This document shows, one piece after another, positions 1 through 64,000 of a DNA stretch of 64,000 nucleotides. The position numbers were made by a program, and so were the translations under genes. Within the stretch, counting starts at the first letter, position 1; the number at the start of each line of letters is the position of its first letter. Location: the NCBI GenBank assembly GCA_010093705.1, contig MU006111.1:1-64000 (forward strand), in the 5' to 3' direction. A model generated the notes under the pieces. It searched no databases. It was given only the letters and a program-made list of their open reading frames with translations, and was not told the origin of the DNA. Source of the DNA: Patellaria atrata CBS 101060 (Eukaryota).

Positions 1-1187
1 ATGGAGTATATGGTTGAACGAGATTTGCCATGTTAGAAGAATAGAGTTCTTAGCTTCGTGGTCTCTTCGAAGACGGCCTCCCTCGTAGTCTAATAAGCTT
101 GTCTTTTTCCTGTCGCTCTTGTAGAACTGGTCTAGATACTGCCGTACTGAACATCTTGGTGCCCGTTGTCGGATGTATGCAGCCGCCTGCACAAGAGCGA
201 GTGGCATGAATTCGAGCGCTGTCGCCAACTCGGCTATACCGTCGTTGTCTATTCCCTCCCCAAGTTTCTTTCGTAGGAGACTTTGCGCACCTATAATACC
301 CATCGGCTCGATGGTTAAAATGTCGGGGTCTTCGACCAACTCCAGCGCCGTACTCCTTGTCCGACTAGTGACCATAACCGCGCCGTTCTTACTCGGGGGC
401 AAATAGGATGCGAGGTGCCGTTGACGAGCGCGATCTCCGCCGCTAGCTTGTATCTTATGGCCATTGCTCGCTTGTAGAGAGAGACTGACGGCATCATCGG
501 CATTATCGAGGACTAACAGCCACTTGCCGTTCTTCTCGTTGCGAAGCCAGCTAGAAACGAGCTCGAATATATCTGCTTGTGGGTCTTTCCGACCAGCCAG
601 CTTGACTTGGTCCGCGATGGCTCGGTAGCCTTGCTCGACCCGGGCCGCGTTGCTGGCGTGAACCCAGAATACCCACGTCTCCGGCGATCGATCTGCGGTT
701 CGATAGCAGTGCTCGATAGCAAGTTGCGACTTTCTATCCCTGCGTTAGGTGCGAGGACCAGGGCGAGTGTTTTCTCCACTTACCCCACGCCACCGAAGCC
801 GACTAATGCTATACGAGATGCCGGCGTGGAGCATTTCTCGTGTATCTCATCGAGTAGCGTGCCACGATCGACGAAGTCTGGGTCACGGCAAAAGGGGATA
901 TCGCAGGAGGGGCTCGGCGGGGTCTCTAGTCTCTCTATTACAGCGGGATTTTAGTATCCTTTCTCTATGACGCAAAGTTACTAGCAACGACTCACCATTA
1001 TATTGGATGTTATAGGTTTCTGTCACGGAGCCTGACTGAAACTTAGCATGAAAACCATATCGCTGTAAATAAGAGACATACCGATCAACTGTGCATTGCC
1101 CGAGATATAACCGGCTACAGTGCCACTGTTGCCAGAGATAGGGCCAAGCTCGATTCCCATCGGGATTGCTGTCACGTTGCTAGCCAT
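1..1187 (-). CDS. Fungal NLR-like NB-ARC protein (5' part; continues beyond the left edge, probably into TPR repeats)
   Basis: Missed by the ORF track. Manual splicing (exons 1187-1082, 1031-996, 934-784, 733-<1; GT-AG introns) gives one open frame: MASNVT...ERLETPPSPSCDIPFCRDPDFVDRG...RIALVGFGGVGKSQLAIEH (Walker A)...WVFWVHAS...WLLVLDNADD (Walker B)...VMVTSR...LEFMPLALVQAAAYI...LLTWQISF. Confidence 0.85.
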
Positions 1188-1763
1188 TACTGCCGCAGAG
1201 GGTTATATATACAAGGCCCAGACACTATACTAGCGTGTTTAGGTAAGTAAAAAAATTATAGGGTACTTTGAATGAGTCGGCTAAAACATCGAAAGACTAC
1301 GCTCGAGTGCGTGGGTATATTTCCTTATAAGCTCTTCACCGGTTAACCTCTCCTAGCTTAATATCGCACAGCCTTTCTCCAGAATTAAGCCCCTACAGGT
1401 TCAGCTGTATTTCAACGTCGCTCTTAGGCTTAAACGAGTGGATATATGCACTCGCGCGGGCTTTAGGTGCGACGGGGCTACATGTAGATTGGAGACCGTC
1501 CAGCTTTCTAGCTGGGCATACGTTGGACAAGCCCCGTACCCGAAAGCTAGTAGTAAATCGGGGATGCCCGACCTTATACCATAATTTTGTATTTCTAAGA
1601 CTGCGAACCCTTCCTATATCAGCGTGTTAGGTGTGCATGCTCAAGAGTATATAACAGGCCACAGCCGCTCCATCAGCGAGGCTCGTCTATAAACATCGGT
1701 TCGGCCTAGTCAAAGTGAGAAATAGAAATAATCGCATTCACCATCTCTCCTACTTGTTCTAAC

Positions 1764-2070
1764 ATGGCCGAAAGTGTAGGATTTGGGATACCTTTACATA
1801 ACCCAAATGATGCCAAGGTCGAGTACGTCTATCCTAGAGTAGCAGCCTATGTCCATTCGACTTCTTATTCAGTCTTACTAACCAAAAGTTAGTATTATAT
1901 TTGTCCACGGTCTGGGCGGCCATAGATCTACGTAGCGTATAGCCTCGGCGGCCTTATTGTCGCAAATGTACTGTGGTAGTGTTTCGCCCGCCGGGCGTCA
2001 ATGAAACGGCGCAGAAACTCACAGAGAATACCATAGGCATGATCTTCTTGGGTACGCCATTTGCGTAACA
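1764..2070 (+). pseudogene. Degenerate SesB/SERAC1-like alpha/beta-hydrolase (lipase) fragment
   Basis: ATG at 1764 and intron 1823-1892 give MAESVGFGIPLHNPNDAKVDIIFVHGLGGHRST* (TAG where W is expected). Shifted frames then give AYSLGGLIV (AHSLGG nucleophile elbow) and TIGMIFLGTPFA. Internal deletion, frameshifts and truncation by an LTR relic. Confidence 0.7.
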
Positions 2071-2144
2071 GGCTAGAGCCTAGTGGTATGGGATGCCCTG
2101 CATCCGAAGATCAGCCAGTAATATTTCCCTCGAACCTACCCTCA

Positions 2145-2260
2145 TGTCGGATTGTTGCGGTAGCTGAAAAGATGCATGCTTGATTCTTACAAAGTAGTTC
2201 TATCTAGCTATTATATACTACAGGTGTGTACCAAAAAAGACGGAACAGTATAAAATCTAC
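2145..2260 (-). mobile_element. RIP-mutated LTR relic (3' half), same family as 4657-4780 and 10368-10537
   Basis: Shares a core of about 55 bp (AGCTGTTATATACTGCAGGTGTGTACC...GACGGAACAGTATGAAATCT) with the other two copies, differing mainly by transitions. Ends in ...GACA on the minus strand. Confidence 0.6.
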
Positions 2261-2280
2261 GTCTTAAAAAATAACGAAAT

Positions 2281-2340
2281 TAGTACCAATAGTAAGAACT
2301 AAAAGATAGTGCTGTATCAGATTAGTAACCCTGGTTACTC
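2281..2340. repeat. Dispersed repeat, inverted copy of ~7293-7350
   Basis: The reverse complement GTAACCAGGGTTACTAATCTGATACAGCACTATCTTTTAGTTCTTACTATTGGT matches 7294-7349 GTAACCAGGGTTACTAATCTGATATAATACTATATCTTTCAGTGCTTACTGTTGGT. Confidence 0.7.
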
Positions 2341-2479
2341 CGACACGTGATACTATAGTCCGTGGTGTAATAAGCGAGCAGCACATTAATCCTGGTTGCC
2401 AATATTCTAACAGAACAGCATATGCCGTCTCAACACTTTTTTTCCTTAAGTTTAAGCTTCATGTACATGTAGTAATATA

Positions 2480-4181
2480 CCTTTCAGCTTCCATCTGAGG
2501 TTGAGCCTTGACACACTCCAAGGCCAGTCTCTCGATAAATCAACCACACAAGCTATTGCTTCCACGGCAAAGAAGACATCTAGAAATGACTGTCTTAAGA
2601 AGTGCCTTTTGTGGAAAAGACGACCGTTGGAGAGTCTGCTCTTATATCAATCCACGAGCTACAAAGCCAATAGACTATTCTGAGACCACCTAAAAGCTCG
2701 TTAATACCAAGATTTTAGAGCTAAATGAGTGGCAACGACTCGTAATCCAGAAGATTCGAACATCTAAGCCAAAGAAGGCTAAAGATGAGAAAGAAGACGC
2801 CTCTAAATCTAACGACAATCGAAAAGGAGATACTGGTATATTCGTTGGAGCAAAGTTTTCGGGTCCTGCAGCCGCTTTTAATCTCGAAGCTATACAGCTA
2901 GAAGCAGTCAATGCCTTTGTCAATAGTGATCTGGACGAAGAAGTATACTGCAGATATCCGGACGGGTTCCACAAACCGGGGCTTGTCATAAAGCTTCGCA
3001 AAGCGTTATACGGACTGAAGAGATCGCCTAAGCTCTGGTATCAGTTGTTTTCGAAAACACTATAAGAGCTGGGGATGATGCCGGTTCCTAATATCAATTG
3101 CTTATTTACGGACGGGACAGTATTAGTGTTTTTCTACGTGGACGATATAGTGCTATTAGCACGTTCTCAGTTTGCAACGAAGCTCCATGAGTTTGAAGAT
3201 AAAGTGATGGGAAAGTTTCCAATGCGAGATCTTGGAGATCTCCAGTATTTTTTGAGAATACGTATCATACGCGACAGGCCAAATTTGAAAATACGGTTGT
3301 GTCAAAACGCCTATATTGACAAGATTGTCAACAGATTTGAGCTTCAGAACTGTCTTGCGAGGCATACATTCCTTCCCACCGAAGAGCTTGTTCAGAACGT
3401 GTCAGACGAAGCACCACCAAGCCTAATATCAGTATACAACACTCGGGTCGGCTCTATTGGCTGGGTGAGCAGCATAACCAGACCAGACATCGCCAAAGCC
3501 CACAGCAAGCTGTCGGAATTCCTTAAGAATCCGTCAAGCAAGCATCTTGAGGCTGCAAATCAAGTGCTGGCTTATCTGAAGTATCACAAGCATCTGGCAA
3601 TTCAGTACGATCGAATGTCGACTGGAAGGGTGTTTGCAAGCTCTTCTGACGCCTCATTTGCAGGTAACCCCGACCGGCGAAGCTCTCAGGGGTTCCTCTT
3701 CTCATTATTCGGTGGACTAATTGACTGGCAGACCTTAAAGCAGAAGACAGTGACCACCTCAAGCACAGAAGCTAAGCTGTTAGCTCTCAGTTTTGCTACC
3801 AGGGAGATGGTAGCGTGGAATCGCTTCTTTGAAGCGATCGACTGTGATCCAGAGCACCGGAGCTCAGTTTGGTGCGACAATCAACAGACGATACGGCTTC
3901 TCAAAGAACCTGAGCCTCAGTTAACAACAAAACTCAGACACGTGGATATCCACCACCTCTGGCTGAGGCAAGAGGTTCAGCATGACCGGATAAACGTAGA
4001 ATAGAAGCCTACAGCCGAGATGCCGGCAGACGGACTGACAAAACCTCTGCCCCGGCAAAAGCACGAAAACTTTGTGAACTTACTAATCCTTTCGACATAC
4101 AACACCTTATTTAAGTGTATAGAACGGACTGTGCAGCTACTGAATAGCATCAAAAACCGCTCTTGAGCAGCTGGAAGGGTG
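2480..4181 (+). mobile_element. Ty1/copia retrotransposon internal region (RT-RNase H pseudogene, internally deleted)
   Basis: RVT_2 motifs QLEAVNAFVNSDLDEEVY, LRKALYGLKRSPKLWY, YVDD and MRDLGDLQYFL; RNase H motifs SDASFA..DRRSSQG, VTTSSTEA, CDNQ, KLRHVDIHHLWLRQ and MPADGLTK. In-frame stops near 3063 (TAA) and 4002 (TAG). A purine-rich PPT-like tract precedes the LTR. Confidence 0.93.
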
Positions 4182-4508
4182 TGTTAGATGGTAGAGCTGT
4201 TAGAGTATTGGTGCTACCGGCGACGAGGGGTAATGTTGAAGTATGGGTCCTTTGGTGGTTCTGTCAGCTATCTGTCAGATATCCGCAACGGAGTAGCATG
4301 GAGCACGAAAAAGTCTCTCTTCAACAATTATCTGTTCCGTCCTCAACTGACTCCACCATCTCAACAGATATCTCAACGACTATTAGATATATTGAGATTT
4401 GGGTACGTGTTCTCTGTACCTCTTAAGTATATATAGAAATTCCTTCGGTAGATAGATAGAAAATCAAGCGATATATTCAGTGCACCTGCAGATCCAGTTT
4501 ATCTAACA
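4182..4508 (+). mobile_element. 3' LTR of the copia element (327 bp)
   Basis: Perfect 8-bp inverted termini TGTTAGAT...ATCTAACA, directly after GGAAGGGTG and downstream of RNase H; internal TATATATA. Confidence 0.85.
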
Positions 4509-4656
4509 GGTGGTGTTGAGTTTTTCTCTCTTCATTTTCCATCTCTTTTGCCATCAATAACGCTCCTGCCTGAGGACTGCATTGTCAGCAGCCTTCAGAT
4601 GAGTCCTTTATAGATTTTATATTTGAATAGTGGGGTTTTTGACGTTGGAGGCTCGG

Positions 4657-4780
4657 TGTTATGCAGATACACAGCTGCCAATGGTTACTATGCAGGTCGA
4701 GAGTTGATAGAATTGATCTTATTTAGCTGTTATATACTGCAGGTGTGTACCGAAATGGACGGAACAGTATGAAATCTATT
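4657..4780 (-). mobile_element. LTR relic (3' half)
   Basis: Carries the ~55-bp core shared with 2145-2260 and 10368-10537; ends ...ATAACA on the minus strand. Confidence 0.6.
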
Positions 4781-4790
4781 GCATACGTAT

Positions 4791-5905
4791 TCAGCCATCA
4801 CGTAAATTCATCTTTTGCTTATAGTGCTTCTGATGAGTACCGCCTTTTTCATCTGCCCAAGCCGTCGAAGCGCGCAAAATCGCCTGCTGTCTCTGCATCT
4901 TTCTTTGAACGGTGGTCAAACTCCGCATTTGTTGCTTAGAGACACCAACAAGACCCATTGCGTCTCGCACGGCGACTGCGATATCTTGAGTTCCTCCTTG
5001 GGCTCTTATGAGTGATTCGGCTTCAGCCGGGTCAGTCGAAGAAGTTATGTCAGTGTTGTCGATTGGACGACCCTCAATAATTGTTCTGTTGGAAGTCTCT
5101 TTGGCCGTCGAGGCAATTCGACGAGCAGAAAGGCGAGCCTCTCGAGCTTTGCTCTTGGATTCAACAACTTTCCCAGAGGGAAGTGTGTATTCGCCTTCCG
5201 ACAAGGCTCTATATGACCCCGCCGTATCAGCTTTTAGTGCCCGTGATTTCGGCGTCGCTTCGTCGTCACTGTCGGAAAATTCCCAGAATTCGAGAAGCTC
5301 CGGTTCGCGCTCCAAGTTGATCATACAATGACCCTTATCGAGCATGTGCCGCCGAATACTTTCAGGGGAATGCCTGGTCATTCCACAGTATAGGCACTCG
5401 TTGTACTCGATGATAACCGTGCGTAGATACCTAATGATTGTCTCGAGACTCGAGAGATGCTCCATCTCAGGAATGTAAAGACCATGCTCTGAGGACATGT
5501 GCTCAAGGTTGGTTTCCATGCTGTCTGAGTTCCTGGGACAAAATAGACAGCGGTTGATCTGAGCCTGTTCATCGATGAGATCTTGAAAATCGTCACTCTC
5601 ATCCGCGGGTTTCTTTTCAGTCGCGGGTATCACTATTGCTGAGGAAAAGGGAGCATCCGATGGTTCTTGTTTGCTCGATACAAGACTCGTTGCCACACTC
5701 TCGGCATAATTAGATGCTGAAATTGGCGGCAGAGATGCTATTCGACGTCTGAGATTATAGACACTATGAATTGGTAAGCCATTCATTCTTAGTGGGTGTT
5801 GTTCGCTTCTTACTGCCACGGCTCTCGCATGTGTGTTCGTTGACCCGGAGAATTTTCGAAAATAAGGTCGCAAGTATTGCATGGAAAAACCTTTTTGAAC
5901 GACAT
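4791..5905 (-). CDS. REI1/REH1-like C2H2 zinc-finger pre-60S ribosome biogenesis factor
   Basis: The true start is probably 5905 with one intron: MSFKKVFPCNTCDLIF...QRTHMREPWH|VYNLRRRIASLPPIS, then CLFC...NLEHMSSEHGLYIP, ECLYCG...IRRHMLDKGHC and TLPSGK. These are hallmark REI1 motifs. Confidence 0.85.
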
Positions 5906-6719
5906 AGTGTCAAATTCAGATGCGTAGCTTATAGTGTTACTTGACGATTCTCCGAGTATGAATGATATCCAGGGATAATAGGTTTTGAATGTCGCAACCA
6001 GTTCAATTGCATTTTGTCAGATCCTGGAGGTCTATTTAATATCGATTTTCTCCTTTTCGGTAGTTCAAATGCATTTCACATATTGTGTAAAAAGTGCATG
6101 GGATCGTGATGACTCGGACCACTACAAATCAGTGAGTCACGAGAAATGGGTGAAGAAGAGAGAAGAGAAATACCCCTTAGACGTTTCTTGTTAAGGGCTA
6201 GAACTAGTGTCTTGGCCAAACCTTTGCCTTTGGGCTGTGCAATCATGCCTACCTCCCTCGCCCCCAGTACATACATCACATTATATACATGAGTAGCGGT
6301 TGCAGAACTAAGCAACGTATGCGAATAATCACAATTAGCACTGTCAGTTCAGTTATTTGACTCATCCTGCACCCAGCAGTCGTCTTCGAGCTCTTCGTCC
6401 GTTCACCCATAACTGAGCGATCCGTATATCTCTAATTTGGGGCTTCAGATACGGCTCTGGATCCTCTATCAGGTACGCTCTAAGCTGAGCGATCGGCACG
6501 GGCTAGATCCGATATCAGATCAAGCCTCAGTCGGACGTGTGTACAGCCTTAGATTCGGCATCAAAATTACCTCTACCTGGCGTTCCATAAGGCGATACGG
6601 TATCATTTAAACCCTGAATAGCTTAGATTCAGTATCCAATTCAGCAACAGATTCTCCCTAAGCACACCTTAGATTCGGCATTAAACTCCGTCTTAAATTC
6701 CGCGTCAGAGGTAATAACC

Positions 6720-6920
6720 TCATCTTCCTCCTCACCCTCATCATCATCATCCTCCATTTAGTCTATACCATCTCCCTTCTCCTTCTCCTCCTTCTTCTCT
6801 CCCTTCTTCTCTCCCTTCTTCTCTCCCTTCTTCTCTTCCTTCTTCTCTCCCTTCTTCTCTCCCCTTTCTTCTTCTTTTTCTTCTCTTTCTTCTTCCTCAG
6901 CCTCTTCCTCGTCTTCGTGG
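6720..6920. repeat. Pyrimidine-rich minisatellite/low-complexity tract ((TTCTCTCCCTTC)n and TCC/TCA triplets)
   Basis: About six tandem 12-bp units at 6790-6865, flanked by CT-rich sequence. Confidence 0.85.
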
Positions 6921-7059
6921 GTTAAGCAACGATTCCCTTCTGCCGCGCGGTTGCTATGTCCCGGCGTTTCTTTTATCACATCGATGTCCTTAGTATAGTA
7001 TCTCCAAAATTTAGTAGCTGTAGTCTCCTTGTCTGCTAGCGCTTAGGCTGGCTTTTTAT

Positions 7060-7350
7060 ATATATTGGAGTATTGGTCCTACTCGTAACCAGAGTTAGCA
7101 AAAAAAGAATTTTACTGCCTTAACGTTAAAAGCCCCACCGTTCAAATTAAAAATAAAGAACTCAAATCTAAAGGTTGCTGATAATGTAGTTTCCAGGCAG
7201 AAGTGCTATCGATAATAAAAGAGATGGAGCTGTTGAAGTATTGGTCCTACCGGCGACTAGGGCTAACGAGCTACTCGCTTATTAAGTATTAGCGTAACCA
7301 GGGTTACTAATCTGATATAATACTATATCTTTCAGTGCTTACTGTTGGTG
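7060..7350 (+). mobile_element. Degenerate LTR fragments related to the 4182-4508 LTR
   Basis: 7221-7267 GAGATGGAGCTGTTGAAGTATTGGTCCTACCGGCGACTAGGGCTAAC resembles the LTR start GATGGTAGAGCTGTTAGAGTATTGGTGCTACCGGCGACGAGGGGTAAT. A second AGTATTGGTCCTAC lies at 7069. Confidence 0.65.
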
Positions 7351-7456
7351 GGAGCACCGCTCTATTCAGGACTGTGAAGGAATACTTAAGGACGCTCCTT
7401 TGCACATGTATTTAGATTCTTCGTAGTTCTTCTTACCAGCATATCTTACTATAAGA

Positions 7457-8377
7457 TTGGATGTTACGGTCTACGACTTAACTCTACCTTATCACGCTGT
7501 TTTTATACAGTATACCTTGTCTCCGTTGTGAGCCTTTATGAAAGAGTTTAGGAGTCAGCAAGTTGTATCGTCAACTTGGAAGGGCAAACGTTCACGTTTT
7601 CCTATTATTAGCGAGACCTACCCTTCTTAGAGAAGGGTCACGTTAGTGAGAATCCTGACGCGTTTCTAGACTTGTCTTGTTCTATCTCGATAAGTATAGA
7701 CTCGCGTTGTAACAGTTGTCTTGAAGAAATTAAGTGTCACAGTGGTTTACAGCGTTAAGGGATTCCTGCAGGTGTTGGGGCTGTTTGGATTGATTACACG
7801 ATTGTACTGGTTTGGTGTTCCTTGCAACCCGTAAGCCGGCTTCGCGCCGTACATCAAAACTGCTGCAAGGAACCATCTTTCCTTTCTTTTTAGTTTTAAC
7901 TTTCTCTCTATTGCATCTAGTGCAACGGTCACTGAGCACTTCATACTGATAGGTCAGGTGTAACTGAATATATTATGCTAAGGAGTAAGAGTATCTACAA
8001 CAGCTACTCTCTAGTAAAGTTTCATACCAAGAGATTAGATCTGATTGATAGGAGATGGGCGTGAGCCTCGTCCTACCTGCTCACGTTTACTCCGTGAGGT
8101 CCAACTTAGTAGCAATTGATTAATATGTTACAACGGGAGTCTACACTTATCGAGATGGAACAGGATAAGTCTGGAAACGCGCCTGGCTTCTCACTTAACG
8201 TGGTCAACCACTAGGGTAGGTTTGGCAAAGTGATAGGATACGTATAACAAAGGCACTTCAAGTTGTCGACACAACTTGCTGACTCCTTGACTTCTGGTTA
8301 ACGCTCACAATGAGACAAGACGTACTGTATGGAAACAGTGTGACAAGTGAAGTCAAGTTCAAAACCGTAACATCCAA
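7457..8377. mobile_element. Non-coding segment of ~920 bp bounded by a 14-bp perfect inverted repeat (solo LTR or MITE-like)
   Basis: TTGGATGTTACGGT at 7457-7470 and ACCGTAACATCCAA at 8364-8377; no coding capacity inside and no clear TSD. Confidence 0.45.
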
Positions 8378-8505
8378 ATCTATGGGTAAGATTGATGGTA
8401 AGAATAACTACGAAGTATCTAAATACATGAGGGAAAGACCGTCCTTAAATATTCCTATCCTTCATAGTCAATTTGGTGCCTTTGGATGTTTTGGACTGGA
8501 CGTTC

Positions 8506-8590
8506 ACGTCCACGACGTCCACCGCGTCCACTACTCTTTTGGACATTCTGGACGCTCTGGACGTCTACGTCCACGACGTCCACCGCGTCC
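8506..8590. repeat. 24-bp direct repeat pair within a GACGTC-rich tract
   Basis: ACGTCCACGACGTCCACCGCGTCC at 8506-8529 and 8567-8590. Confidence 0.8.
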
Positions 8591-8947
8591 TCGTCACGTG
8601 ACCTCCAGTCACTGGTTTCACCCGTAGTTCCTCCGAGTGGTGTTCTACTTTCCTCTCACTCGTGGACTGCATGCTTCTACAACTTGTGGCCGTAACATAA
8701 TACTATCAGTTCTCTCTAGTGCACCGTGACAATTATAATAGTTATATTATGTATTAAAGAAAATAATATAAGAAGAAATAAATTAATTAATTTATAAAGA
8801 TTTTTATTTTTTATTTGAATATATGTAAAAATACTATTGAAAAAAAAGGAGTAAATCTTAAAGGGAAAGGGTGTTAGGATTTTTAGTCTAAAAATCACGT
8901 CCGTACTCGTGCAACCCAATCGAGAATTTCAGGTCCCCACCTTTATA

Positions 8948-9979
8948 ATGGCTGTGCCCGCGAGCTTTAAGGTCCACATCTTTACTCGTCATGATCCGGT
9001 CATCGCAACACTATTCCTCCGAGATCTCTATGCCGACTTTCCTCACGGGAAATGGAATCTTGCGCCTATGGTTCCAGATACTGCGCAGTCTAGTGTCCTA
9101 TCAGATCCACCTCAGCTTCCGAAAGAGCTATGGCATCGCAAAAGAATGGGACGTTTTATCTTACACACGGTCCAGCTAGCGGAAATGTCCTTAGGCGGCT
9201 TGCTTTCCGTATTTGCAGCAGTCTATGGCTTCGAGCTCAAACATCTCGCACAATTCACGATATTTCCACAGTCCGCTAGAGCCCGTAGAGATAATGCACC
9301 TTGGTATGACCGTTCACTTCCATCAACAATGTCCCTAACCGAAGCCTGGAAGCTTGACAATGATATGTGGTACCAGAGACCGCCTGAACCAAGTCCACCG
9401 TTGCACTTGGTCCTGGAGACGAAAGCCGCTGCACTTGGTAGAACTGTGGGTGATGATATCGATGTTAGTGAAGCCACGGCGTACGAATTACGCGATGCTT
9501 GGTCAACATACGAAAGTTTCTGGCGTGATTATCAGTATTGTCAGCAGGATACTCTGTCTGGTGTATTGGCTAGGTTCGAAGAAATTAGACTTCGCCTGAG
9601 TGAGCTGAGTTCTTCAGAAACAGCACTGACGTTCTCGGACGAATTGCAGCTTGGCGAGAGACTGGCCAAAAGGAAGCAAGATTTGTGCCATGCGAGGGAG
9701 GTTCTAATGACCATTGGGTCGAATCACCTTGAGTACGAAATTGAGCACGAGATATATATACTGAACAAAGAGATTGAGCAATTAGAGCCTAATCTAAGCG
9801 CCTTGAAAGAGCTGAAAAGCATGATGGCACTGCATGTTTATCCGTGGGAGCAATGGGTGATGAAGGCGAACTACAACGCAGCTTTAGAGCCACCGAATCT
9901 CCAAGAGGAGCAGATTGAAGACGAAGCCAAACGGGCATTACAGCAAATCAAAGATAAAGCTGCCAATTGGACACCCTAA
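8948..9979 (+). CDS. Hypothetical protein with coiled-coil-like C-terminal half
   Basis: Open frame of over 340 codons with protein-like composition (first ATG at 8948); no family recognised. Confidence 0.5.
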   Translation: MAVPASFKVHIFTRHDPVIATLFLRDLYADFPHGKWNLAPMVPDTAQSSVLSDPPQLPKELWHRKRMGRFILHTVQLAEMSLGGLLSVFAAVYGFELKHLAQFTIFPQSARARRDNAPWYDRSLPSTMSLTEAWKLDNDMWYQRPPEPSPPLHLVLETKAAALGRTVGDDIDVSEATAYELRDAWSTYESFWRDYQYCQQDTLSGVLARFEEIRLRLSELSSSETALTFSDELQLGERLAKRKQDLCHAREVLMTIGSNHLEYEIEHEIYILNKEIEQLEPNLSALKELKSMMALHVYPWEQWVMKANYNAALEPPNLQEEQIEDEAKRALQQIKDKAANWTP

Positions 9980-10367
9980 AACACGTCTGGAATTTTTGCA
10001 ATGGTAAAGTATAACCACATGACCCTAATTGAACGCTTGTAACTATCATAGTTAAATAACGTCAACACCAGACTAAAGAATATTCTAGGGCGGACCTCAA
10101 TAATGGAATAAACCCCAAGCTCGCTCCCGTTCGTTTATATGAACGACGCGTCGAGAGATCAGAATCCGTTGGCGGCGTACCCGCAGGCTGACTTAGCCAG
10201 ATTGAAAGCTATTGCAAGAAAGTATGATCGTACTACAGAAGGATAGCTTCTTGTTGTCGAAGTTGTAGTTCTGGGATGGGATTGTCTGGCCCAGCTCCTG
10301 ATCAATCAGATTAGATCTCTTGGCGTAACACTCATTCAAGAACTCCTCCTATCTTTTTAGTGTTTAC

Positions 10368-10537
10368 TGTTAGTAAGTTACCTATATTTGCTGTTCTCTA
10401 AGACAGAGATTTCATACTGTTCCGTCCATTTTGGTACACACCTGCAGTATATAACAGCTAGATATGGCCACTCTTTTGAGAATCAAGCGACTATATTCAG
10501 TTATGAGAAATCTCACAGTTTTAGGGCCATCCTAACA
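10368..10537 (+). mobile_element. Short solo-LTR relic
   Basis: TGTTAG...CTAACA termini. Contains the 55-bp shared core, TATATAA, and AATCAAGCGA(C)TATATTCAG, which also occurs near the 3' end of the 4182-4508 LTR. Confidence 0.65.
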
Positions 10538-10734
10538 TTTGATCACCATGCTCGGTTAGCAATACACCTTTAGTAAGAAAGAACTTTTCGCACGTATAAA
10601 GTTTCTCTCCAGATTCAAGCGATCTCGTTTGAACACCCCGCCGCATCGATCATTGTCACAAAACCAGCCGCAAACATTCCTTCGTGCGATCAAAAAATCA
10701 ATCCTCATCAGCTGTAATCACTCTGAACTGCAAG

Positions 10735-11897
10735 GAAGAAGACTTGGGTGAATAGACGTTCAGGGCGATGGATTTAGAACGAAAGAGAGCAGCTTCGTCG
10801 TCGTCGCATCTCGTTCGATGTAGAACAACTGTCGAAGGTAGCAGCTAGATCAATCGATGCAAATGCCTGTATTACTGTAACAAAGCTTCCCGAAGGAAAC
10901 TTTAGCAAAGTTGTTCTTTTGAGAATGGACAACGGTAAGGGGATTATTACGAAACTACCAAATCCCAATGCTGGGCGCCCACACTATACGACTGCCAGCG
11001 AAGTGGCAACTATGGATTTTGTACGTACCTCTCTACCACCCTGCTGTCGTTATCCAAGCCCTGTATAGGCCTGAAATATTCTCAATATACCGGTACCAGA
11101 AGTCTACGCTTGGATTCTTCGAGTAAGAGTCCCGTAGGAACGGAATATATCTTCATGGAGCGAAGCCCTGGAGTCGAGCTAGATAATGTTTGGGAGAATA
11201 TGTCCGGCCCAGCACGATTGAAGATTGTCGAGGCGCCCACCGAATACGAGGCATCATTTGTGACTTGCAGTCTTTCCATGTATGGCAGCCTTTGTTATGT
11301 CAACGACGTCCATGAAGTTCTACCCAGCCAGATGGTCCATTTACCTTCTTCCACATCTGTCCGCCGCGAGCCGCATAGACAATTTGCTGTTGGTCCCACC
11401 ACAAATCGAACTTACTTCGATGATGGTTGTGGTGAAGTTGATTCTGATCTCGGACCTTGTAAGTTGTTCATCATTGGTTTAACCTATTCTCTAACGAGGT
11501 ACTTTGTAGACCAGACATTTGATGACAATATCCGCTCGTGAACAAATCGGGAGTTCAAATATTCACAATAAAAGATTTTACTATCATGATGAGTGGGGCA
11601 GACTAGTCGATGCTTCCACGCCGTCACCGCTGTCATTTACGGCCGAAGACCGCGCGAGGCAGAAAATTGAAGAGGAAAGTTGGCAGCGAGGAGTCGAGTT
11701 GATGGCGGGTTTTTTTGGCAGACGTCGGGGCGTATCAGGGATGGGATGGCTGGGTCAATCATGCAAACTATGGGTTTATGAAGGAGCGTGTTGAAACTTG
11801 CAAGGAGACTTTTCTCGATCGATATGCGAGGAATACTGAGGAACGTCTGGCCTGGCTAGACGCGTGGCCTTTCAAGAATGACGATGGATCTAGCTAA
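10735..11897 (+). pseudogene. AIM9/APH-family phosphotransferase-like pseudogene
   Basis: Fragments EQLRRRRISFDVEQLSKVAA...KLPEGNFSKVVLLRMDNG...KLPNPNAGRPHYTTASEVATMDF, IPVPEVYA..SSSKSPVGTEYIFMERSPGVEL, FAVGPTTNRTYFDDG and the C-terminal WDGWV...AWPF. Frameshifts and a large internal deletion. Confidence 0.75.
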
Positions 11898-12823
11898 GGA
11901 TCTTACTGCTCAATATCCGGCGTGTTCCCGAGTTAACATGGAAATCGGACGGATCGTTGTGGCAGAACTTCAGCGTACATCGAAACATAATCATCTGCAC
12001 ATTGGATTGCTATGTCTGAATGGGGTAATGTATGTTCAAAAGGTCCGTTAGTCGAATCTATTATCGAGGAACATTGAAGCACACAAGGAGACCGCACCAC
12101 GAGTAGGATCTCTCCACCCTTTGGAAGAGAAGAAATTACTTTAATAGAGCCATAAGCAATTCTTTGTTATCCCTATTGAGAAAATTCTCGAAATCAAGAG
12201 TCAGGTCCTGTGAACAGTTCCATTAGATATAGCGATCATTCTACAAGTTGCCCTTACAGAAACTTCAAATTAAAGCTGCCGCATTCCTATTCTACTACAG
12301 AATTAAGCTAACGTAATAGAAGAAGATAACACATTCATTTCTGTCAAGCTAAATCCGTTTCTCCGACCAATTCATACTATTATATCGTTGAGAAGAAAGT
12401 AAGCAAAACTTAAATATAAGGATGAAAGGAGTTAATGTCCTGATCTCGTTAGGTTCAGCTAAGCCCGAGACAAGATATATCGGTCTTAAGGCGAAGTTTT
12501 CTGCTCATGATCGCTCGACCCTATGTCAATATGACGAAAATAGCATGAAAATCCGTCACAATAATTGTAGAAGCGTTATCGCCGAGTTCGGCGTTAGAGG
12601 TCGGCCTTCAACTTCAAGGGGTAATAACCAAACAGTGACATCTAGGATACCTATTTAACAAACTCCCGCAAGTATTCTGAAATATTTTGATCCCGGTCCC
12701 AACTATTCTCAGACTCCTTTGTTATATCTCCGTAGCTGCCTCAGTCCTGACGAGACCCTTTCTAAGTAAGCTTTCACTATTTCCGTGTGGACATCTTCTA
12801 ACATAAGATAGAATATAGGACGA

Positions 12824-14089
12824 ATGAAAGTCCTCATCAGCGGTGCGGGCATCGCCGGAACCGCCCTTGCCTTCTGGCTTTCAAAATTAGGCCATGATGT
12901 CACCGTCATCGAGCGATTCACTAGTCTGCGAACTACTGGGCTTCAGATAGATCTACGCGGTCATGGGATCGAAGTCATGAAGCGCATGGGTCTCGAAGAA
13001 TCATTTCGTTCGAAGGCTGCGCCGGAGCAGGGACTGCAAGTAGTCGACAAATCAGGCAGACGATGGGCATATTTCCCGGCGAATAAGCCAGGCGATGGAC
13101 TCCAGAACTTTACAACAGAGTATGAGATTATGAGAGGAGATCTTTGTCGCATCATGTACGACGCCACCAAGGAGCGGGCAAAGTATATATTCGGGACGAC
13201 TATCGAGAGCTTCGAAGACAATGGCAGCTCCGTTGAAGTTCGATTTACGGATAGCAAGACGGACAGATTTGATCTCTTGGTTGGAGCAGATGGTCAGGGC
13301 TCACGGATCCGTAAAATGATGCTTGGGCATAATTCCCAGGATACATTCTGTCCTATTGGGCGTGGTAATAACTACATGGCGTACTTCACAATATCTAAAC
13401 CGATACAGGACGGAGAACAGTATACTGCAACATCGTATATAGCTACGGGAGGTCGGGTCGTGATGACCCGGAGACACAGCGCAAGTGAAGTCCAGGTGTA
13501 CTTGTCCTGCAGCACCGATTCGGAAAGACTTAAGAATGCACGCCGGGGAGACGTCGAGGAAGAAAAGGAGGCCTTGACAGAAATTTTTCAGGGAGCAGGT
13601 TGGCAGACAGATGAGATCTTGAACTCACTAAAGGGCTCCAAAAACTTTTACTGCGAGCGGTTAGGCCTTGTCAAGATGGAATCTTGGTCCAGCGGCCATG
13701 TGACACTCGTTGGCGATGCTGCTTACTGTCCAACGGCAAACACTGGCATGGGCACAACCTCTGCCATTGTTGGTGCCTATATCTTAGCAGGGGAGATTGG
13801 GAGATATTGCAGACGATCTAACAGAGCGGATGTCCACGGAGAGAACACTCTCGTTGCCGCGCTCAAGGAGTACGAGCAAAGGTTCCGACCCTTTATGAAC
13901 CAAGTCCAGGAAGGCGTAGCGGAGGATTCCTTTACTGATAAGGTCCCATGGACGCCATTCACTATTGCAATTCTAAACTTTCTTTTGGGTGTAGCATCCT
14001 TTTTCAGGGTGAATATTTTCAAATGGCTCCTTAAGGAGAACGTAAAGGGTTGGGACCTCCCAGAATATGAGGAGATGCTACGGAATTAG
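12824..14089 (+). CDS. FAD-dependent monooxygenase/oxidoreductase (FAD_binding_3 type)
   Basis: Intact single-exon 421-aa ORF with KVLISGAGIAG, DLLVGADGQGSRIR and VTLVGDAAYCPTANTGMGTT motifs. Confidence 0.93.
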   Translation: MKVLISGAGIAGTALAFWLSKLGHDVTVIERFTSLRTTGLQIDLRGHGIEVMKRMGLEESFRSKAAPEQGLQVVDKSGRRWAYFPANKPGDGLQNFTTEYEIMRGDLCRIMYDATKERAKYIFGTTIESFEDNGSSVEVRFTDSKTDRFDLLVGADGQGSRIRKMMLGHNSQDTFCPIGRGNNYMAYFTISKPIQDGEQYTATSYIATGGRVVMTRRHSASEVQVYLSCSTDSERLKNARRGDVEEEKEALTEIFQGAGWQTDEILNSLKGSKNFYCERLGLVKMESWSSGHVTLVGDAAYCPTANTGMGTTSAIVGAYILAGEIGRYCRRSNRADVHGENTLVAALKEYEQRFRPFMNQVQEGVAEDSFTDKVPWTPFTIAILNFLLGVASFFRVNIFKWLLKENVKGWDLPEYEEMLRN

Positions 14090-14346
14090 GTGATTGTTGT
14101 GGTTGTTCATATTTTACAATTGAATTTGAAATTTGTTCGGCAACAGATATTATACTTACTAGTAGCCTCACTCAGGTAATGAAGTATCAAGCTTTCTGCA
14201 TTGTGCAAACTTCCTGAATTGGTTATTCAACGGCTACTGATAGGTTCGTTGTGAAGCGTATGTTGTTCTCTTAGTTTATCGGAAGGATACGTTTGGACCC
14301 ATTTCAGCCTAGTATAATGAGTCCTGTGCTTGATTCCATCCTACGG

Positions 14347-15842
14347 CTAGCCGCCCCTATCCTTCATACCCAAGAAAGTCCATAGTATGAGAAGATCATA
14401 AGACGCTTTAAGTGCTCCAGCGCCTCCTAAACTCTGGACCCATAGAGTTTGTTTTACAAGAACTCCTGCAGTCCCAATTCCACCAGCTTGTGCAAGTGTT
14501 TTGGTGACATTGACGATTCCCAGAATCGCAGTTCTTTCTGTTGGAAGAACAACAGCAGCAAGGAATGCTTGTCTCGGTGCCTGGTCCATGCTTTGCGTAC
14601 AGGCACGCAAGCTTAGCAAGGTCACCGCAAACCAACTCCCGGTACGAGTTGGAGGGGGAAAGGGAATTAAACCAAGGAATATCGCCGACGGCAGGTGAGT
14701 GAAGGTCATTGTTTTCAGAGGCCCAAGGCGTCGAGCAAGAGGTAGAGCAAGAAGGTTTGAAAACGTAGCGAGTACGTTTGTGTAAAAAAATAGAGTTCCC
14801 AATGTTGAAGGCTGAAAAGAGTGAACTGTTGTAAAGAAGTATGTCAGCCATGATGGCGAAGCGAGGCCTGAAGCGAAGGAATCGAATGTAAAGAGGATGA
14901 TGAGTCGTGAAAGGATTGATATAGACGCTGACGAGATCTTTGGGAGCAAAGCCAATACCCGGGAAAGCAAAGGTGGATTTTGGAATGCTTGGAGGGGACC
15001 AAATCTCGTAGCGGACGGGTTATTCGCATCTTCATGATCCAAGTCTGATGTGCTATCGGAAAGGAGCCCTTCATTTTGCAGTTCCATGGCTTCTTGATAA
15101 TGAAGCTCAGTACGCTCTACCTCAATCCTTCTACTAAGAATAAGTGTGAGTACCAACTTCACTATGCCTAGCATTCCATAAAGAACAAAAATAAAACGGT
15201 AGGCAGAGGTGTTAGTCCACCCAGGTAGACTTTGTAAGGCTTGGACAATCCAACCGGTTGTTAGAGTACCAAGTGCAGCACCTGCAGTTCCACACATTGT
15301 ATACCAAGCAAATATATCGCTACGGTCGTCCTTGTTCGTGAGTTGCGCCAATATAGATTCCTCAATAGCACGAAAAGGTCCGATCTCATTTCCACTGGAG
15401 CGAGGTCAATGATACAGCAATAAATGCTACTCCCGGGCACAAACAATCGCACATACCTTGGGCTGATTACCCCTATGACACTTGCAAGAACAAGGACCCA
15501 GTACGTGCTGGTGAAAGAAAAGACTGCTCCGCTCGCCGCCATCAGGACAGCACCAGTGGCTAAGACATTGCGTCTCCCTACCTGATCCGTGATGAGTGTT
15601 AATACAAAGCCGATGACAACATCTCCCAACATGGTAAAGGTCATGAATAAACCAATGCGATCATCGGGGATCCCAAGTTCGGAAAGGAAATGGACTAAGA
15701 TGAGGAAAGTTGCTCCATAGGCAAACAGGCGGACAAACCGCTGCAGAAAAAGAAGTTTGGCATCGCTAGATACTTTGATAACACTCGAGAAGCCTGAAAG
15801 GGTTGATAATCGCCTTAGGAAGGAAGACCGGGCCATACTCAT
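14347..15842 (-). CDS. MFS transporter
   Basis: Two ORFs joined by an intron near 15400-15456; many transmembrane segments; motifs TDQVGRR, LARRLGPLKTMTFTHLPS and SMDQAPRQAFLA. Confidence 0.88.
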
Positions 15843-16307
15843 TGCCGTAACCTTTTGTGCAAAGTCCGATGCTTGGAGAGTAGCTGAGCCACGGTCCCTT
15901 AGTCCCTATATCATGTATAAGTGAGATCCACAAAAGTATGGCTGGTCAAGTTCGAGGTTCCATTTTGTTGTACGTCAGGTAACTTACATAACGTAAAGAC
16001 CTTAGGTTAAGTTACTGTAGACCTAACCCCAGTCGGGTACGTACTATACTCCATGCTGTACAGTACGTCCCCTTGATCAATAAAGGTACAAATAAAGGTA
16101 CAGGGAAATAAAATGTAAAATGTCAACCCCGCAATGCCAAGCGATATGATTGATAATTACAGTATTACAAAAGTATCACCATGAGGTGATTGATATCATG
16201 ATTCGATATGATACCCACCTGGACATAGACGAAGTAAATATGCACAGCATTTATACAACACCTATCTTGTTGTACTCATCTCTCTGATATTGTCAATTGT
16301 ACGCAAG

Positions 16308-18092
16308 ATGCTTCAGGCTACGAAAGTCCGAACTGAAAATGTTGAAATGGGTTTGAACAGCTATGAGACTTGCATTGAGACACCAATTGATGGGCATGCA
16401 TCCTACTGGACGATGCCACACAAGGTATTCTACCTTTTGTACCTTCATAGAAGCTTGAAATACCGTAGTATTAAAGCGTTGATTCCGCATTGATTTAGCG
16501 TTCACTACTCATATTGATGCTTGCCCGTCTTACCGAACCTTTGGCGATGTCCTCGATTCAAGTGAGCTATCTCTTCTTCTTATGGTTGGTCGTTTGCTCA
16601 CTAGTTGGTATAGTCATACATGTTCTTTCAATTGAAGCATTTCAGTCCCAAAGCGAGTAATGCCACCATCGCTTCCCAATCTGGCATTTTGATCAGTGCT
16701 AGGACTGCGTCCCATGTTCTCACAGGTTTGCTTTGGGGAAGATTAGCTGACGATGAACGTATCGGGAGGAAGGTGGTCCTAGTTATAGGCCTCCTAGCCT
16801 CCGGGTTGGCGATAATAGGATACGGGTTTGCGGAAACCTTCACCACAGCGGTCATATGGCAGACTTTAGATGGCCTCTTGAACGGCACAATTCCCATTGT
16901 CCGTTGTATGACTGCCGAGATCCATCCTGATAGACAGTAAGACCGCTTTCCTTTGCCTCTATAAACTGCGGTTGATGATTGCTTCTGTAGGTATCGAGCA
17001 CGTGCGCTGGCATTGCTTCCATTGTGTGCTAACGCCGGTACGCTTCTCGGTCCTCTCATAGGCGGCTTTCTAGCTTCAAGGGTAGATGACTCTTCTTTCT
17101 CCTCTTTATCTGAGTACCCCTACGCTGTCCCCAATCTATGCGTCGCAGGAATCCAGGTCATTGTCGCCATTTGTGCTATCCTTGGACTTGAAGATCATTA
17201 TTTTCAGAGTCCCAACGGAAGTCAACCTGAGGGACACGTTGAACGCAGTGAGATATCCAATTCGAGCGAATCAAGTGAATGCGCCTCTTCAAATCAACAT
17301 TCTGACGAAATATCCCCATTACTCATAAATAGGCCTAATGGTCCGCGTTCACTAGAGGAGCCCGTGCCTCCTGGGGCGCCATCAGCATTGCCACTTTGCC
17401 GGATGTGGACCTCCAATGTACTAAGTACCATGATAGCTCAGTTTATCATCTCCGGTCACCTGGGAACCTTCTCTAGCCTTTGGGCAATTTTCCTCAGTAC
17501 TCCTGTTGTCGCTACCCAATACCAACATCCGCCTCTCTGGTTTTCGGGGGGATTGGGGCTATCACCCAAATTTGTAGGGGTCGCAATGTCTTCGCTTGGT
17601 TTTGCTGGTATCATACTCCAAATCGTGGTTTATCCTCCGTTAAGAGATCGAACCGGTACTATTCGGCTCTGGCGAACTGCACTCTACCTCTTTCCTGTAG
17701 TATATGTGCTTGCTCCCTTCTGTGCTTTAGTCGCTTCGTCGATGTCTACGGAAGAGAAAGAATCACCATCATCTGGGTCCGTCTGGATCGCGCTGCTATC
17801 CATCACTATTCTCTACGTGCTAGGAAGGACAGGTGTAGTCCCTGCTACGAGTCTCTTGATCAATGATTGCGCTCCACATCCGAGTGTTCGGGGGACAGTG
17901 CATGCCACTGGTACGATCGTGAGCAATCTAAGCAGGTCTGTATTTCCGACAATCGCACTCGCAGTCTATGCGGCAGGCTTGAAAATCGGAGTTGTAGGAC
18001 TTGGCTTTTGGGTTGTTGCTGGGTTAGCTATATTATCTTGCATTGCAAGTCGACGTGTGAGAGAAGGGAAGAATGGAGGCCAGAACTTGTAG
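16308..18092 (+). CDS. MFS drug:H+ antiporter-like transporter
   Basis: Spliced model ...YWTMPHK|RSLLILMLARLTEPLAMSSIQ|SYMFFQL...WGRLADDERIGRKVVL...GTLLGPLIGGFLA...GGLGLS...LLINDCAPHPSVRGTVH. The start codon is uncertain (16308 or 16348). Confidence 0.85.
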
Positions 18093-19129
18093 AGCTGAGA
18101 GGTAGTTCTAGTACTAAGTTCAAAGACCAAACCCACGCACCCCTTGCGCGTAAGTGACCTTATGATTTCTCGAGACGACTAGTGCAAGTATGAATGGAAC
18201 ACGAGGGCCTTTACCTTAGTTTAAATGATGATAAGTATTATTAATTCCCGTGAGAACTACATTTTTCAAATGATAAAATGTATTTATATCAATTCACGTG
18301 ATAGCTAAATGTAGTTAGGTAGAGACCGCGACCGCATACCTTTTTCACAGTTCCGCGACTTCATTTCCATCTACTTTTCTAGTATAAGGAATACTTCTCT
18401 CATTAGAACTATAGTTAAAGCGAACCTAAAATGTGTCTCTCCCGTTCACAGTGAACATTTTCAACTTAAGCCCCATGACTATCAAAATAACTTCGCCAAA
18501 GATTCTCATTAAGGATTTTCGTCTGATGGTTAGCAGAATAGATTATGCATCTGGGATAAAGTTTCCAAGGATACTGTTCTCTACTTCTGATAGTTATCAT
18601 GACCCACTTCCGGATTCAGTTTTTGTTTAACCTCTTACCTATATGACCACATTACAGTTCTATACTCGGTACTCATATGTCACGGGAATGTGGACAGCGA
18701 AACGATTATATTCCCTATTCCTCCATAGTATCCTTTTGCGCATCTAATAAAGTACTAAAAAGAATAATATATAGACTTAAAAAAGGTTACGAAAACAAAA
18801 CTAAAAAGAGTTAGAGGGGAAAAAAAAAGAAAAAAGTATTCCGCCATAGCGAAGTTGGTGTTGCCTGGATTTGAACTGACACTGAAAGGCAATTTGATAG
18901 GATAGCCGACAAAGGAGATATCTCATCCAACCAACACCAACTGCACCAAGGTGGAATGAAAGAGCAGTCGGTGGATGCGGAATATAAAGGGGAGGCTTAT
19001 CGCTGGATTGGGGGGAAGATGGGGAGTTCTTCTCGACCCCAATGAACAACTTCACCTCACGACGTACTATTAACTATTCACCGCTCTGCGCCGGGAATGT
19101 GCATCATATTACTTTACACCAGGTTATAT

Positions 19130-21400
19130 TCTAAAACTTCGGAGTTCTCCATCCAATCCATCTGGTATAAGTCTAATAAGGTACCTGAAACTCTACCAAT
19201 GCCCACCCTTTCCCATAGGACGCTTTGAACCACCGTTATGGCGCCCTTGGACCCAACGGAATTTCCTCAGCATGCCTCTGAACGACCTTCTTGGCTCATC
19301 GGGCGTTCTTGGGATATAATTTGTAGGCTTAATGATCAGTGTAATCTGCGGGTGGATCAGAAGCAACGTAGCAAAGGAACTGTCCGGTATTTGTCGTGAG
19401 CCTTCATTACCCAGTGCATAATCAGCGAAAACTTGTAGTTCGGTGCCATCCACTTCCACTTTGTACTTGTAAGGATCATGTCTCTTTGCAGTTTCATTTG
19501 CCATAGAATTATATGTATATCGAAGAAGTGCAACTCTTGAATACGACTGGATGGTCAGAGTTGCTGAGGAGACCTCACCAAAAGGGTTATTGTCTGCAAG
19601 TTGGACATCAAACTTACAACTTACTGGCCGTCTCTGAGATTCACGTACTGTAAAAGCGCACGTAGTGAAGCTATTCTGTTCCTCGGGATCGAAAGGTAGT
19701 GGACCAAGCGAAAGAGTCTTGATATCATCCCAGTAGGTCACCGGACTCTGCGTTGAGATCCAGGACCATGATGGGCGTCGTAGCTGTGAGTATTGTCCTC
19801 CTTCTATTTCAGGACGAAGCATGTTTACTCTCCACAAAAGGTCCAACCAAATCGAGTCAGCCCATAAGCCTGCTAAATAGCCACTGCGCAAATTTTATGC
19901 CCGTTTGCATAAACCTGAGAGAGCTGGTAGTCGATCAGATCTTTTGGTGAGCTATAGCCCTGAGTATTGTTCAACGAGCATGCGAAAATGTTGCGAAAAC
20001 TCTGAAGGCTCCTTTTCATGCCCGAGTGCTTCTGTCACGGTCTCGTAATGTTGATAGATTTGCAAAAAGCGTCAAAAGTTTCCTCGGCCTGATTCCTCAA
20101 AACCTCAAGTTCATAGGGGTAATGTCCTTGTCTAATGGCCATATCTCATTCAATGGCGTAACGTTCGACCGGGTGTCGTTTCAGTTCCAACATCGAATCT
20201 AGTGGATTCTTGACATCGATAAAAGGGTAAACACTTTCTTGGGCTTTACCTTCGCTCTCCCTCAGAATACGATGGTACTCTCCTCCGCGACCTCCCATGT
20301 CAATGAGGGTTCCGCATTCACAGGTCGTCCTTTGTCTACATTTCCAAACAAGTTCCGATTCACAGAAGTGGATCATCCTCGGGAAGAGTAACCGCTCTTG
20401 AAAGGCCCATGCTCTAGACAGCAGAGGATAATCATGTTTCATCATAGCAGGTGTCAAGGTGTCCCAGTGACGCAGCGGTTTTCGAACGGTAACGCGGCAT
20501 GAGTCTGTCAACATTCAGGGCACAGGTACTTCCCACATGGTCGTATCACTTGCTCGCACCGGAAAGTAACCATGTGAATCACCAGGAGAAGCTGTGACTG
20601 CTAGAATCAGATGAGAATGCTCGTAGATATCGGCCGTTTCGATAATTCGACCTCCCAATCATTGATGTCATCTTGATCAATACAAAGTGAGTCAACCCAA
20701 ATATTTCCGATACCTAACTTCAGAGCGAATAGAATGGAGTCCTGAAACGTCTTTGGAATTGACTGCCATAGAATTCCTTTTTTACGCTCTTGCAGTGTGG
20801 CTCTAGTAGTAATGAACTTTTGTTCTTTGCCCCAGCAATGTAAGAGAGCCGCATAAGGGACAAATTGATTAAGGTTTTCAACAAGCTTAACGCTGACTGT
20901 ATTCTCTGAAGACAACTTAATGGCAACGGCGCGTTTCGAAAATTGGGCAACCTCTGGATTTTTACAAGTCCCATGTTCTCCTCTGCATTTTTCTATCAGC
21001 GAGGAGACCCAATAAGCGGTTGTGGGAGCCAATGGATGGACGCTAATAGAAGGTCGTGGTAATACTGCTTTCTATGCTGCTTCTCTGTGAGAGTTAATAC
21101 AGCAAATAACCATGTGTGAGCGTAATACTAGGGCTGCATAACTTACCAGCATGGCCGAGGGAGAAGAACTCGAGTTCAATCTTGGGGCGCTCATCTTTGA
21201 AATTTATCTCCAAGGAAGGGGTATCAGTAGTTTGGTTTCGTCTCCCACGACATCGAGCGTGGACTCGTCATACGTCCTTTTCAACGGTCCAGCCTTGAGC
21301 TGAGAGACGAATGCCTTCGAGGACTACGGTGCAAGAGGAGCATCGACCAGATGAGATAATAATTTGGTCGGGAACGAAATCAAATCCAACACGAGCATTG
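19130..21400 (-). pseudogene. HET-domain (heterokaryon incompatibility) protein pseudogene
   Basis: Fragments YAALLHCWG, IPKTFQDSILFALKLGIGNIWVDSLCIDQDD..DW, PLLSRAWAFQERLL.PRMIHF..SELVW.C, YLAGLW and RPSWSWIS, spread over broken frames. Confidence 0.8.
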
Positions 21401-21960
21401 ATGAAATACACTTAGGTATGAGCTAAGGTAGTAGATAGAAGGGTAAGAGTGTTCATTGATTGTCAACTATCTGGAGTGCGTGCCTGTGCTATCTTATAGT
21501 ATTGCCTGCTCAACCATCTCACTTATCCTGGTCCCCAACCATCTGATATCCAGCCACCTTGCGTGACCCTCAATTTCACCAAGCATCATCTTCCTGCCTT
21601 TTCTCTTGATTATTACAAACGTTATATTTAGACATTGTAATAGGGCATTAAGTGACTGACAGATGGGAGTTGAAGAAGCCAAATTTACCTTGTAAGGCTA
21701 CGGCATGTAAAGGTAATAGATTACTACTGCAGAACATAAGGTAGGTAAGGATAACTCCCCTCGCCCGTATCCTAGTGTTCTTACACGGTCCCGCCATTTT
21801 CCTAAACTTCACCAGCATTGATATAGCATTTACAAAAATACCAATCTTAATACCTTTGCAAGCGGGATTGTGGGATAAAGGGCAAATATTGGAGTAAGAA
21901 GAGTATGGATGCTTAAATCAGCTATGTACACAACTCAGTTCCATCCATCAACACCCCTTC

Positions 21961-24778
21961 TCATGCACACTGGGAATACCATTCATTCTGCCTTGTACAT
22001 ACCGTTCCTGTAACACATTCTGTAGGACCGTTGTATCCCTGTCCTCCACACTGATCCCATTTCCGTACTGTGCCAGTCACGCTCGTGGAAATTGGAATGG
22101 TACCTGAACTGGACTCCATACTAGTCCGGATAGACGAGATAACAATTGTACGAGGAGTGGTGATGACCTTTGTCTTGGTACTTCTCGCTGTAAGCACACT
22201 CGACAATCGTGTACTAGTCTTTAGAGTTGCAACAGCAGAAGAGACTGAAGTAGCAAGAACCGTACCAGACCCTTGGAAGACACCACGGCCGTTGGTACCG
22301 ACAAAGACAAGGCCAGCGGTGTCTTTGCTAGCCGCGAGTGGGTTGGCATCGATGGCTCCAAAACCTTGGCCGCCTTGGATGTCAGTCCATGAAGTCCCTA
22401 CATCACCGCTGGCATACAGCTTGTCCCCGTTGGGGCCTGTCGCAAAGGCGTAGACATTCCAGTATGAGCCAGAGCCTTTGCCCAACGCAATCTGATGAAC
22501 ATTGGTGAGAGACTTTGATACTTGAGTGAAGGAAGTGCCGTAATTAGTACTGTGCAGTATTCCGACGTCTGTTGATACCCACACATCACCCGCAAGGGTA
22601 GGGTTCGCTGCAATGTCCCGTATAGACGCAGCGCTCCCGAGTGCAGTTGTTTTCACAAAGGTCTTACCCGAGTCGGTGCTGATATAAAAAGTTCCACTCG
22701 AGCCACCGTAGAACACCGTTGCATTACGCTTGTCGCTAGCGATGACTGCTCCGCTAGGCAAACTAGATACTTCGCTAAATGTGCCACTATCGTGAGAAAG
22801 CAGGACACCAGATGATGTTGTGGACCAGATGACAGCATCAGCTCCAGCTGATAAAGCAACTTTTCCTCCATACTGGCCAGTTTGAGCTCCAGGATGGACT
22901 GACCATGATACACCGCCATCGGTAGATATTGCAGCTTGAGGTTTACCCTCATTAGAATTCCCTACTCGAATAACCGAAGTAGGGTTGTTCCCAGCGTAGT
23001 CTATACAATTAGTGTCGAGATAAAGGGGGGTATCAGAATACAACACCTACCAACACCGGTATTCGTTGTTAATAGAGGCGTAAGCCAACCCTCCCGTGGA
23101 ACAGTACTCAAGCTCTTTTTGAAGGTGAAACCACCGACGTCTCCAACAGCAGCAAGCAATATGGTTTCACTCGGAATTGAGGCGAGATCTTGAACCGCCT
23201 CTTCTTCGATTCCGTCTGCAAGGCTCTCAATAGTCACTTTATGGACCGTGTCCCATTTGGTCAGATCATGTCCTCCATAGATAGTAAGGCCGGTGCCGTA
23301 TAACCAATGGTCACTATCAAAAGGGTTGATCTCCAATGCCTCGATCATCCATCCTAAGACCTTGGTGTCATCTGCTTGGCGAGAATTATCGATCCATGGC
23401 GCTTTTGGCGTCTATACAATGTTAACGCCTAAATAGCAGTAGACCACGATCTTTTGACTTACGCTGTAGCTATAGTAAAGGTTTTGGTCAGGCCATGCGG
23501 CCCATTCCCATATCGGAGACCAGGTGGCGCCCTGACAGATTTAGTTGTCGGCCTTGAGGCACAGCTCTTAGATGCTCACCGAGTCCGTGGAACGAAATAT
23601 CTGTGCATCTGGGTACCAACTATTAAGACTAGCTACCATCAGCGTCCCGGGCTTCTGCAAGTCAACAGCAAGACCACCGAAACCATAATACAGATCTCCT
23701 CCTTTGACAGGAGTGATATCAGTCCACGTCTTGGAAGTAATATCATATCTGTGAACACTGCCCGTTCCCCCATCATATGGGCCAGTCGTATTGCTGTAGG
23801 TAAGATACAGTACGTTCTGAGCAGGCTGAAGCTTCGCCTTATGGGGAAGGTTTCCTGTCGGTTGATCAGGGATGGCCCTCCAAGTCGCTCCCGCATCCTC
23901 TGATACGTAGACTGATGTAGTTTTGTCAGCTGTGCCTACAAATATGCGTGAGGTTGCACCCTCAACTGTGCCTGAATTTGAGTCGAATGTGATAAAGGCA
24001 AGACCCTGAATGTCGTTGCTGTAGCCACTATTGTCTGTTGGATCTGCTACGTATGTTCCTATTTCGCATTAGCTGTTATTCAACTTTGGATGCTAGTAAA
24101 TCTTACCGACGGCAGTAAATCCAGTCACCTTACTGAAAGTAACGCCCTGGTCAATACTTTTCCAAAGCCCATGTCCACTTCGAGCTCCGTAGTATATGAT
24201 CTTGTTGTTGTTAGGATCGACTGCAAGACGCTCACCCATACCCCGACCAGGCATATTACCGCCCACTTTGAACGTGAGGTTGAAAGAGCTCCAGGTATTA
24301 CCACTATCTGAACTACGGATGATAGCCCCATTGTTTGGATCCCTAATAAAGAGCACTAAGCGAATGTTCTTCCTTAACTAATCGAACTCAGTGAATCTTA
24401 CCAGCTATTTGTATACATCCCAACAGCCGCATACACCCTTTTGGGGTCTATGGGATCCGTGGCTACTGCGTCAATACCCCATCGGTTCCTAATCCAATGT
24501 TTTCAGCTCATTGGTGTCGATACGATTCTGGCAGAGACTTACCATGATGCACTTTGAGCAATTGCATCAGTTAATGGTGTCCAGGAATCATCCGCGTTTA
24601 GTCGATACAGGCCTCCTATATCAGTCCTGGCATACGCGACTCCCTTTGCCTTCTCATTAAAGACAATTCCAGGGACAAACCCGCCACCTCCGCCAATTTT
24701 TACATTGCTCCACTTGTGAACAGCTTCTGCAGTACCTATTCCGATCGCGAACACAGACAAAACAAGTGAGGAATACAT
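21961..24778 (-). CDS. Secreted GH74 xyloglucanase with C-terminal CBM1
   Basis: Signal peptide; [18 protein letters not shown]...[63 protein letters not shown]; Ser/Thr linker; CBM1 [21 protein letters not shown]...WYSQC. Multi-intron. Confidence 0.95.
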
Positions 24779-25345
24779 GTTTAATCCTCTGGTGGGAATC
24801 TCGCTTGGACAAGATCAGAGAGCGACATGCTAAAGTTTATACTTGAACACATGTCCCTATTCCTGTATCTGTTTTCAACCTGAAGTTACATAGACCCCGG
24901 AAAAAATCAATATATTTGGAAAACCCGGGAATGCTCTCCAGACGGTCCTCAAAATCCATGCAATTGTCCGATATGTATAGGGTGACCGAGGGGACATCTT
25001 CAGCTTAGCTCTTTTTTCGGTACAAAAGTTCCTGGTTCTGAAGGTTTCTAGTACAGTGGTGGGTTCCTGCATTGATTTAATATATTTTTAATCATGCGGC
25101 CGGGATGGAAGAAATAGTCGAGCCTCTTATAAACGCTTTGAGGAATTCGGTGATGCGGGCCGTGCGGAGAAACACCAAGTGTAGATAGAATTTGTGCAAA
25201 TCCTCCAGCGCAATGTATTCGTCTAACGGTATACCATTAATACGATAACATATTCTCGGGCGGACTTGAGCCTCTGACGACAATAATGTACTCCGAAGAG
25301 GACCAAAATTCGTTTCCGTTCATCTAAACGGCCAAAACATCCTAC

Positions 25346-27682
25346 TTACATCTCCTCCATCATCACTCTACCTGTCCCATGTAATACGCCATATTCAATC
25401 CATTTCGCTCTTCTCCTCCCCTCAACTATTTTTCCCGGATTCAACACACAACAACCCTCATATTTGACTACAAAAGGTGGCGCTTCCGCATCCGCGAGCA
25501 CTAGAGCCGTGGGCAAGGGGTAAAGGTTCAACACATGCGCGTAATCCCAATGCACAGGACGCGTATGTAGAGGAAATGGTGATAGATGAGATTGTGATAG
25601 AATAGTACGTGTAAGGCGACGTGCGGTTATCGTGTCTGGGTCGAGCTGAGATTCTTTGTCCGAAGTGGACATATCGACATCCATTCCTGCTTCAAGTGCT
25701 CCGTTCGACTTCTCATGAGTGTCCTCTTCATTTTCAACTTCCTTCTGTGTCTTGATCCTAATTGCCGTTCGCCTAAGACGGCCTAGTAAGTCGTCTTTCG
25801 TAAGGACCATCTCTCCCTTCCCCCCAAACCAACATAACCGTGATGGATTAGTCGCCCATATCACTTCCCCTTCTTTCCTCTTTCCTAAGCTGTTACCCAC
25901 TTCTCTGTTGGCTTCCGCTATAACTCTCCTTACTCTACTAGTAAACAAGTCTGGTATGCTTTTCCTCGGAACAGGTACACTCGCCCATGCGTCGTTATCA
26001 CCGGGTACAAAGACAAACGTTGTCCTCGCGATCAAGTCAGGGAAATCGGCCAATACAGCGGCCAAATCGTTAAAGATCTCCTTATACTCGATGCTTCCCG
26101 TATTTGGCGTTCCAGCCATAGTCGCACTCGAAATAAAGTTCCCTATTAAAATAATCGTCATCGGGAACTCCGTGACTGGTCCAGTCGCATAAGTCAAGAG
26201 TAGAGTTCTCAGCGCTGTTAACGTGGTGGGATTATCTAGATTAACCTCCGCGGCTATAACAATCTTTCCATTACTATTATGTGCTGATTCCGGACCTAGG
26301 AGTTTATTCTCAATCCTGCGCATACGTGCACCTGTTGCACGTTCCGAACCCAGGCCTAAGAAGTCTGTCCACCCAAATACAGGGCCCGTAGCAGTATTGC
26401 TTTCTTCGATCCCTAAAGTGGTCGTCCGCCGCTCGCAAGGCGGATGAGCAAGAGAGAAGCTGATGAACTTCCCACCAATTGTTCCACCAATCCCGCCGGT
26501 ATTACCCAAAGTTGAAGCATCCGAAGCTCCGTAATCCTCTTCATAAACACCTTCTACGAGTATGATCATGCCAGGAGTAAACCATGCACTATCCTCTGGG
26601 ATCTGAATAGCGTGCTGAACGTCCAATGCGATAGTACCAGTAAGATCCGAGAGAGCAAGAGTACCGGAGGGAAGGATAGTTAGAAGAGCTAAAAGGAGAT
26701 GGTTGGAACCACTACGGCCCAGCAAATTTGCTATTGGGGTTATTCGATTAGTTGAAGTTGCAAATGAGGCAGATCGATGAAGACTAGACGCTTCGGCAGA
26801 GAAGGAGGGCGTCTGAAACGATTCGTTGCGAAGCACTCGCTGATGAATTAATTGGTATCGTTGGCGGAATAGGTCTGTTTTATGGGATGGTGGAGGAAAT
26901 AGAGACGGCTTAATGGTGGAGCTTTCCCTATGATTAGGTATTATAATTAAAGGGCAAACAAATATGCTTACTCACCTTTCAAACCCCTTTTTCTGAACAT
27001 TGTAGACGAGTTTCGGCTGGTCAAAAGCTCCAATGACTTTTATCCAATGTCTCGGATCATCTCCTTCCTCCTCTTCCTCATCCGCTTCACCATCAGACGC
27101 AACGGTCAAAGCGGACATCCCGAAGCTATTCTGCGCTTCCAGACCTGGTCTCGACTGACCTGTATCGGATGTTCCAGGGTTTGGCCCAAAGTTGAAACTT
27201 GAGGTTCTACTCAGCGCAGGAGTTTTGCTCTGTACGATCCTTCCACCGCTCATGCTACCCTCGAGCGCTTTTAGGATACCCCTGAGTGTATCTCCATCTC
27301 CATCCCCATCCACGATTACCTGAATGCTGCATTGTTTCCAACTCTTAGCTGCTTCCTCTAGCACACGCTCAGCGAGACCCTCCTCTCTCCAACCAGAACC
27401 GCAATGACGTCCAATAAACGCTGCCAACGAGGATAAAGCAGCTGACGTGAGAGTGAGGTTATGCTTTTTAGTAAAGGTTCTGAAAGCAAGTGGTCTTAAA
27501 GTCGCAGGTGGAAGTAAGATCGGCAGTATCGTAGGCTTTAACGCTGCTGGCGCTGGTATAGGAGCTGTTCGTCTATCGAGGATAGGATGGACGGGAGTGC
27601 CGAATGCGGGCGAGGACGATGGTATTGGGTTTGAAGGAGCGGCTGTAGCATCATCTTGTCTTCTCTTCGTAGTTGCCGCCAT
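25346..27682 (-). CDS. DPB2: DNA polymerase epsilon subunit B
   Basis: ILPILLPPATLRPLAFRTFTKKHNLTL, AFDQPKL, DLTGTIALD, GSIEYKE.F..LA, FVFVPGDNDAW and QSHLSPFP..RPVHWDY..VLNLYPLPTALVL; one intron near 26920-26975. Confidence 0.93.
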
Positions 27683-27762
27683 GTTTGAATACTGTAGAGT
27701 TTTGTAGGTGTTCAAATTCTTACTGTATGTTGGTGGTGGCTCTTGAGACGGAGATCAGGAAG

Positions 27763-27776
27763 TCGCGTTCACGCGT
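27763..27776. promoter_or_regulatory. MCB-like (MBF) elements in the DPB2/NASP bidirectional promoter
   Basis: TCGCGT followed by a perfect ACGCGT (27771-27776) between two head-to-head S-phase genes. Confidence 0.55.
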
Positions 27777-27974
27777 CCTTTTGGCGTTCCCGGTGAGATC
27801 ATTCTCAATCTTCTCCAGTACAGTTTGCGGACCTTTGCGACAATTTCAACAACTCACCCAAATTCATCACTCTACTTTTATCGCAGTTGTTAGAGAATCT
27901 ATTCCTATAGTTACCTCTCTACACCCGGTGATCATCAGAGCCACAATCATCGGTCGTACCATAATACAATCAAT

Positions 27975-29514
27975 ATGACAGACACCTCCGAACCTGCCAA
28001 CCTCGAGGAGCTCATCACTTCAGCGAACTTAGCTTACGGGCTAAAGAAATATGATGAAGCATCAGACATATATTCACGTGCAACTGAGTTACAAGCTGAG
28101 AAAAAGGGTGAAATGGCGCCTGAGAACGCGGAACTCCTATATTTGTATGGACGTTGTCTTTATCATGTTGCAGTGAGCCACAGCGACGTTCTAGGCGGAA
28201 AGGTCGCAGGTGAAAAGAAAGATGCGCGCTCAAAAAATAAGTCCCAGAACGGAGAAGCAAGTAGTAGCAAAGCGGAACAACGTTCAGCAGAAGATGTCAT
28301 TGAAGCAGCCGTAGAGACGAAAGATGGAACCAAGGGATCTAAGGAAGAAGAGCCAGAATCGAAGCCGTTCTTTCAGTTTACAGGGGACGAAAACTGGGAC
28401 ACCACGGATGACGAAGAAGAGGAAGCTGGAGGCAACGATGATGCTGCTGCGTTAGAGGAAGAAGACGACTTCGCGACCGCTTATGAGACCCTCGAAGTCG
28501 CACGCGTACTATTGGAACGGCAGCTCCAATCTCTGCCCCAAGACGAGACCCCCGAGCAAAACATCAAAGATAAAGGAAAGGCCTCAGATTCTACTTCAGT
28601 ACAAGATGCTCCCATATACATGACCTCTCAAGCAAGACATCTTTATGAACGTCTAGCGGACACCCATGACCTCCTTGCCGAAATTTCGCTGGAAAATGAA
28701 CGATTTAATGATGCTATCCCAGACGCACGCGCATCCTTAGCTCTCAAAACGAAGTTGTACCCTCCCGAATCCTCCATCCTTGCGGAGGCCCACTTCAAGC
28801 TTTCCCTCGCCCTCGAATTCTCCTCTGTGACTGCTGTCCGGGAAGCGGAACAGGATCCTGCTGATCCCAACATCGCGGATGGCGGCAAAATCGACGAGGA
28901 GATGCGCGGTGAAGCAGCAAAGGAGATGGAAGAGGCAATCGCCAGCTGCAAGCTACGGGTAAAGAAAGAAGAAGACTCGTTAGCCGATTTGTCGGACACG
29001 GAGATTGAGAAGAAGGAAAAGGCAGAAAAAGAGATACAAGATGTAAAAGAAATGATCGGTGATATGGAACAAAGAGTATGTGTTTTGCAATTTTGATCCT
29101 AACATGCCATATGTCCCTTTTTTTTTTCACTCCCTAAGTCCCAATTCCATCTTATCGTCCTTCACTTCTACAGAGATACTCTAACAAACCGCACCGGTAC
29201 AGCTGAAAGACTTGACTACACCCCTCCTCCCACCTTCATTAATTCCGGGTCCGGCAGGGGGTCCCGATTCCGACCCGCTACGAGGTATTCTCGGTTCGCT
29301 TTTGGGCGAGTCACCCGCGCAACAGAAAGCTCGCATCGAAGAGGCAACCAAAGGCGCGAACGACCTGACGGGTTTGATCAAGAAGACCAAAAAGCGAGAG
29401 ACTTCAAGCGGCACCAACGGCAGCACTAATGGTACTAGTAACGGGAAGCGGAAAGCAGAAGAGCTTGATGATGGGGAGGAAGAAGCCGGTAAGAAGGTCA
29501 AGGTAGACGGGTGA
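27975..29514 (+). CDS. NASP/Hif1/Sim3-family histone chaperone (SHNi-TPR)
   Basis: YSRATELQAE..GEMAPENAELLYLYGRCLY, acidic insertion, DDFATAYETLEVARVL, LADTHDLLAEISLENERF, AEAHFKLSLALEF and a C-terminal ANDLTGLIKK plus KRK NLS; intron ~29077-29201. Confidence 0.9.
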
Positions 29515-29951
29515 AGGTTTCAGGAAAGGGATTGGCGTTAGTGGCGTGATATCTCCTTTGGTCCACAAGTCTATAGTTCTAACTTAGAGATGAAACTGGG
29601 AGGTTGGAGGTTAAAGTGTGGTCTCCGGAGTTGGGCTTTTATTCATTTATAGCATTAAGGCTTTGAGGATGCCAAATGTAACGTCATCGATATTGCGGGA
29701 ATACAAATATCATAGTATGCCAGATATCGGTACTTCTTAGGTCAACCACCGGAACCCTTTAAGTGAAGTATACAAGATAGCATCCATCCCTCGAAAGCTG
29801 CTCGGTATCCTGGAAGCTAGCGAATATGAACCAAACACCCAACACCACGAGCAATGCAAATGCTTCCATAATTCCGCACATACACCTTTTCAAGCTGCCA
29901 GTTGTCCCGTCATTAATTATCATGCGAAATCTTCATAGGCAGCCGGGTCCA

Positions 29952-32331
29952 TTACAACAACTCACCTTCACCCTCCTCTTCTCCTTCACTCCACTCCAAC
30001 CCCTCGGCTGCTTCCTCGGCCTTCCTCTGCACCTCCTTCAACCCACTAACCTCCTCCACCCAGCCCTTTTCATTGATCGCCCGCTTCACAAAATCCCACC
30101 CCTCACTCTTATAAAGATCTACAATCTTAGCCGAGCACGCCGAACAGCAGTCGTAAGGCTGGCCTTTGATGCTAAGGCTATTGAAGTTGGAGAGGAAGCC
30201 GCGGATCTGGTGCGGTACGACACCAAGTGGGTGATTGAAAGAATTGCTGGAAGCAGCCTGGAATGCTGCGGTTGCCGGTTGTAGCGTGCTAGAGGATGGA
30301 GCGGATGTGGCAGGTGCGCGTGCTCGCAGAGGGTGTTGCAGGACACTGACCAGGAGCTCGACAAGGAGAGCAGACGCAATGGGGGCAATACCCGGGCGAG
30401 TGACGGTACATTGTTGGTCCAAGGTTGCGTCTTTGAGGGACTAGAACATGACAATTGTCAGTGACCTTATGATCAAAGGGGAGGAAGTCGAATAGTAAGA
30501 TATGAATACTTACGTCTGCCGGTGCTACCACATCATTGCAGAAATAACAACCTAGCTCTTCACCCTCTTTCTCATCTGCTGTGACCATTACACCGTGTCT
30601 CATGACGACGAATGTGTCGAAACCCAAAGCAGCATTCAACACCATCTTTCCAGCAGCCTTTCCCATGACCGTAGGTAGCCACCTGCTTTCCCGCGTATCC
30701 ATGAGTAAGAAAATTGCGTCATGCTCGTCTATTAATCTTCTTAGCTTTTCGAAGTCCGCTTTGGTCTTTTTTTCATCCACTATCGGATGACCCGCCATAG
30801 GTACGCTCATGATATGGCCTTGGGCGTCAACACCTGGATATATTTCCGTGAGGGCTGCTGCTGCCTGGATGGCCTTTTTCGCTCCTCCTTCAAGACAATC
30901 TTTAAAATTGAATAGGGGTTGACGCACTGGATTGGAGAAGGATACAGATGCGTTGTCGATGAACGTGATCTTACGCACACCCCAGCCCATAAGGTTTCGA
31001 GCAACATAGCTGCCTAGAGTCCCCGCACCTAACAGTAAGCATTTGGTGGTTTTAATCACATCCAAATCTATGGAAGGAGCTATACGCCACTTGATGAGTT
31101 TGAGGTTCAAATCAACAGCCTGATCAGCTAATCGTGAGGGATCCATGTACGCTGCGAGATCAACGAGGCGACTAGAGAGTTTGTTTTGCTCGTTGCGTTC
31201 CCAACCCGTTGCTTTAGGCATCGAAAGTAAGTTTCCAGGCTCCTTTGGGTCTGGGCCTGTTGTGGAGTCCGTTGGTGTTAGATAGGACCTAAGATTTAGA
31301 ATTATACTCCTAGATTCATCTCTTCTTATATGGGTGTCACGATAACATAAGACTTGAACTTCATCTAGATGCCACCGTTGTCTTACTAACACCAGGAGAT
31401 TCCTTAACATCCATCCAGGATTCTCAGGATAGTTGGAAGGGTCTGCAAAGCAAACGTATTGATCCTGTTTATCGACTCCATTGAAAAAGCCGGTTTCATA
31501 ATCTGCTAAAGAGCCCACAGCCCACGTATATCCAAATGTTTCGGTTCCAGGGGTCATGGGTGACTTAGGCCTGTTACTCTCCTCTTCACCCTCGCCCGAC
31601 CGTCCGTCCCCGTTGAATGGTTGTTTCCGGACCTTCTTTGCAAGGAAAAACCCATGTTGTCGCGAATCTACGCGATATTTCCATGTCTGTACTGCATCTA
31701 CGAGGCCTGTAGTCTCCTTTGATGTCAGTTGTGACCGACCCGTTCCTGGTCCCTGCATTGATTTCCACGGAGGAGTTGAGTGGATGGCGGGGAATGCGAA
31801 GTGATACGTGAACTTATATTTTTTGAGGTCTGCGAAGGAGATGGCGGAGAATGAAGCTAAAAGAGATGGACACGAATAAATAGTGCCGTCATTTATGGCA
31901 TCCCATATCTAAAGCTCAGTCAGTTCTTCTATTGCAAATTCGCATAGCTCATACTGAGCCTACCGTACGCGCAGCACGCTCCAATACAGCAGCTCTATCC
32001 ATATTCTTGTATTCCTCGATTGTATTTACATTCTTAATCATTCCCTCCGCGCGGTAATAGGAGGCTGGTATCCTACAGTGAACATCTCGTCAGCTTCCTG
32101 CCAACCATAGCTGGTCTCATCTGAGGCTCACTCATCCGTCGTTAAAGCGTTGCCGTAGATTTGCATCCTGCAGCTTCTCTCAGGCTTGTCTCCAGGTCTA
32201 ACCTCATAAAGTCCGAGCAGCTTCCGGGCAGAGTCATTGAGTCTATCATGATTGATCTTAAGGGAAGCTAGAGACGCATAAAAGGCAAGCTCTATGTCCG
32301 AAGACCACGGCGTATACAGTATGCTGGACAT
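29952..32331 (-). CDS. ATG7: Autophagy E1-like activating enzyme
   Basis: [104 protein letters not shown] and PHQIRGFL. Confidence 0.97.
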
Positions 32332-32950
32332 AATGATTTTGCGTGTAGTCGTACGTTCTGTTCGATTGTAAGCTTCGAGTCACTGAGAGTACAGGATGTT
32401 GGGTGAGTTTTGAAATCCGTTACCTATTTCATGTAAGTATATCTACCAAAGTATGTGCTCATCGCGGCAGGTGAGATGATTTGAATAGATGTCTCGGGGG
32501 GTAATGGGGGAGTCAGTTCTAATGGTCTCATGGGCGGCCGTGGGGGGTTATGGGGCCTAATGATGAGCATACGGGAGCATTGGGGGGGTTTGGCGGGGGC
32601 TTCCACCCCCTCCTTTGGGTTTGTTACCTCCACTTACAGTACTTTGTTTGCGGGTAAGGCGGGGTCCCGGCGTGGTCCTGCACTGGAGGACGTATACAAA
32701 ATTACAAATTTTTTAGTACAGTACAGTACAGAACTAAGGTATTGACGGGACGGGAGGTGGTTAAGGTACGGTAGACCGGCTTAGGTTTGTTCTAGGGCTA
32801 CTGTACCGTACCTTACCGATTTGCGTCATGGGACCCCTCGGTGCAGTCCAAGGGGTCCGCCAGGGGTTCAGTGCTAGTGCTCTCCAACGTCTCTCTCGCA
32901 GCCCGAAACTTCACTTCTAAAATTGAGCAAACCATCGAAGTGAATGCAAG

Positions 32951-34237
32951 ATGTTGATTGGGCTCTGCGGAGGTAGGTATGAAAGTAATACGTTCCCGCT
33001 AACAACTCTCTACGTATCACACCTTTTATGTAGTTTTAACACAAATGGGCTAACCATATAAACCCTTTCTATTAGGCATCTGTGCTGGTAAATCTACGAT
33101 AGCAAACTACCTGGTCCAACAGTACAAATTCCGTCGATTATCTCTTGTCCGACCCTCTCCAACCCCCTCCGTCGAGAAAACCGCAAGTGGAGTAAGAATT
33201 CCCGCTTCCAATACCTCCCAGGACGAGGGAAATCTGTGCTTTCAGACCGTTGATGAGCTGCTAGAGTTCGTCACGAAGAGATGGCAAGAACCATGGGTTA
33301 CAACGGATATATGGGATGAATCTACCGTCGATGCTTTGCTGCGGCGCCCTTTTTTCCTCCTTGTGAGTGTGGATGCTCCTGTATCCGTAAGATGGGAGCG
33401 GTTGAGGCAGAGATGTATTGATTCCAAGCTCGAACCTCCCGGCCTCGAATATTTCATTCACGAAAACGATTCCCACCTTTACTCTCCTCTGAGTCCGCTC
33501 GCACCACTCCTTCACCGTGCGCAACTTCGTCTCTTAAATCCACACACTTCACTTGACGTTCTCTATACAGCCCTCCTGGCTCTCGACTTAACAGACGAAA
33601 CTCGTCTACGACCAAGTTGGGACCAATATTTCATGCAGCTCGCGTCCTTGGCTGCACAGAGGTCGAATTGCATGAAGAGGAGGGTTGGCTGTGTCTTGGT
33701 GCGGGAGAAAAGAGTCATCAGTACGGGCTATAATGGCACGCCGCGAGGGATACGGAACTGTAACGAAGGAGGGTGCCCTAGATGTAATGGTGGGCACGGC
33801 TCAGGGGCAGCGCTTTCCACGTGCCTGTGCTTACATGCGGAAGAAAATGCCCTTTTGGAAGCAGGACGTGAACGGATAGGAGAAGGCTCCATACTCTATT
33901 GTGACACGTAAGTATTGTAAACTTGACTCTTCCACTTAGCCCGATGCTATGCTTATGGGATACTCCCGATTTCCTACACCATCGACCGTAGCCAAGCTCT
34001 TTTTCGGCTTTACTTTGCTCTTGATTATTGCTAATCTCCCTATCCAGATGCCCCTGCTTGACATGCAGCATCAAAATCACTCAAGTGGGCATCACCGAAG
34101 TCGTCTTCAGCCAGTCATACAGTATGGACACTGCTACTGCCTCTGTCCTCGAGGAGGGTGGGGTTCGTCTACGCCAATTTTCACCTCCGTGGGAAGGATT
34201 GGTGGATTTGGGTTGCCTTAGGCGGAATAGTAAATAA
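32951..34237 (+). CDS. DCD1: dCMP deaminase
   Basis: MLIGLCGG|ICAGKST, RPSWDQYFMQLASLAAQRSNCMKRRVGCVLV, STGYNGTP, CLCLHAEENALLEAG and CPCLTCSIKI. Confidence 0.95.
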
Positions 34238-34412
34238 CAAGTAAGCTCCCGGAGTACCTCTGGGTTTAATGGAGCCTACGAGTTGAATACGATAGTACCG
34301 AATCATGCCATGTTAGTCATCAACTTAGGGCGACTAGGTGCAAACGATGGGAAAGAAATGATCGTGCACGATAAACCGCGGTCAGTTTGCACCACCATGC
34401 TCTGCCACAGAC

Positions 34413-36480
34413 TTACAGTCCACCCAGACTGGCAGTCCGGCGCCCACTCCCGCTTCGCAAATGCGCACTGCTACCCCTATAAAGTGTTTGCCAGATGTAC
34501 GCTTCACTTAGTAGGAGTTCAATGTCTTTCTCCGTCCAATCCCTGGTCGGCAGTGCTTGTAGAAACATCATGACTTCTTGAAAATCCATTTTCTGCAACT
34601 GGTCTGACCATTTGACAAGAAAAGCGGCGCAGACGTAGAGGTGGAACGTGGAGAATCCTTGTTCTTCGGACTATAGAAAGCGATATGAGTACTGGCGCGG
34701 ACCAAGTGCAACACAACGCCACGATACTGGTTTAGATATGCAGACATATGAGACGTACGGGGAAAAAGGCTTTACGTCATCTCACTAGAAGCGAACATAC
34801 CAAGAAACCATAGCAACTTACCAAATACGTATCCCACATGCGAATGGTGTTTTTCACACTAATCTCTCTCATAAGCAAACAATTCATCCATCGGAAACTA
34901 AACTGTATGAATTCGACACCTTCGTCCTCCAGATGTCGTGCTAGGTTTGAGTCGATCCGCGTCGTAAGATCCTTTAGGTCGGCTACTTGCCTCTGAATGC
35001 CTGGTTGGGCAAAAATGTAATTATCCTGTATGCCATCAAGAAGCTTGGTCAGGCACCAGAACGAATCTGCTTCTACAGCATCCAGAACAGCCTTAGGCAA
35101 TTGCCCAGGGTCCATGCCGAATTCGATATCTGGATCAGTGATATATGCACCCAAGAAGACCTGCCAGAACGGAGTTACTAGATCATTGATACCTTGTACA
35201 TATCCACTTGCTGGATGACGTATAGCCCATACGTATAGAATCCGTTCCAAACTTCGTTGGGTAGCTTCATAGCTATACAACTCCAGATGAGGATTTGTGC
35301 GGGGAACATCGATGCTGATTTGATGCCATATAGCCTCATCCAAACCTCTTCCACGCCCTCTGTTTGCTGATGGCGCAGATGCTGCACCCATAAGATTTGA
35401 CACTGCAGGTGCCGGTGCTCCAGTGGTTCCTCGTTCGAAAGCTTGTCTGACGCCCTCCAGATATTCTTTACGTTTGCGCTCAAGGGTAGCCACACGTCGT
35501 TCCGACGAAGTAGGAAGGTAACCTAGTAATACTTGCCAAGTCATTGCTCGCACCTCCGGGGGCGTACCTCCCCATGCTGCTCGTCGAAGTTCGGTGAGAG
35601 AGATTGTTGATGCTTGAAGAATAGTCTTGAACTTATTTATATAACGTATCCGAGAGTCATGGTCATCCTTCTCCTTTTTTGACGCCGAAGATGAAAGGGG
35701 TGGGTGGTTTATCAGATGAAGGGAATTTGCGGGATCTCTGAGTATGTCCTTGTATTGAGGACGAAGGATCTTGCCGGAGGAATTCTTTGGGTTGGGTGAA
35801 GGGTACGTAGGAATGTCCCTGACTTCGGAGATATCCCCACTGTTGGAGCGCCAGGAGCTTTGTGCGGTAAGACTACTGCCATTAAGGTATGAAGGGTCAT
35901 TTGTATCCTTGGACTTGTTGGGTGTCCTTTTATCCTTCCGCCTCATGCTGGCTATACTAGGCAAGCCGAACTCATCCTCATCGTCGTCATAGTCTAACCG
36001 AGCCTCCTCGTCGTCATCATCAGCGTTCCAATCATTATTCGTCTGTCGCAAGAATGATGTATACGTCTTCCGAGGAGGGGGCGAGACGTTGGAACCAGCA
36101 CGTACGGATGCAGTATTAGGATTAGAAGAGGGTGGGGTTCTAGGACGTGAGCTACCAGAGAGAGATCTATCTAGTATATCAGCTTAATCCAAGATGGAAG
36201 TTTGAGTGACTTATACAGGGAGTCGACTTTGAGTATATCAGTATGAGAATATGACGCGCCGACTACTTTCTTATTCTCCGTTGTCGTCCTGTTATTGCCA
36301 GAGGATGGACGCCAAAAGGGAGAGTTCGTGCTGTAGGATATAGTCAGTAATGGGTAAAGTCGAGCTCGATTCGAGTGCATGCCTTGATCGGTCTATGATG
36401 GCATATAAGGTTCAATCAGTTTGGAACATTAAGAGCTAGAAGGTTTTGTGAAGTCGAGGTTACGAACCAACCTGAACCAT
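34413..36480 (-). CDS. GYP1: Rab GTPase-activating protein (TBC domain)
   Basis: ILRPQYKDILRDPANSLHLI, IWHQISIDVPRTNP, WAIRHPASGYVQGINDL, VEADSFWCL, FIQFSFRWMNCLLMRE and MDFQEVMMFLQALPT. The 5' microexons reconstruct MVQVDRSSTNSPFW. Confidence 0.93.
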
Positions 36481-37208
36481 TTCCTAGAATTGGGAATTAT
36501 ATGTCAGTAACCTTGTTATTCACCTCTCTTAGCAGAGTCGAGTATGTTCTTAGGTAAGAGGTAGGTTTACTCACTTGTTGTTGTTTCTTGGAGGTCATCT
36601 TCGAGGAGATGGGAAGGTGACTTCAAGGTGTATATCTCTCTATAGATGAAGCTGAGGTGGTGGTAATGAAGTACAGTACAAGAATAATAAAAGGCACCGT
36701 AGTGTGGGGCCAAGTTGGGGACCTATGAGCAGCTTAGGTACCTAAGGTACCAGTGCCCGGCACCCGTTGCAGTTGTTGTTCAAGGGGCCTTGGGGTTGTT
36801 GTTCGTGCCCCTTGCGCCTGCAAACCTCATAAAGGAGGGGAGGAGGGGATCCTTGGCCCTTTTTTGTGCTGGGCACCAGCCGAGTCAAACTCGACCTCTT
36901 TTTTTAAACCTTCTTTTCCTTTCTCATCAACCCATTCAAACCTCCGTCTCCATCATCTCCGCGACTCGCATTCATCTGCGACACGCTTTCTTCATCCCTC
37001 TAATATCTACAGTCTTCTTCTATCGTCTTTGCACATCACTTTTCCACGTGGTAGACGGCCACGCTCGCAAACGGCTTGTTTGTGCCCGCGTTCGCAAGTT
37101 GATTGATCACGATAGTGTTCAACAAAGCGTACAAAAGCATCTGCTTGAAGCCTCTTCATTTCTATACTAATTGCTCCTAATCTTTCTCATATCGAGTTCA
37201 CACTCAAA

Positions 37209-40200
37209 ATGACTGAGCCAGAAGAATTAGACGAGGATCTCTTTGCCGATCTGTTAGTTACCTCTCTCTGTACATGACTTGCAAAGTGTAAAAGTTAACT
37301 TATACAAAAACGTAGTTACGAAAACGATGACAATCCTCCAAAACCATCACAACCCCCAGCCGCACCAAATCCGGTGCCTACAGAACTGACCCCATCTGTC
37401 TCTGATACCGCTTCTGCGGTAAAGCATGAAGCCTTTGACTCATCTGCACCTATTCAAAGCGATATCAAAGAGGATGTTAGCGACATGCGTATGCAGGATG
37501 AGGGTATTGGAGAAGGAAACTATGGTAATGGTTACGTATCGCAGCCTGTTGGTGAAGAGGATTATGGCCCTATTGGAATCAAAGAGGACGGGTAAGTTCT
37601 TTTGTTTGGCATGTTCTTTTCCATATAAATTTGTATATTGTTTTCTTTCATCACAAACCTCGGGTAAGATATTTTGGAGGTTCGTCTATGGCAAACACCG
37701 AGTTTCGCAGGTCCAGTTGCTCTCTCGTTTGGCCAGAGTTGCGCTTGATATAATGCATACTTTGGGAGGTGATAGCATCGTTATCAATCTAGAAAGAAAG
37801 TCTACATAGACTCAATCAAATCATGAATCGCATTCCTCAGCTCAGTGGATGCTATCGAGAGGCTAATTTCCACAATGCCTTTCGAGTCTCGAGACCTTGA
37901 CATACTGGCACATGGATGGTATTTCATACTAGCAGTTGAGAACCTGAGGAACCATCAACAGTCATGAGGTTGGAACGGATGGGAATAGTAGTCGTCAATT
38001 GCACGATCGGGGATGTTCGAAGCGGGAAGCAAATGGGAGAGGCGGAGACCTGGAGAGCTGGCAGCGAAGAGAGAGGAGTGGGAACGGACTCAAATTCGTG
38101 GATAAGCAACGGCCGGACATGGTATGGCAGCCTCGTTTTGATCATCGCCAGGGGGAATACGAGCGTCCCACTCCTTCAGAAGCAATAGGTACATAGCTTC
38201 ATGTGGATATAATCTTCATAGAGCAGAGCTAAACCAGCGCGGGCGAGAAACAGTTTTAGACACATGGAAGACGTGGAAGACATACAGTACCTAGCTATCG
38301 ACTTAGAGCAAAAGAGAGACGATCTTCGAAAATTGGCTGTGCCTTCACCTCGACACACGTTTTTGTTATCTATATGATCTCCTGAGGAGACTTGGTTACA
38401 GCCAACGCGTAATGTCTGATCTGATATCAAGCAATCGACATGACACCTTCGGGTTTGAAGTACAAATATTGTCCGGCGGCCTTAGCTATTGAACTCTCAT
38501 ATGGACTCAACTCCATGTACTGGAGATGAGACTGAACCTATCCCCACTCGCTTTTAACAGCTCGGTCTCTTCACTAGAGCGGAACTTCATAAAGTATCGA
38601 TTTTTGGGAACACAGGACGTACCTTACTGCGGCTTTGCCAAACCATAACTGGTTTACCATCTCGACTGCACTTGGGGTTGCTATGCTCTTGCGATTTCCT
38701 CGTCGTGTTTGCAGCTTCATACCTATCCCACCATGGAAGAGATACCCATATGGATTCCCGTGCACTTCTTCCCATCCGACACAGTTATGACGACGTAGCC
38801 AGTGTGTTTATCTATCGAGACGGAAGACGGGACCTTTGGAAGGACGTTGGGCATCACCTCGCTTTCCATTGCAACTTTACTTGCTTCGCTTGTTAATTTT
38901 ATTTCCATGCGTCCTCGGTTTTTGATTTACGAAAGTAGAATGCTAATCAAAATATTTTCTGTGCAGTAAAATGTTCATTGGCGGATTGAACTGGGAGACC
39001 ACAGATCGTAAGAAGTAGCACCTGGCTTTAGAACATTACATTATCAGACCCTAACATGCTTTAGAATCTCTTAAGGATTATTTCTCTCAATTCGGAGAGG
39101 TCCTCGAATGCACCGTGATGCGAGATAGTGCGACTGGTCGTTCACGTGGATTTGGTTTCCTTACCTTTAAAGATCCAAAGACGGTTAACATCGTTATGGT
39201 GAAGGAACACTGGTTAGATGGCAAAACAGTACGCCAGATCGCTCTTCCAAAGATTTGTCAAGCTAACCGTCATTCAGATCGATCCCAAACGTGCCATTCC
39301 CCGCGAAGAACAAGAACGCACCAGTAAGATTTTTGTTGGCGGCGTCAGTCAGGAAGCAACCGAAGACGACTTCAAGAAATTCTTTCAACAGTTTGGTCGT
39401 GTTATCGATGCCACCCTCATGATGGATAAGGACACTAATCGTCCCCGCGGCTTCGGTTTCGTCACTTTTGACGGTGATGCTGCTGTTGACGCCACTCTTG
39501 CTCAACCTCTTGAGATTCACGGGAAACGCATTGAAGTCAAACGCGCTCAACCTCGTGGTAACCTTCGCGATGGTGAAGAAGACAAGCAAGGAAAATTTGG
39601 TCGCGGTCGTAATGATAAATTTGGCCAGAACGACCAGAATGCCCAGCAGATGCAGAACCAGGTGCAACAGGCGAACCCCAATGGTGCCCCCAACGGCATT
39701 AGTCCCTCGATGATTGCTCAGTACTGGCAGCGCATGCAACAGTACTTCCAGATGATGCAGCAGCAGCTGTCCGTTAACCTGCAACAAGGTCAAATGAACC
39801 CAATGATGGCAGGCGGCCAGATGAATCCAGCTATGATGCAACAAATGCAGCAAATGATGGCTATGCAAAACATGCAACAAGGACCAGATGGAACGCCACT
39901 TTCCCAATCCCCGGGTCCCGGCCAACAGGGTGGTATGAATCCTGCCATGCTGCAGCAGATGCAACAAATGCAACATCAAATGCAAGGTGCCTATCCCCAA
40001 GGTGGCGCAAGTCCTGGCCCGGCCGTGATGCAGCAATCTCTCTCCGGGGGTGCTGGGGGTAGACCTGGCTTCAATGCTCAAGAGCAGCTTCTGTTCGAGC
40101 AGCAAAAGTATGAGCAACAGCAAGCACGTCGTATGGCCCAGCAGGCAGCCCAACACCAACAGCAACAGAATCAAGCGTATAGCAATTTTGGCCAGGGAGG

Positions 40201-40477
40201 TCCCACGAGTTGGGAGGGTATGTATGATGATGTTCCACAACCCAATCTGCCTCCGAGCGGCCCAAGCAGTAATAGTGGCGGCAGTCGCGGAAACTTCAGT
40301 GGAAAATTTAGGGGTGGTCATGGAGGAGGACAAAAGAATCATCCGCAGGTTCAGCCGAGTAATGCGCCTGCCAATGCTCCAACAGGTCCAAAAAATGCAG
40401 GCAAACCAGGCGCAAATTACAGAGGCGGCGGGAGACATGGACAGAGGGGTTTCCATCCCTATTCTCGCAACGGTTAG
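37209..40477 (+). CDS. HRP1: hnRNP/CF IB RNA-binding protein with two RRMs and a Q/G/M-rich low-complexity tail
   Basis: MTEPEELDEDLFADLY...IGIKEDG|KMFIGGLNWETTD...RSRGFGFLTF...IDPKRAIP...KIFVGGV...RPRGFGFVTF, C-terminal PY-NLS (GFHPYSR); long intron 37592-38967. Confidence 0.92.
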
Positions 40478-41600
40478 GTGGTTAGGTGGATTGGGCATGG
40501 TTTCGTTTCTTTGGGTCATTTGTTACATGATTCTCTAGGTCCTTGTTCGTGCATTGTTGGACATGGTTTGGCGGAACAATTTGCCCATTCCTCCCCATTT
40601 TCTTCGACCTCTACTCTATCACTTTCTTCAGTCGGAATTATCCCTAAGATCTTGCCAAACAGAACGGAATTTTTAATATGGGCGTTGTGGACGTATCTTC
40701 GTACCCCTTGGCAGCATGGCTTCTCGGTGTCTTATACTTTTTTCATGCCTATCAGGTTCTCGTTCGGTGGATGTATTATAACTCTTGATATAAGGACGAC
40801 GAGTCCGCTTCATATGAACCTGCGGCTCAAGCCGGTCTCTAGTTGCTTGATGAGTTGAAATTCAGATAGTTTCATTTGAGATTAGAACCATCCTCTCTAA
40901 AACTTTCCAAACCAACCGCCGGTTCAATGGGTCTAATTATCACTTTCTATAGCTACAATCCAATATTTATGACCCTCGTTTTAGTGTAACATAATCATAA
41001 CTGATCAATCTAGGATATCATCTCCCCTATCAACCATACCTACTTCCCTCCATACTGAACTCATTGACCTTGACAATCACAGCAACGGTTCTGTGCTTAA
41101 TCAAAAATCGAGATATATGCTAGTGAGAATTATTCAAGAGTCGGCGGATGGCTGGATGCAGTAAAATTAAAGCGACTGTGGATGGGGATCGTAGTGGAAG
41201 GTGTTGAATACGTGAATGCTCACTTAACAGTCTTAACTAGTTCTAAATCTTTCTGATAATATATATCTCGAATATTTGGTATACAATTCTGCGTTCTTTA
41301 TGACATATATGTTCAGTTCCTTCGAAGGCGCAGAGTACCCCCTTGCACGGTATTTTTACAATACCGAAGTACCTAATTCCGTTAGTTCTAGTAAAGGTAG
41401 ATTGATGAAGTAGACTTCGATTCGAGTAGAGCTGTAGAGCATGCCCGCTTATAACGCCCTATAAATTCTCGTTTTCCAGTCACAGTGTTTTCTTCCTTGC
41501 TTCCAGAAATTCAAATTCATTGTAATACTAGCTACAAGAAATCCTGTCACTAAGAACTGGCCTAAAACATATACGTCATTGATGTCAGCATAACTACCCA

Positions 41601-42778
41601 ATGGCTCCTTCAACCACTATCCATATAAACCCTCGAGCATCTTCGAACAAGACGAAGGTGCAATATGCTCCTCATATACTCTCATATCATAAGAAACTAC
41701 CAGACTACAACTCCACGCCTCTTCGTCCCCTTACGGATCTCTCCGCTTCCACGAACATACCCCACATATTTCTCAAAGATGAGTCTTCCCGGTTTGGCCT
41801 TCCTAGCTTTAAGATCCTGGGGGCGAGTTGGGGAATACATCGCCTCCTCTGCTCTCATTTGTCTCTCCCTCTGGATACTCCGTTAGAGGAGGTTGGAGCA
41901 AATGCAAGAAGGGCCAAGGTGACTTTGGTGACCTGTACTGAAGGTAATTGGGGTCGTGCAGTTGCCCGGATGAGCAGGTATCTGACGATACCGGCCATTA
42001 TTGTAGTGCCCGGGTTTATGGACGAAGCAACAGAGAAAAAGATTAGTAGTGAAAGCGAGACTGTAAAGCTCATTCGCATCGAGGGGACCTATGATGATGC
42101 AATTGCCGAGTGTAGGAGGATCAGCGACAGAGGAGAAGCATTGCTGGTGATGGACACAAGTTGGGCAGGATGGGAACATATAAGCCGGGTAAGTCATTTC
42201 CACATGCTTCTTCGCAGATAACCGCCCTATTACACTTGAGATAAGATCTAAGGGGTGTCTAGTGGGTTGTTGACGGCTACTCTACTTGTCTCCTCGAGGT
42301 GGATAGGCAAATTAAGGAGCAGACCGGTGGCAAAGGGATTACTCATGCAATATGCTCTGTGGGTGTAGGATCATGGGCACAAGCTATCACGGAGCACTAT
42401 AAAGCGCAGACTCCGCGAGCTACAGTTATCACTGTCGAGCCAGATACAGCTGCTTGCTTACAAGCCAGCCTGAAAGCCGATCGAATGACACAAGTCAACA
42501 CAGCGGATACTATTATGTGTGGAATGAACTGTGGAACGCTCTCAAGCATTGCGTGGCCGGTCTTGCGAGAAGGGGTTGATGCAGCAGTAACAGTGAGTGA
42601 TCCGGAAGCCCACGAGAGCGTGAGGTATTTGCAAGATCAGGGTTTGAATGCAGGCCCCTGTGGAGCAGCACCGTTAGCAGCACTGAGAAAGCTAGTAGCT
42701 GCGAAAGGTGCAGATTTTGCAGATGGAATTGTGGTACTGTTCTGCACCGAGGGCAATCGTGACTACGAGATACCTTAG
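41601..42778 (+). CDS. Diaminopropionate ammonia-lyase-like PLP enzyme (fold type II)
   Basis: TPLRPL...FLKDESSRFGLPSFKILGASW, TEGNWGRAVA, MDTSW, SVGVGSWAQA, TIMCGMNCG and GPCGAAPLAAL; one intron near 42189-42262. Confidence 0.88.
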
Positions 42779-43444
42779 GGAGAAGAGTGGCATTTTGACC
42801 AGAATGATTGAAGCCGGAAACCAAGAAATGAACACGTAAAAAGAAAGGGTGACAGAGACAAGGCGATATAAAAGAAGATACTGTATGAGAGATTAGATAG
42901 AAATCTAATTGCTGCCTCCTTTTTCTCTTCACTGACAACCTAATGCTGGTACTATACAGTACTGTACTATCCGCCTATCAGCTTCGGGTTAGGTTTAAAA
43001 TACTATAATCACCTTCTTGGTGTTAGCTCAGAGAAGTTGCCACATCATAAAGGTAAAGAGTGGATCGAGTATGCGGTAGGAAATGTTCTGATACAGTAGA
43101 ACTACGTCTGCATAATGACTAAGTTACCTAATCAACCTTCTTCTCCTGGTGACCCACCTCAACGTCTCCTCCCTCAACCATTTCCCGTTCTTTTCCATTT
43201 TCTCAAAATTCGTTTGTTATTGTGCATGTATTGTACCTTATGCTTTCGTACTCAACCTTTTCCCTTGCTTTAACACCGTCATGCATTACCTTTTTAGCTC
43301 TTTTGTTAACGGTAACGGGTCCATTTTCCCGGAAGCGACAATTTTTATTATCCATCAATGCCACGATCAACAAGCTTCTTCTCTCAATCTTCTAGACGCA
43401 TGACTGACCCGGTTATTCTATATTATTATTCATTTGTCTTCAGC

Positions 43445-43480
43445 CTCCAAGGGCTCCAAGGGCTCCAAGGGCTCCAAGGG
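43445..43480. repeat. 9-bp tandem repeat (CTCCAAGGG)x4
   Basis: Directly visible in the long intergenic region upstream of the GH6 gene. Confidence 0.85.
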
Positions 43481-44873
43481 ATCCCCTTTCAATCAATCGA
43501 TACCGATATCCATCCCGCTAGTCATGTCCTGAATTCTAAGCTCTGCAGGTTACTTTGTACAGTACCTCGACGGCTTGAGGTTGGCATACATCACAAAATT
43601 CTTGTATCTTGGTTCGGAGAATGCGGTATCTCGAACCACATCAGATTGTCTTGTCTTCATCTACAAGGTGGATGCTTGAATTATGTTGTTGATGTATTCG
43701 AAGAAACAGATTCGTTCTGAAACCGTCTGGGTAAATGGCAACGTCTTATTAGCTCTAGTAGCTTGTGAACCATCCTCCTATTTACGGAGTTCCCCTTTCT
43801 TTTAGTCTTTACAGAAATGCACTTTCGCACCTCTCTCCGCATATTGTCCAATAGCTTCATGACGAACTTCAGTAGTTCTATCATTCTATGGCATGAAGTG
43901 GCGTCGTTTCCGCCTCTAGGTGGGAAATTTCCCTTTAGCTTTCTCTCACCTCGGTCGTCTTAGTCGATTTCCGGCGGCACGATATCTCCAAACGGACTTC
44001 ACACGAACATTTCCGGGTTCTAATGATGCAGCTATAGGTTTGAATATAGGCGACTAGAACAACGGTCACGCGTCACCAAGGCCCAGTGTCCGCCAACCCA
44101 CGCGAAGACGCAACGGCCGACTTGGATCATTGCAGATCTACCTCGGTCTGACCTGAGTTAATCTATCACCAGGTCAATTTTCAAAATTCTCATGGTAGAG
44201 ACCTTGACGGAGCAGCTCTTTGGATACTATGCTTAGAGTCGTACCATTCTTTGCCTCTCCTTTGGAACATTCCTCTCATGCTATGATTTTTTCAAGTACG
44301 CATCTCTTGTTCTGTAGTAATCAACCGAGAGAAGTTAGGCAGTTCATATGCAAAACTATTCCTATACGTTCGATACTGTGGCGCTGGAATCTTATTTCCC
44401 CGGTTTCTGGATTGTCATCGCTCTTTTAGATCGCCTAGTCTATCCTTGCTGTTTTTTGTGCCTTATACCACAGTCCGCTTTCTCTTTGTTGTAATCCATG
44501 TAAATCCTTCCTCTGCTACTTGTCAAGCTTTAGTTCTTGTGAGATCCTGTAATTTCTTCCAACGGCGCCCGACATCTTGCTATTTTACATGTAATATAGT
44601 GCTTCCCATGGATTTCGTTCTGGCTCCACTGTCTATTTTGCGTAAATTAAAGTTTTGACGATGAGCACAGCATCTCGCGCCATTTAAGTCGGTAACACGG
44701 TCACAGAAAGCCGCCGTGGCAGCAGCTCGAAGTCCAAGTCCCTCCCGTCTAAAGGTTGACGATCAACCTTGGATGAGGATATATAAGTATCCTCTACCCT
44801 CTTCAACAATCTTTGTGCTGAGCCAGGATATCGAAGAAGAACCAATCTTGTTCCTCAATCCCCTTTTCACACG

Positions 44874-46515
44874 ATGACTTGGAGAGAATTTGCTGTTTTG
44901 GCGGCGGTAACGCTTGTCCCTGTTGTCTCTGCGCAAGCCGGAGCGTGGGCTCAGTGTGAGTAAAGCTTCTACGAGCCCCCTGATTCTGCTGACCTAGTAG
45001 GCGGCGGTAATGGCTTTTCTGGACAAACGACATGTGTCTCCGGGTATACATGCACCAAGCAGAATGACTGTGAGTGTTCGATACCTCCTTTTTGTCAAAA
45101 TTGTGTTCTTACGAGTTCCAGATTATTCTCAGTGTCTTCCTGGTTCAGCTCCCGCTCCTTCAAGTAGCCGTTCAACATCTCCACCGAGATCAACTACCTT
45201 GGTAACGAGGACGAGTGCTGGTGGGCCATCTCCCCCTAGCCCCACGGCCACGGTTGGTCCTGTTGCCGGCAATCCACTTGCTGGCTATGAGCTGTATGCC
45301 AATCCATATTACTCATCTGAGATCCATACTCTGGCTATTCCATCGTTGGTATCGGCTGGAAAGACTGCTTTGGCTGCTAAAGCCAGCGCTGTAGCTAAGG
45401 TCGGCACATTTGTTTGGCTGTAGGTCTTGTCCTTCGCTTTGTCCTTAGCAATTTCTGACAAAGTGACATATAGCGATACTCGCGCTAAGGTGCCCTCCAT
45501 TCCTACATATGCTGAGGATGTCCGCGCGAAGAACAAGGCCGGTGCAAACATCGCCCTCCCACTTGTCGTTTATAATCTTCCCGATCGTGATTGTGCTGCT
45601 CTTGCCTCCAACGGTGAGCTTGCGATTGCGAACAATGGCGAAGCTCTCTACCGTGGATATATCGATTCAATTGCCGCCCACATCAAGACATATTCCGATG
45701 TCAAGTTCATCCTGACGATAGGTAAACGTCCCTCTGGACTTCCCTCTTTTGGACGTTGTTGACTCTTTTCCAGAACCTGATAGTTTGGCCAATCTCATCA
45801 CCAACCTCAACGTGCAAAAGTGCGCTAATGCTAAGAAGGCATACGAGGATAGCACCATCTATGCTCTTAAGACGCTCAACTTGCCCAACGTCAGCATGTA
45901 CCTTGATGGAGGTCATGGTGGCTGGTTAGGCTGGGATGCTAACATCACTCCGGCAGCGAAGATGTTCGGAGACCTGTACAAGGCTGCTGGTTCCCCCAAA
46001 GCCGTCCGTGGCCTTGTTACCAACGTCTCGAACTACAACGGTTGGTCTCTTGCCACGTGCCCGTCATATACTACCCCCAACAAGAACTGCGACGAGAAGA
46101 AGTTCGTCAATGCTTTCGCTCCTTTGCTCTCTGCTGCTGGCTTTCCGGCACACTTCCTGGTTGATACTGGTAAGTAGTACTTATACTTTTCTGCTTTTCT
46201 GCTTTCCTGCTTGACTTACATTCCCCAGGCCGTAATGGTGTTCAACCGACCAAGCAGATCGAACAAGGTCATTGGTGCAACGTTATTGGGACCGGCTTTG
46301 GTGTTCGTCCAACCACTAACACTGGTGACCCGCTTGTCGATGCCTTTGTCTGGGTCAAGCCCGGTGGCGAGAGCGATGGTACATCCGATACCACTGCTGT
46401 TCGTTACGATGCCCATTGCGGTGAAGCCGACGCTCTTAAGCCTGCTCCGGAAGCTGGCGCCTGGTTCCAAGCATACTTTGAGCAACTTCTCACAAATGCG
46501 AATCCTTCCTTCTAG
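44874..46515 (+). CDS. cbh2: Cellobiohydrolase II (GH6) with N-terminal CBM1
   Basis: Signal peptide; CBM1 WAQCGGNGFSGQTTCVSGYTC...YYSQC; Ser/Thr/Pro linker; VVYNLPDRDCAALASNGE, EPDSLANLITN, YLDGGHGGWLGW, DTGRNG, DAFVWVKPGGESDGT and PAPEAGAWFQAYF. Confidence 0.97.
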
Positions 46516-47575
46516 ATGCACATCTTCTAGGACTGAGTGACGCTGAATTTTTCTTTTTTGTACAAATCGATAGAATACTGTAGATGGATTGTATGACGAA
46601 CTTCCCTGACCCATAGATGGGACCATAAAAGGTTTGATGTGGGTGTGGAAGAGACATTGTTCGGGCGGTTCCATTCCATGTATATATTGCAAGACAACTT
46701 CTATACGCTGCGCCAGCTATTATCCAGACTCGTGTCTTCCTCTAATATGTTTCCCGGTATCTCATTGATCTCATATTCGGGACCTGTTCATCTTGCCTGT
46801 TTCCGGACGAGCGATATTGATGATCAGAATGTTGGAGATGTTCTAGAAAACCCTACCCCGGACGCAGCAACCATAGCATATGGAGAGGGGGTTCTGAATA
46901 TATTATTGGAGTACCTTCATATACATTACCGAATACTAACGGATTGTTGATATTTACACTCTAAAGGTATACAACCTAATCCGATGAAACGCAACTATCA
47001 GGGAGAACAATTATAACAATCCTATCTTCGACCTCACATTTACATCTCCGTTCGGTTTCAAGAACCCAAGAAGGTTACCTAACAATGCCAAAAGTCTTAT
47101 TTTGTGATCGAAGGAAAAGTAGAAAATGCACCCCACAATTTTCCCCAGATCGGTGTGCATGGCGGTTCAACCCCTGACTTTCTTCCGCCTAATATCCATA
47201 AATGCCTGTTTCGGTAATATACATGAGGCATTTGATCACGACGGACCGTCCATCCCACTGGATAAATTTACCTGTCCCACTTCTACAAATTGACAGAAGG
47301 TCACGCAAGAGCAAAAATGGTCCTTGACCCGCGATCTTCGTGGTCAGGAATCACCGGCGAGAGATTGCGATGATATCAATCGTGGTCTCATCACCTCCAC
47401 CTATAATGACAATTTGATTGTAAACGTATTGGAGGAATGGGCGGCGGGTTGGGCTCCGTGAAGTTCGAGGGGTGAACGGTATTTTTATATACTAAGGACG
47501 CTGGAAGGTTTCTTATTAAAGGCACTGGAATCTTGTCGTTGCTTATCCCTTTCGTGATCTTCAATCTAATTCGAC

Positions 47576-48471
47576 ATGTTGAACGCCGCTGCTTTAGTAT
47601 TTTCCCTCGCAGGGTCAGCTCTTGCTGGTATGTCCAAAATAAGAGACCGAGTTTGATACAAAGACGATGGGCTAAACGACATATAGGCACCGTCCTTTGG
47701 GACGGTCGATTCAATGAGTTCACCTCCAGCGCTGACCTCAACAAATGTATTTCCATCCTATCCAATCTAATTCAATCCTTCTCTTAACACGGCGGAATAG
47801 GGTCATGGGCAAACCAGGTCGGGCCATACCAATACTATATTCACGGCAGCGGAGCAGTCACCAAATACGTGAACCTTGACCCGAGTTACAAGAATCCGGC
47901 CGACACGGTATCAAAGCAAGGTGTCAAGATCACCATCGACAACACGGCAAAATGGAACAGCGACATGTGGCGCACCGAGCTCATCCCTCAAACCACGGCG
48001 GCCATCAACAAGGGAACGGTCTACTACCACTTCAGCGTGAAGCGTAGCAACACCAACGCACCTAGCGCATACCACGAGCACCAAGTCAACTTCTTCGAGT
48101 CTCATTTCACCGAGATGAAGACCGGCTGGGTCAACGGTGAATCGGGCGAGTCCAACTCGGCGCTGAGATGGTTCGTCGGTGGCCAGTCTAAGTGGTCCAC
48201 CCCGTGGGAGGCTGACGTCTGGCACAATATTGCCTATGAGATCAACTTCTCCGCCGGCCAAGTGACCTTCTGGCACTCAACCGGATCCGACCCGCTCGTC
48301 AAGACTGCAGGACCTTTCTCTGCTTCAACCTCATCCAACGGCGCTGATTGGCATTTGGGCGTCCTTCGTCTGCCCCGTAACGGTTACGATTCCAGAGCAT
48401 CTGGTCCAGAGGATTGGTATTATAGCGGTGTCTACGTCGAGGGTGGCTCTCTTACAACCACCATTTCTTGA
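47576..48471 (+). CDS. Secreted GH131 beta-glucanase
   Basis: MLNAAALVFSLAGSALA|GTVLWDGRFN...WSWANQVGPYQYYIHG, MWRTELIPQT, HQVNFFESHFTE, WHNIAYEINF and SNGADWHLGVLRLP. Confidence 0.92.
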
Positions 48472-48949
48472 AGGGTTGCTAAAGGGGAAAGGATGGGTCT
48501 TAGGAGCGCTCACAGCGACAGGATTCTTACACTATAGCATACATAGCATTATATAGATACGATGAAAATTCTATCGAAAAGCTTTGATGATCAGATGAAA
48601 TGATTTTGAGTGGATACGGTGACATCCCCTTGATCCATCCTGCTCACCAAATGATAAATAGGTCGTAATGTAAGCGTAGAACAAACTCGTATCGGGACTA
48701 GGTGCCTTAGTTCTACCTAGCACTGTGCAGTACAGTACAGTACAGTACCTTACATAATCGAGATATCGGATGGGAACCGAATAAAATTCTCTTCTTTTCC
48801 CAACCTCAATTGAACAGAATTGCAGTTACTTCAAACTCCTAAGAAAGGGATTATATTCTCGATACCTACACTGACATAACACATACACAGCCAGATACAT
48901 CTCAATTGCATGCCGTTATCGTAGGCTCTGGGATCGAAAAACCACGGCA

Positions 48950-49453
48950 ATGACTGATCCTAAACCCTCATCAGGGAGCGAAAAATCTTATCCCGAGACC
49001 ATATCCTCAGATCCCCAAATTCTCACCCACATCCAGAACTACCACTCGCTCCTCCTTCCCCGTTCTCCGATCTACGCTTTCCTCCTCTCCGACGTCTCCA
49101 TCGTTCACGCCTCCCGCGGCCTTGTGCGCGTACATCTCCCGCTCTCCAAACTCCATCTCAATTCCAAGAACTCATTGCACGGCTCCGTGTCTGCGACTCT
49201 AGTCGATTACATCGGCGGCTTAGCTGTGGCGAGCTGGGATTCGCGAGATTCGAGCGGGGTGAGCACTGATATGCATCTGAATTTTGTCGGGGGTGCCAAG
49301 GAGGGGGATGTCATCGAGGTGGAAGGTAAGGCAGAGAAGGTGGGTGGGAGTTTGGCCTTTGTGAGTGTGAGGATTGTGAATTTGGGCAAGGACGGAAAAG
49401 GGGAGAGGAAAGTGGTGGTTGTCGGGAGGCATACCAAGTTCGTAAAGGTATGA
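48950..49453 (+). CDS. Hotdog-fold thioesterase (PaaI/ACOT13-like)
   Basis: HLNSKNSLHGSVSATLVD, GVSTDMHLNFV, KVGGSLAF and GRHTKFV. Confidence 0.88.
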   Translation: MTDPKPSSGSEKSYPETISSDPQILTHIQNYHSLLLPRSPIYAFLLSDVSIVHASRGLVRVHLPLSKLHLNSKNSLHGSVSATLVDYIGGLAVASWDSRDSSGVSTDMHLNFVGGAKEGDVIEVEGKAEKVGGSLAFVSVRIVNLGKDGKGERKVVVVGRHTKFVKV

Positions 49454-49802
49454 ATGAGTAAGGGACGAATGATAAACGAAAAGGGGTAAATTGATGACGC
49501 TTGGGATGATCCGCACCGTGGATGTGCATCTTGGGATAGATTTGGACTCCAAATACGCCAGCTCTTTGCGTCATGCGGCCTTTTCATGCCCCAATGAACT
49601 CACTCTACTGGCAAAGAACGATCTCCTTCTATGCTTTAGAAGCCATAAGTAGTACTTCGGTGCGATGATCTCGTGGTAATTTTTGGAAGGATATATACAT
49701 TTACATCTCAATTTCCCCTTTCCTTATCATACTCTACTTGAGCGTTATCCCCGTAATGCCAAATTGCTCCTACCTCAAGGGCAGTCAATTGGTAAAAAGA
49801 GT

Positions 49803-50841
49803 TCAATATGTTGCCGGATGCATAGACAAGCGGCCTCCATCTGTAATCTGTACGTTGCCATTCACATATGCTCCTCCTTTTCCTACCAGATACAATATCA
49901 CACCCGCCAAATCCTCCGCATCGCCAGGACGTCCAGCGGGAACTTCATGCACCCGGAACTCCGTCTTCCCACCAGCGGTCATATCACTAGGATAGATACC
50001 AGGACAAACCACATTGCTTCTGATGCCCCATGGTGCCAGAATTCCTGATAGCATCTTGCCCAAATGGACAGCCGCGGCTTTCGAAGCGCTGTAGGCCAAA
50101 CCTGCTGTTACGTACCGATTGAATGCCGCAATGCTGGAAACAGTGATGATTTGAGAAGTTCTTTCATCCTTCGCGTCTCCCTCAGGCTCCCAGTTCACAG
50201 CATTTAGGTTACGTTTCCTGGGTTGACCGTCAACAACTTTACCGCCCTGCCATCCACGCCTGATGTTCCCCGCGTCGAGGAGGCCGAGGAAGCCTCCAGT
50301 CATACCGATCACGGCTGATGAATTGATCCGGAATGTGGTGTCCCACTCTGTCCAATCTTTGAGCAGCGTATCCTGCAGCTGATCCATTGTATCAGCCTGG
50401 TAGATGGCTTTGTGGTTAGGGCCGAGGATTCCTGCGTTATTGATCAGGACATCGACCCATCCCACGTCCTTTTCAACGTGCTCGACAACCTTAGAGACTG
50501 AACTTTGGTCTGTAACGTCGCATTGGAGGGGTACTACCACTTTAGAGCCAGGGTCTAGCGAAGAAGCGGCATCTTGGAGGACTGAGAGACGACGGCCTAG
50601 AATATAAATTCTTTTTGGCGAGCTACGAAGTAACGCGGACGCAAATATCAGCCCAATACCTAGCGCGATGTTAATAAGCATGACTTAGAATGCTAAAAGG
50701 AAAAGAGTGAGATGTAAGGGGACCTCGGTGGGGTAGAAAGTAGAAAGCTTTCAACTCACCACTTCCGCCACCAGTTATGACAACGACGAGGTCTTGAGCA
50801 GAGAAGATATCTGAAGGATCCAAGGGACGGTGGTGATCCAT
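49803..50841 (-). CDS. Short-chain dehydrogenase/reductase
   Basis: Exon 1 MDHHRPLDPSDIFSAQDLVVVITGGGSG, then IGL..., DVLINNAGI, SSIAA, YSASK, GIRSNVVCPG and DGG. Confidence 0.9.
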
Positions 50842-51270
50842 ATTCTTGACTCCTGAGCTTTTTGTAAAAGATACGGTGTAGAGGATGAAGAGATTGACAT
50901 AAAAAGGTCTTGTGGACTGAAATGATCGTTCTATTACACGATTCCCTTGTCGTCATCAGCGAACTTTTACCAGCGGAATTGCTTCCGTTCTGAATTGATT
51001 CTAACCTACGGTCTACAGAGAACTATATCCCTTTACCGGGACTTCTGTTCGCCAGATAATCGTAATATCTATGGCCACATTATGGATCATATCTAGGTAC
51101 CGGCTATGATTAGCTCTAAGCAATCAAACATTCGGGTTCACAGGATATATCATCACAACGGGAACATTACTTAACGTCAAATAATACATGGTAATGCTCA
51201 CTATAACTACAAATATATACAGATGCTTGGGGCTTCAAGATTAGCCATACCTTGAAAATGGACGAAAAAA

Positions 51271-53186
51271 TCATACGCGTCTCTCCGCCATCTTCGCTTC
51301 ATCGCTGGTTCCACTTTTCTCGCTGTAGCTGTCTCTCTCGTGCGCGCCAACGGTATTTAAAGATCTCTGGCGTGAGAAAAAAGTGTCGTCACGTGTTTTT
51401 CTATCGAGATATCCAGCTGGTACCCACTTCGAGCTTTGCCATGCTTTCAATGACATGTCCGAGTACATGGCGTCGACGTTCTCGAGCGAAAGAGATTTGG
51501 TTTCGTAGAGGAAAAAGTATATGATTACAGCAGCTGCTAGGTTAGTACCGCAGAAGACAAATCCGAATGAATATCCAATGCCGCTGTTGGCAAAGGGTGT
51601 AAGAAAAGCGATCAGAAAGTTTCCTATCATGAATTTGTAAGAGACGATGCTTGATGGTAAAGTGAGAGGGAGTAGCATACCTAGCCAATTGCACGCAGTG
51701 GCCAATGATGCTTGTTTGGCTCGAGTACGTAGAGGGAATGTTTCACCGATTACAACCCATGCGAATGGACCCCTGAATAATGGAGATGTGTCAGATTTCA
51801 ATGTCACCTATGGACCAATGCCAATAAAGAATGCGAAAGAAGACTCACCATGTCATAGCGAACGAAGCGATAAACATGCAAGCAGATACGATCATGATGA
51901 TACCAGAGCTCTTGTATTCAGTCGGTGGACGTGCTACACCGACTGAGGCGAAAATAAGGAGCCAGACTGATTGCCAAACCGCACCTACTATCATTGGGAT
52001 GCGGCGACCGAGTCTTTCTACGATATACAAACCAGGGAAGGTGGTTATTACATTTACGGCTCCGAGAATAAGCTGCGTTAGGATCGGATCATCGACGCCA
52101 GCAGATTCGAAAATGGTAGCACCATACTGTTCAGGGTAAAGGGGTTAGTGGGTGGAAAGTCTTCTCGAATCGTCCAATGGATAGACTTACGTAGAAGAAA
52201 TAATTGACACCAGTCCATTGTTGCAGAAAGTGTATTGCGCACCCGAGCAGAGTGCGGAATACCAATCGCGGAATTTCCGACGGTTTGCCGGTAAAGCATT
52301 CTGACCAGGTCCCGGAGCCAACCTTACTTTGTTCCGCTATTGACTCTTGCATTTCATTAAAGTCATCTTCGACGAGAGAGTTATGTGGATCGTCCTTTAG
52401 GCCTCTAAGTCGCGCAAGGGCGATGCGCGATTCCTCCCATCTCCCGCGACCAGCCAACCAACGGGGACTTTCAGGAGAGAAGAGAATGCCGATTCCTAAA
52501 GGCAGAGAGAATGCTATTCCTAGCCCAATGACGATTCTCCATGAGGCGTCGCTATCTTCGAAGGTACGAACTCCCATGTTTATGGCGTTGGAGACGAGGA
52601 TTCCGATTGTGATCATGAGCTGATAGGAGGCAACGACAGCACCACGAATCTCGCGAGGACAACATTCGGATTGGAACATAGGTACACCCACCGACAAATT
52701 TCCGACTCCCAAACCAGCGATAAAGCGTCCGGCTGTTATGTGACCCCAGGAGTCCATCGAGGTGATCTGAACGATATTTCCGACGATGAACATAAGAACG
52801 CCGAAGCTCAAACTCCTACGACGTCCCCACCAATCAGCCGTGTAGGCACCACTGAGGGCGCCAAAAAGTGTCCCAATGCTCATGAGCGAGACGATCAGGG
52901 ACTTGATGATCTCCGTGAACGCTTTCGTACCATCCGCCTGAGTTTGGCCAAAACGATCGATGAAATCGGTGAAAAGAAGCATTCCCGAAATTTGACCCTA
53001 GGAACGGAATGACAATGAGATGTTCTATTCTCGTTTGATATCGATTATCGGGAATCTTACTGTATCATATCCGAAGAGGAATCCCCCTATGGACGTGACT
53101 ACACCGAGCATGATAGCCTCAATGCCGCAATCAGCGCCATTGACGCGTACAGACCTGACGATGATGCTCAACATATGGTATACCAT
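51271..53186 (-). CDS. Sugar-porter family hexose transporter (MstE-like)
   Basis: GGFLFGYDTG, ADWWGRR, GRFIAGLGVG, PMFQSE..P.EIRG, PESPRWL, QQWTGVNYFFY, VERLGRR, GETFPLRTR and ETKSLSLE; multi-intron. Confidence 0.93.
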
Positions 53187-53609
53187 GGATATCAAATGTT
53201 TCTACTTACACTTTTCCGAGACCCATATTAAGCAGTGTTCAAAGTAAAGAAGATGAAAGAATGATCAAGGGTAACTCCTAGGTATATAGTTCTAATAATT
53301 TGATGATTATACAGTTCCTTTCAGTATGTCCGGGCGGGGGGCGACCAGAAGGGTTTTAAAAGGAACCTCATCTATTTCCTTTGTATACGTCCACGTGACG
53401 TCATAAGGTAACTTTACCTTAGAGATTTGGTGAAAAAGGGAAGGCGGACACTGAATCCTACCTACCTTACTTAGATTCCCCGTCCTCACAGGAAGGTACC
53501 ACCCACGCCACCTTTCTTGTATTACACCTCAGTATTTAATATTTACTACTCCTTAGCTTGTACCTTAGGGGCATCTTAGCGATCCATAAAAGGTAAAATT
53601 CAAAAGACT

Positions 53610-53657
53610 CTGGGGCCGCTCTGCCGCTGTGGGGTCTCAGGTTCCCCGCCACTCCAC
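53610..53657. promoter_or_regulatory. Cluster of CreA/Mig1-type SYGGRG sites upstream of the hexose transporter
   Basis: CTGGGG (53610), GTGGGG (53629), CCCCGC (53644) and CTCCAC (53652) within 50 bp; another GCGGGG at 53334. Confidence 0.5.
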
Positions 53658-54848
53658 TTTGAGCGCGTGTCAAGCACTCACAAGCACCTTGGCCACCCAC
53701 AACAACAACCCCATATTGCATCATCTTACAGCAAAGCAACACCCGCAGTCCGTCTTGACTACACTACTACCTTAGTACTCTATACATCATCGTTATTATT
53801 ATTCCATCTCCTATTCGAAGAAGCGAGCTTCTAGCTCTTCATTTGAATCTTCTTCTTCTATGCGTACCTTGTCGACGGCACTATCGGCAAAGAGTACTCG
53901 TAGTAGAACTAAAAGTGTGGAAGCGCAGTTTCTTCATGAAACAAACCTCGACGGGACTTGCTGCGACGGACTTATCGTACTTCTACCCAGCCTGATCGGC
54001 AGCGGACAGGTCGTACGGACATGTACTTGCGCTCTTCAAAAGTCTTTGTAAAACTGTGGAGGATGAGAGTCGCGTGAGCAAAAGGGTAGACGCACAGTCG
54101 GGTGGCAATTGAGGTGGTGCTGTACACAGTACGGTATGTACAGTCGTGACGGTACAAGCAACGCTTATTACTAATAACCGATGGGAAATCCAAGGGAAAT
54201 TCGATTCTTGGAAGAGCAACTTGAGGTAAAAGGTACAAGTTCAATTGAGGTAAGGCAGTAAGGTAGGTAGTTCCAACATCTTCAGACAAGTGTTTGCAGT
54301 ATTTGCACGCAACCTTATTGTAACCACAAAACTTGGCATCCCTCCTGGAATATCAACGCGAATTGAACTCCCCGTGCCAGGTCTGATTAGTTGACTTTAC
54401 CCGTGTGAAGTTTATATGCCATGTGGAAGATTGGCTCCTACTTCGCATCCCAGAATAGATCATTATTTGTAAATGCTTCAACATTGAGAAGAGAATTACA
54501 GTTGACAGAAAGGGATAGTCGACTTTGTAGGATACACCTATGATAATTTTTGATTCATGTCTTCTACCAAACTAGCCTACATAATGGTCCGTAGGCCTCA
54601 ATAACAAAAGCAGAAGCCATCGCAAACAGGAAGACACAGGCCACTGTTCTAGGGTCTTTTCAGCGTCAGACACATATGATAGTCCGTACAATCCCTATAT
54701 CTTTGCACATAAATCCCTGTACTTTCGGAATGACGTCTGGTCAGTCGTTTCAGCCAGAAAATATGAAATCCTTCGGATGAAAATAGAACGGACGGTAAAC
54801 ACCGTAGACACCGTTGACTCAGTCATCTTCGCCAAATACCAGAATCCC

Positions 54849-55663
54849 TTAGATGCGGCGTAATAGGGTCTTGAGGAACTCATTCTTTTTCGCACACGCT
54901 TTGGGATAAATGTGCTTCTTAGTGTACTTCCTGAAAGCCTTATAGTTGTTGAATCGCAGCAACGGTACTGCAGAAGGGTTGCGACGATGTTCAAGAAGGT
55001 TGATGATGTTGACCCTCATAGTTTGGATTGTCTAGGAACGGTTAGGTCTCTAAATGATATGGAGAGTACTATGCATTGCTAGACATTAAAAGAGTATGAA
55101 ATGATATCATACACAGCCGTAGAGCTGGCAATCCATTTCAGGTAGAGAAGGTAATGACCCGCTACATGGACTGAGGAATCGGAAAAAAGGAACTGTCATA
55201 CCTTTTTACATTGAGTGATAGATGAAGGGATGATGGTGACTCCGAGTTCCCCACAGAATTCTTGCCATGCTGCAAGCTTGTTGTCACCAAAGTGCTCGTT
55301 GAATTCGGAATCGTAGGCTTGTTCACGAAAGAAACGGTACTCATCGGTATGCTGTTTCCAACCTTGATTCTTAGCCAGACGTTCGAAATTCGCTTCAACT
55401 GTTGCTGTGGGTTCGTAATTGAACCCCACAACATTGAAGAATGAGTTGAAAGATATAGGAGCTGTGGGGGGTGGAACGGTGATAAAACTTGGAGGAGGTT
55501 CGAAGCAAGCGCGGTGGTGCTTGCGATAAGTCTTTGAACTTTCTTTCCATCGGCGATGTGTAGCTAGACGCTGAAACTCTGAAACAACGTCTGCATTGTA
55601 ACGTAACTCGAAGTCTTCAAAGTGCGAAAACCAGAACTGTTGATGAATACTCGCTGGAGCCAT
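54849..55663 (-). CDS. Conserved fungal hypothetical protein with a duplicated N-terminal module
   Basis: Exon 1 ends DNKLAAWQEFCGELGV...PSSITQCKK; intron ~55200-55033; exon 2 is TIQTMRVNIINLLEHRR...YTKKHIYPKACAKKNEFLKTLLRRI*. Confidence 0.75.
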
Positions 55664-56157
55664 GGCAAGTAAGTTGTTGTTTGATGTTTGCGATTAGGCT
55701 TTTGTGTTGATGTTGACTAGAGCAAATTGTTTAAAATATTATTTATATGGGAATTTTCTTGGCAAAGCAGGCATTGAGAATCACTAGGTTTTACTAGAAG
55801 ACAAACAGACTTCGTAGAGATACCGCTTATAGTAGAAACATTATAAAAAATGATCAAAATACTCAAGTTTAGCTTATGCCGAGACATAAGGAGGGTTCTT
55901 ACTTGGTATCGACCCTGGTTCCTTTACCATGCGAGACTCATGGCGACACACACCTTGGGAGTCAGTAAGATCTTTGTAAACTCTCCTAGTCACTGATGAC
56001 CCGGGCCAACCAACAAAGATCCCGTACTAATGAAACTTAGAGGCTGGACCATTTAGATTAATGCAGTGGCCCATGCATCAACAAATGACGGTATACAATC
56101 CCTTAGTAGGTTGATGATCTGCGAGTAAAGTCTTGCTCATAGAAACGTTTTTCTTGC

Positions 56158-57718
56158 TCACACTTTATGCCGCAAGACGAACCCAGTCTTTGCTATACGT
56201 GCGAGTACCAGAGTCATACCACCACAGATTAGAACCGTACCGGCCCACATCTGAGCCTGAAGGTAGCTGCCATGATTGTTCTGGATGAGCGCTCCAGCAA
56301 GAGGGGGACCCGTCAGAGAAGCAACGGATACAATGGAAAACCCCATACCCATTCGGACACCAGCCTTCTTGAGGTCTGTAGTCAGGCTAGAAAGAGTCGC
56401 GGGAAACATGCTTTGGATTCCAGCAGCAAAAAGTCCATAGACAACTGAAAATGCATAGAGACCGCCGCGAGAATTTACGCCCGGCCAGGCAAATATTAGG
56501 ATACCAGAGCCAAATGCGAAGGGGATAATGGTGTTCAACGGGCCAAATGTTCGATCTGCGAAGAAATTCGGTATAAGACGACCAATGACACCAACTGCGT
56601 TCATGACAAGCAGGACCGTGATAGATTCTTCGTACGAGATACCGATAACATTGCGGCTGAACGTCCCCACCTAACTTTGTCAGCATTTATTCAATCAAAG
56701 GGAAAGAGTTAACGATAGTGTTAAAAGAGCAGCTCACATAGTAGAAAGCAAAATACAGTCCCCAAAAACTTAAGAACATGCCCACACAATAGAGAACGTA
56801 CGTAGTCTCCTTAAAAGCGTTCCATTCCACGAGAGGACCAGATTTGCGAGGCGGGAGACGCGTTCTCAGGAGAGCTGATGTCAATGCTGACAGGACGAGC
56901 ATAACGAAACCTATTACTCTTACTGTCCATGGAAAACCAATCTTCGGTAGAAGTTGGCGGACAATGATTGGATAAACAATACCACCAGTTGCGGATCCTG
57001 ACGCAGCAATGCCTATTACTAACGAACGTTTCGCGGAGAAGTACGTTGAGAGTAATGACATGGTAGGACAAAACTGAAAGCCATTCCCAAGTCCAGTACA
57101 GATCCCTTGAGCTAAAAACAAGTGCCAGTACTTGGATGATAAAGAGGTCATGAATACTCCAATGACTTGCAGCATGCATCCAGTAACGTAGACAGGCCTG
57201 AAATACCCAGCATCAGTAGCACGGCCTGTAGCGGTACCGATGAAGAAAAGAAGAAATATTTGCACTATGGAACATCAGGTAACGCATTTTAAAGATATTA
57301 TAAAAGACATACCACTTCCCACCCAAGAAACGTCCGAAGGAGGGTAGCCCTTAACCCCCGTATAATAAGTTTGAAAGACTCCAAAGGAGCTAATATAGCC
57401 CCAAGTATTGAAAATGACCAGGTGAGCCATAATGACCTGAATCCAGGCATTTAAGCCTCCATCTGGCGGAGGACCAGGGTCCCTACGGGTGGATGTCGTT
57501 GACCTTCCTGTGACGATTCGAACAAGTGTTGGGTGTTGTTGAACATCGGACTCGCAAGGCGGAATCTTTTCACCCATTCGTTCCGGCGAGTTCTTGACTC
57601 TATTTTCCATGTTCTCCTGCTGCGGGAGGGGTTTACTGTCACCTATTGAAGATTGGGGACTCTGTACGTTCCGTTCCTGGTGAATACCTTTACGTATCTC
57701 TCTACCTGTGCTAGCCAT
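56158..57718 (-). CDS. MFS monocarboxylate-transporter family protein (MCH-like)
   Basis: PPPDGGLNAWIQV...FNTWGYISSFGVFQTYY, FLAQGICTGLGNG, GIAASGSATGG, GFPWTVR and GPPLAGALI. Confidence 0.92.
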
Positions 57719-58265
57719 GATTGAAAAGTCAAGCTCAATTAATACCAGAGGGCTGAAAAAGAAGATTTGAAGAAGAGACTGAGAAAAGTGGGAGTCTTGG
57801 ATGACTCCCTAGAGTTAAAGCAAAGAATTCGAGTCATGATGAGCAACGGTACAGTACAGCAACCAATGCCGAATAGAAACCACAGGTTTATTACCGCGAC
57901 GATGACCAATACGGCAACTTGACAGAAGGGCGTATTGGATTAAGGTATGGTATTAGCCTTTAGTGACCTCGTTCTATTGTGGGGTTGATCAGGTAGTGAG
58001 GTGTGGGTATGGGTGTGGGTGTAGAACGAGGGGACTAAGGGAAGACGTTCGTATTAGGTTGAACAATCCTCCAGTACCCCGTCATTCCCGGTCTATCAGC
58101 GAGTTTTATTAGGTTGACCACATTCACCCTTCCCAAGTTCCCCCATTCTGCAAACTTAAGTACTCAAAACTGATAACTACCTCATTCGACAAGCTGCATC
58201 TACTATGATATTATAATATTCGCCATCTCCGCGAGCTCAATCTTAGAACTAAATAAGGTATTTCG

Positions 58266-59203
58266 ATGGCATCCTCTGAACGATTTCACCGAAAGCTTCT
58301 CTCGCAGCCAGGCATTACCATAGCTCGAGCTTCATGGCTATATCCCTTCAAGGTGCGTATTCTCGAGCACATATCGAGAATACTACTGATCTTTTACTTA
58401 TTAGGGTATATGGTATTTTATGTCACATCCATTCCTCTACCCGCTTCTCCGTACTCGCCTGCTGCCATGCTTCCTGCTGTCAACCTTTGTCCTCGCGAAC
58501 CTTTTCTTTTGGACCTATATACCCCAAGTCCTTTTCTTGATGCTATTTCATCGCAAAGCAGGCGCCTGGATCAACGGTACTTTCTTGGTTCTGAGTGAGG
58601 GCGCAGCTATCATTGCTATCCTATTCGAGGCATTCTTGATAGACGAGACACAGGTTGATGCATTCGACGCTATACTGGTCGACAAGGGTTTAGAGGATCT
58701 GGTCGCGGAGACTAGACCAATAGATCCAGAACTAACTGATCCTTTGAAACGACTCGGAAAACCCAGGAAGTCAGCTGTGTATGCTCCATTCTCATTTCGC
58801 CAGCTAGTCGAATTTGTCATACTTCTCCCACTCAATTTCATTCCAGTAGCTGGTGTACCTATATTCTTACTTCTTACTGGATATCGCGGCGGTCCGTTCC
58901 ATCATTGGAGATACTTCAAGCTCCTAGACCTCACGAAGAAAGAACGTAATGTTTACATCAAAAGGCGTCAATGGTCATATACTTGGTAAAGTGATAAAAT
59001 CACAACAATATTTATTCTCGTCTAACCACCACAGGTTTGGGACCATCGCTTTGCTTCTTCAGCTAATTCCGGTTGCAAATATGTTTTTTCTCTTTACGAC
59101 AGCATGTGGTGCCTCCCTTTGGGCGGCTCGATTAGAAGAGGAGAGGCGCATCCGGGAGGCGCAGATAGTGGATGATTCCGAGTATAGAGATGATGTCCCT
59201 TGA
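58266..59203 (+). CDS. EI24-domain membrane protein (Lds/Rrt8-like)
   Basis: SWLYPFK|GIWYF.SHPFLYPLL..RLLP, LVLSEGAAII, FDAILV, LLPLNFIPVAG, HWRYFKL and FGTIALLLQLIP...GASLWAA. Confidence 0.85.
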
Positions 59204-59309
59204 ATAGAGGGTACTATAGACCCAGATAGAATGAGCGGGTTGGTGGACTGAGAATTCCACCACGTATTCTCTCTGTTTCCTCAATGAAACGTCACACTCG
59301 ACTTCGCAC

Positions 59310-60209
59310 TCAAGTATGTTTCCGGACAAACGCCAACACTTTACCTACAAATTCCGCCGGATTCTCTTCCGCAATCCAGTGGCCCGCCTCTTCAACACAT
59401 GCAACCTCTATGTTCTCATGAACCTCCTCAGCCATCGGGCTAGCGAACGTCTCGAGAAAACTCTTTCTACCACTCAAAATGAGTGACGGAACCCCACATT
59501 TTCCCTGCTTCTTCACCCACTCGCGGTTCTCCTCGGCATCCGTCCCAAACGCTCTATAAAGTTCAATCCCACAGCGCATAGCTCCCGGTTGCGAAAACAT
59601 CGTCGTATAGTACTTCAAAGAGTCGATCGAAATTGCGGCGCCGTTGTACACCTGCTTGTCGTAAAAATGTTTCAGATAGATCTCTTCGCGTCCGGCAATC
59701 AGTGCTTCGGGAAGATCTCGTATCTGGTGAAACACAAAATGGAATAGTTCTGGCGTCCCCTTCTTGTTCTCATATGGATCGGTGCCTGGGAGCAGACACT
59801 CGCCCCACGTGACGGAAGCAACATGCTTCGAGAATCTTGAGGCATAGGCGTACGCGATCATTGCTCCGATGTCATGACCCACGATGTGGATCTTGTCTTT
59901 TATGCCCAGATGCTCGCGCACCAGCTTCAAGAGGTCGAACGCCATGGTGCTCTTGGTGAAGCCATTTGAAGGCTTGGATGACTGGCCTGCGCCGCGGTAG
60001 TCGGGTGCAAGAACTCGGTAACCCGCATCTGCGAAGGGCCGTATCACGTGTCGAAATTGATAGGATGTTTGAGGGAAACCGTGAATGAGGAGGATGGTCC
60101 CTTTCAATGAGATTGACTTTGTTAGACGGGCGTCTATGTAGTGAATGCGGATCTCTTCGCCGCCAGATTCAAAGGTGAATGTTCTCTGGGCACTGGTGGT
60201 GTCCGGCAT
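59310..60209 (-). CDS. Alpha/beta hydrolase, epoxide-hydrolase-like
   Basis: Intronless 299-aa ORF with LLIHGFPQ, APDYRGAGQS, VGHDIGA (Asp nucleophile) and AGHWIAEENP. Confidence 0.92.
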   Translation of the reverse strand: MPDTTSAQRTFTFESGGEEIRIHYIDARLTKSISLKGTILLIHGFPQTSYQFRHVIRPFADAGYRVLAPDYRGAGQSSKPSNGFTKSTMAFDLLKLVREHLGIKDKIHIVGHDIGAMIAYAYASRFSKHVASVTWGECLLPGTDPYENKKGTPELFHFVFHQIRDLPEALIAGREEIYLKHFYDKQVYNGAAISIDSLKYYTTMFSQPGAMRCGIELYRAFGTDAEENREWVKKQGKCGVPSLILSGRKSFLETFASPMAEEVHENIEVACVEEAGHWIAEENPAEFVGKVLAFVRKHT

Positions 60210-60561
60210 GATGGATGATGGATTGGGTAAAGAGAATGACTGCCTGATGTAAGGTAGTGTAGACGGTAGAATTTCCGTTGGTGGGTAAGTTAGATACTCC
60301 AGCTTTTACCTAGACTATCTGAACACTAAGGTGTTTAGGTTCTCCTTTTTCTGTCTCAAGTTCGCTGTCGACGGTAAGGTACGCAGCAGTGCAGTAGCAT
60401 TTTAGATGACAAAATGTTACCTTATGCTCTTTAGGTTTACCTCAACGTCATCGAGCGTCATATAGTACTGTGCAGTACAGTACAATACATTCATTATTAC
60501 TACTTTTTGTATACAGTACTTTATAATATACGGAGTACAATAACCGATGAAAGTACACAAT

Positions 60562-61490
60562 TCATATCCTGACACCCTTACTCCTCAATACATTAATGAT
60601 TGAATGCCCTGTAAACTCCAACCACTCCCCCAAATTGCCCACTGCCCCTCCAACCACTCTGAGGTCTTCTAACCTGGCATCCAAAAACCTCTCTGTATCC
60701 TTGAAATCCGTGCTCTGATCCTGTGTCATGAAAAGCTCTGTAGCAGAGTAAATGGTAGAAAGACTCGCTCTTTTGGTGTACCACGAAGTATCCACACTAG
60801 TGTCGCCTGCCAGATACCAAATCTCATCCGCTAGATGGGCGAGTTCGCGTAAGGACGCGGGAACGTACGTGGGATGGGCCATTATCGCGAGTGCCTATAC
60901 AGATGCCATTAGACTCGAGAAACAGCAATATAATATAGAGACATCAATGAGATCAACCCTTTGTCCATATCTTCAATTTGATCCAGGTAAGTAGCTTGCC
61001 CACACCTTCACATACGGAATCAAGAGTCCAAACTCACCTCTTGCCACCGCCCTACAACCCCAGCCTCCACATTTCCCCTCAATCGCTCCATAACCAACAC
61101 GCGCACCTTATGTCCTGTCCCCATACCCCCCTTCCCCTCCTTAGCTTCTGGAAACTGCACCCTCGCCCCTAGACCTAGCCGTTGCGATACTAAATGCCAT
61201 AATACGATCTCGAACACCCCTCGGGGTAGAACATTCGTCGACGGGTCGATATATCCCGCGTCTCGCGCGCCGAGTGTCAGCGCTGCCGGGCTAAATCCAT
61301 GTGAGGGTACGTGCGAGAGAGCTGCGGAGAGGATGGCGGATTCGGTTGGGTTGTATGGGGATGGGGAAGGTGAGTAGAGGGTGTGGTAGCTACGGGAAAG
61401 GCATCGGCCCGATCTAGATTTTGAGCATCGTAGTGGATGGACCGGTTTTGCTTTTGATATCTGTCGGAAGCAGCGGGCTGGGATAGACAT
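60562..61490 (-). CDS. COQ9: Ubiquinone biosynthesis protein Coq9
   Basis: Mitochondrial presequence-like N-terminus; ILSAALSHVPSHGFS, GRWQE|ALAIMA, ELAHLADEIWYLAGDTSVDTSWYTKRASLSTIY..TELFMTQD.S.DF.DT..FL..RL. Confidence 0.93.
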
Positions 61491-61694
61491 TTCCTTTCGT
61501 TGTTGGGTGAGATGAGAGGAGGCTGATCAGAGAGGTGACGGGAGTGCTGCGGAGAAGATCGATCTGCTCAACTTGACGCGCTGGCCAGGTCAATAAATAC
61601 ACCCAACGCAATCAATAGAGTATCTGCTCATGTCCAGTTAGCAAGAGAATCAATCATCCATATTGACACGGAAAGCATTCAGTTTCGTCTTATT

Positions 61695-62624
61695 TCAGGT
61701 CAAGCTTTTCTCGTTATCAACAGCTTCAAGCACCTTCTTTGTCGTCCGATCTCTCCAATCAACATCAACATCACCATAAATCTCTCGAGTCTGCTGGAAC
61801 ACATTCTTCTCCCACTCATCCCCCACGTTCACTTTGCCCGAATCATCCCAGCACCTCTGAACAGTGCCTCCAATATTTCTAAAGAATCCCTCCAAACCGT
61901 CCTTTCCCCCTCCGGCATGATAGCTTTTGAACGGTCCAGATACCGCCCATCGTGGGCCCATACTGGTCTCTACAATACGATCCAATTCCTCTACCGTCAC
62001 TAGGCCTGCATTTACGAGATGAATACTCTCCCTTAGCAACGCGAATGCCAGTCGATTCGCCACGAAGCCGGTGTACTCCTTTTTGATGACCACTGGGCTA
62101 CGACCACGGGCACGCCAAAAGGCCAATGTTCGATCAATGACTCTCTGGTCGGTTTGTGACGAAGGGACGAGCTCTAGCAATGGCATTATATGAGGAGGAT
62201 TATACGGATGCACCACTAAGAGCCGGGACGGATCTTTCATGTTTACAGCTTGCGCGGAAGCAGGTATTCCCGAAGTGCTACTCCAAAACAATGCATCCCC
62301 CGGAGCGAGTTTCTCAACCTCAGGCCATAAGGATGATTTAAATGATAGGCTTTCAGGGCCTTGCTCCTGGATGATGGTGGCGTTCTCGACTGCGGATTCC
62401 AGTGTTGAAGCTATACGGATATCTTTGGCAAGTCCATGTTGACGGGGAGGTAGATATTGCGGAAGCGTGAAATGCACGTACTCTCGAATATCAGACCGAG
62501 TATCATAGATACATAGCTGTTCCGGCCTGGTAAGATGCGCTAAATGCAATGCAGCAAGTGAGAGACCGATAGTTCCTGAACCGATCAGGGTGATCCGCGT
62601 TTCACTATTCTTAACCTCTGCCAT
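61695..62624 (-). CDS. 3-hydroxyacyl-CoA dehydrogenase family protein (lambda-crystallin/carnitine dehydrogenase-like)
   Basis: IGSGTIG, IQEQGPE...K, SSTSGI, VVHPYNPPHIMPLLELV, GFVANRLAFALLRE and MGPRWAVSGPF. Confidence 0.9.
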   Translation of the reverse strand: MAEVKNSETRITLIGSGTIGLSLAALHLAHLTRPEQLCIYDTRSDIREYVHFTLPQYLPPRQHGLAKDIRIASTLESAVENATIIQEQGPESLSFKSSLWPEVEKLAPGDALFWSSTSGIPASAQAVNMKDPSRLLVVHPYNPPHIMPLLELVPSSQTDQRVIDRTLAFWRARGRSPVVIKKEYTGFVANRLAFALLRESIHLVNAGLVTVEELDRIVETSMGPRWAVSGPFKSYHAGGGKDGLEGFFRNIGGTVQRCWDDSGKVNVGDEWEKNVFQQTREIYGDVDVDWRDRTTKKVLEAVDNEKSLT

Positions 62625-62902
62625 ATCTTCGAGTCGGATATTTATATCAGATACATGATGCCTTTTCTTACTCTAGATTTCTACTGATTTTGTGGGCTTA
62701 GCCGATAAATCTTCCCCGCATGAGATTTTGTTCCACATACCGCATTAAGTTACCGAGAATTGCCATCATGTAGTTCAAAGATTCCTCGGACGGTAAGTTC
62801 CTGATAATTTCGAAGTCCGAGCAAATTTGATCATGTCTCTCTGGAAGTACTTCCGCTATTTCTTCTGACAGAACCGGACGTATTGTTAGTGAGTATGATA
62901 AG

Positions 62903-64000
62903 ATGACTATTTTCAAATCCCGTCATCCACGGATAGACAGTAAATATCCCTATATTTAAAAAATATACTGCATTTTCTCACTGACTGTTTAACAGTTCCG
63001 ACGGACCTCACAACATGGGACTGGCTATTTGATTCTAAGAAGTACTCCCCAATCCAGAAGTATCCCGAGTTTGAGCTCGCCGGATATACCAACGCAGTGA
63101 CTAAGGACCGTCTTAACTGGAAAGACGTTAAACAGAATGCTACCTGGTTCTCTACGGCATTAGTGAAGCAGTATGGCTTCCAGCCGGGAGAGACTATATC
63201 CTTGTTCAGCAGGAATACCATATGGTATCCTGTGAGTATGTTTGGTGCCAACCGTGTAGGTTGGTAGCTTCCCATTCCCAACTGATACTACATCCAATTT
63301 TTGACCAGATGTCGCTTCTTTACAGGCGGGGTTGTATCTGGCGCTTCGCCGGCGTATAACGTTGAAGAGATGGCATATGCTCTGAAAACAGCACAGTCCA
63401 AGTTTCTGATGACATCTCCAACGTCCATGGATGTCGCCGCAGCAGCAGCGAAGGAAGCAGGCTTACCGCGAGAGAATATTATTCTCCTTGAAGGCGAACT
63501 GAAAGGTTACAAGACAATTCACGATCTAATTACGATTGGTAAAGGTTACGGCGAGCAAGGCCAGACTCCCGCTTTCAAGAATCCCCCAGGCAAGAAGAAT
63601 AACGATATCTGTGGCTTCCTCTCTTTCAGTTCAGGCACTACTGGTCTCCCGAAAGCAGTCATGATCAGTCACCAGAATGTAATCGCACAGTGTCTGCAGA
63701 TCCTACAGATAGCACCGCCAGACCTTAGAAAGGTCCTCGCCGTTCTCCCCCTCTTCCACATCACAGGTCTCGTCCACCAACTGCATTTCCCCATCCTGTT
63801 CAACGCAGAGGTCTTCATGACCCCAACTTTCACCATGAAGATCCTCCTAGATACTGTCACTCAAAATGACATCCGTGAGCTGCTGCTCGTCCCCCCTATC
63901 ATAATCCGTCTCGTACGTGACCCACTTGTCTCCAAATACGATCTCAGTCGCATCCTCCGCTTCTCATCTGGCGCCGCGCCGCTCTCCGCCGAGATCCTCC
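62903..64000 (+). CDS. AMP-binding 4-coumarate/phenylacetate-CoA ligase-like enzyme (partial, runs off the right edge)
   Basis: MTIFKSRHPRID|IPTDLTTWDWLFD, SGASPAYNVEE, FLSFSSGTTGLPKAVMISHQN, LPLFHITG, LLVPP and SSGAAPL. Confidence 0.92.

What the first reader, a model, noticed from the sequence alone, without database searches (positions are those of the whole stretch)
930..1187. NLR N-terminus is a short Gly/Asn-rich, beta-prone peptide: candidate amyloid signalling motif
Seen: after splicing two small introns, the ~47 residues before ERLETPP and the NB-ARC domain read MASNVTAIPMGIELGPISGNSGTVAGYISGNAQLIGSVTETYNIQYN. There is no folded effector domain, and ISGN occurs twice as a pseudo-repeat. 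Established: many fungal NLRs lack an effector domain and signal through a short N-terminal amyloid motif (HET-s R0/HRAM, sigma, PP) that templates a separately encoded effector. Inference: this may be such a motif, and I cannot assign it by eye to a named family.
Basis: partly seen in the sequence, partly recalled or inferred. Interest (0 to 1): 0.75.

Follow-up and report, generated by a model that had tools for sequence, protein, structure and literature searches.

The report
Fungal receptor and hydrolase share peptide
A fungal immune receptor begins with a short peptide that recurs at the tail of a lipase-like enzyme encoded next door, the layout by which such receptors switch on partners through amyloid templating, but the peptide matches none of the described fungal motif families tested.

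Summary
The peptide is real. The exon model gives an open frame, and five paralogues keep all splice sites, with in-frame exon indels; no RNA data were available. In the window it is a broken remnant without its tail; on contig C3 it is intact and ends in a matching motif, N-x-G-(V/T/A)-V-x-G...(I/T)-G-S. The motif occurs in 6 NLR N-termini from other fungi and 31 of 120 hydrolase tails. Receptor-only and effector-only profiles detect each other, and head-to-head pairs recur in other genomes. It keeps PP/RHIM spacing but lacks the defining central glutamine, and fails Pfam and pattern tests for PP, sigma, HRAM and PUASM. Best reading: an amyloid signalling motif of an apparently undescribed fungal family. 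Amyloid formation is inferred, not shown; published unassigned motif classes could not be compared. The scan earlier noted NLR/SesB pairs with unassigned shared motifs in two other genomes; whether the motif is the same is unknown.

The parts
1082..1187 (-). NLR exon 1: start codon and core of the motif (N-x-G-x-V-x-G-x-I...L-I-G)
   Evidence: the five genomic copies
1032..1081 (-). intron 1 (50 nt, phase 1, falls in the Gly of I-G-S)
   Evidence: 12 first-exon-like fragments from other genomes diverge after the same I-G
996..1031 (-). NLR exon 2: motif tail (G-S-x-x-x-T-Y-N)
935..995 (-). intron 2 (61 nt)
784..934 (-). NLR exon 3: proline-rich linker and start of the nucleotide-binding domain up to the P-loop
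734..783 (-). intron 3 (50 nt, inside the P-loop)
1..733 (-). NLR exon 4: NB-ARC-type domain, open to the contig start; TPR repeats follow in paralogues and on contig C120
   Evidence: C120 overlaps 95 nt without mismatch but equally matches the C14 copy
1188..1763 (.). 576-nt intergenic region between the divergent start codons (528 nt on C3)
1764..2064 (+). broken SesB-like alpha/beta hydrolase gene: 253-nt deletion, 8-nt insertion, ends at repetitive DNA, motif-bearing tail absent
2065..4166 (+). repetitive DNA and a retrotransposon remnant (reverse transcriptase RVT_2) that follow the break in the hydrolase gene

Best explanation
The 47 residues are the receptor-side copy of an NLR-associated amyloid signalling motif of a family distinct from those described. 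Shown: the motif sits at the N-terminus of an NB-ARC-TPR NLR that has no folded effector domain, and a matching single copy sits in the low-confidence C-terminal tail of a SesB-like alpha/beta hydrolase encoded head-to-head. Inferred from the NWD2/HET-S and PNT1/HELLP/SBP models: ligand sensing by the TPRs oligomerises the NLR, clusters the N-termini into a cross-beta seed, and templates the hydrolase tail, which assembles and switches on the enzyme in a defence or cell-death response. The hydrolase next to the window copy is dead; the only intact motif-bearing hydrolase found in the genome is on C3, so the window NLR either signals to it in trans or is an orphan.
For: Matching motif in the intact C3 hydrolase P0001. 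Effector-only profile (30 sequences, none from this genome) ranks the 8 motif-type N-termini as the top 8 of 50; window 19.4 bits, best PP-type 7.4, 0 of 2000 shuffles as high. NLR-only profile (6 sequences) scores the P0001 tail 12.0 bits, 0 of 2000 shuffles. Head-to-head motif pairs in 6 of 9 distinct metagenome loci of this hydrolase subfamily, one with a NACHT-ankyrin NLR (L043). Aspergillus nanangensis P0019/P0255 have consecutive accessions and equal contig length. Cognate pairs are more alike than permuted ones, 3 of 720 permutations as high. Hydrolase fold for residues 1-297, tail pLDDT below 50. Motif-type NLRs are not one clade in the NB-ARC tree (p-AU 3e-43), as expected of a swappable module.
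Against: No amyloid prediction or experiment, and no RNA evidence. The effector side usually has about four extra residues in the second loop, so in-register stacking is not obvious. In the co-variation test this genome's own C3 pair ranks only 2nd in its row and 4th in its column of 6, and two of six pairs were anchored by eye. With the three closest effectors removed, the weakest motif-type N-terminus (12.5 bits) barely exceeds the best PP-type (12.4). Four of the six metagenome partners show no P-loop in the DNA held. Three of nine loci show no partner (L045, L047, L080; little upstream DNA).
Confidence: 0.62

Rival explanations
1. It is an amyloid signalling motif but only a drifted branch of PP/RHIM (or one of the published unassigned classes such as NLR34), sharing the fold and cross-seeding with PP.
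For: Same N-x-G-x-X-x-G spacing as PP (consensus in PMC3321046). 33 of 49 usable N-termini of related NLRs are PP-like. P0048 has an N-x-G-x-Q-x-G-N core followed by the tail typical of this family. SesB-type hydrolases are known PP partners.
Against: The central Q that defines PP, RHIM and BASS3 is absent in 38 of 38 members examined (members were picked with a pattern that requires V or I there, so this count is partly circular). PF17046 hits 2 of 3 PP-type controls and none of 11 motif-type proteins or 23 fragments. The Q-less form is matched on receptor and effector sides. NLR34 hits are mostly Fusarium NACHT proteins with no neighbouring effector.
Confidence: 0.2
2. The shared motif mediates a direct non-amyloid interaction, for example beta-strand pairing between receptor and enzyme.
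For: The core is more aliphatic and poorer in Q and aromatic residues than PP or sigma; loop length differs between partners.
Against: Homologous, uncharged G/N-rich motifs at an NLR N-terminus and an adjacent effector C-terminus are the layout of amyloid templating in the systems described in PMC3321046, PMC5485727 and PMC9815663.
Confidence: 0.1
3. The family is real, but the window copy is a leftover whose partner has been lost and which no longer signals (not exclusive of the best explanation).
For: Adjacent hydrolase broken. The C8 copy is also degenerate and C14 and C5 have none nearby. Transposon-rich surroundings.
Against: NLR frame and splice sites intact as far as the contig reaches; the window motif differs from the C3 NLR's first exon by about 9%, so it could still seed the C3 hydrolase. 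Signalling between non-adjacent genes is suspected in PMC9815663.
Confidence: 0.3
4. The peptide is an artefact of a wrong gene model or a chance low-complexity match.
For: No RNA reads; public models of two paralogues splice differently (P0121 skips exon 2, P0122 starts inside intron 1).
Against: Splice-site and frame conservation; annotated homologues P0152, P0190, P0215 read through the same junction; shuffle tests.
Confidence: 0.03

Closest known systems
PNT1 / HELLP / SBP cluster of Chaetomium globosum (PP motif, Pfam PF17046)
   Same: NLR with a short N-terminal motif and no effector domain; clustered lipase-like SesB-type gene with a C-terminal copy (PMC5485727 passages); N-x-G-x-X-x-G spacing.
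   Different: V or I in place of the central Q, no second N of the pseudo-palindrome, an added (I/V/T)-G-S...Y tail, no PF17046 match; no HeLo-like effector gene seen in the loci examined.
HET-eN / SesA / SesB sigma locus of Nectria haematococca (sigma motif, PF17106)
   Same: SesB alpha/beta hydrolase next to an NLR, shared terminal motif, intron inside the NLR's motif region that annotators missed (PMC3321046 passages).
   Different: No G-x-G-x-Q-F or G-G-T-Q-N submotifs, no threefold repeat; no PF17106 match.
NWD2 / HET-S (HRAM family, PF11558)
   Same: Divergently transcribed pair; on the NLR side N at position 1, hydrophobic at 16 and G at 17 fall at HET-s spacing (numbering; profile).
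   Different: G, not a hydrophobic residue, at 3; no R at 13; S or T, not N, at 18; single copy on the effector; effector is a hydrolase, not HeLo; no PF11558 match.
PUASM (PNP_UDP-associated motif)
   Same: Single Gly-rich motif linking an NLR to an enzyme.
   Different: Lacks F-x-G-x-G-x-Q-x-x-G-x-G-x-F; effector is not PNP_UDP.

Membership tests
Fungal NLR (NOD + repeats) | P-loop NB-ARC/NACHT domain followed by superstructure repeats | tested here: met
   P-loop after splicing; close homologues carry NB-ARC and TPR families; TPRs on overlapping C120. The window exon alone scores below Pfam cut-off (NACHT E 0.004).
NLR-associated amyloid signalling system (general) | short N-terminal motif in place of an effector domain | tested here: met
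   47 residues before the linker, no Pfam domain
NLR-associated amyloid signalling system (general) | homologous motif at the C-terminus of an effector encoded by an adjacent gene | tested here: met
   met on paralogue C3, L043 and A. nanangensis; in the window itself the neighbour has lost its tail
NLR-associated amyloid signalling system (general) | motifs co-vary within gene pairs | tested here: inconclusive
   3 of 720 permutations as high over 6 pairs, but anchors partly chosen by eye and the C3 pair itself not top-ranked
NLR-associated amyloid signalling system (general) | cross-beta fibril or prion formation and NLR-to-effector seeding | not testable with these tools
PP / RHIM / BASS3 | G-phi-Q-phi-G core centred on Q | tested here: not met
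   window has V; 0 of 38 members match G-x-Q-x-G; definition
PP / RHIM / BASS3 | Pfam PF17046 match | tested here: not met
   controls P0123 and P0164 match, third PP-type control P0149 does not; 0 of 11 motif-type proteins (two lists cut at 25 families) and 0 of 23 fragments match
sigma | threefold repeat of submotifs A (GxGxQF) and B (GGTQN); PF17106 | tested here: not met
   0 of 38; no PF17106 among 23 fragments; no positive control was run
HRAM (HET-s) | N1/N18 ladder, hydrophobic 3, 6, 14, 16, basic 13, G17; double repeat on a HeLo effector; PF11558 | tested here: not met
   only N1, hydrophobic 16 and G17 fit; strict pattern 0 of 38; no PF11558; single copy on a hydrolase
PUASM | FxGxGxQxxGxGxF and PNP_UDP effector | tested here: not met
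   0 of 38; effector is DUF676/alpha-beta hydrolase
Unassigned classes of PMC9815663 (NLR17, 19, 20, 34; second PNP_UDP motif) | match to the published HMMs | not testable with these tools
   HMM files unreadable; taxonomy and lack of neighbours argue against; six older motif-type hydrolase accessions absent from the tables searched
SesB-like alpha/beta hydrolase (partner) | alpha/beta hydrolase fold with nucleophile elbow and catalytic His | tested here: met
   C3 copy: A-H-S-L-G-G Ser121 nearly invariant and His261 invariant; fold matches thioesterases, lipases, esterases; homologues named SesB. Activity untested.

The most novel reading that the evidence does not exclude
This is an additional fungal amyloid signalling family with a glutamine-free, aliphatic G-phi-V-phi-G core, spread over several Pezizomycotina classes and dedicated to SesB-like hydrolases. 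It is plugged onto NB-ARC-TPR and NACHT-ankyrin NLRs and also onto non-NLR proteins (motif, then a helical domain, then an unannotated region), so amyloid signalling to a hydrolase could start from a sensor that is not an NLR.
Probability: 0.3. Interest if true: 0.78.

Novelty: new variant of a known kind. Interest (0 to 1): 0.6.

Why it matters
A 2025 paper counts five fungal amyloid signalling families (PMC12261475). A further one without the central glutamine of PP/RHIM would test which residues the RHIM-like fold needs and how parallel pathways avoid cross-seeding. It supplies a compact natural receptor-hydrolase pair for the question of how amyloid templating regulates an enzyme. It also shows why such motifs are missed: introns fall inside the motif and public gene models often lose it.

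Tried and rejected
RNA support: no RNA holder listed; runs X1 and X2 are probably DNA contigs and show no intron joints, so no evidence either way. My first intron 3 boundary was wrong and was corrected. The alternative acceptor at 1036 was rejected because it is not conserved in C8 and C5. The ISGN repeat as a defining feature was rejected (2 of 5 copies). A search of the published N-terminus alignments for motif words was uninformative: the file is cut and a PP control word also gave nothing. The motif profile finds nothing meaningful among solved structures (best E 0.29). A named-protein search with the motif alignment could not be run (query too short). Atlas searches of the non-NLR partners gave only a lead to PF17111/SesA at 0.89 and no usable hit. 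No look-alike of this DNA or of P0001 among earlier scan findings. One of the 48 profile hits (P0264) is a long repeat protein and was treated as a false positive.

Full report
Observation. The window is the first 64 kb of contig C23 of a 28.7-Mb genome. A protein encoded on contig C3 is identical to P0001, which its source names as Patellaria atrata. On the minus strand, exons 1187-1082, 1031-996, 934-784 and 733-1 give an open 342-residue frame to the contig start, with GT..AG introns of 50, 61 and 50 nt. They are 45% G/N/S/T with two charged residues, and the first exon matches no Pfam family. Contig C120 overlaps the window start by 95 identical bases and continues into TPR repeats, but it fits the C14 paralogue equally well.

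Gene model. No RNA run was available. Four paralogues, 86-97% identical in the nucleotide-binding domain, lie on C14, C8, C3 and C5. Across the five copies all six splice dinucleotides are invariant, indels in exons 1 and 2 are 6 and 3 nt, and intron indels are mostly 1-2 nt. Twelve first-exon-like fragments from other genomes have the motif's Asn at residue 21 (20 in the window) and diverge after the same I-G. ISGN is doubled in only 2 of 5 copies.

The partner. 576 nt upstream, on the opposite strand, starts a SesB-like alpha/beta hydrolase gene. In the window it has a 253-nt deletion and an 8-nt insertion and stops at about 2064, where repetitive DNA and a retrotransposon remnant begin. On C3 the same gene is intact and head-to-head with the NLR paralogue. 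Its last exons encode a motif that parallels the NLR N-terminus: hydrophobic-x-x-I-x-x-N-x-G-x-V-x-G-x-I, then G-S-x-x-x-T-Y-N (the spliced end agrees with the annotated relative P0002). AlphaFold2 with a 21-sequence alignment gives a confident fold for residues 1-297 and pLDDT below 50 for 298-351 (P0001 as annotated keeps the last intron, so its final residues differ). The best structural matches are thioesterases, lipases and esterases. A search of the genome with the motif exon found only C3 and a degenerate C8 copy; none lies near C14 or C5.

The family. Of 193 hydrolase homologues the best 120 were listed; 31 of these 120 carry the pattern in their last 110 residues. Their source names span Dothideomycetes, Eurotiomycetes, Sordariomycetes and Leotiomycetes (class assignment recalled). 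Of 2152 NLR homologues the best 120 were listed; 49 had a usable N-terminus, of which 33 are PP-like, 6 from other species carry this motif only, and 10 fit neither pattern, including the paralogue models P0121 and P0122. A profile of 30 effector tails from other genomes ranks those 6, P0121 and the window as the top 8 of 50; the window scores 19.4 bits, the best PP-type 7.4, and 0 of 2000 shuffles reach it. Without the three closest effectors the window still scores 18.7 (0 of 2000), but the margin between the weakest member and the best PP-type nearly vanishes. A profile of the 6 NLR N-termini scores the C3 hydrolase tail 12.0 bits, rank 11 of 120, 0 of 2000 shuffles. A two-sided profile found 48 proteins at E<=0.001 among 1.84 billion; of the 34 I read, nearly all are hydrolase tails or NLR first exons and one is a false positive.

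Recurrence of the pair. A metagenome scan kept 80 of 96 loci. Nine distinct ones belong to this hydrolase subfamily. Six have a divergent upstream gene whose N-terminus carries the motif (L043, L044, L046, L048, L049/L050, L051; two recognised by eye below profile threshold), and three do not, with about 1 kb or less upstream DNA. The L043 partner is a NACHT-ankyrin NLR; L051 ends just after its motif exons. Over six pairs, cognate similarity is matched by 3 of 720 permutations, though the C3 pair itself is not top-ranked. In an NB-ARC tree of 41 rows (5 more dropped because the P-loop pattern was not found), the 9 motif-type NLRs are rejected as one clade (p-AU 3e-43; at least 5 changes forced), being interleaved with PP-type and other N-termini. 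The motif therefore behaves as a discrete exchangeable module, not as a local decay of PP in one lineage.

Mechanism. Shown: paired terminal motifs, gene clustering, hydrolase fold with a flexible tail. Inferred from NWD2/HET-S, PNT1/HELLP/SBP and HET-eN/SesA/SesB as described in the papers read: ligand-induced oligomerisation brings the NLR N-termini together, they adopt a cross-beta fold and template the hydrolase tail. That this activates the enzyme and leads to cell death is a further inference; PMC9815663 calls the link of SesB-like domains to cell death indirect. Five NLR copies face one intact hydrolase, so trans-signalling or orphan status are both open.

Comparison with known families. 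PP is FxGx(x)NxGLQxGxNxGxL centred on Q, and sigma is a threefold repeat of GxGxQFNxx and GGTQNINT (PMC3321046, passages). RHIM, PP and BASS3 share G-phi-Q-phi-G (bioRxiv 10.1101/2020.01.06.895854, passages). PUASM is FxGxGxQxxGxGxF (PMC9815663, section 24). HRAM features are from PMC4518210 (part 2 of 5). Patterns for all four match 0 of 38 members (selection by a V/I pattern makes the Q test partly circular). PF17046, which PMC12261475 identifies as PP (passage), hits two of three PP controls and no member; PF17106 and PF11558 hit none of 23 fragments. One hydrolase, P0048, joins a PP-like core to this family's tail, hinting at kinship with PP. The unassigned classes of PMC9815663 could not be tested because the HMM files are unreadable. 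The 25 NLR34 rows visible in a cut table are mostly Fusarium NACHT proteins, with no neighbouring effectors. Six older motif-type hydrolase accessions are absent from the supplements searched (two files cut, two not searched; format checked). Five literature searches showed no description of this motif, but the library lacks most subscription papers. For PMC9815663 I read sections 6, 19, 24 and 61, passages and parts of supplements; for PMC12261475 part 2 of 6 and passages; for PMC5485727 and PMC12881547 passages only.

Earlier scan notes. Two AI notes on other genomes report head-to-head NLR/SesB pairs with unassigned shared motifs. No sequence look-alike was returned, so I cannot say whether the motif is the same, and they are not counted as support.

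Verdict. Observation confirmed; interpretation supported and extended by a matching effector. It works like a PP or sigma NLR-hydrolase system but is not a member of either by the tests run. New variant of a known kind, interest 0.6; amyloid behaviour remains untested.

Noticed in passing
L044:2263-3060 (-), L046:61-840 (-), L048: about 400-960 (-), L050:4776-5583 and 1460-2036 (-): Head-to-head partners of motif-bearing hydrolases that have the motif at the N-terminus, then a helical-looking domain (L044 and L046 29% identical; weak Atlas lead to PF17111/SesA) and, where DNA is held, a long unannotated region without P-loop (L044 and L050 weakly related). Possible non-NLR users of the motif.
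   Followed up: partly
P0048 (C-terminal tail): SesB-like hydrolase with a PP-like N-x-G-x-Q-x-G-N core followed by this family's tail; a possible intermediate.
   Followed up: no
window 1764-2064: 13 of 17 substitutions between the intact C3 hydrolase and the window remnant are C>T or G>A, compatible with RIP or deamination; not polarised with an outgroup.
   Followed up: partly
window 2694-4166 (+): Retrotransposon remnant with RVT_2 reverse transcriptase and stop codons; a 59-nt segment at 2201-2259 recurs at 4720-4778.
   Followed up: no
window 4794-5909 (-): Intact-looking gene with a zf-C2H2_2 domain.
   Followed up: no
window 7378-8456: Nested long inverted repeats (106, 70 and 34 nt arms, 77-88% complementary), resembling a degenerate non-autonomous transposon.
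   Followed up: no
window 8855-9976 (+): 374-aa open frame without Pfam match.
   Followed up: no
P0121, P0122, P0001 (public gene models of paralogues): Annotation skips exon 2, starts inside intron 1, or retains the last intron, truncating the motif; a likely reason protein-based screens miss it.
   Followed up: yes

Follow-up and report, generated by a model that had tools for sequence, protein, structure and literature searches.

The text of the literature on fungal amyloid motifs distinguishes about half a dozen families, namely HRAM, PP, sigma, two PUASM types and the provisional GDQN, and three described systems serve as precedents for the locus considered here: NWD2/HET-S, PNT1/SBP and HET-eN/SesB (PMC5485727, PMC3321046, PMC7885112). 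In the PNT1/HELLP/SBP system of Chaetomium globosum (PP motif; Ses_B, PF17046), a receptor of NB-ARC-TPR type starts with a short motif in which the adjacent putative lipase ends, and the motif is described as a central G-phi-Q-phi-G within the pseudopalindrome NxGxQxGxN (PMC3321046, PMC7885112). The HET-eN/SesA/SesB system of Nectria haematococca (sigma motif, PF17106) has a SesB alpha/beta hydrolase beside a STAND gene, and NWD2/HET-S is a divergent gene pair of the HRAM1-5 type. The pattern given for the latter comprises G19, hydrophobic residues at positions 5, 8, 10, 16 and 18, R or K at 15 and a large polar residue at 3 (PMC4518210).

The locus reported here lies at one end of the window, i.e. 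the whole stretch of 64,000 nucleotides of Patellaria atrata DNA that was analysed. It shares with the PNT1 system the probable type of receptor, the short N-terminal motif and a neighbouring lipase whose intact relatives end in the motif of the receptor, with N-x-G-phi-x-phi-G spacing; with the HET-eN system it shares the placing of a SesB-like hydrolase beside a STAND gene, and with NWD2/HET-S the divergent orientation. Its architecture is that of a known fungal NLR/SesB amyloid-signalling pair. Receptor and hydrolase are paired, they have a terminal peptide in common, and the hydrolase of this copy has been destroyed. Our analysis suggests, with a probability of about three in four, that the locus represents a copy, now decayed, of a two-gene module that has been duplicated, in which a putative amyloid formed by the peptide would activate the hydrolase.

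Organization of the locus

The initial annotation of this DNA described two divergent start codons 577 bp apart, that of an NLR gene at 1187 on the minus strand and that of a lipase-like gene at 1764 on the plus strand. Both positions were borne out, and the following features were delineated.

1..733, minus strand: NLR exon 4, predicted STAND nucleotide-binding domain (NB-ARC/NACHT-like; profiles, relatives), open and crossing the window edge, its visible part without TPRs
784..934, minus strand: NLR exon 3, the linker with the beginning of the P-loop (splice model)
996..1031, minus strand: NLR exon 2, last part of the motif (G-S..T-Y-N), with a counterpart in the lipase tail; splicing confirmed by P0124 and P0126
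1082..1187, minus strand: NLR exon 1, candidate N-terminal amyloid signalling motif, with a phase-1 intron at the exon end, likewise in the metagenome contig L001
1188..1763, no strand: divergent spacer of 576 bp, TpA-enriched (1.45 vs 0.83)
1764..1822, plus strand: exon 1 of the SesB-like hydrolase pseudogene, residues 1-20 of the intact paralog P0157 (alignment), followed by an intron at 1823-1892
1893..1925, plus strand: start of hydrolase exon 2, residues 21-31, stopping at a deletion junction (alignment, run contigs)
1926..1967, plus strand: hydrolase residues 116-129, which include the nucleophile elbow, in a different frame from residues 1-31 (alignment)
1968..2065, plus strand: 8-nt stub, second frameshift, then residues 130-159 (alignment)
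2066..2513, no strand: high-copy repeats in place of the lipase 3' half, 2066-2144 and then a TG..CA-bounded LTR-like segment at 2145-2513

TATA-like boxes had been proposed upstream of both genes. TATAWAW sites do exist on both sides, at 1203-1209 (minus strand) and 1648-1654 (plus strand), but we do not accept them as evidence of function, because the window contains 49 such sites against 33.8 expected, just 16 nt separate the box on the NLR side from its ATG, and TpA is overrepresented in the spacer. In runs X1 and X2, which represent one sample, probably of DNA, with depths not taken as copy numbers, a contig joins 1425 to 1713 and omits the intervening 287 bp (1426-1712), therefore another copy links both upstream regions. 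The spacer so shortened would measure ~289 bp, near the 283 bp found in L001. The lipase-side TATA-like box falls inside the omitted 1426-1712. Another related copy omits 1477-1521 of the spacer.

Decay of the hydrolase gene

Inactivation of the effector, as the initial annotation had it, is evident from an internal deletion, frameshifts and replacement of the 3' half by repeats; the effector cannot be made at this locus, which is in itself an ordinary pseudogene. The lipase motifs pointed out before (IIFVHGLGGH, AYSLGG and IFLGTP) are all present, and 69 of the 74 surviving codons agree with P0157. From this protein of 351 aa, residues 1-31, 116-129 and 130-159 are retained and residues 32-115 and everything past residue 159 are missing, with no trace of the rest elsewhere in the 64 kb. 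The nucleophile elbow keeps its Ser, with the preceding His changed to Tyr, and neither the putative catalytic His nor the C-terminal motif is present in the window. None of the four pieces of the window lipase submitted to Pfam was matched.

The stop codon reported in the lipase, TAG at 1933-1935, does exist but is not a native nonsense mutation, since loss of residues 32-115 changes the reading frame and the triplet is read off-frame past the 1925/1926 junction; its derivation from a mutated Trp codon was considered and rejected. In X1 and X2, contigs have a joint precisely at 1925/1926; such a joint would be expected if the deleted segment survives in another copy. The 8-nt stub at 1968 is probably the remnant of an intron. 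As to the truncation of the 3' end by an LTR, repeats indeed replace this half of the gene, but they begin at ~2066 and the LTR-like piece only at 2145. Homology to the lipase is certain by identity up to 2065 (residue 159); a tblastn alignment continues to 2086 across two stops, and 2066-2086 was rejected as lipase on account of low identity, the two stops and high copy. Summed depth in X1 amounts to ~30,000 at 2090 vs ~1,200 over the lipase, the high-copy part starting at ~2066-2090, and loose ends occur at 2144 and 2513. All five substitutions in the lipase are C>T or G>A, three of them in CpA/TpG context, a sequence pattern consistent with repeat-induced point mutation.

The receptor gene

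On the minus strand, the four exons of the NLR give a spliced frame of 342 codons with no stop between the ATG at 1187 and the window edge, in agreement with the earlier description of this frame as open in its visible part; a scripted test of splice sites yielded this single solution. Walker A and Walker B motifs are both intact. The public model P0126, which bears the label Patellaria atrata as do the nearest paralogs, all of them probably belonging to one genome, is identical to the window NLR over the first 293 residues and reaches 25.9 bits with Pfam NACHT (cut-off 26.7) and 20.2 with NB-ARC (cut-off 23.5). The receptor thus has a STAND domain just below the Pfam cut-offs, with about 50 residues before the linker and no effector domain. 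At a threshold of E 1e-40 its last exon finds 1854 relatives, the top one (87% identity) being annotated as NB-ARC + TPR, and four TPR_10 stretches occur in the paralog P0125.

It is an even question, in our judgement, whether both genes are dead, the NLR being broken just left of the window and the whole locus an inert duplicate, a situation compatible with the preferred reading of a decayed module copy. P0126 leaves the true frame past residue 293 and ends at 311 aa, so that the NLR may be interrupted beyond the window edge; among the paralog models are ones of 200 aa and 518 aa (partial), and in its clade the window copy stands on the longest branch (0.14 vs 0.03-0.04). The 342 open codons in four well-formed exons and the intact Walker motifs speak for a living receptor, as does the share of C>T or G>A among the private changes of its nucleotide-binding domain, which is three of nine vs five of five in the lipase.

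Five NLR copies are on record from the Patellaria atrata genome. The models P0001 and P0125 have no second exon and show D where the motif has a conserved G; their N-terminal peptides may be degenerate or mis-annotated. The neighbour of the intact lipase P0157 is a partial NLR model, so that the genome may lack a fully intact pair.

Receptor-lipase pairs at other loci

A 41-residue piece of the lipase led to three relatives.

P0157 (KAF2841091), 351 aa: intact lipase of Patellaria atrata
P0156 (KAF2838467), 369 aa: without the middle, and with an end that looks retrotransposon-derived by eye
P0158, 356 aa: intact lipase of Paraphaeosphaeria sporulosa

Accession KAF2841091 directly follows that of an NLR, P0002 (KAF2841090), and KAF2838467 that of the NLR P0001 (KAF2838466); within each pair the contigs of record agree in length. 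Both of the two lipase paralogs in Patellaria are in this way paired with a receptor by accession order, which carries neither orientation nor distance. Metagenomes searched with a DNA pattern derived from the receptor peptide contained seven matches, one of them true (L001); the other six proved to be unrelated sequence. On L001 the peptide exon occupies the minus strand and an intact divergent SesB-like gene lies 283 bp away, coding for a lipase ~50% identical to P0157; the NLR of this contig, which ends before the nucleotide-binding domain, is identified by its N-terminus only. An effector gene is therefore adjacent to the receptor in the window, in two accession pairs and in L001, the last stemming from another organism and again with divergent layout. 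These results, together with the match of the lipase tails to the NLR N-terminus, support the receptor-effector pair postulated by the initial annotation. Of the two conditions that it named as refuting, neither was borne out: lipase paralogs adjoin NLR paralogs by accession order, and the intact lipases are stand-alone proteins with a C-terminus that aligns with the NLR N-terminus. The module is multi-copy, with one intact lipase model among the paralogs.

It is most improbable that the lipase fragment lies beside the NLR by chance, or that it is what remains of an independent gene fusing SesB with NACHT. SesB-like domains do figure among the commonest fused NLR N-termini in the text of PMC12258605, but the closest intact lipases are stand-alone proteins (351 and 356 aa) that end in the motif, and the adjacency is found again at two other Patellaria loci and in L001.

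With the DUF676 profile P0158 scores 21.8 bits (cut-off 20.3) and P0157 19.4, the serine elbow lying at residues 119-124; on this sequence basis both are classed as DUF676-type (SesB-like) alpha/beta hydrolases. The Atlas clusters nearest to P0157 (Atlas score 0.98) consist of DUF676 proteins, some with NACHT_sigma (33%, 15%) or Ses_B (47%). PDB sequence searches gave no meaningful match, and a single-sequence AlphaFold2 model of P0157 was of no use (pLDDT 32.6). P0157 had no relative among 101 pattern matches in prokaryote genomes and 7 in viral contigs. P0157 and P0158 are identical in 296 of 359 columns (82%); Patellaria and Paraphaeosphaeria belong to different orders, and their likeness via horizontal transfer is possible.

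The shared terminal peptide

The initial annotation expected intact relatives to disclose the cognate motif. All three intact lipases examined (P0157, P0158 and that of L001, the first two being 82% identical) end in I-x-x-N-x-G-V-V-x-G...G-S and match the NLR N-terminal peptide beyond shuffles. When residues 1-47 of the window NLR were aligned locally with the complete lipases, the best match fell at 305-342 of P0157 (0/1000 shuffles of the last 60 residues as high) and at 305-340 of P0158 (2/1000 shuffles). The NLR exon 1 peptide scored 24.9 bits with a profile from which close paralogs had been left out, vs 9.2 bits with a PP profile. For a receptor profile made of 34 receptor-side peptides, again with close paralogs and with effectors left out, the scores of the lipase tails were equalled or exceeded by 0/2000 shuffles for L001, 1-2/2000 for P0157 and 15/2000 for P0158; the corresponding counts for a PP profile of 36 peptides were 846/2000, 639/2000 and 869/2000. 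Two PP peptides matched the L001 tail weakly (10/1000 and 8/1000 shuffles as high). The tails score low with the receptor profile (3.8-12.4 bits), and cognate pairs are not the best ones, as the L001 tail scores 50 against P0034 and 39 against the exon 1 peptide of its own NLR. All three tails carry the same four-residue loop insertion relative to receptors. G/N/V/I/T/S make up 73-76% of the tails, vs 38% of the lipase body.

The consensus of 38 rows (40 minus P0152, which has no anchor, and P0153, a long repeat protein) reads T-G-A-K-x-F-G-x-I-S-x-N-x-G-V-V-x-G-D-x-S-G-x-A-x-V-I-G, and in sequence the peptide is of a glutamine-free class with the PP-like spacing N-x-G-phi-V-phi-G-x-x-x-G. It differs from the PP motif of PNT1/HELLP/SBP in that the central Q is replaced by V or I (Q in 0/38, partly by selection, as the rows were gathered from Q-free seeds) and the second N occurs in 0/38; the loops of the tails here are four residues longer, and no HeLo-like third gene was seen at this locus. 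The peptide had no match among Pfam motif profiles; Pfam Ses_B matched none of seven motif members and did match the control P0003.

Nor does the peptide agree with the other motifs, whose definitions, like that of PP, were taken from the text of PMC3321046, PMC9815663 and PMC12261475. Sigma-bearing DUF676 proteins occur in the Atlas clusters closest to P0157, a further likeness to HET-eN/SesA/SesB, but neither sigma sub-motif (GxGxQFN, GGTQNI) occurs in the 38 rows or the two tails tested, and there is no threefold repeat and no match to PF17106 (NACHT_sigma). PUASM (FxGxGxQxxGxGxF) and the GDQN core are equally absent from the 38 rows and two tails. A conserved G followed by D or N in 30 of the 38 rows recalls HRAM1-5. 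In an ungapped comparison, HRAM position 5 agrees in 2/38 rows, position 8 in 1/38 and position 15 in 0/38. Insertion of one residue raises the agreement to 27/38 at hydrophobic position 5, 37/38 at position 8 and 29/38 at position 10, and R/K15 to 16/38; position 3 holds no N, Q or H with or without the gap. In place of the two-repeat HeLo-type effector that goes with HRAM1-5, the effector here carries a single motif and is a hydrolase, not HeLo or PNP_UDP.

The motif class NLR40 is described as HRAM-like, 26 aa long, usually at residues 6-31 and with no known effector (PMC9815663); it likewise occurs in ascomycete receptors, and residues 6-31 are the conserved span here. The 14 NLR40 rows compared by description are NACHT proteins, mostly with ANK or WD, from taxa absent from the named matches here. 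The peptide may belong to a new class or to that of NLR40, with which it was compared by description alone. Identity with NLR39 is unlikely, because the latter is described as G-phi-Q-phi-G (PMC9815663), and among the bacterial BASS1-10 motifs BASS3, as described, needs a central Q. Further literature used for comparison comprised PMC7889193 and bioRxiv 2020.01.06.895854. No description of this motif was found in running text, figures, logos and subscription papers lying outside the scope of the search, and the Atlas gave no usable match for it.

The N-termini of 120 listed relatives of the nucleotide-binding domain comprise 6 of the window type, 36 that are PP-like and 78 that are neither. 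An exhaustive profile search returned 30 proteins, with an effector-side C-terminal match in none. Profile searches also found many short unnamed reading frames in which similarity ends near residue 37, and this end coincides with the intron position in the window NLR and L001. The same peptide heads P0121, a NACHT-ankyrin protein of Aspergillus nanangensis, and is therefore found outside NB-ARC-TPR receptors too. Seven named NLRs from other genera bear the motif. In a quick tree built from 73 nucleotide-binding domains with a usable P-loop, the nine motif rows need eight changes, at least four of them forced by well-supported branches; receptors thus seem to have exchanged the peptide.

Such scatter of a motif residing on its own exon would also suit a different interpretation, in which the pair is functionally linked but the peptide is a non-amyloid contact (beta-strand addition, a small heterodimer) or a relic of exon shuffling. 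The missing core glutamine (0/38) and the modest effector-side scores point the same way. We regard this interpretation as unlikely, since the position, length, G/N/hydrophobic make-up and effector family are all as in the described amyloid systems, and the spacing is conserved between lipases only ~50% identical.

More tentatively, and at somewhat less than even odds, the peptide would represent a new glutamine-free fungal motif family present in Dothideomycetes, Eurotiomycetes and Lecanoromycetes. Such a family would be characterized by a swappable first exon, by SesB-like hydrolases as the only effectors, by a sequence bridging the PP/RHIM and HET-s types and by a four-residue asymmetry between receptor and effector, and several dispersed receptors, including the orphan in the window, may signal in trans to the single surviving lipase. 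With its PP spacing without the core glutamine and its partial HET-s fit, the motif bears on the question whether the PP/RHIM and HET-s folds are related. A further class with a named effector would provide a new orthogonal prion-type switch to test.

Proposed mechanism

One plausible scheme for the intact module, drawn from its family, would start with oligomerization of the STAND-TPR receptor upon ligand sensing. The clustered N-terminal peptides of the receptor could then nucleate a cross-beta fold, and this fold would serve as template for the matching peptide at the C-terminus of the SesB-like serine hydrolase encoded next to the receptor, switching the enzyme on. By analogy with PNT1/SBP and HET-eN/SesB, the activated hydrolase would probably attack membrane lipids and lead to cell death or defence. 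In the copy studied here, the hydrolase has been destroyed by the internal deletion, C-to-T and G-to-A changes and retrotransposon sequence. The window receptor, if whole, could act on an intact lipase elsewhere; many-to-one signalling is offered as speculation in the text of PMC9815663. The pair would make a compact two-gene system for studying how amyloid templating activates an enzyme, SesB lipases being among the least characterised effectors, and the copies of the locus illustrate erosion of a module by duplication, point mutation and retrotransposons.

Repeats and other features of the window

Transposon debris is abundant across the initial 11 kb, where the following element was delineated.

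2694..4508, plus strand: decayed Copia-type element, RT/RNase H region with stops at 2694-4004, purine tract and LTR at 4182-4508

RVT_2 matches in the Copia region have E values of 1e-10 and 3e-13. Repeat fragments are shared, in both orientations, among 2201-2283, 4720-4778 and 10382-10464, and among 4194-4233, 4538-4646 and 7122-7349. A long imperfect inverted repeat at 7378-8456, with arms of 77-88% complementarity and its centre near 7900, is possibly a fold-back or non-autonomous element. Adjoining the Copia LTR, a 372-codon frame at 4791-5909 (minus strand) contains a zf-C2H2_2 domain (E 5e-28), and a 374-codon frame at 8855-9979 (plus strand) comes after an AT-rich tract (~8720-8850). 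At 39218-40522 two open frames of 419 codons overlap on opposite strands, and the minus frame looks, by sequence, like an RNA-binding protein with a Q-rich tail.
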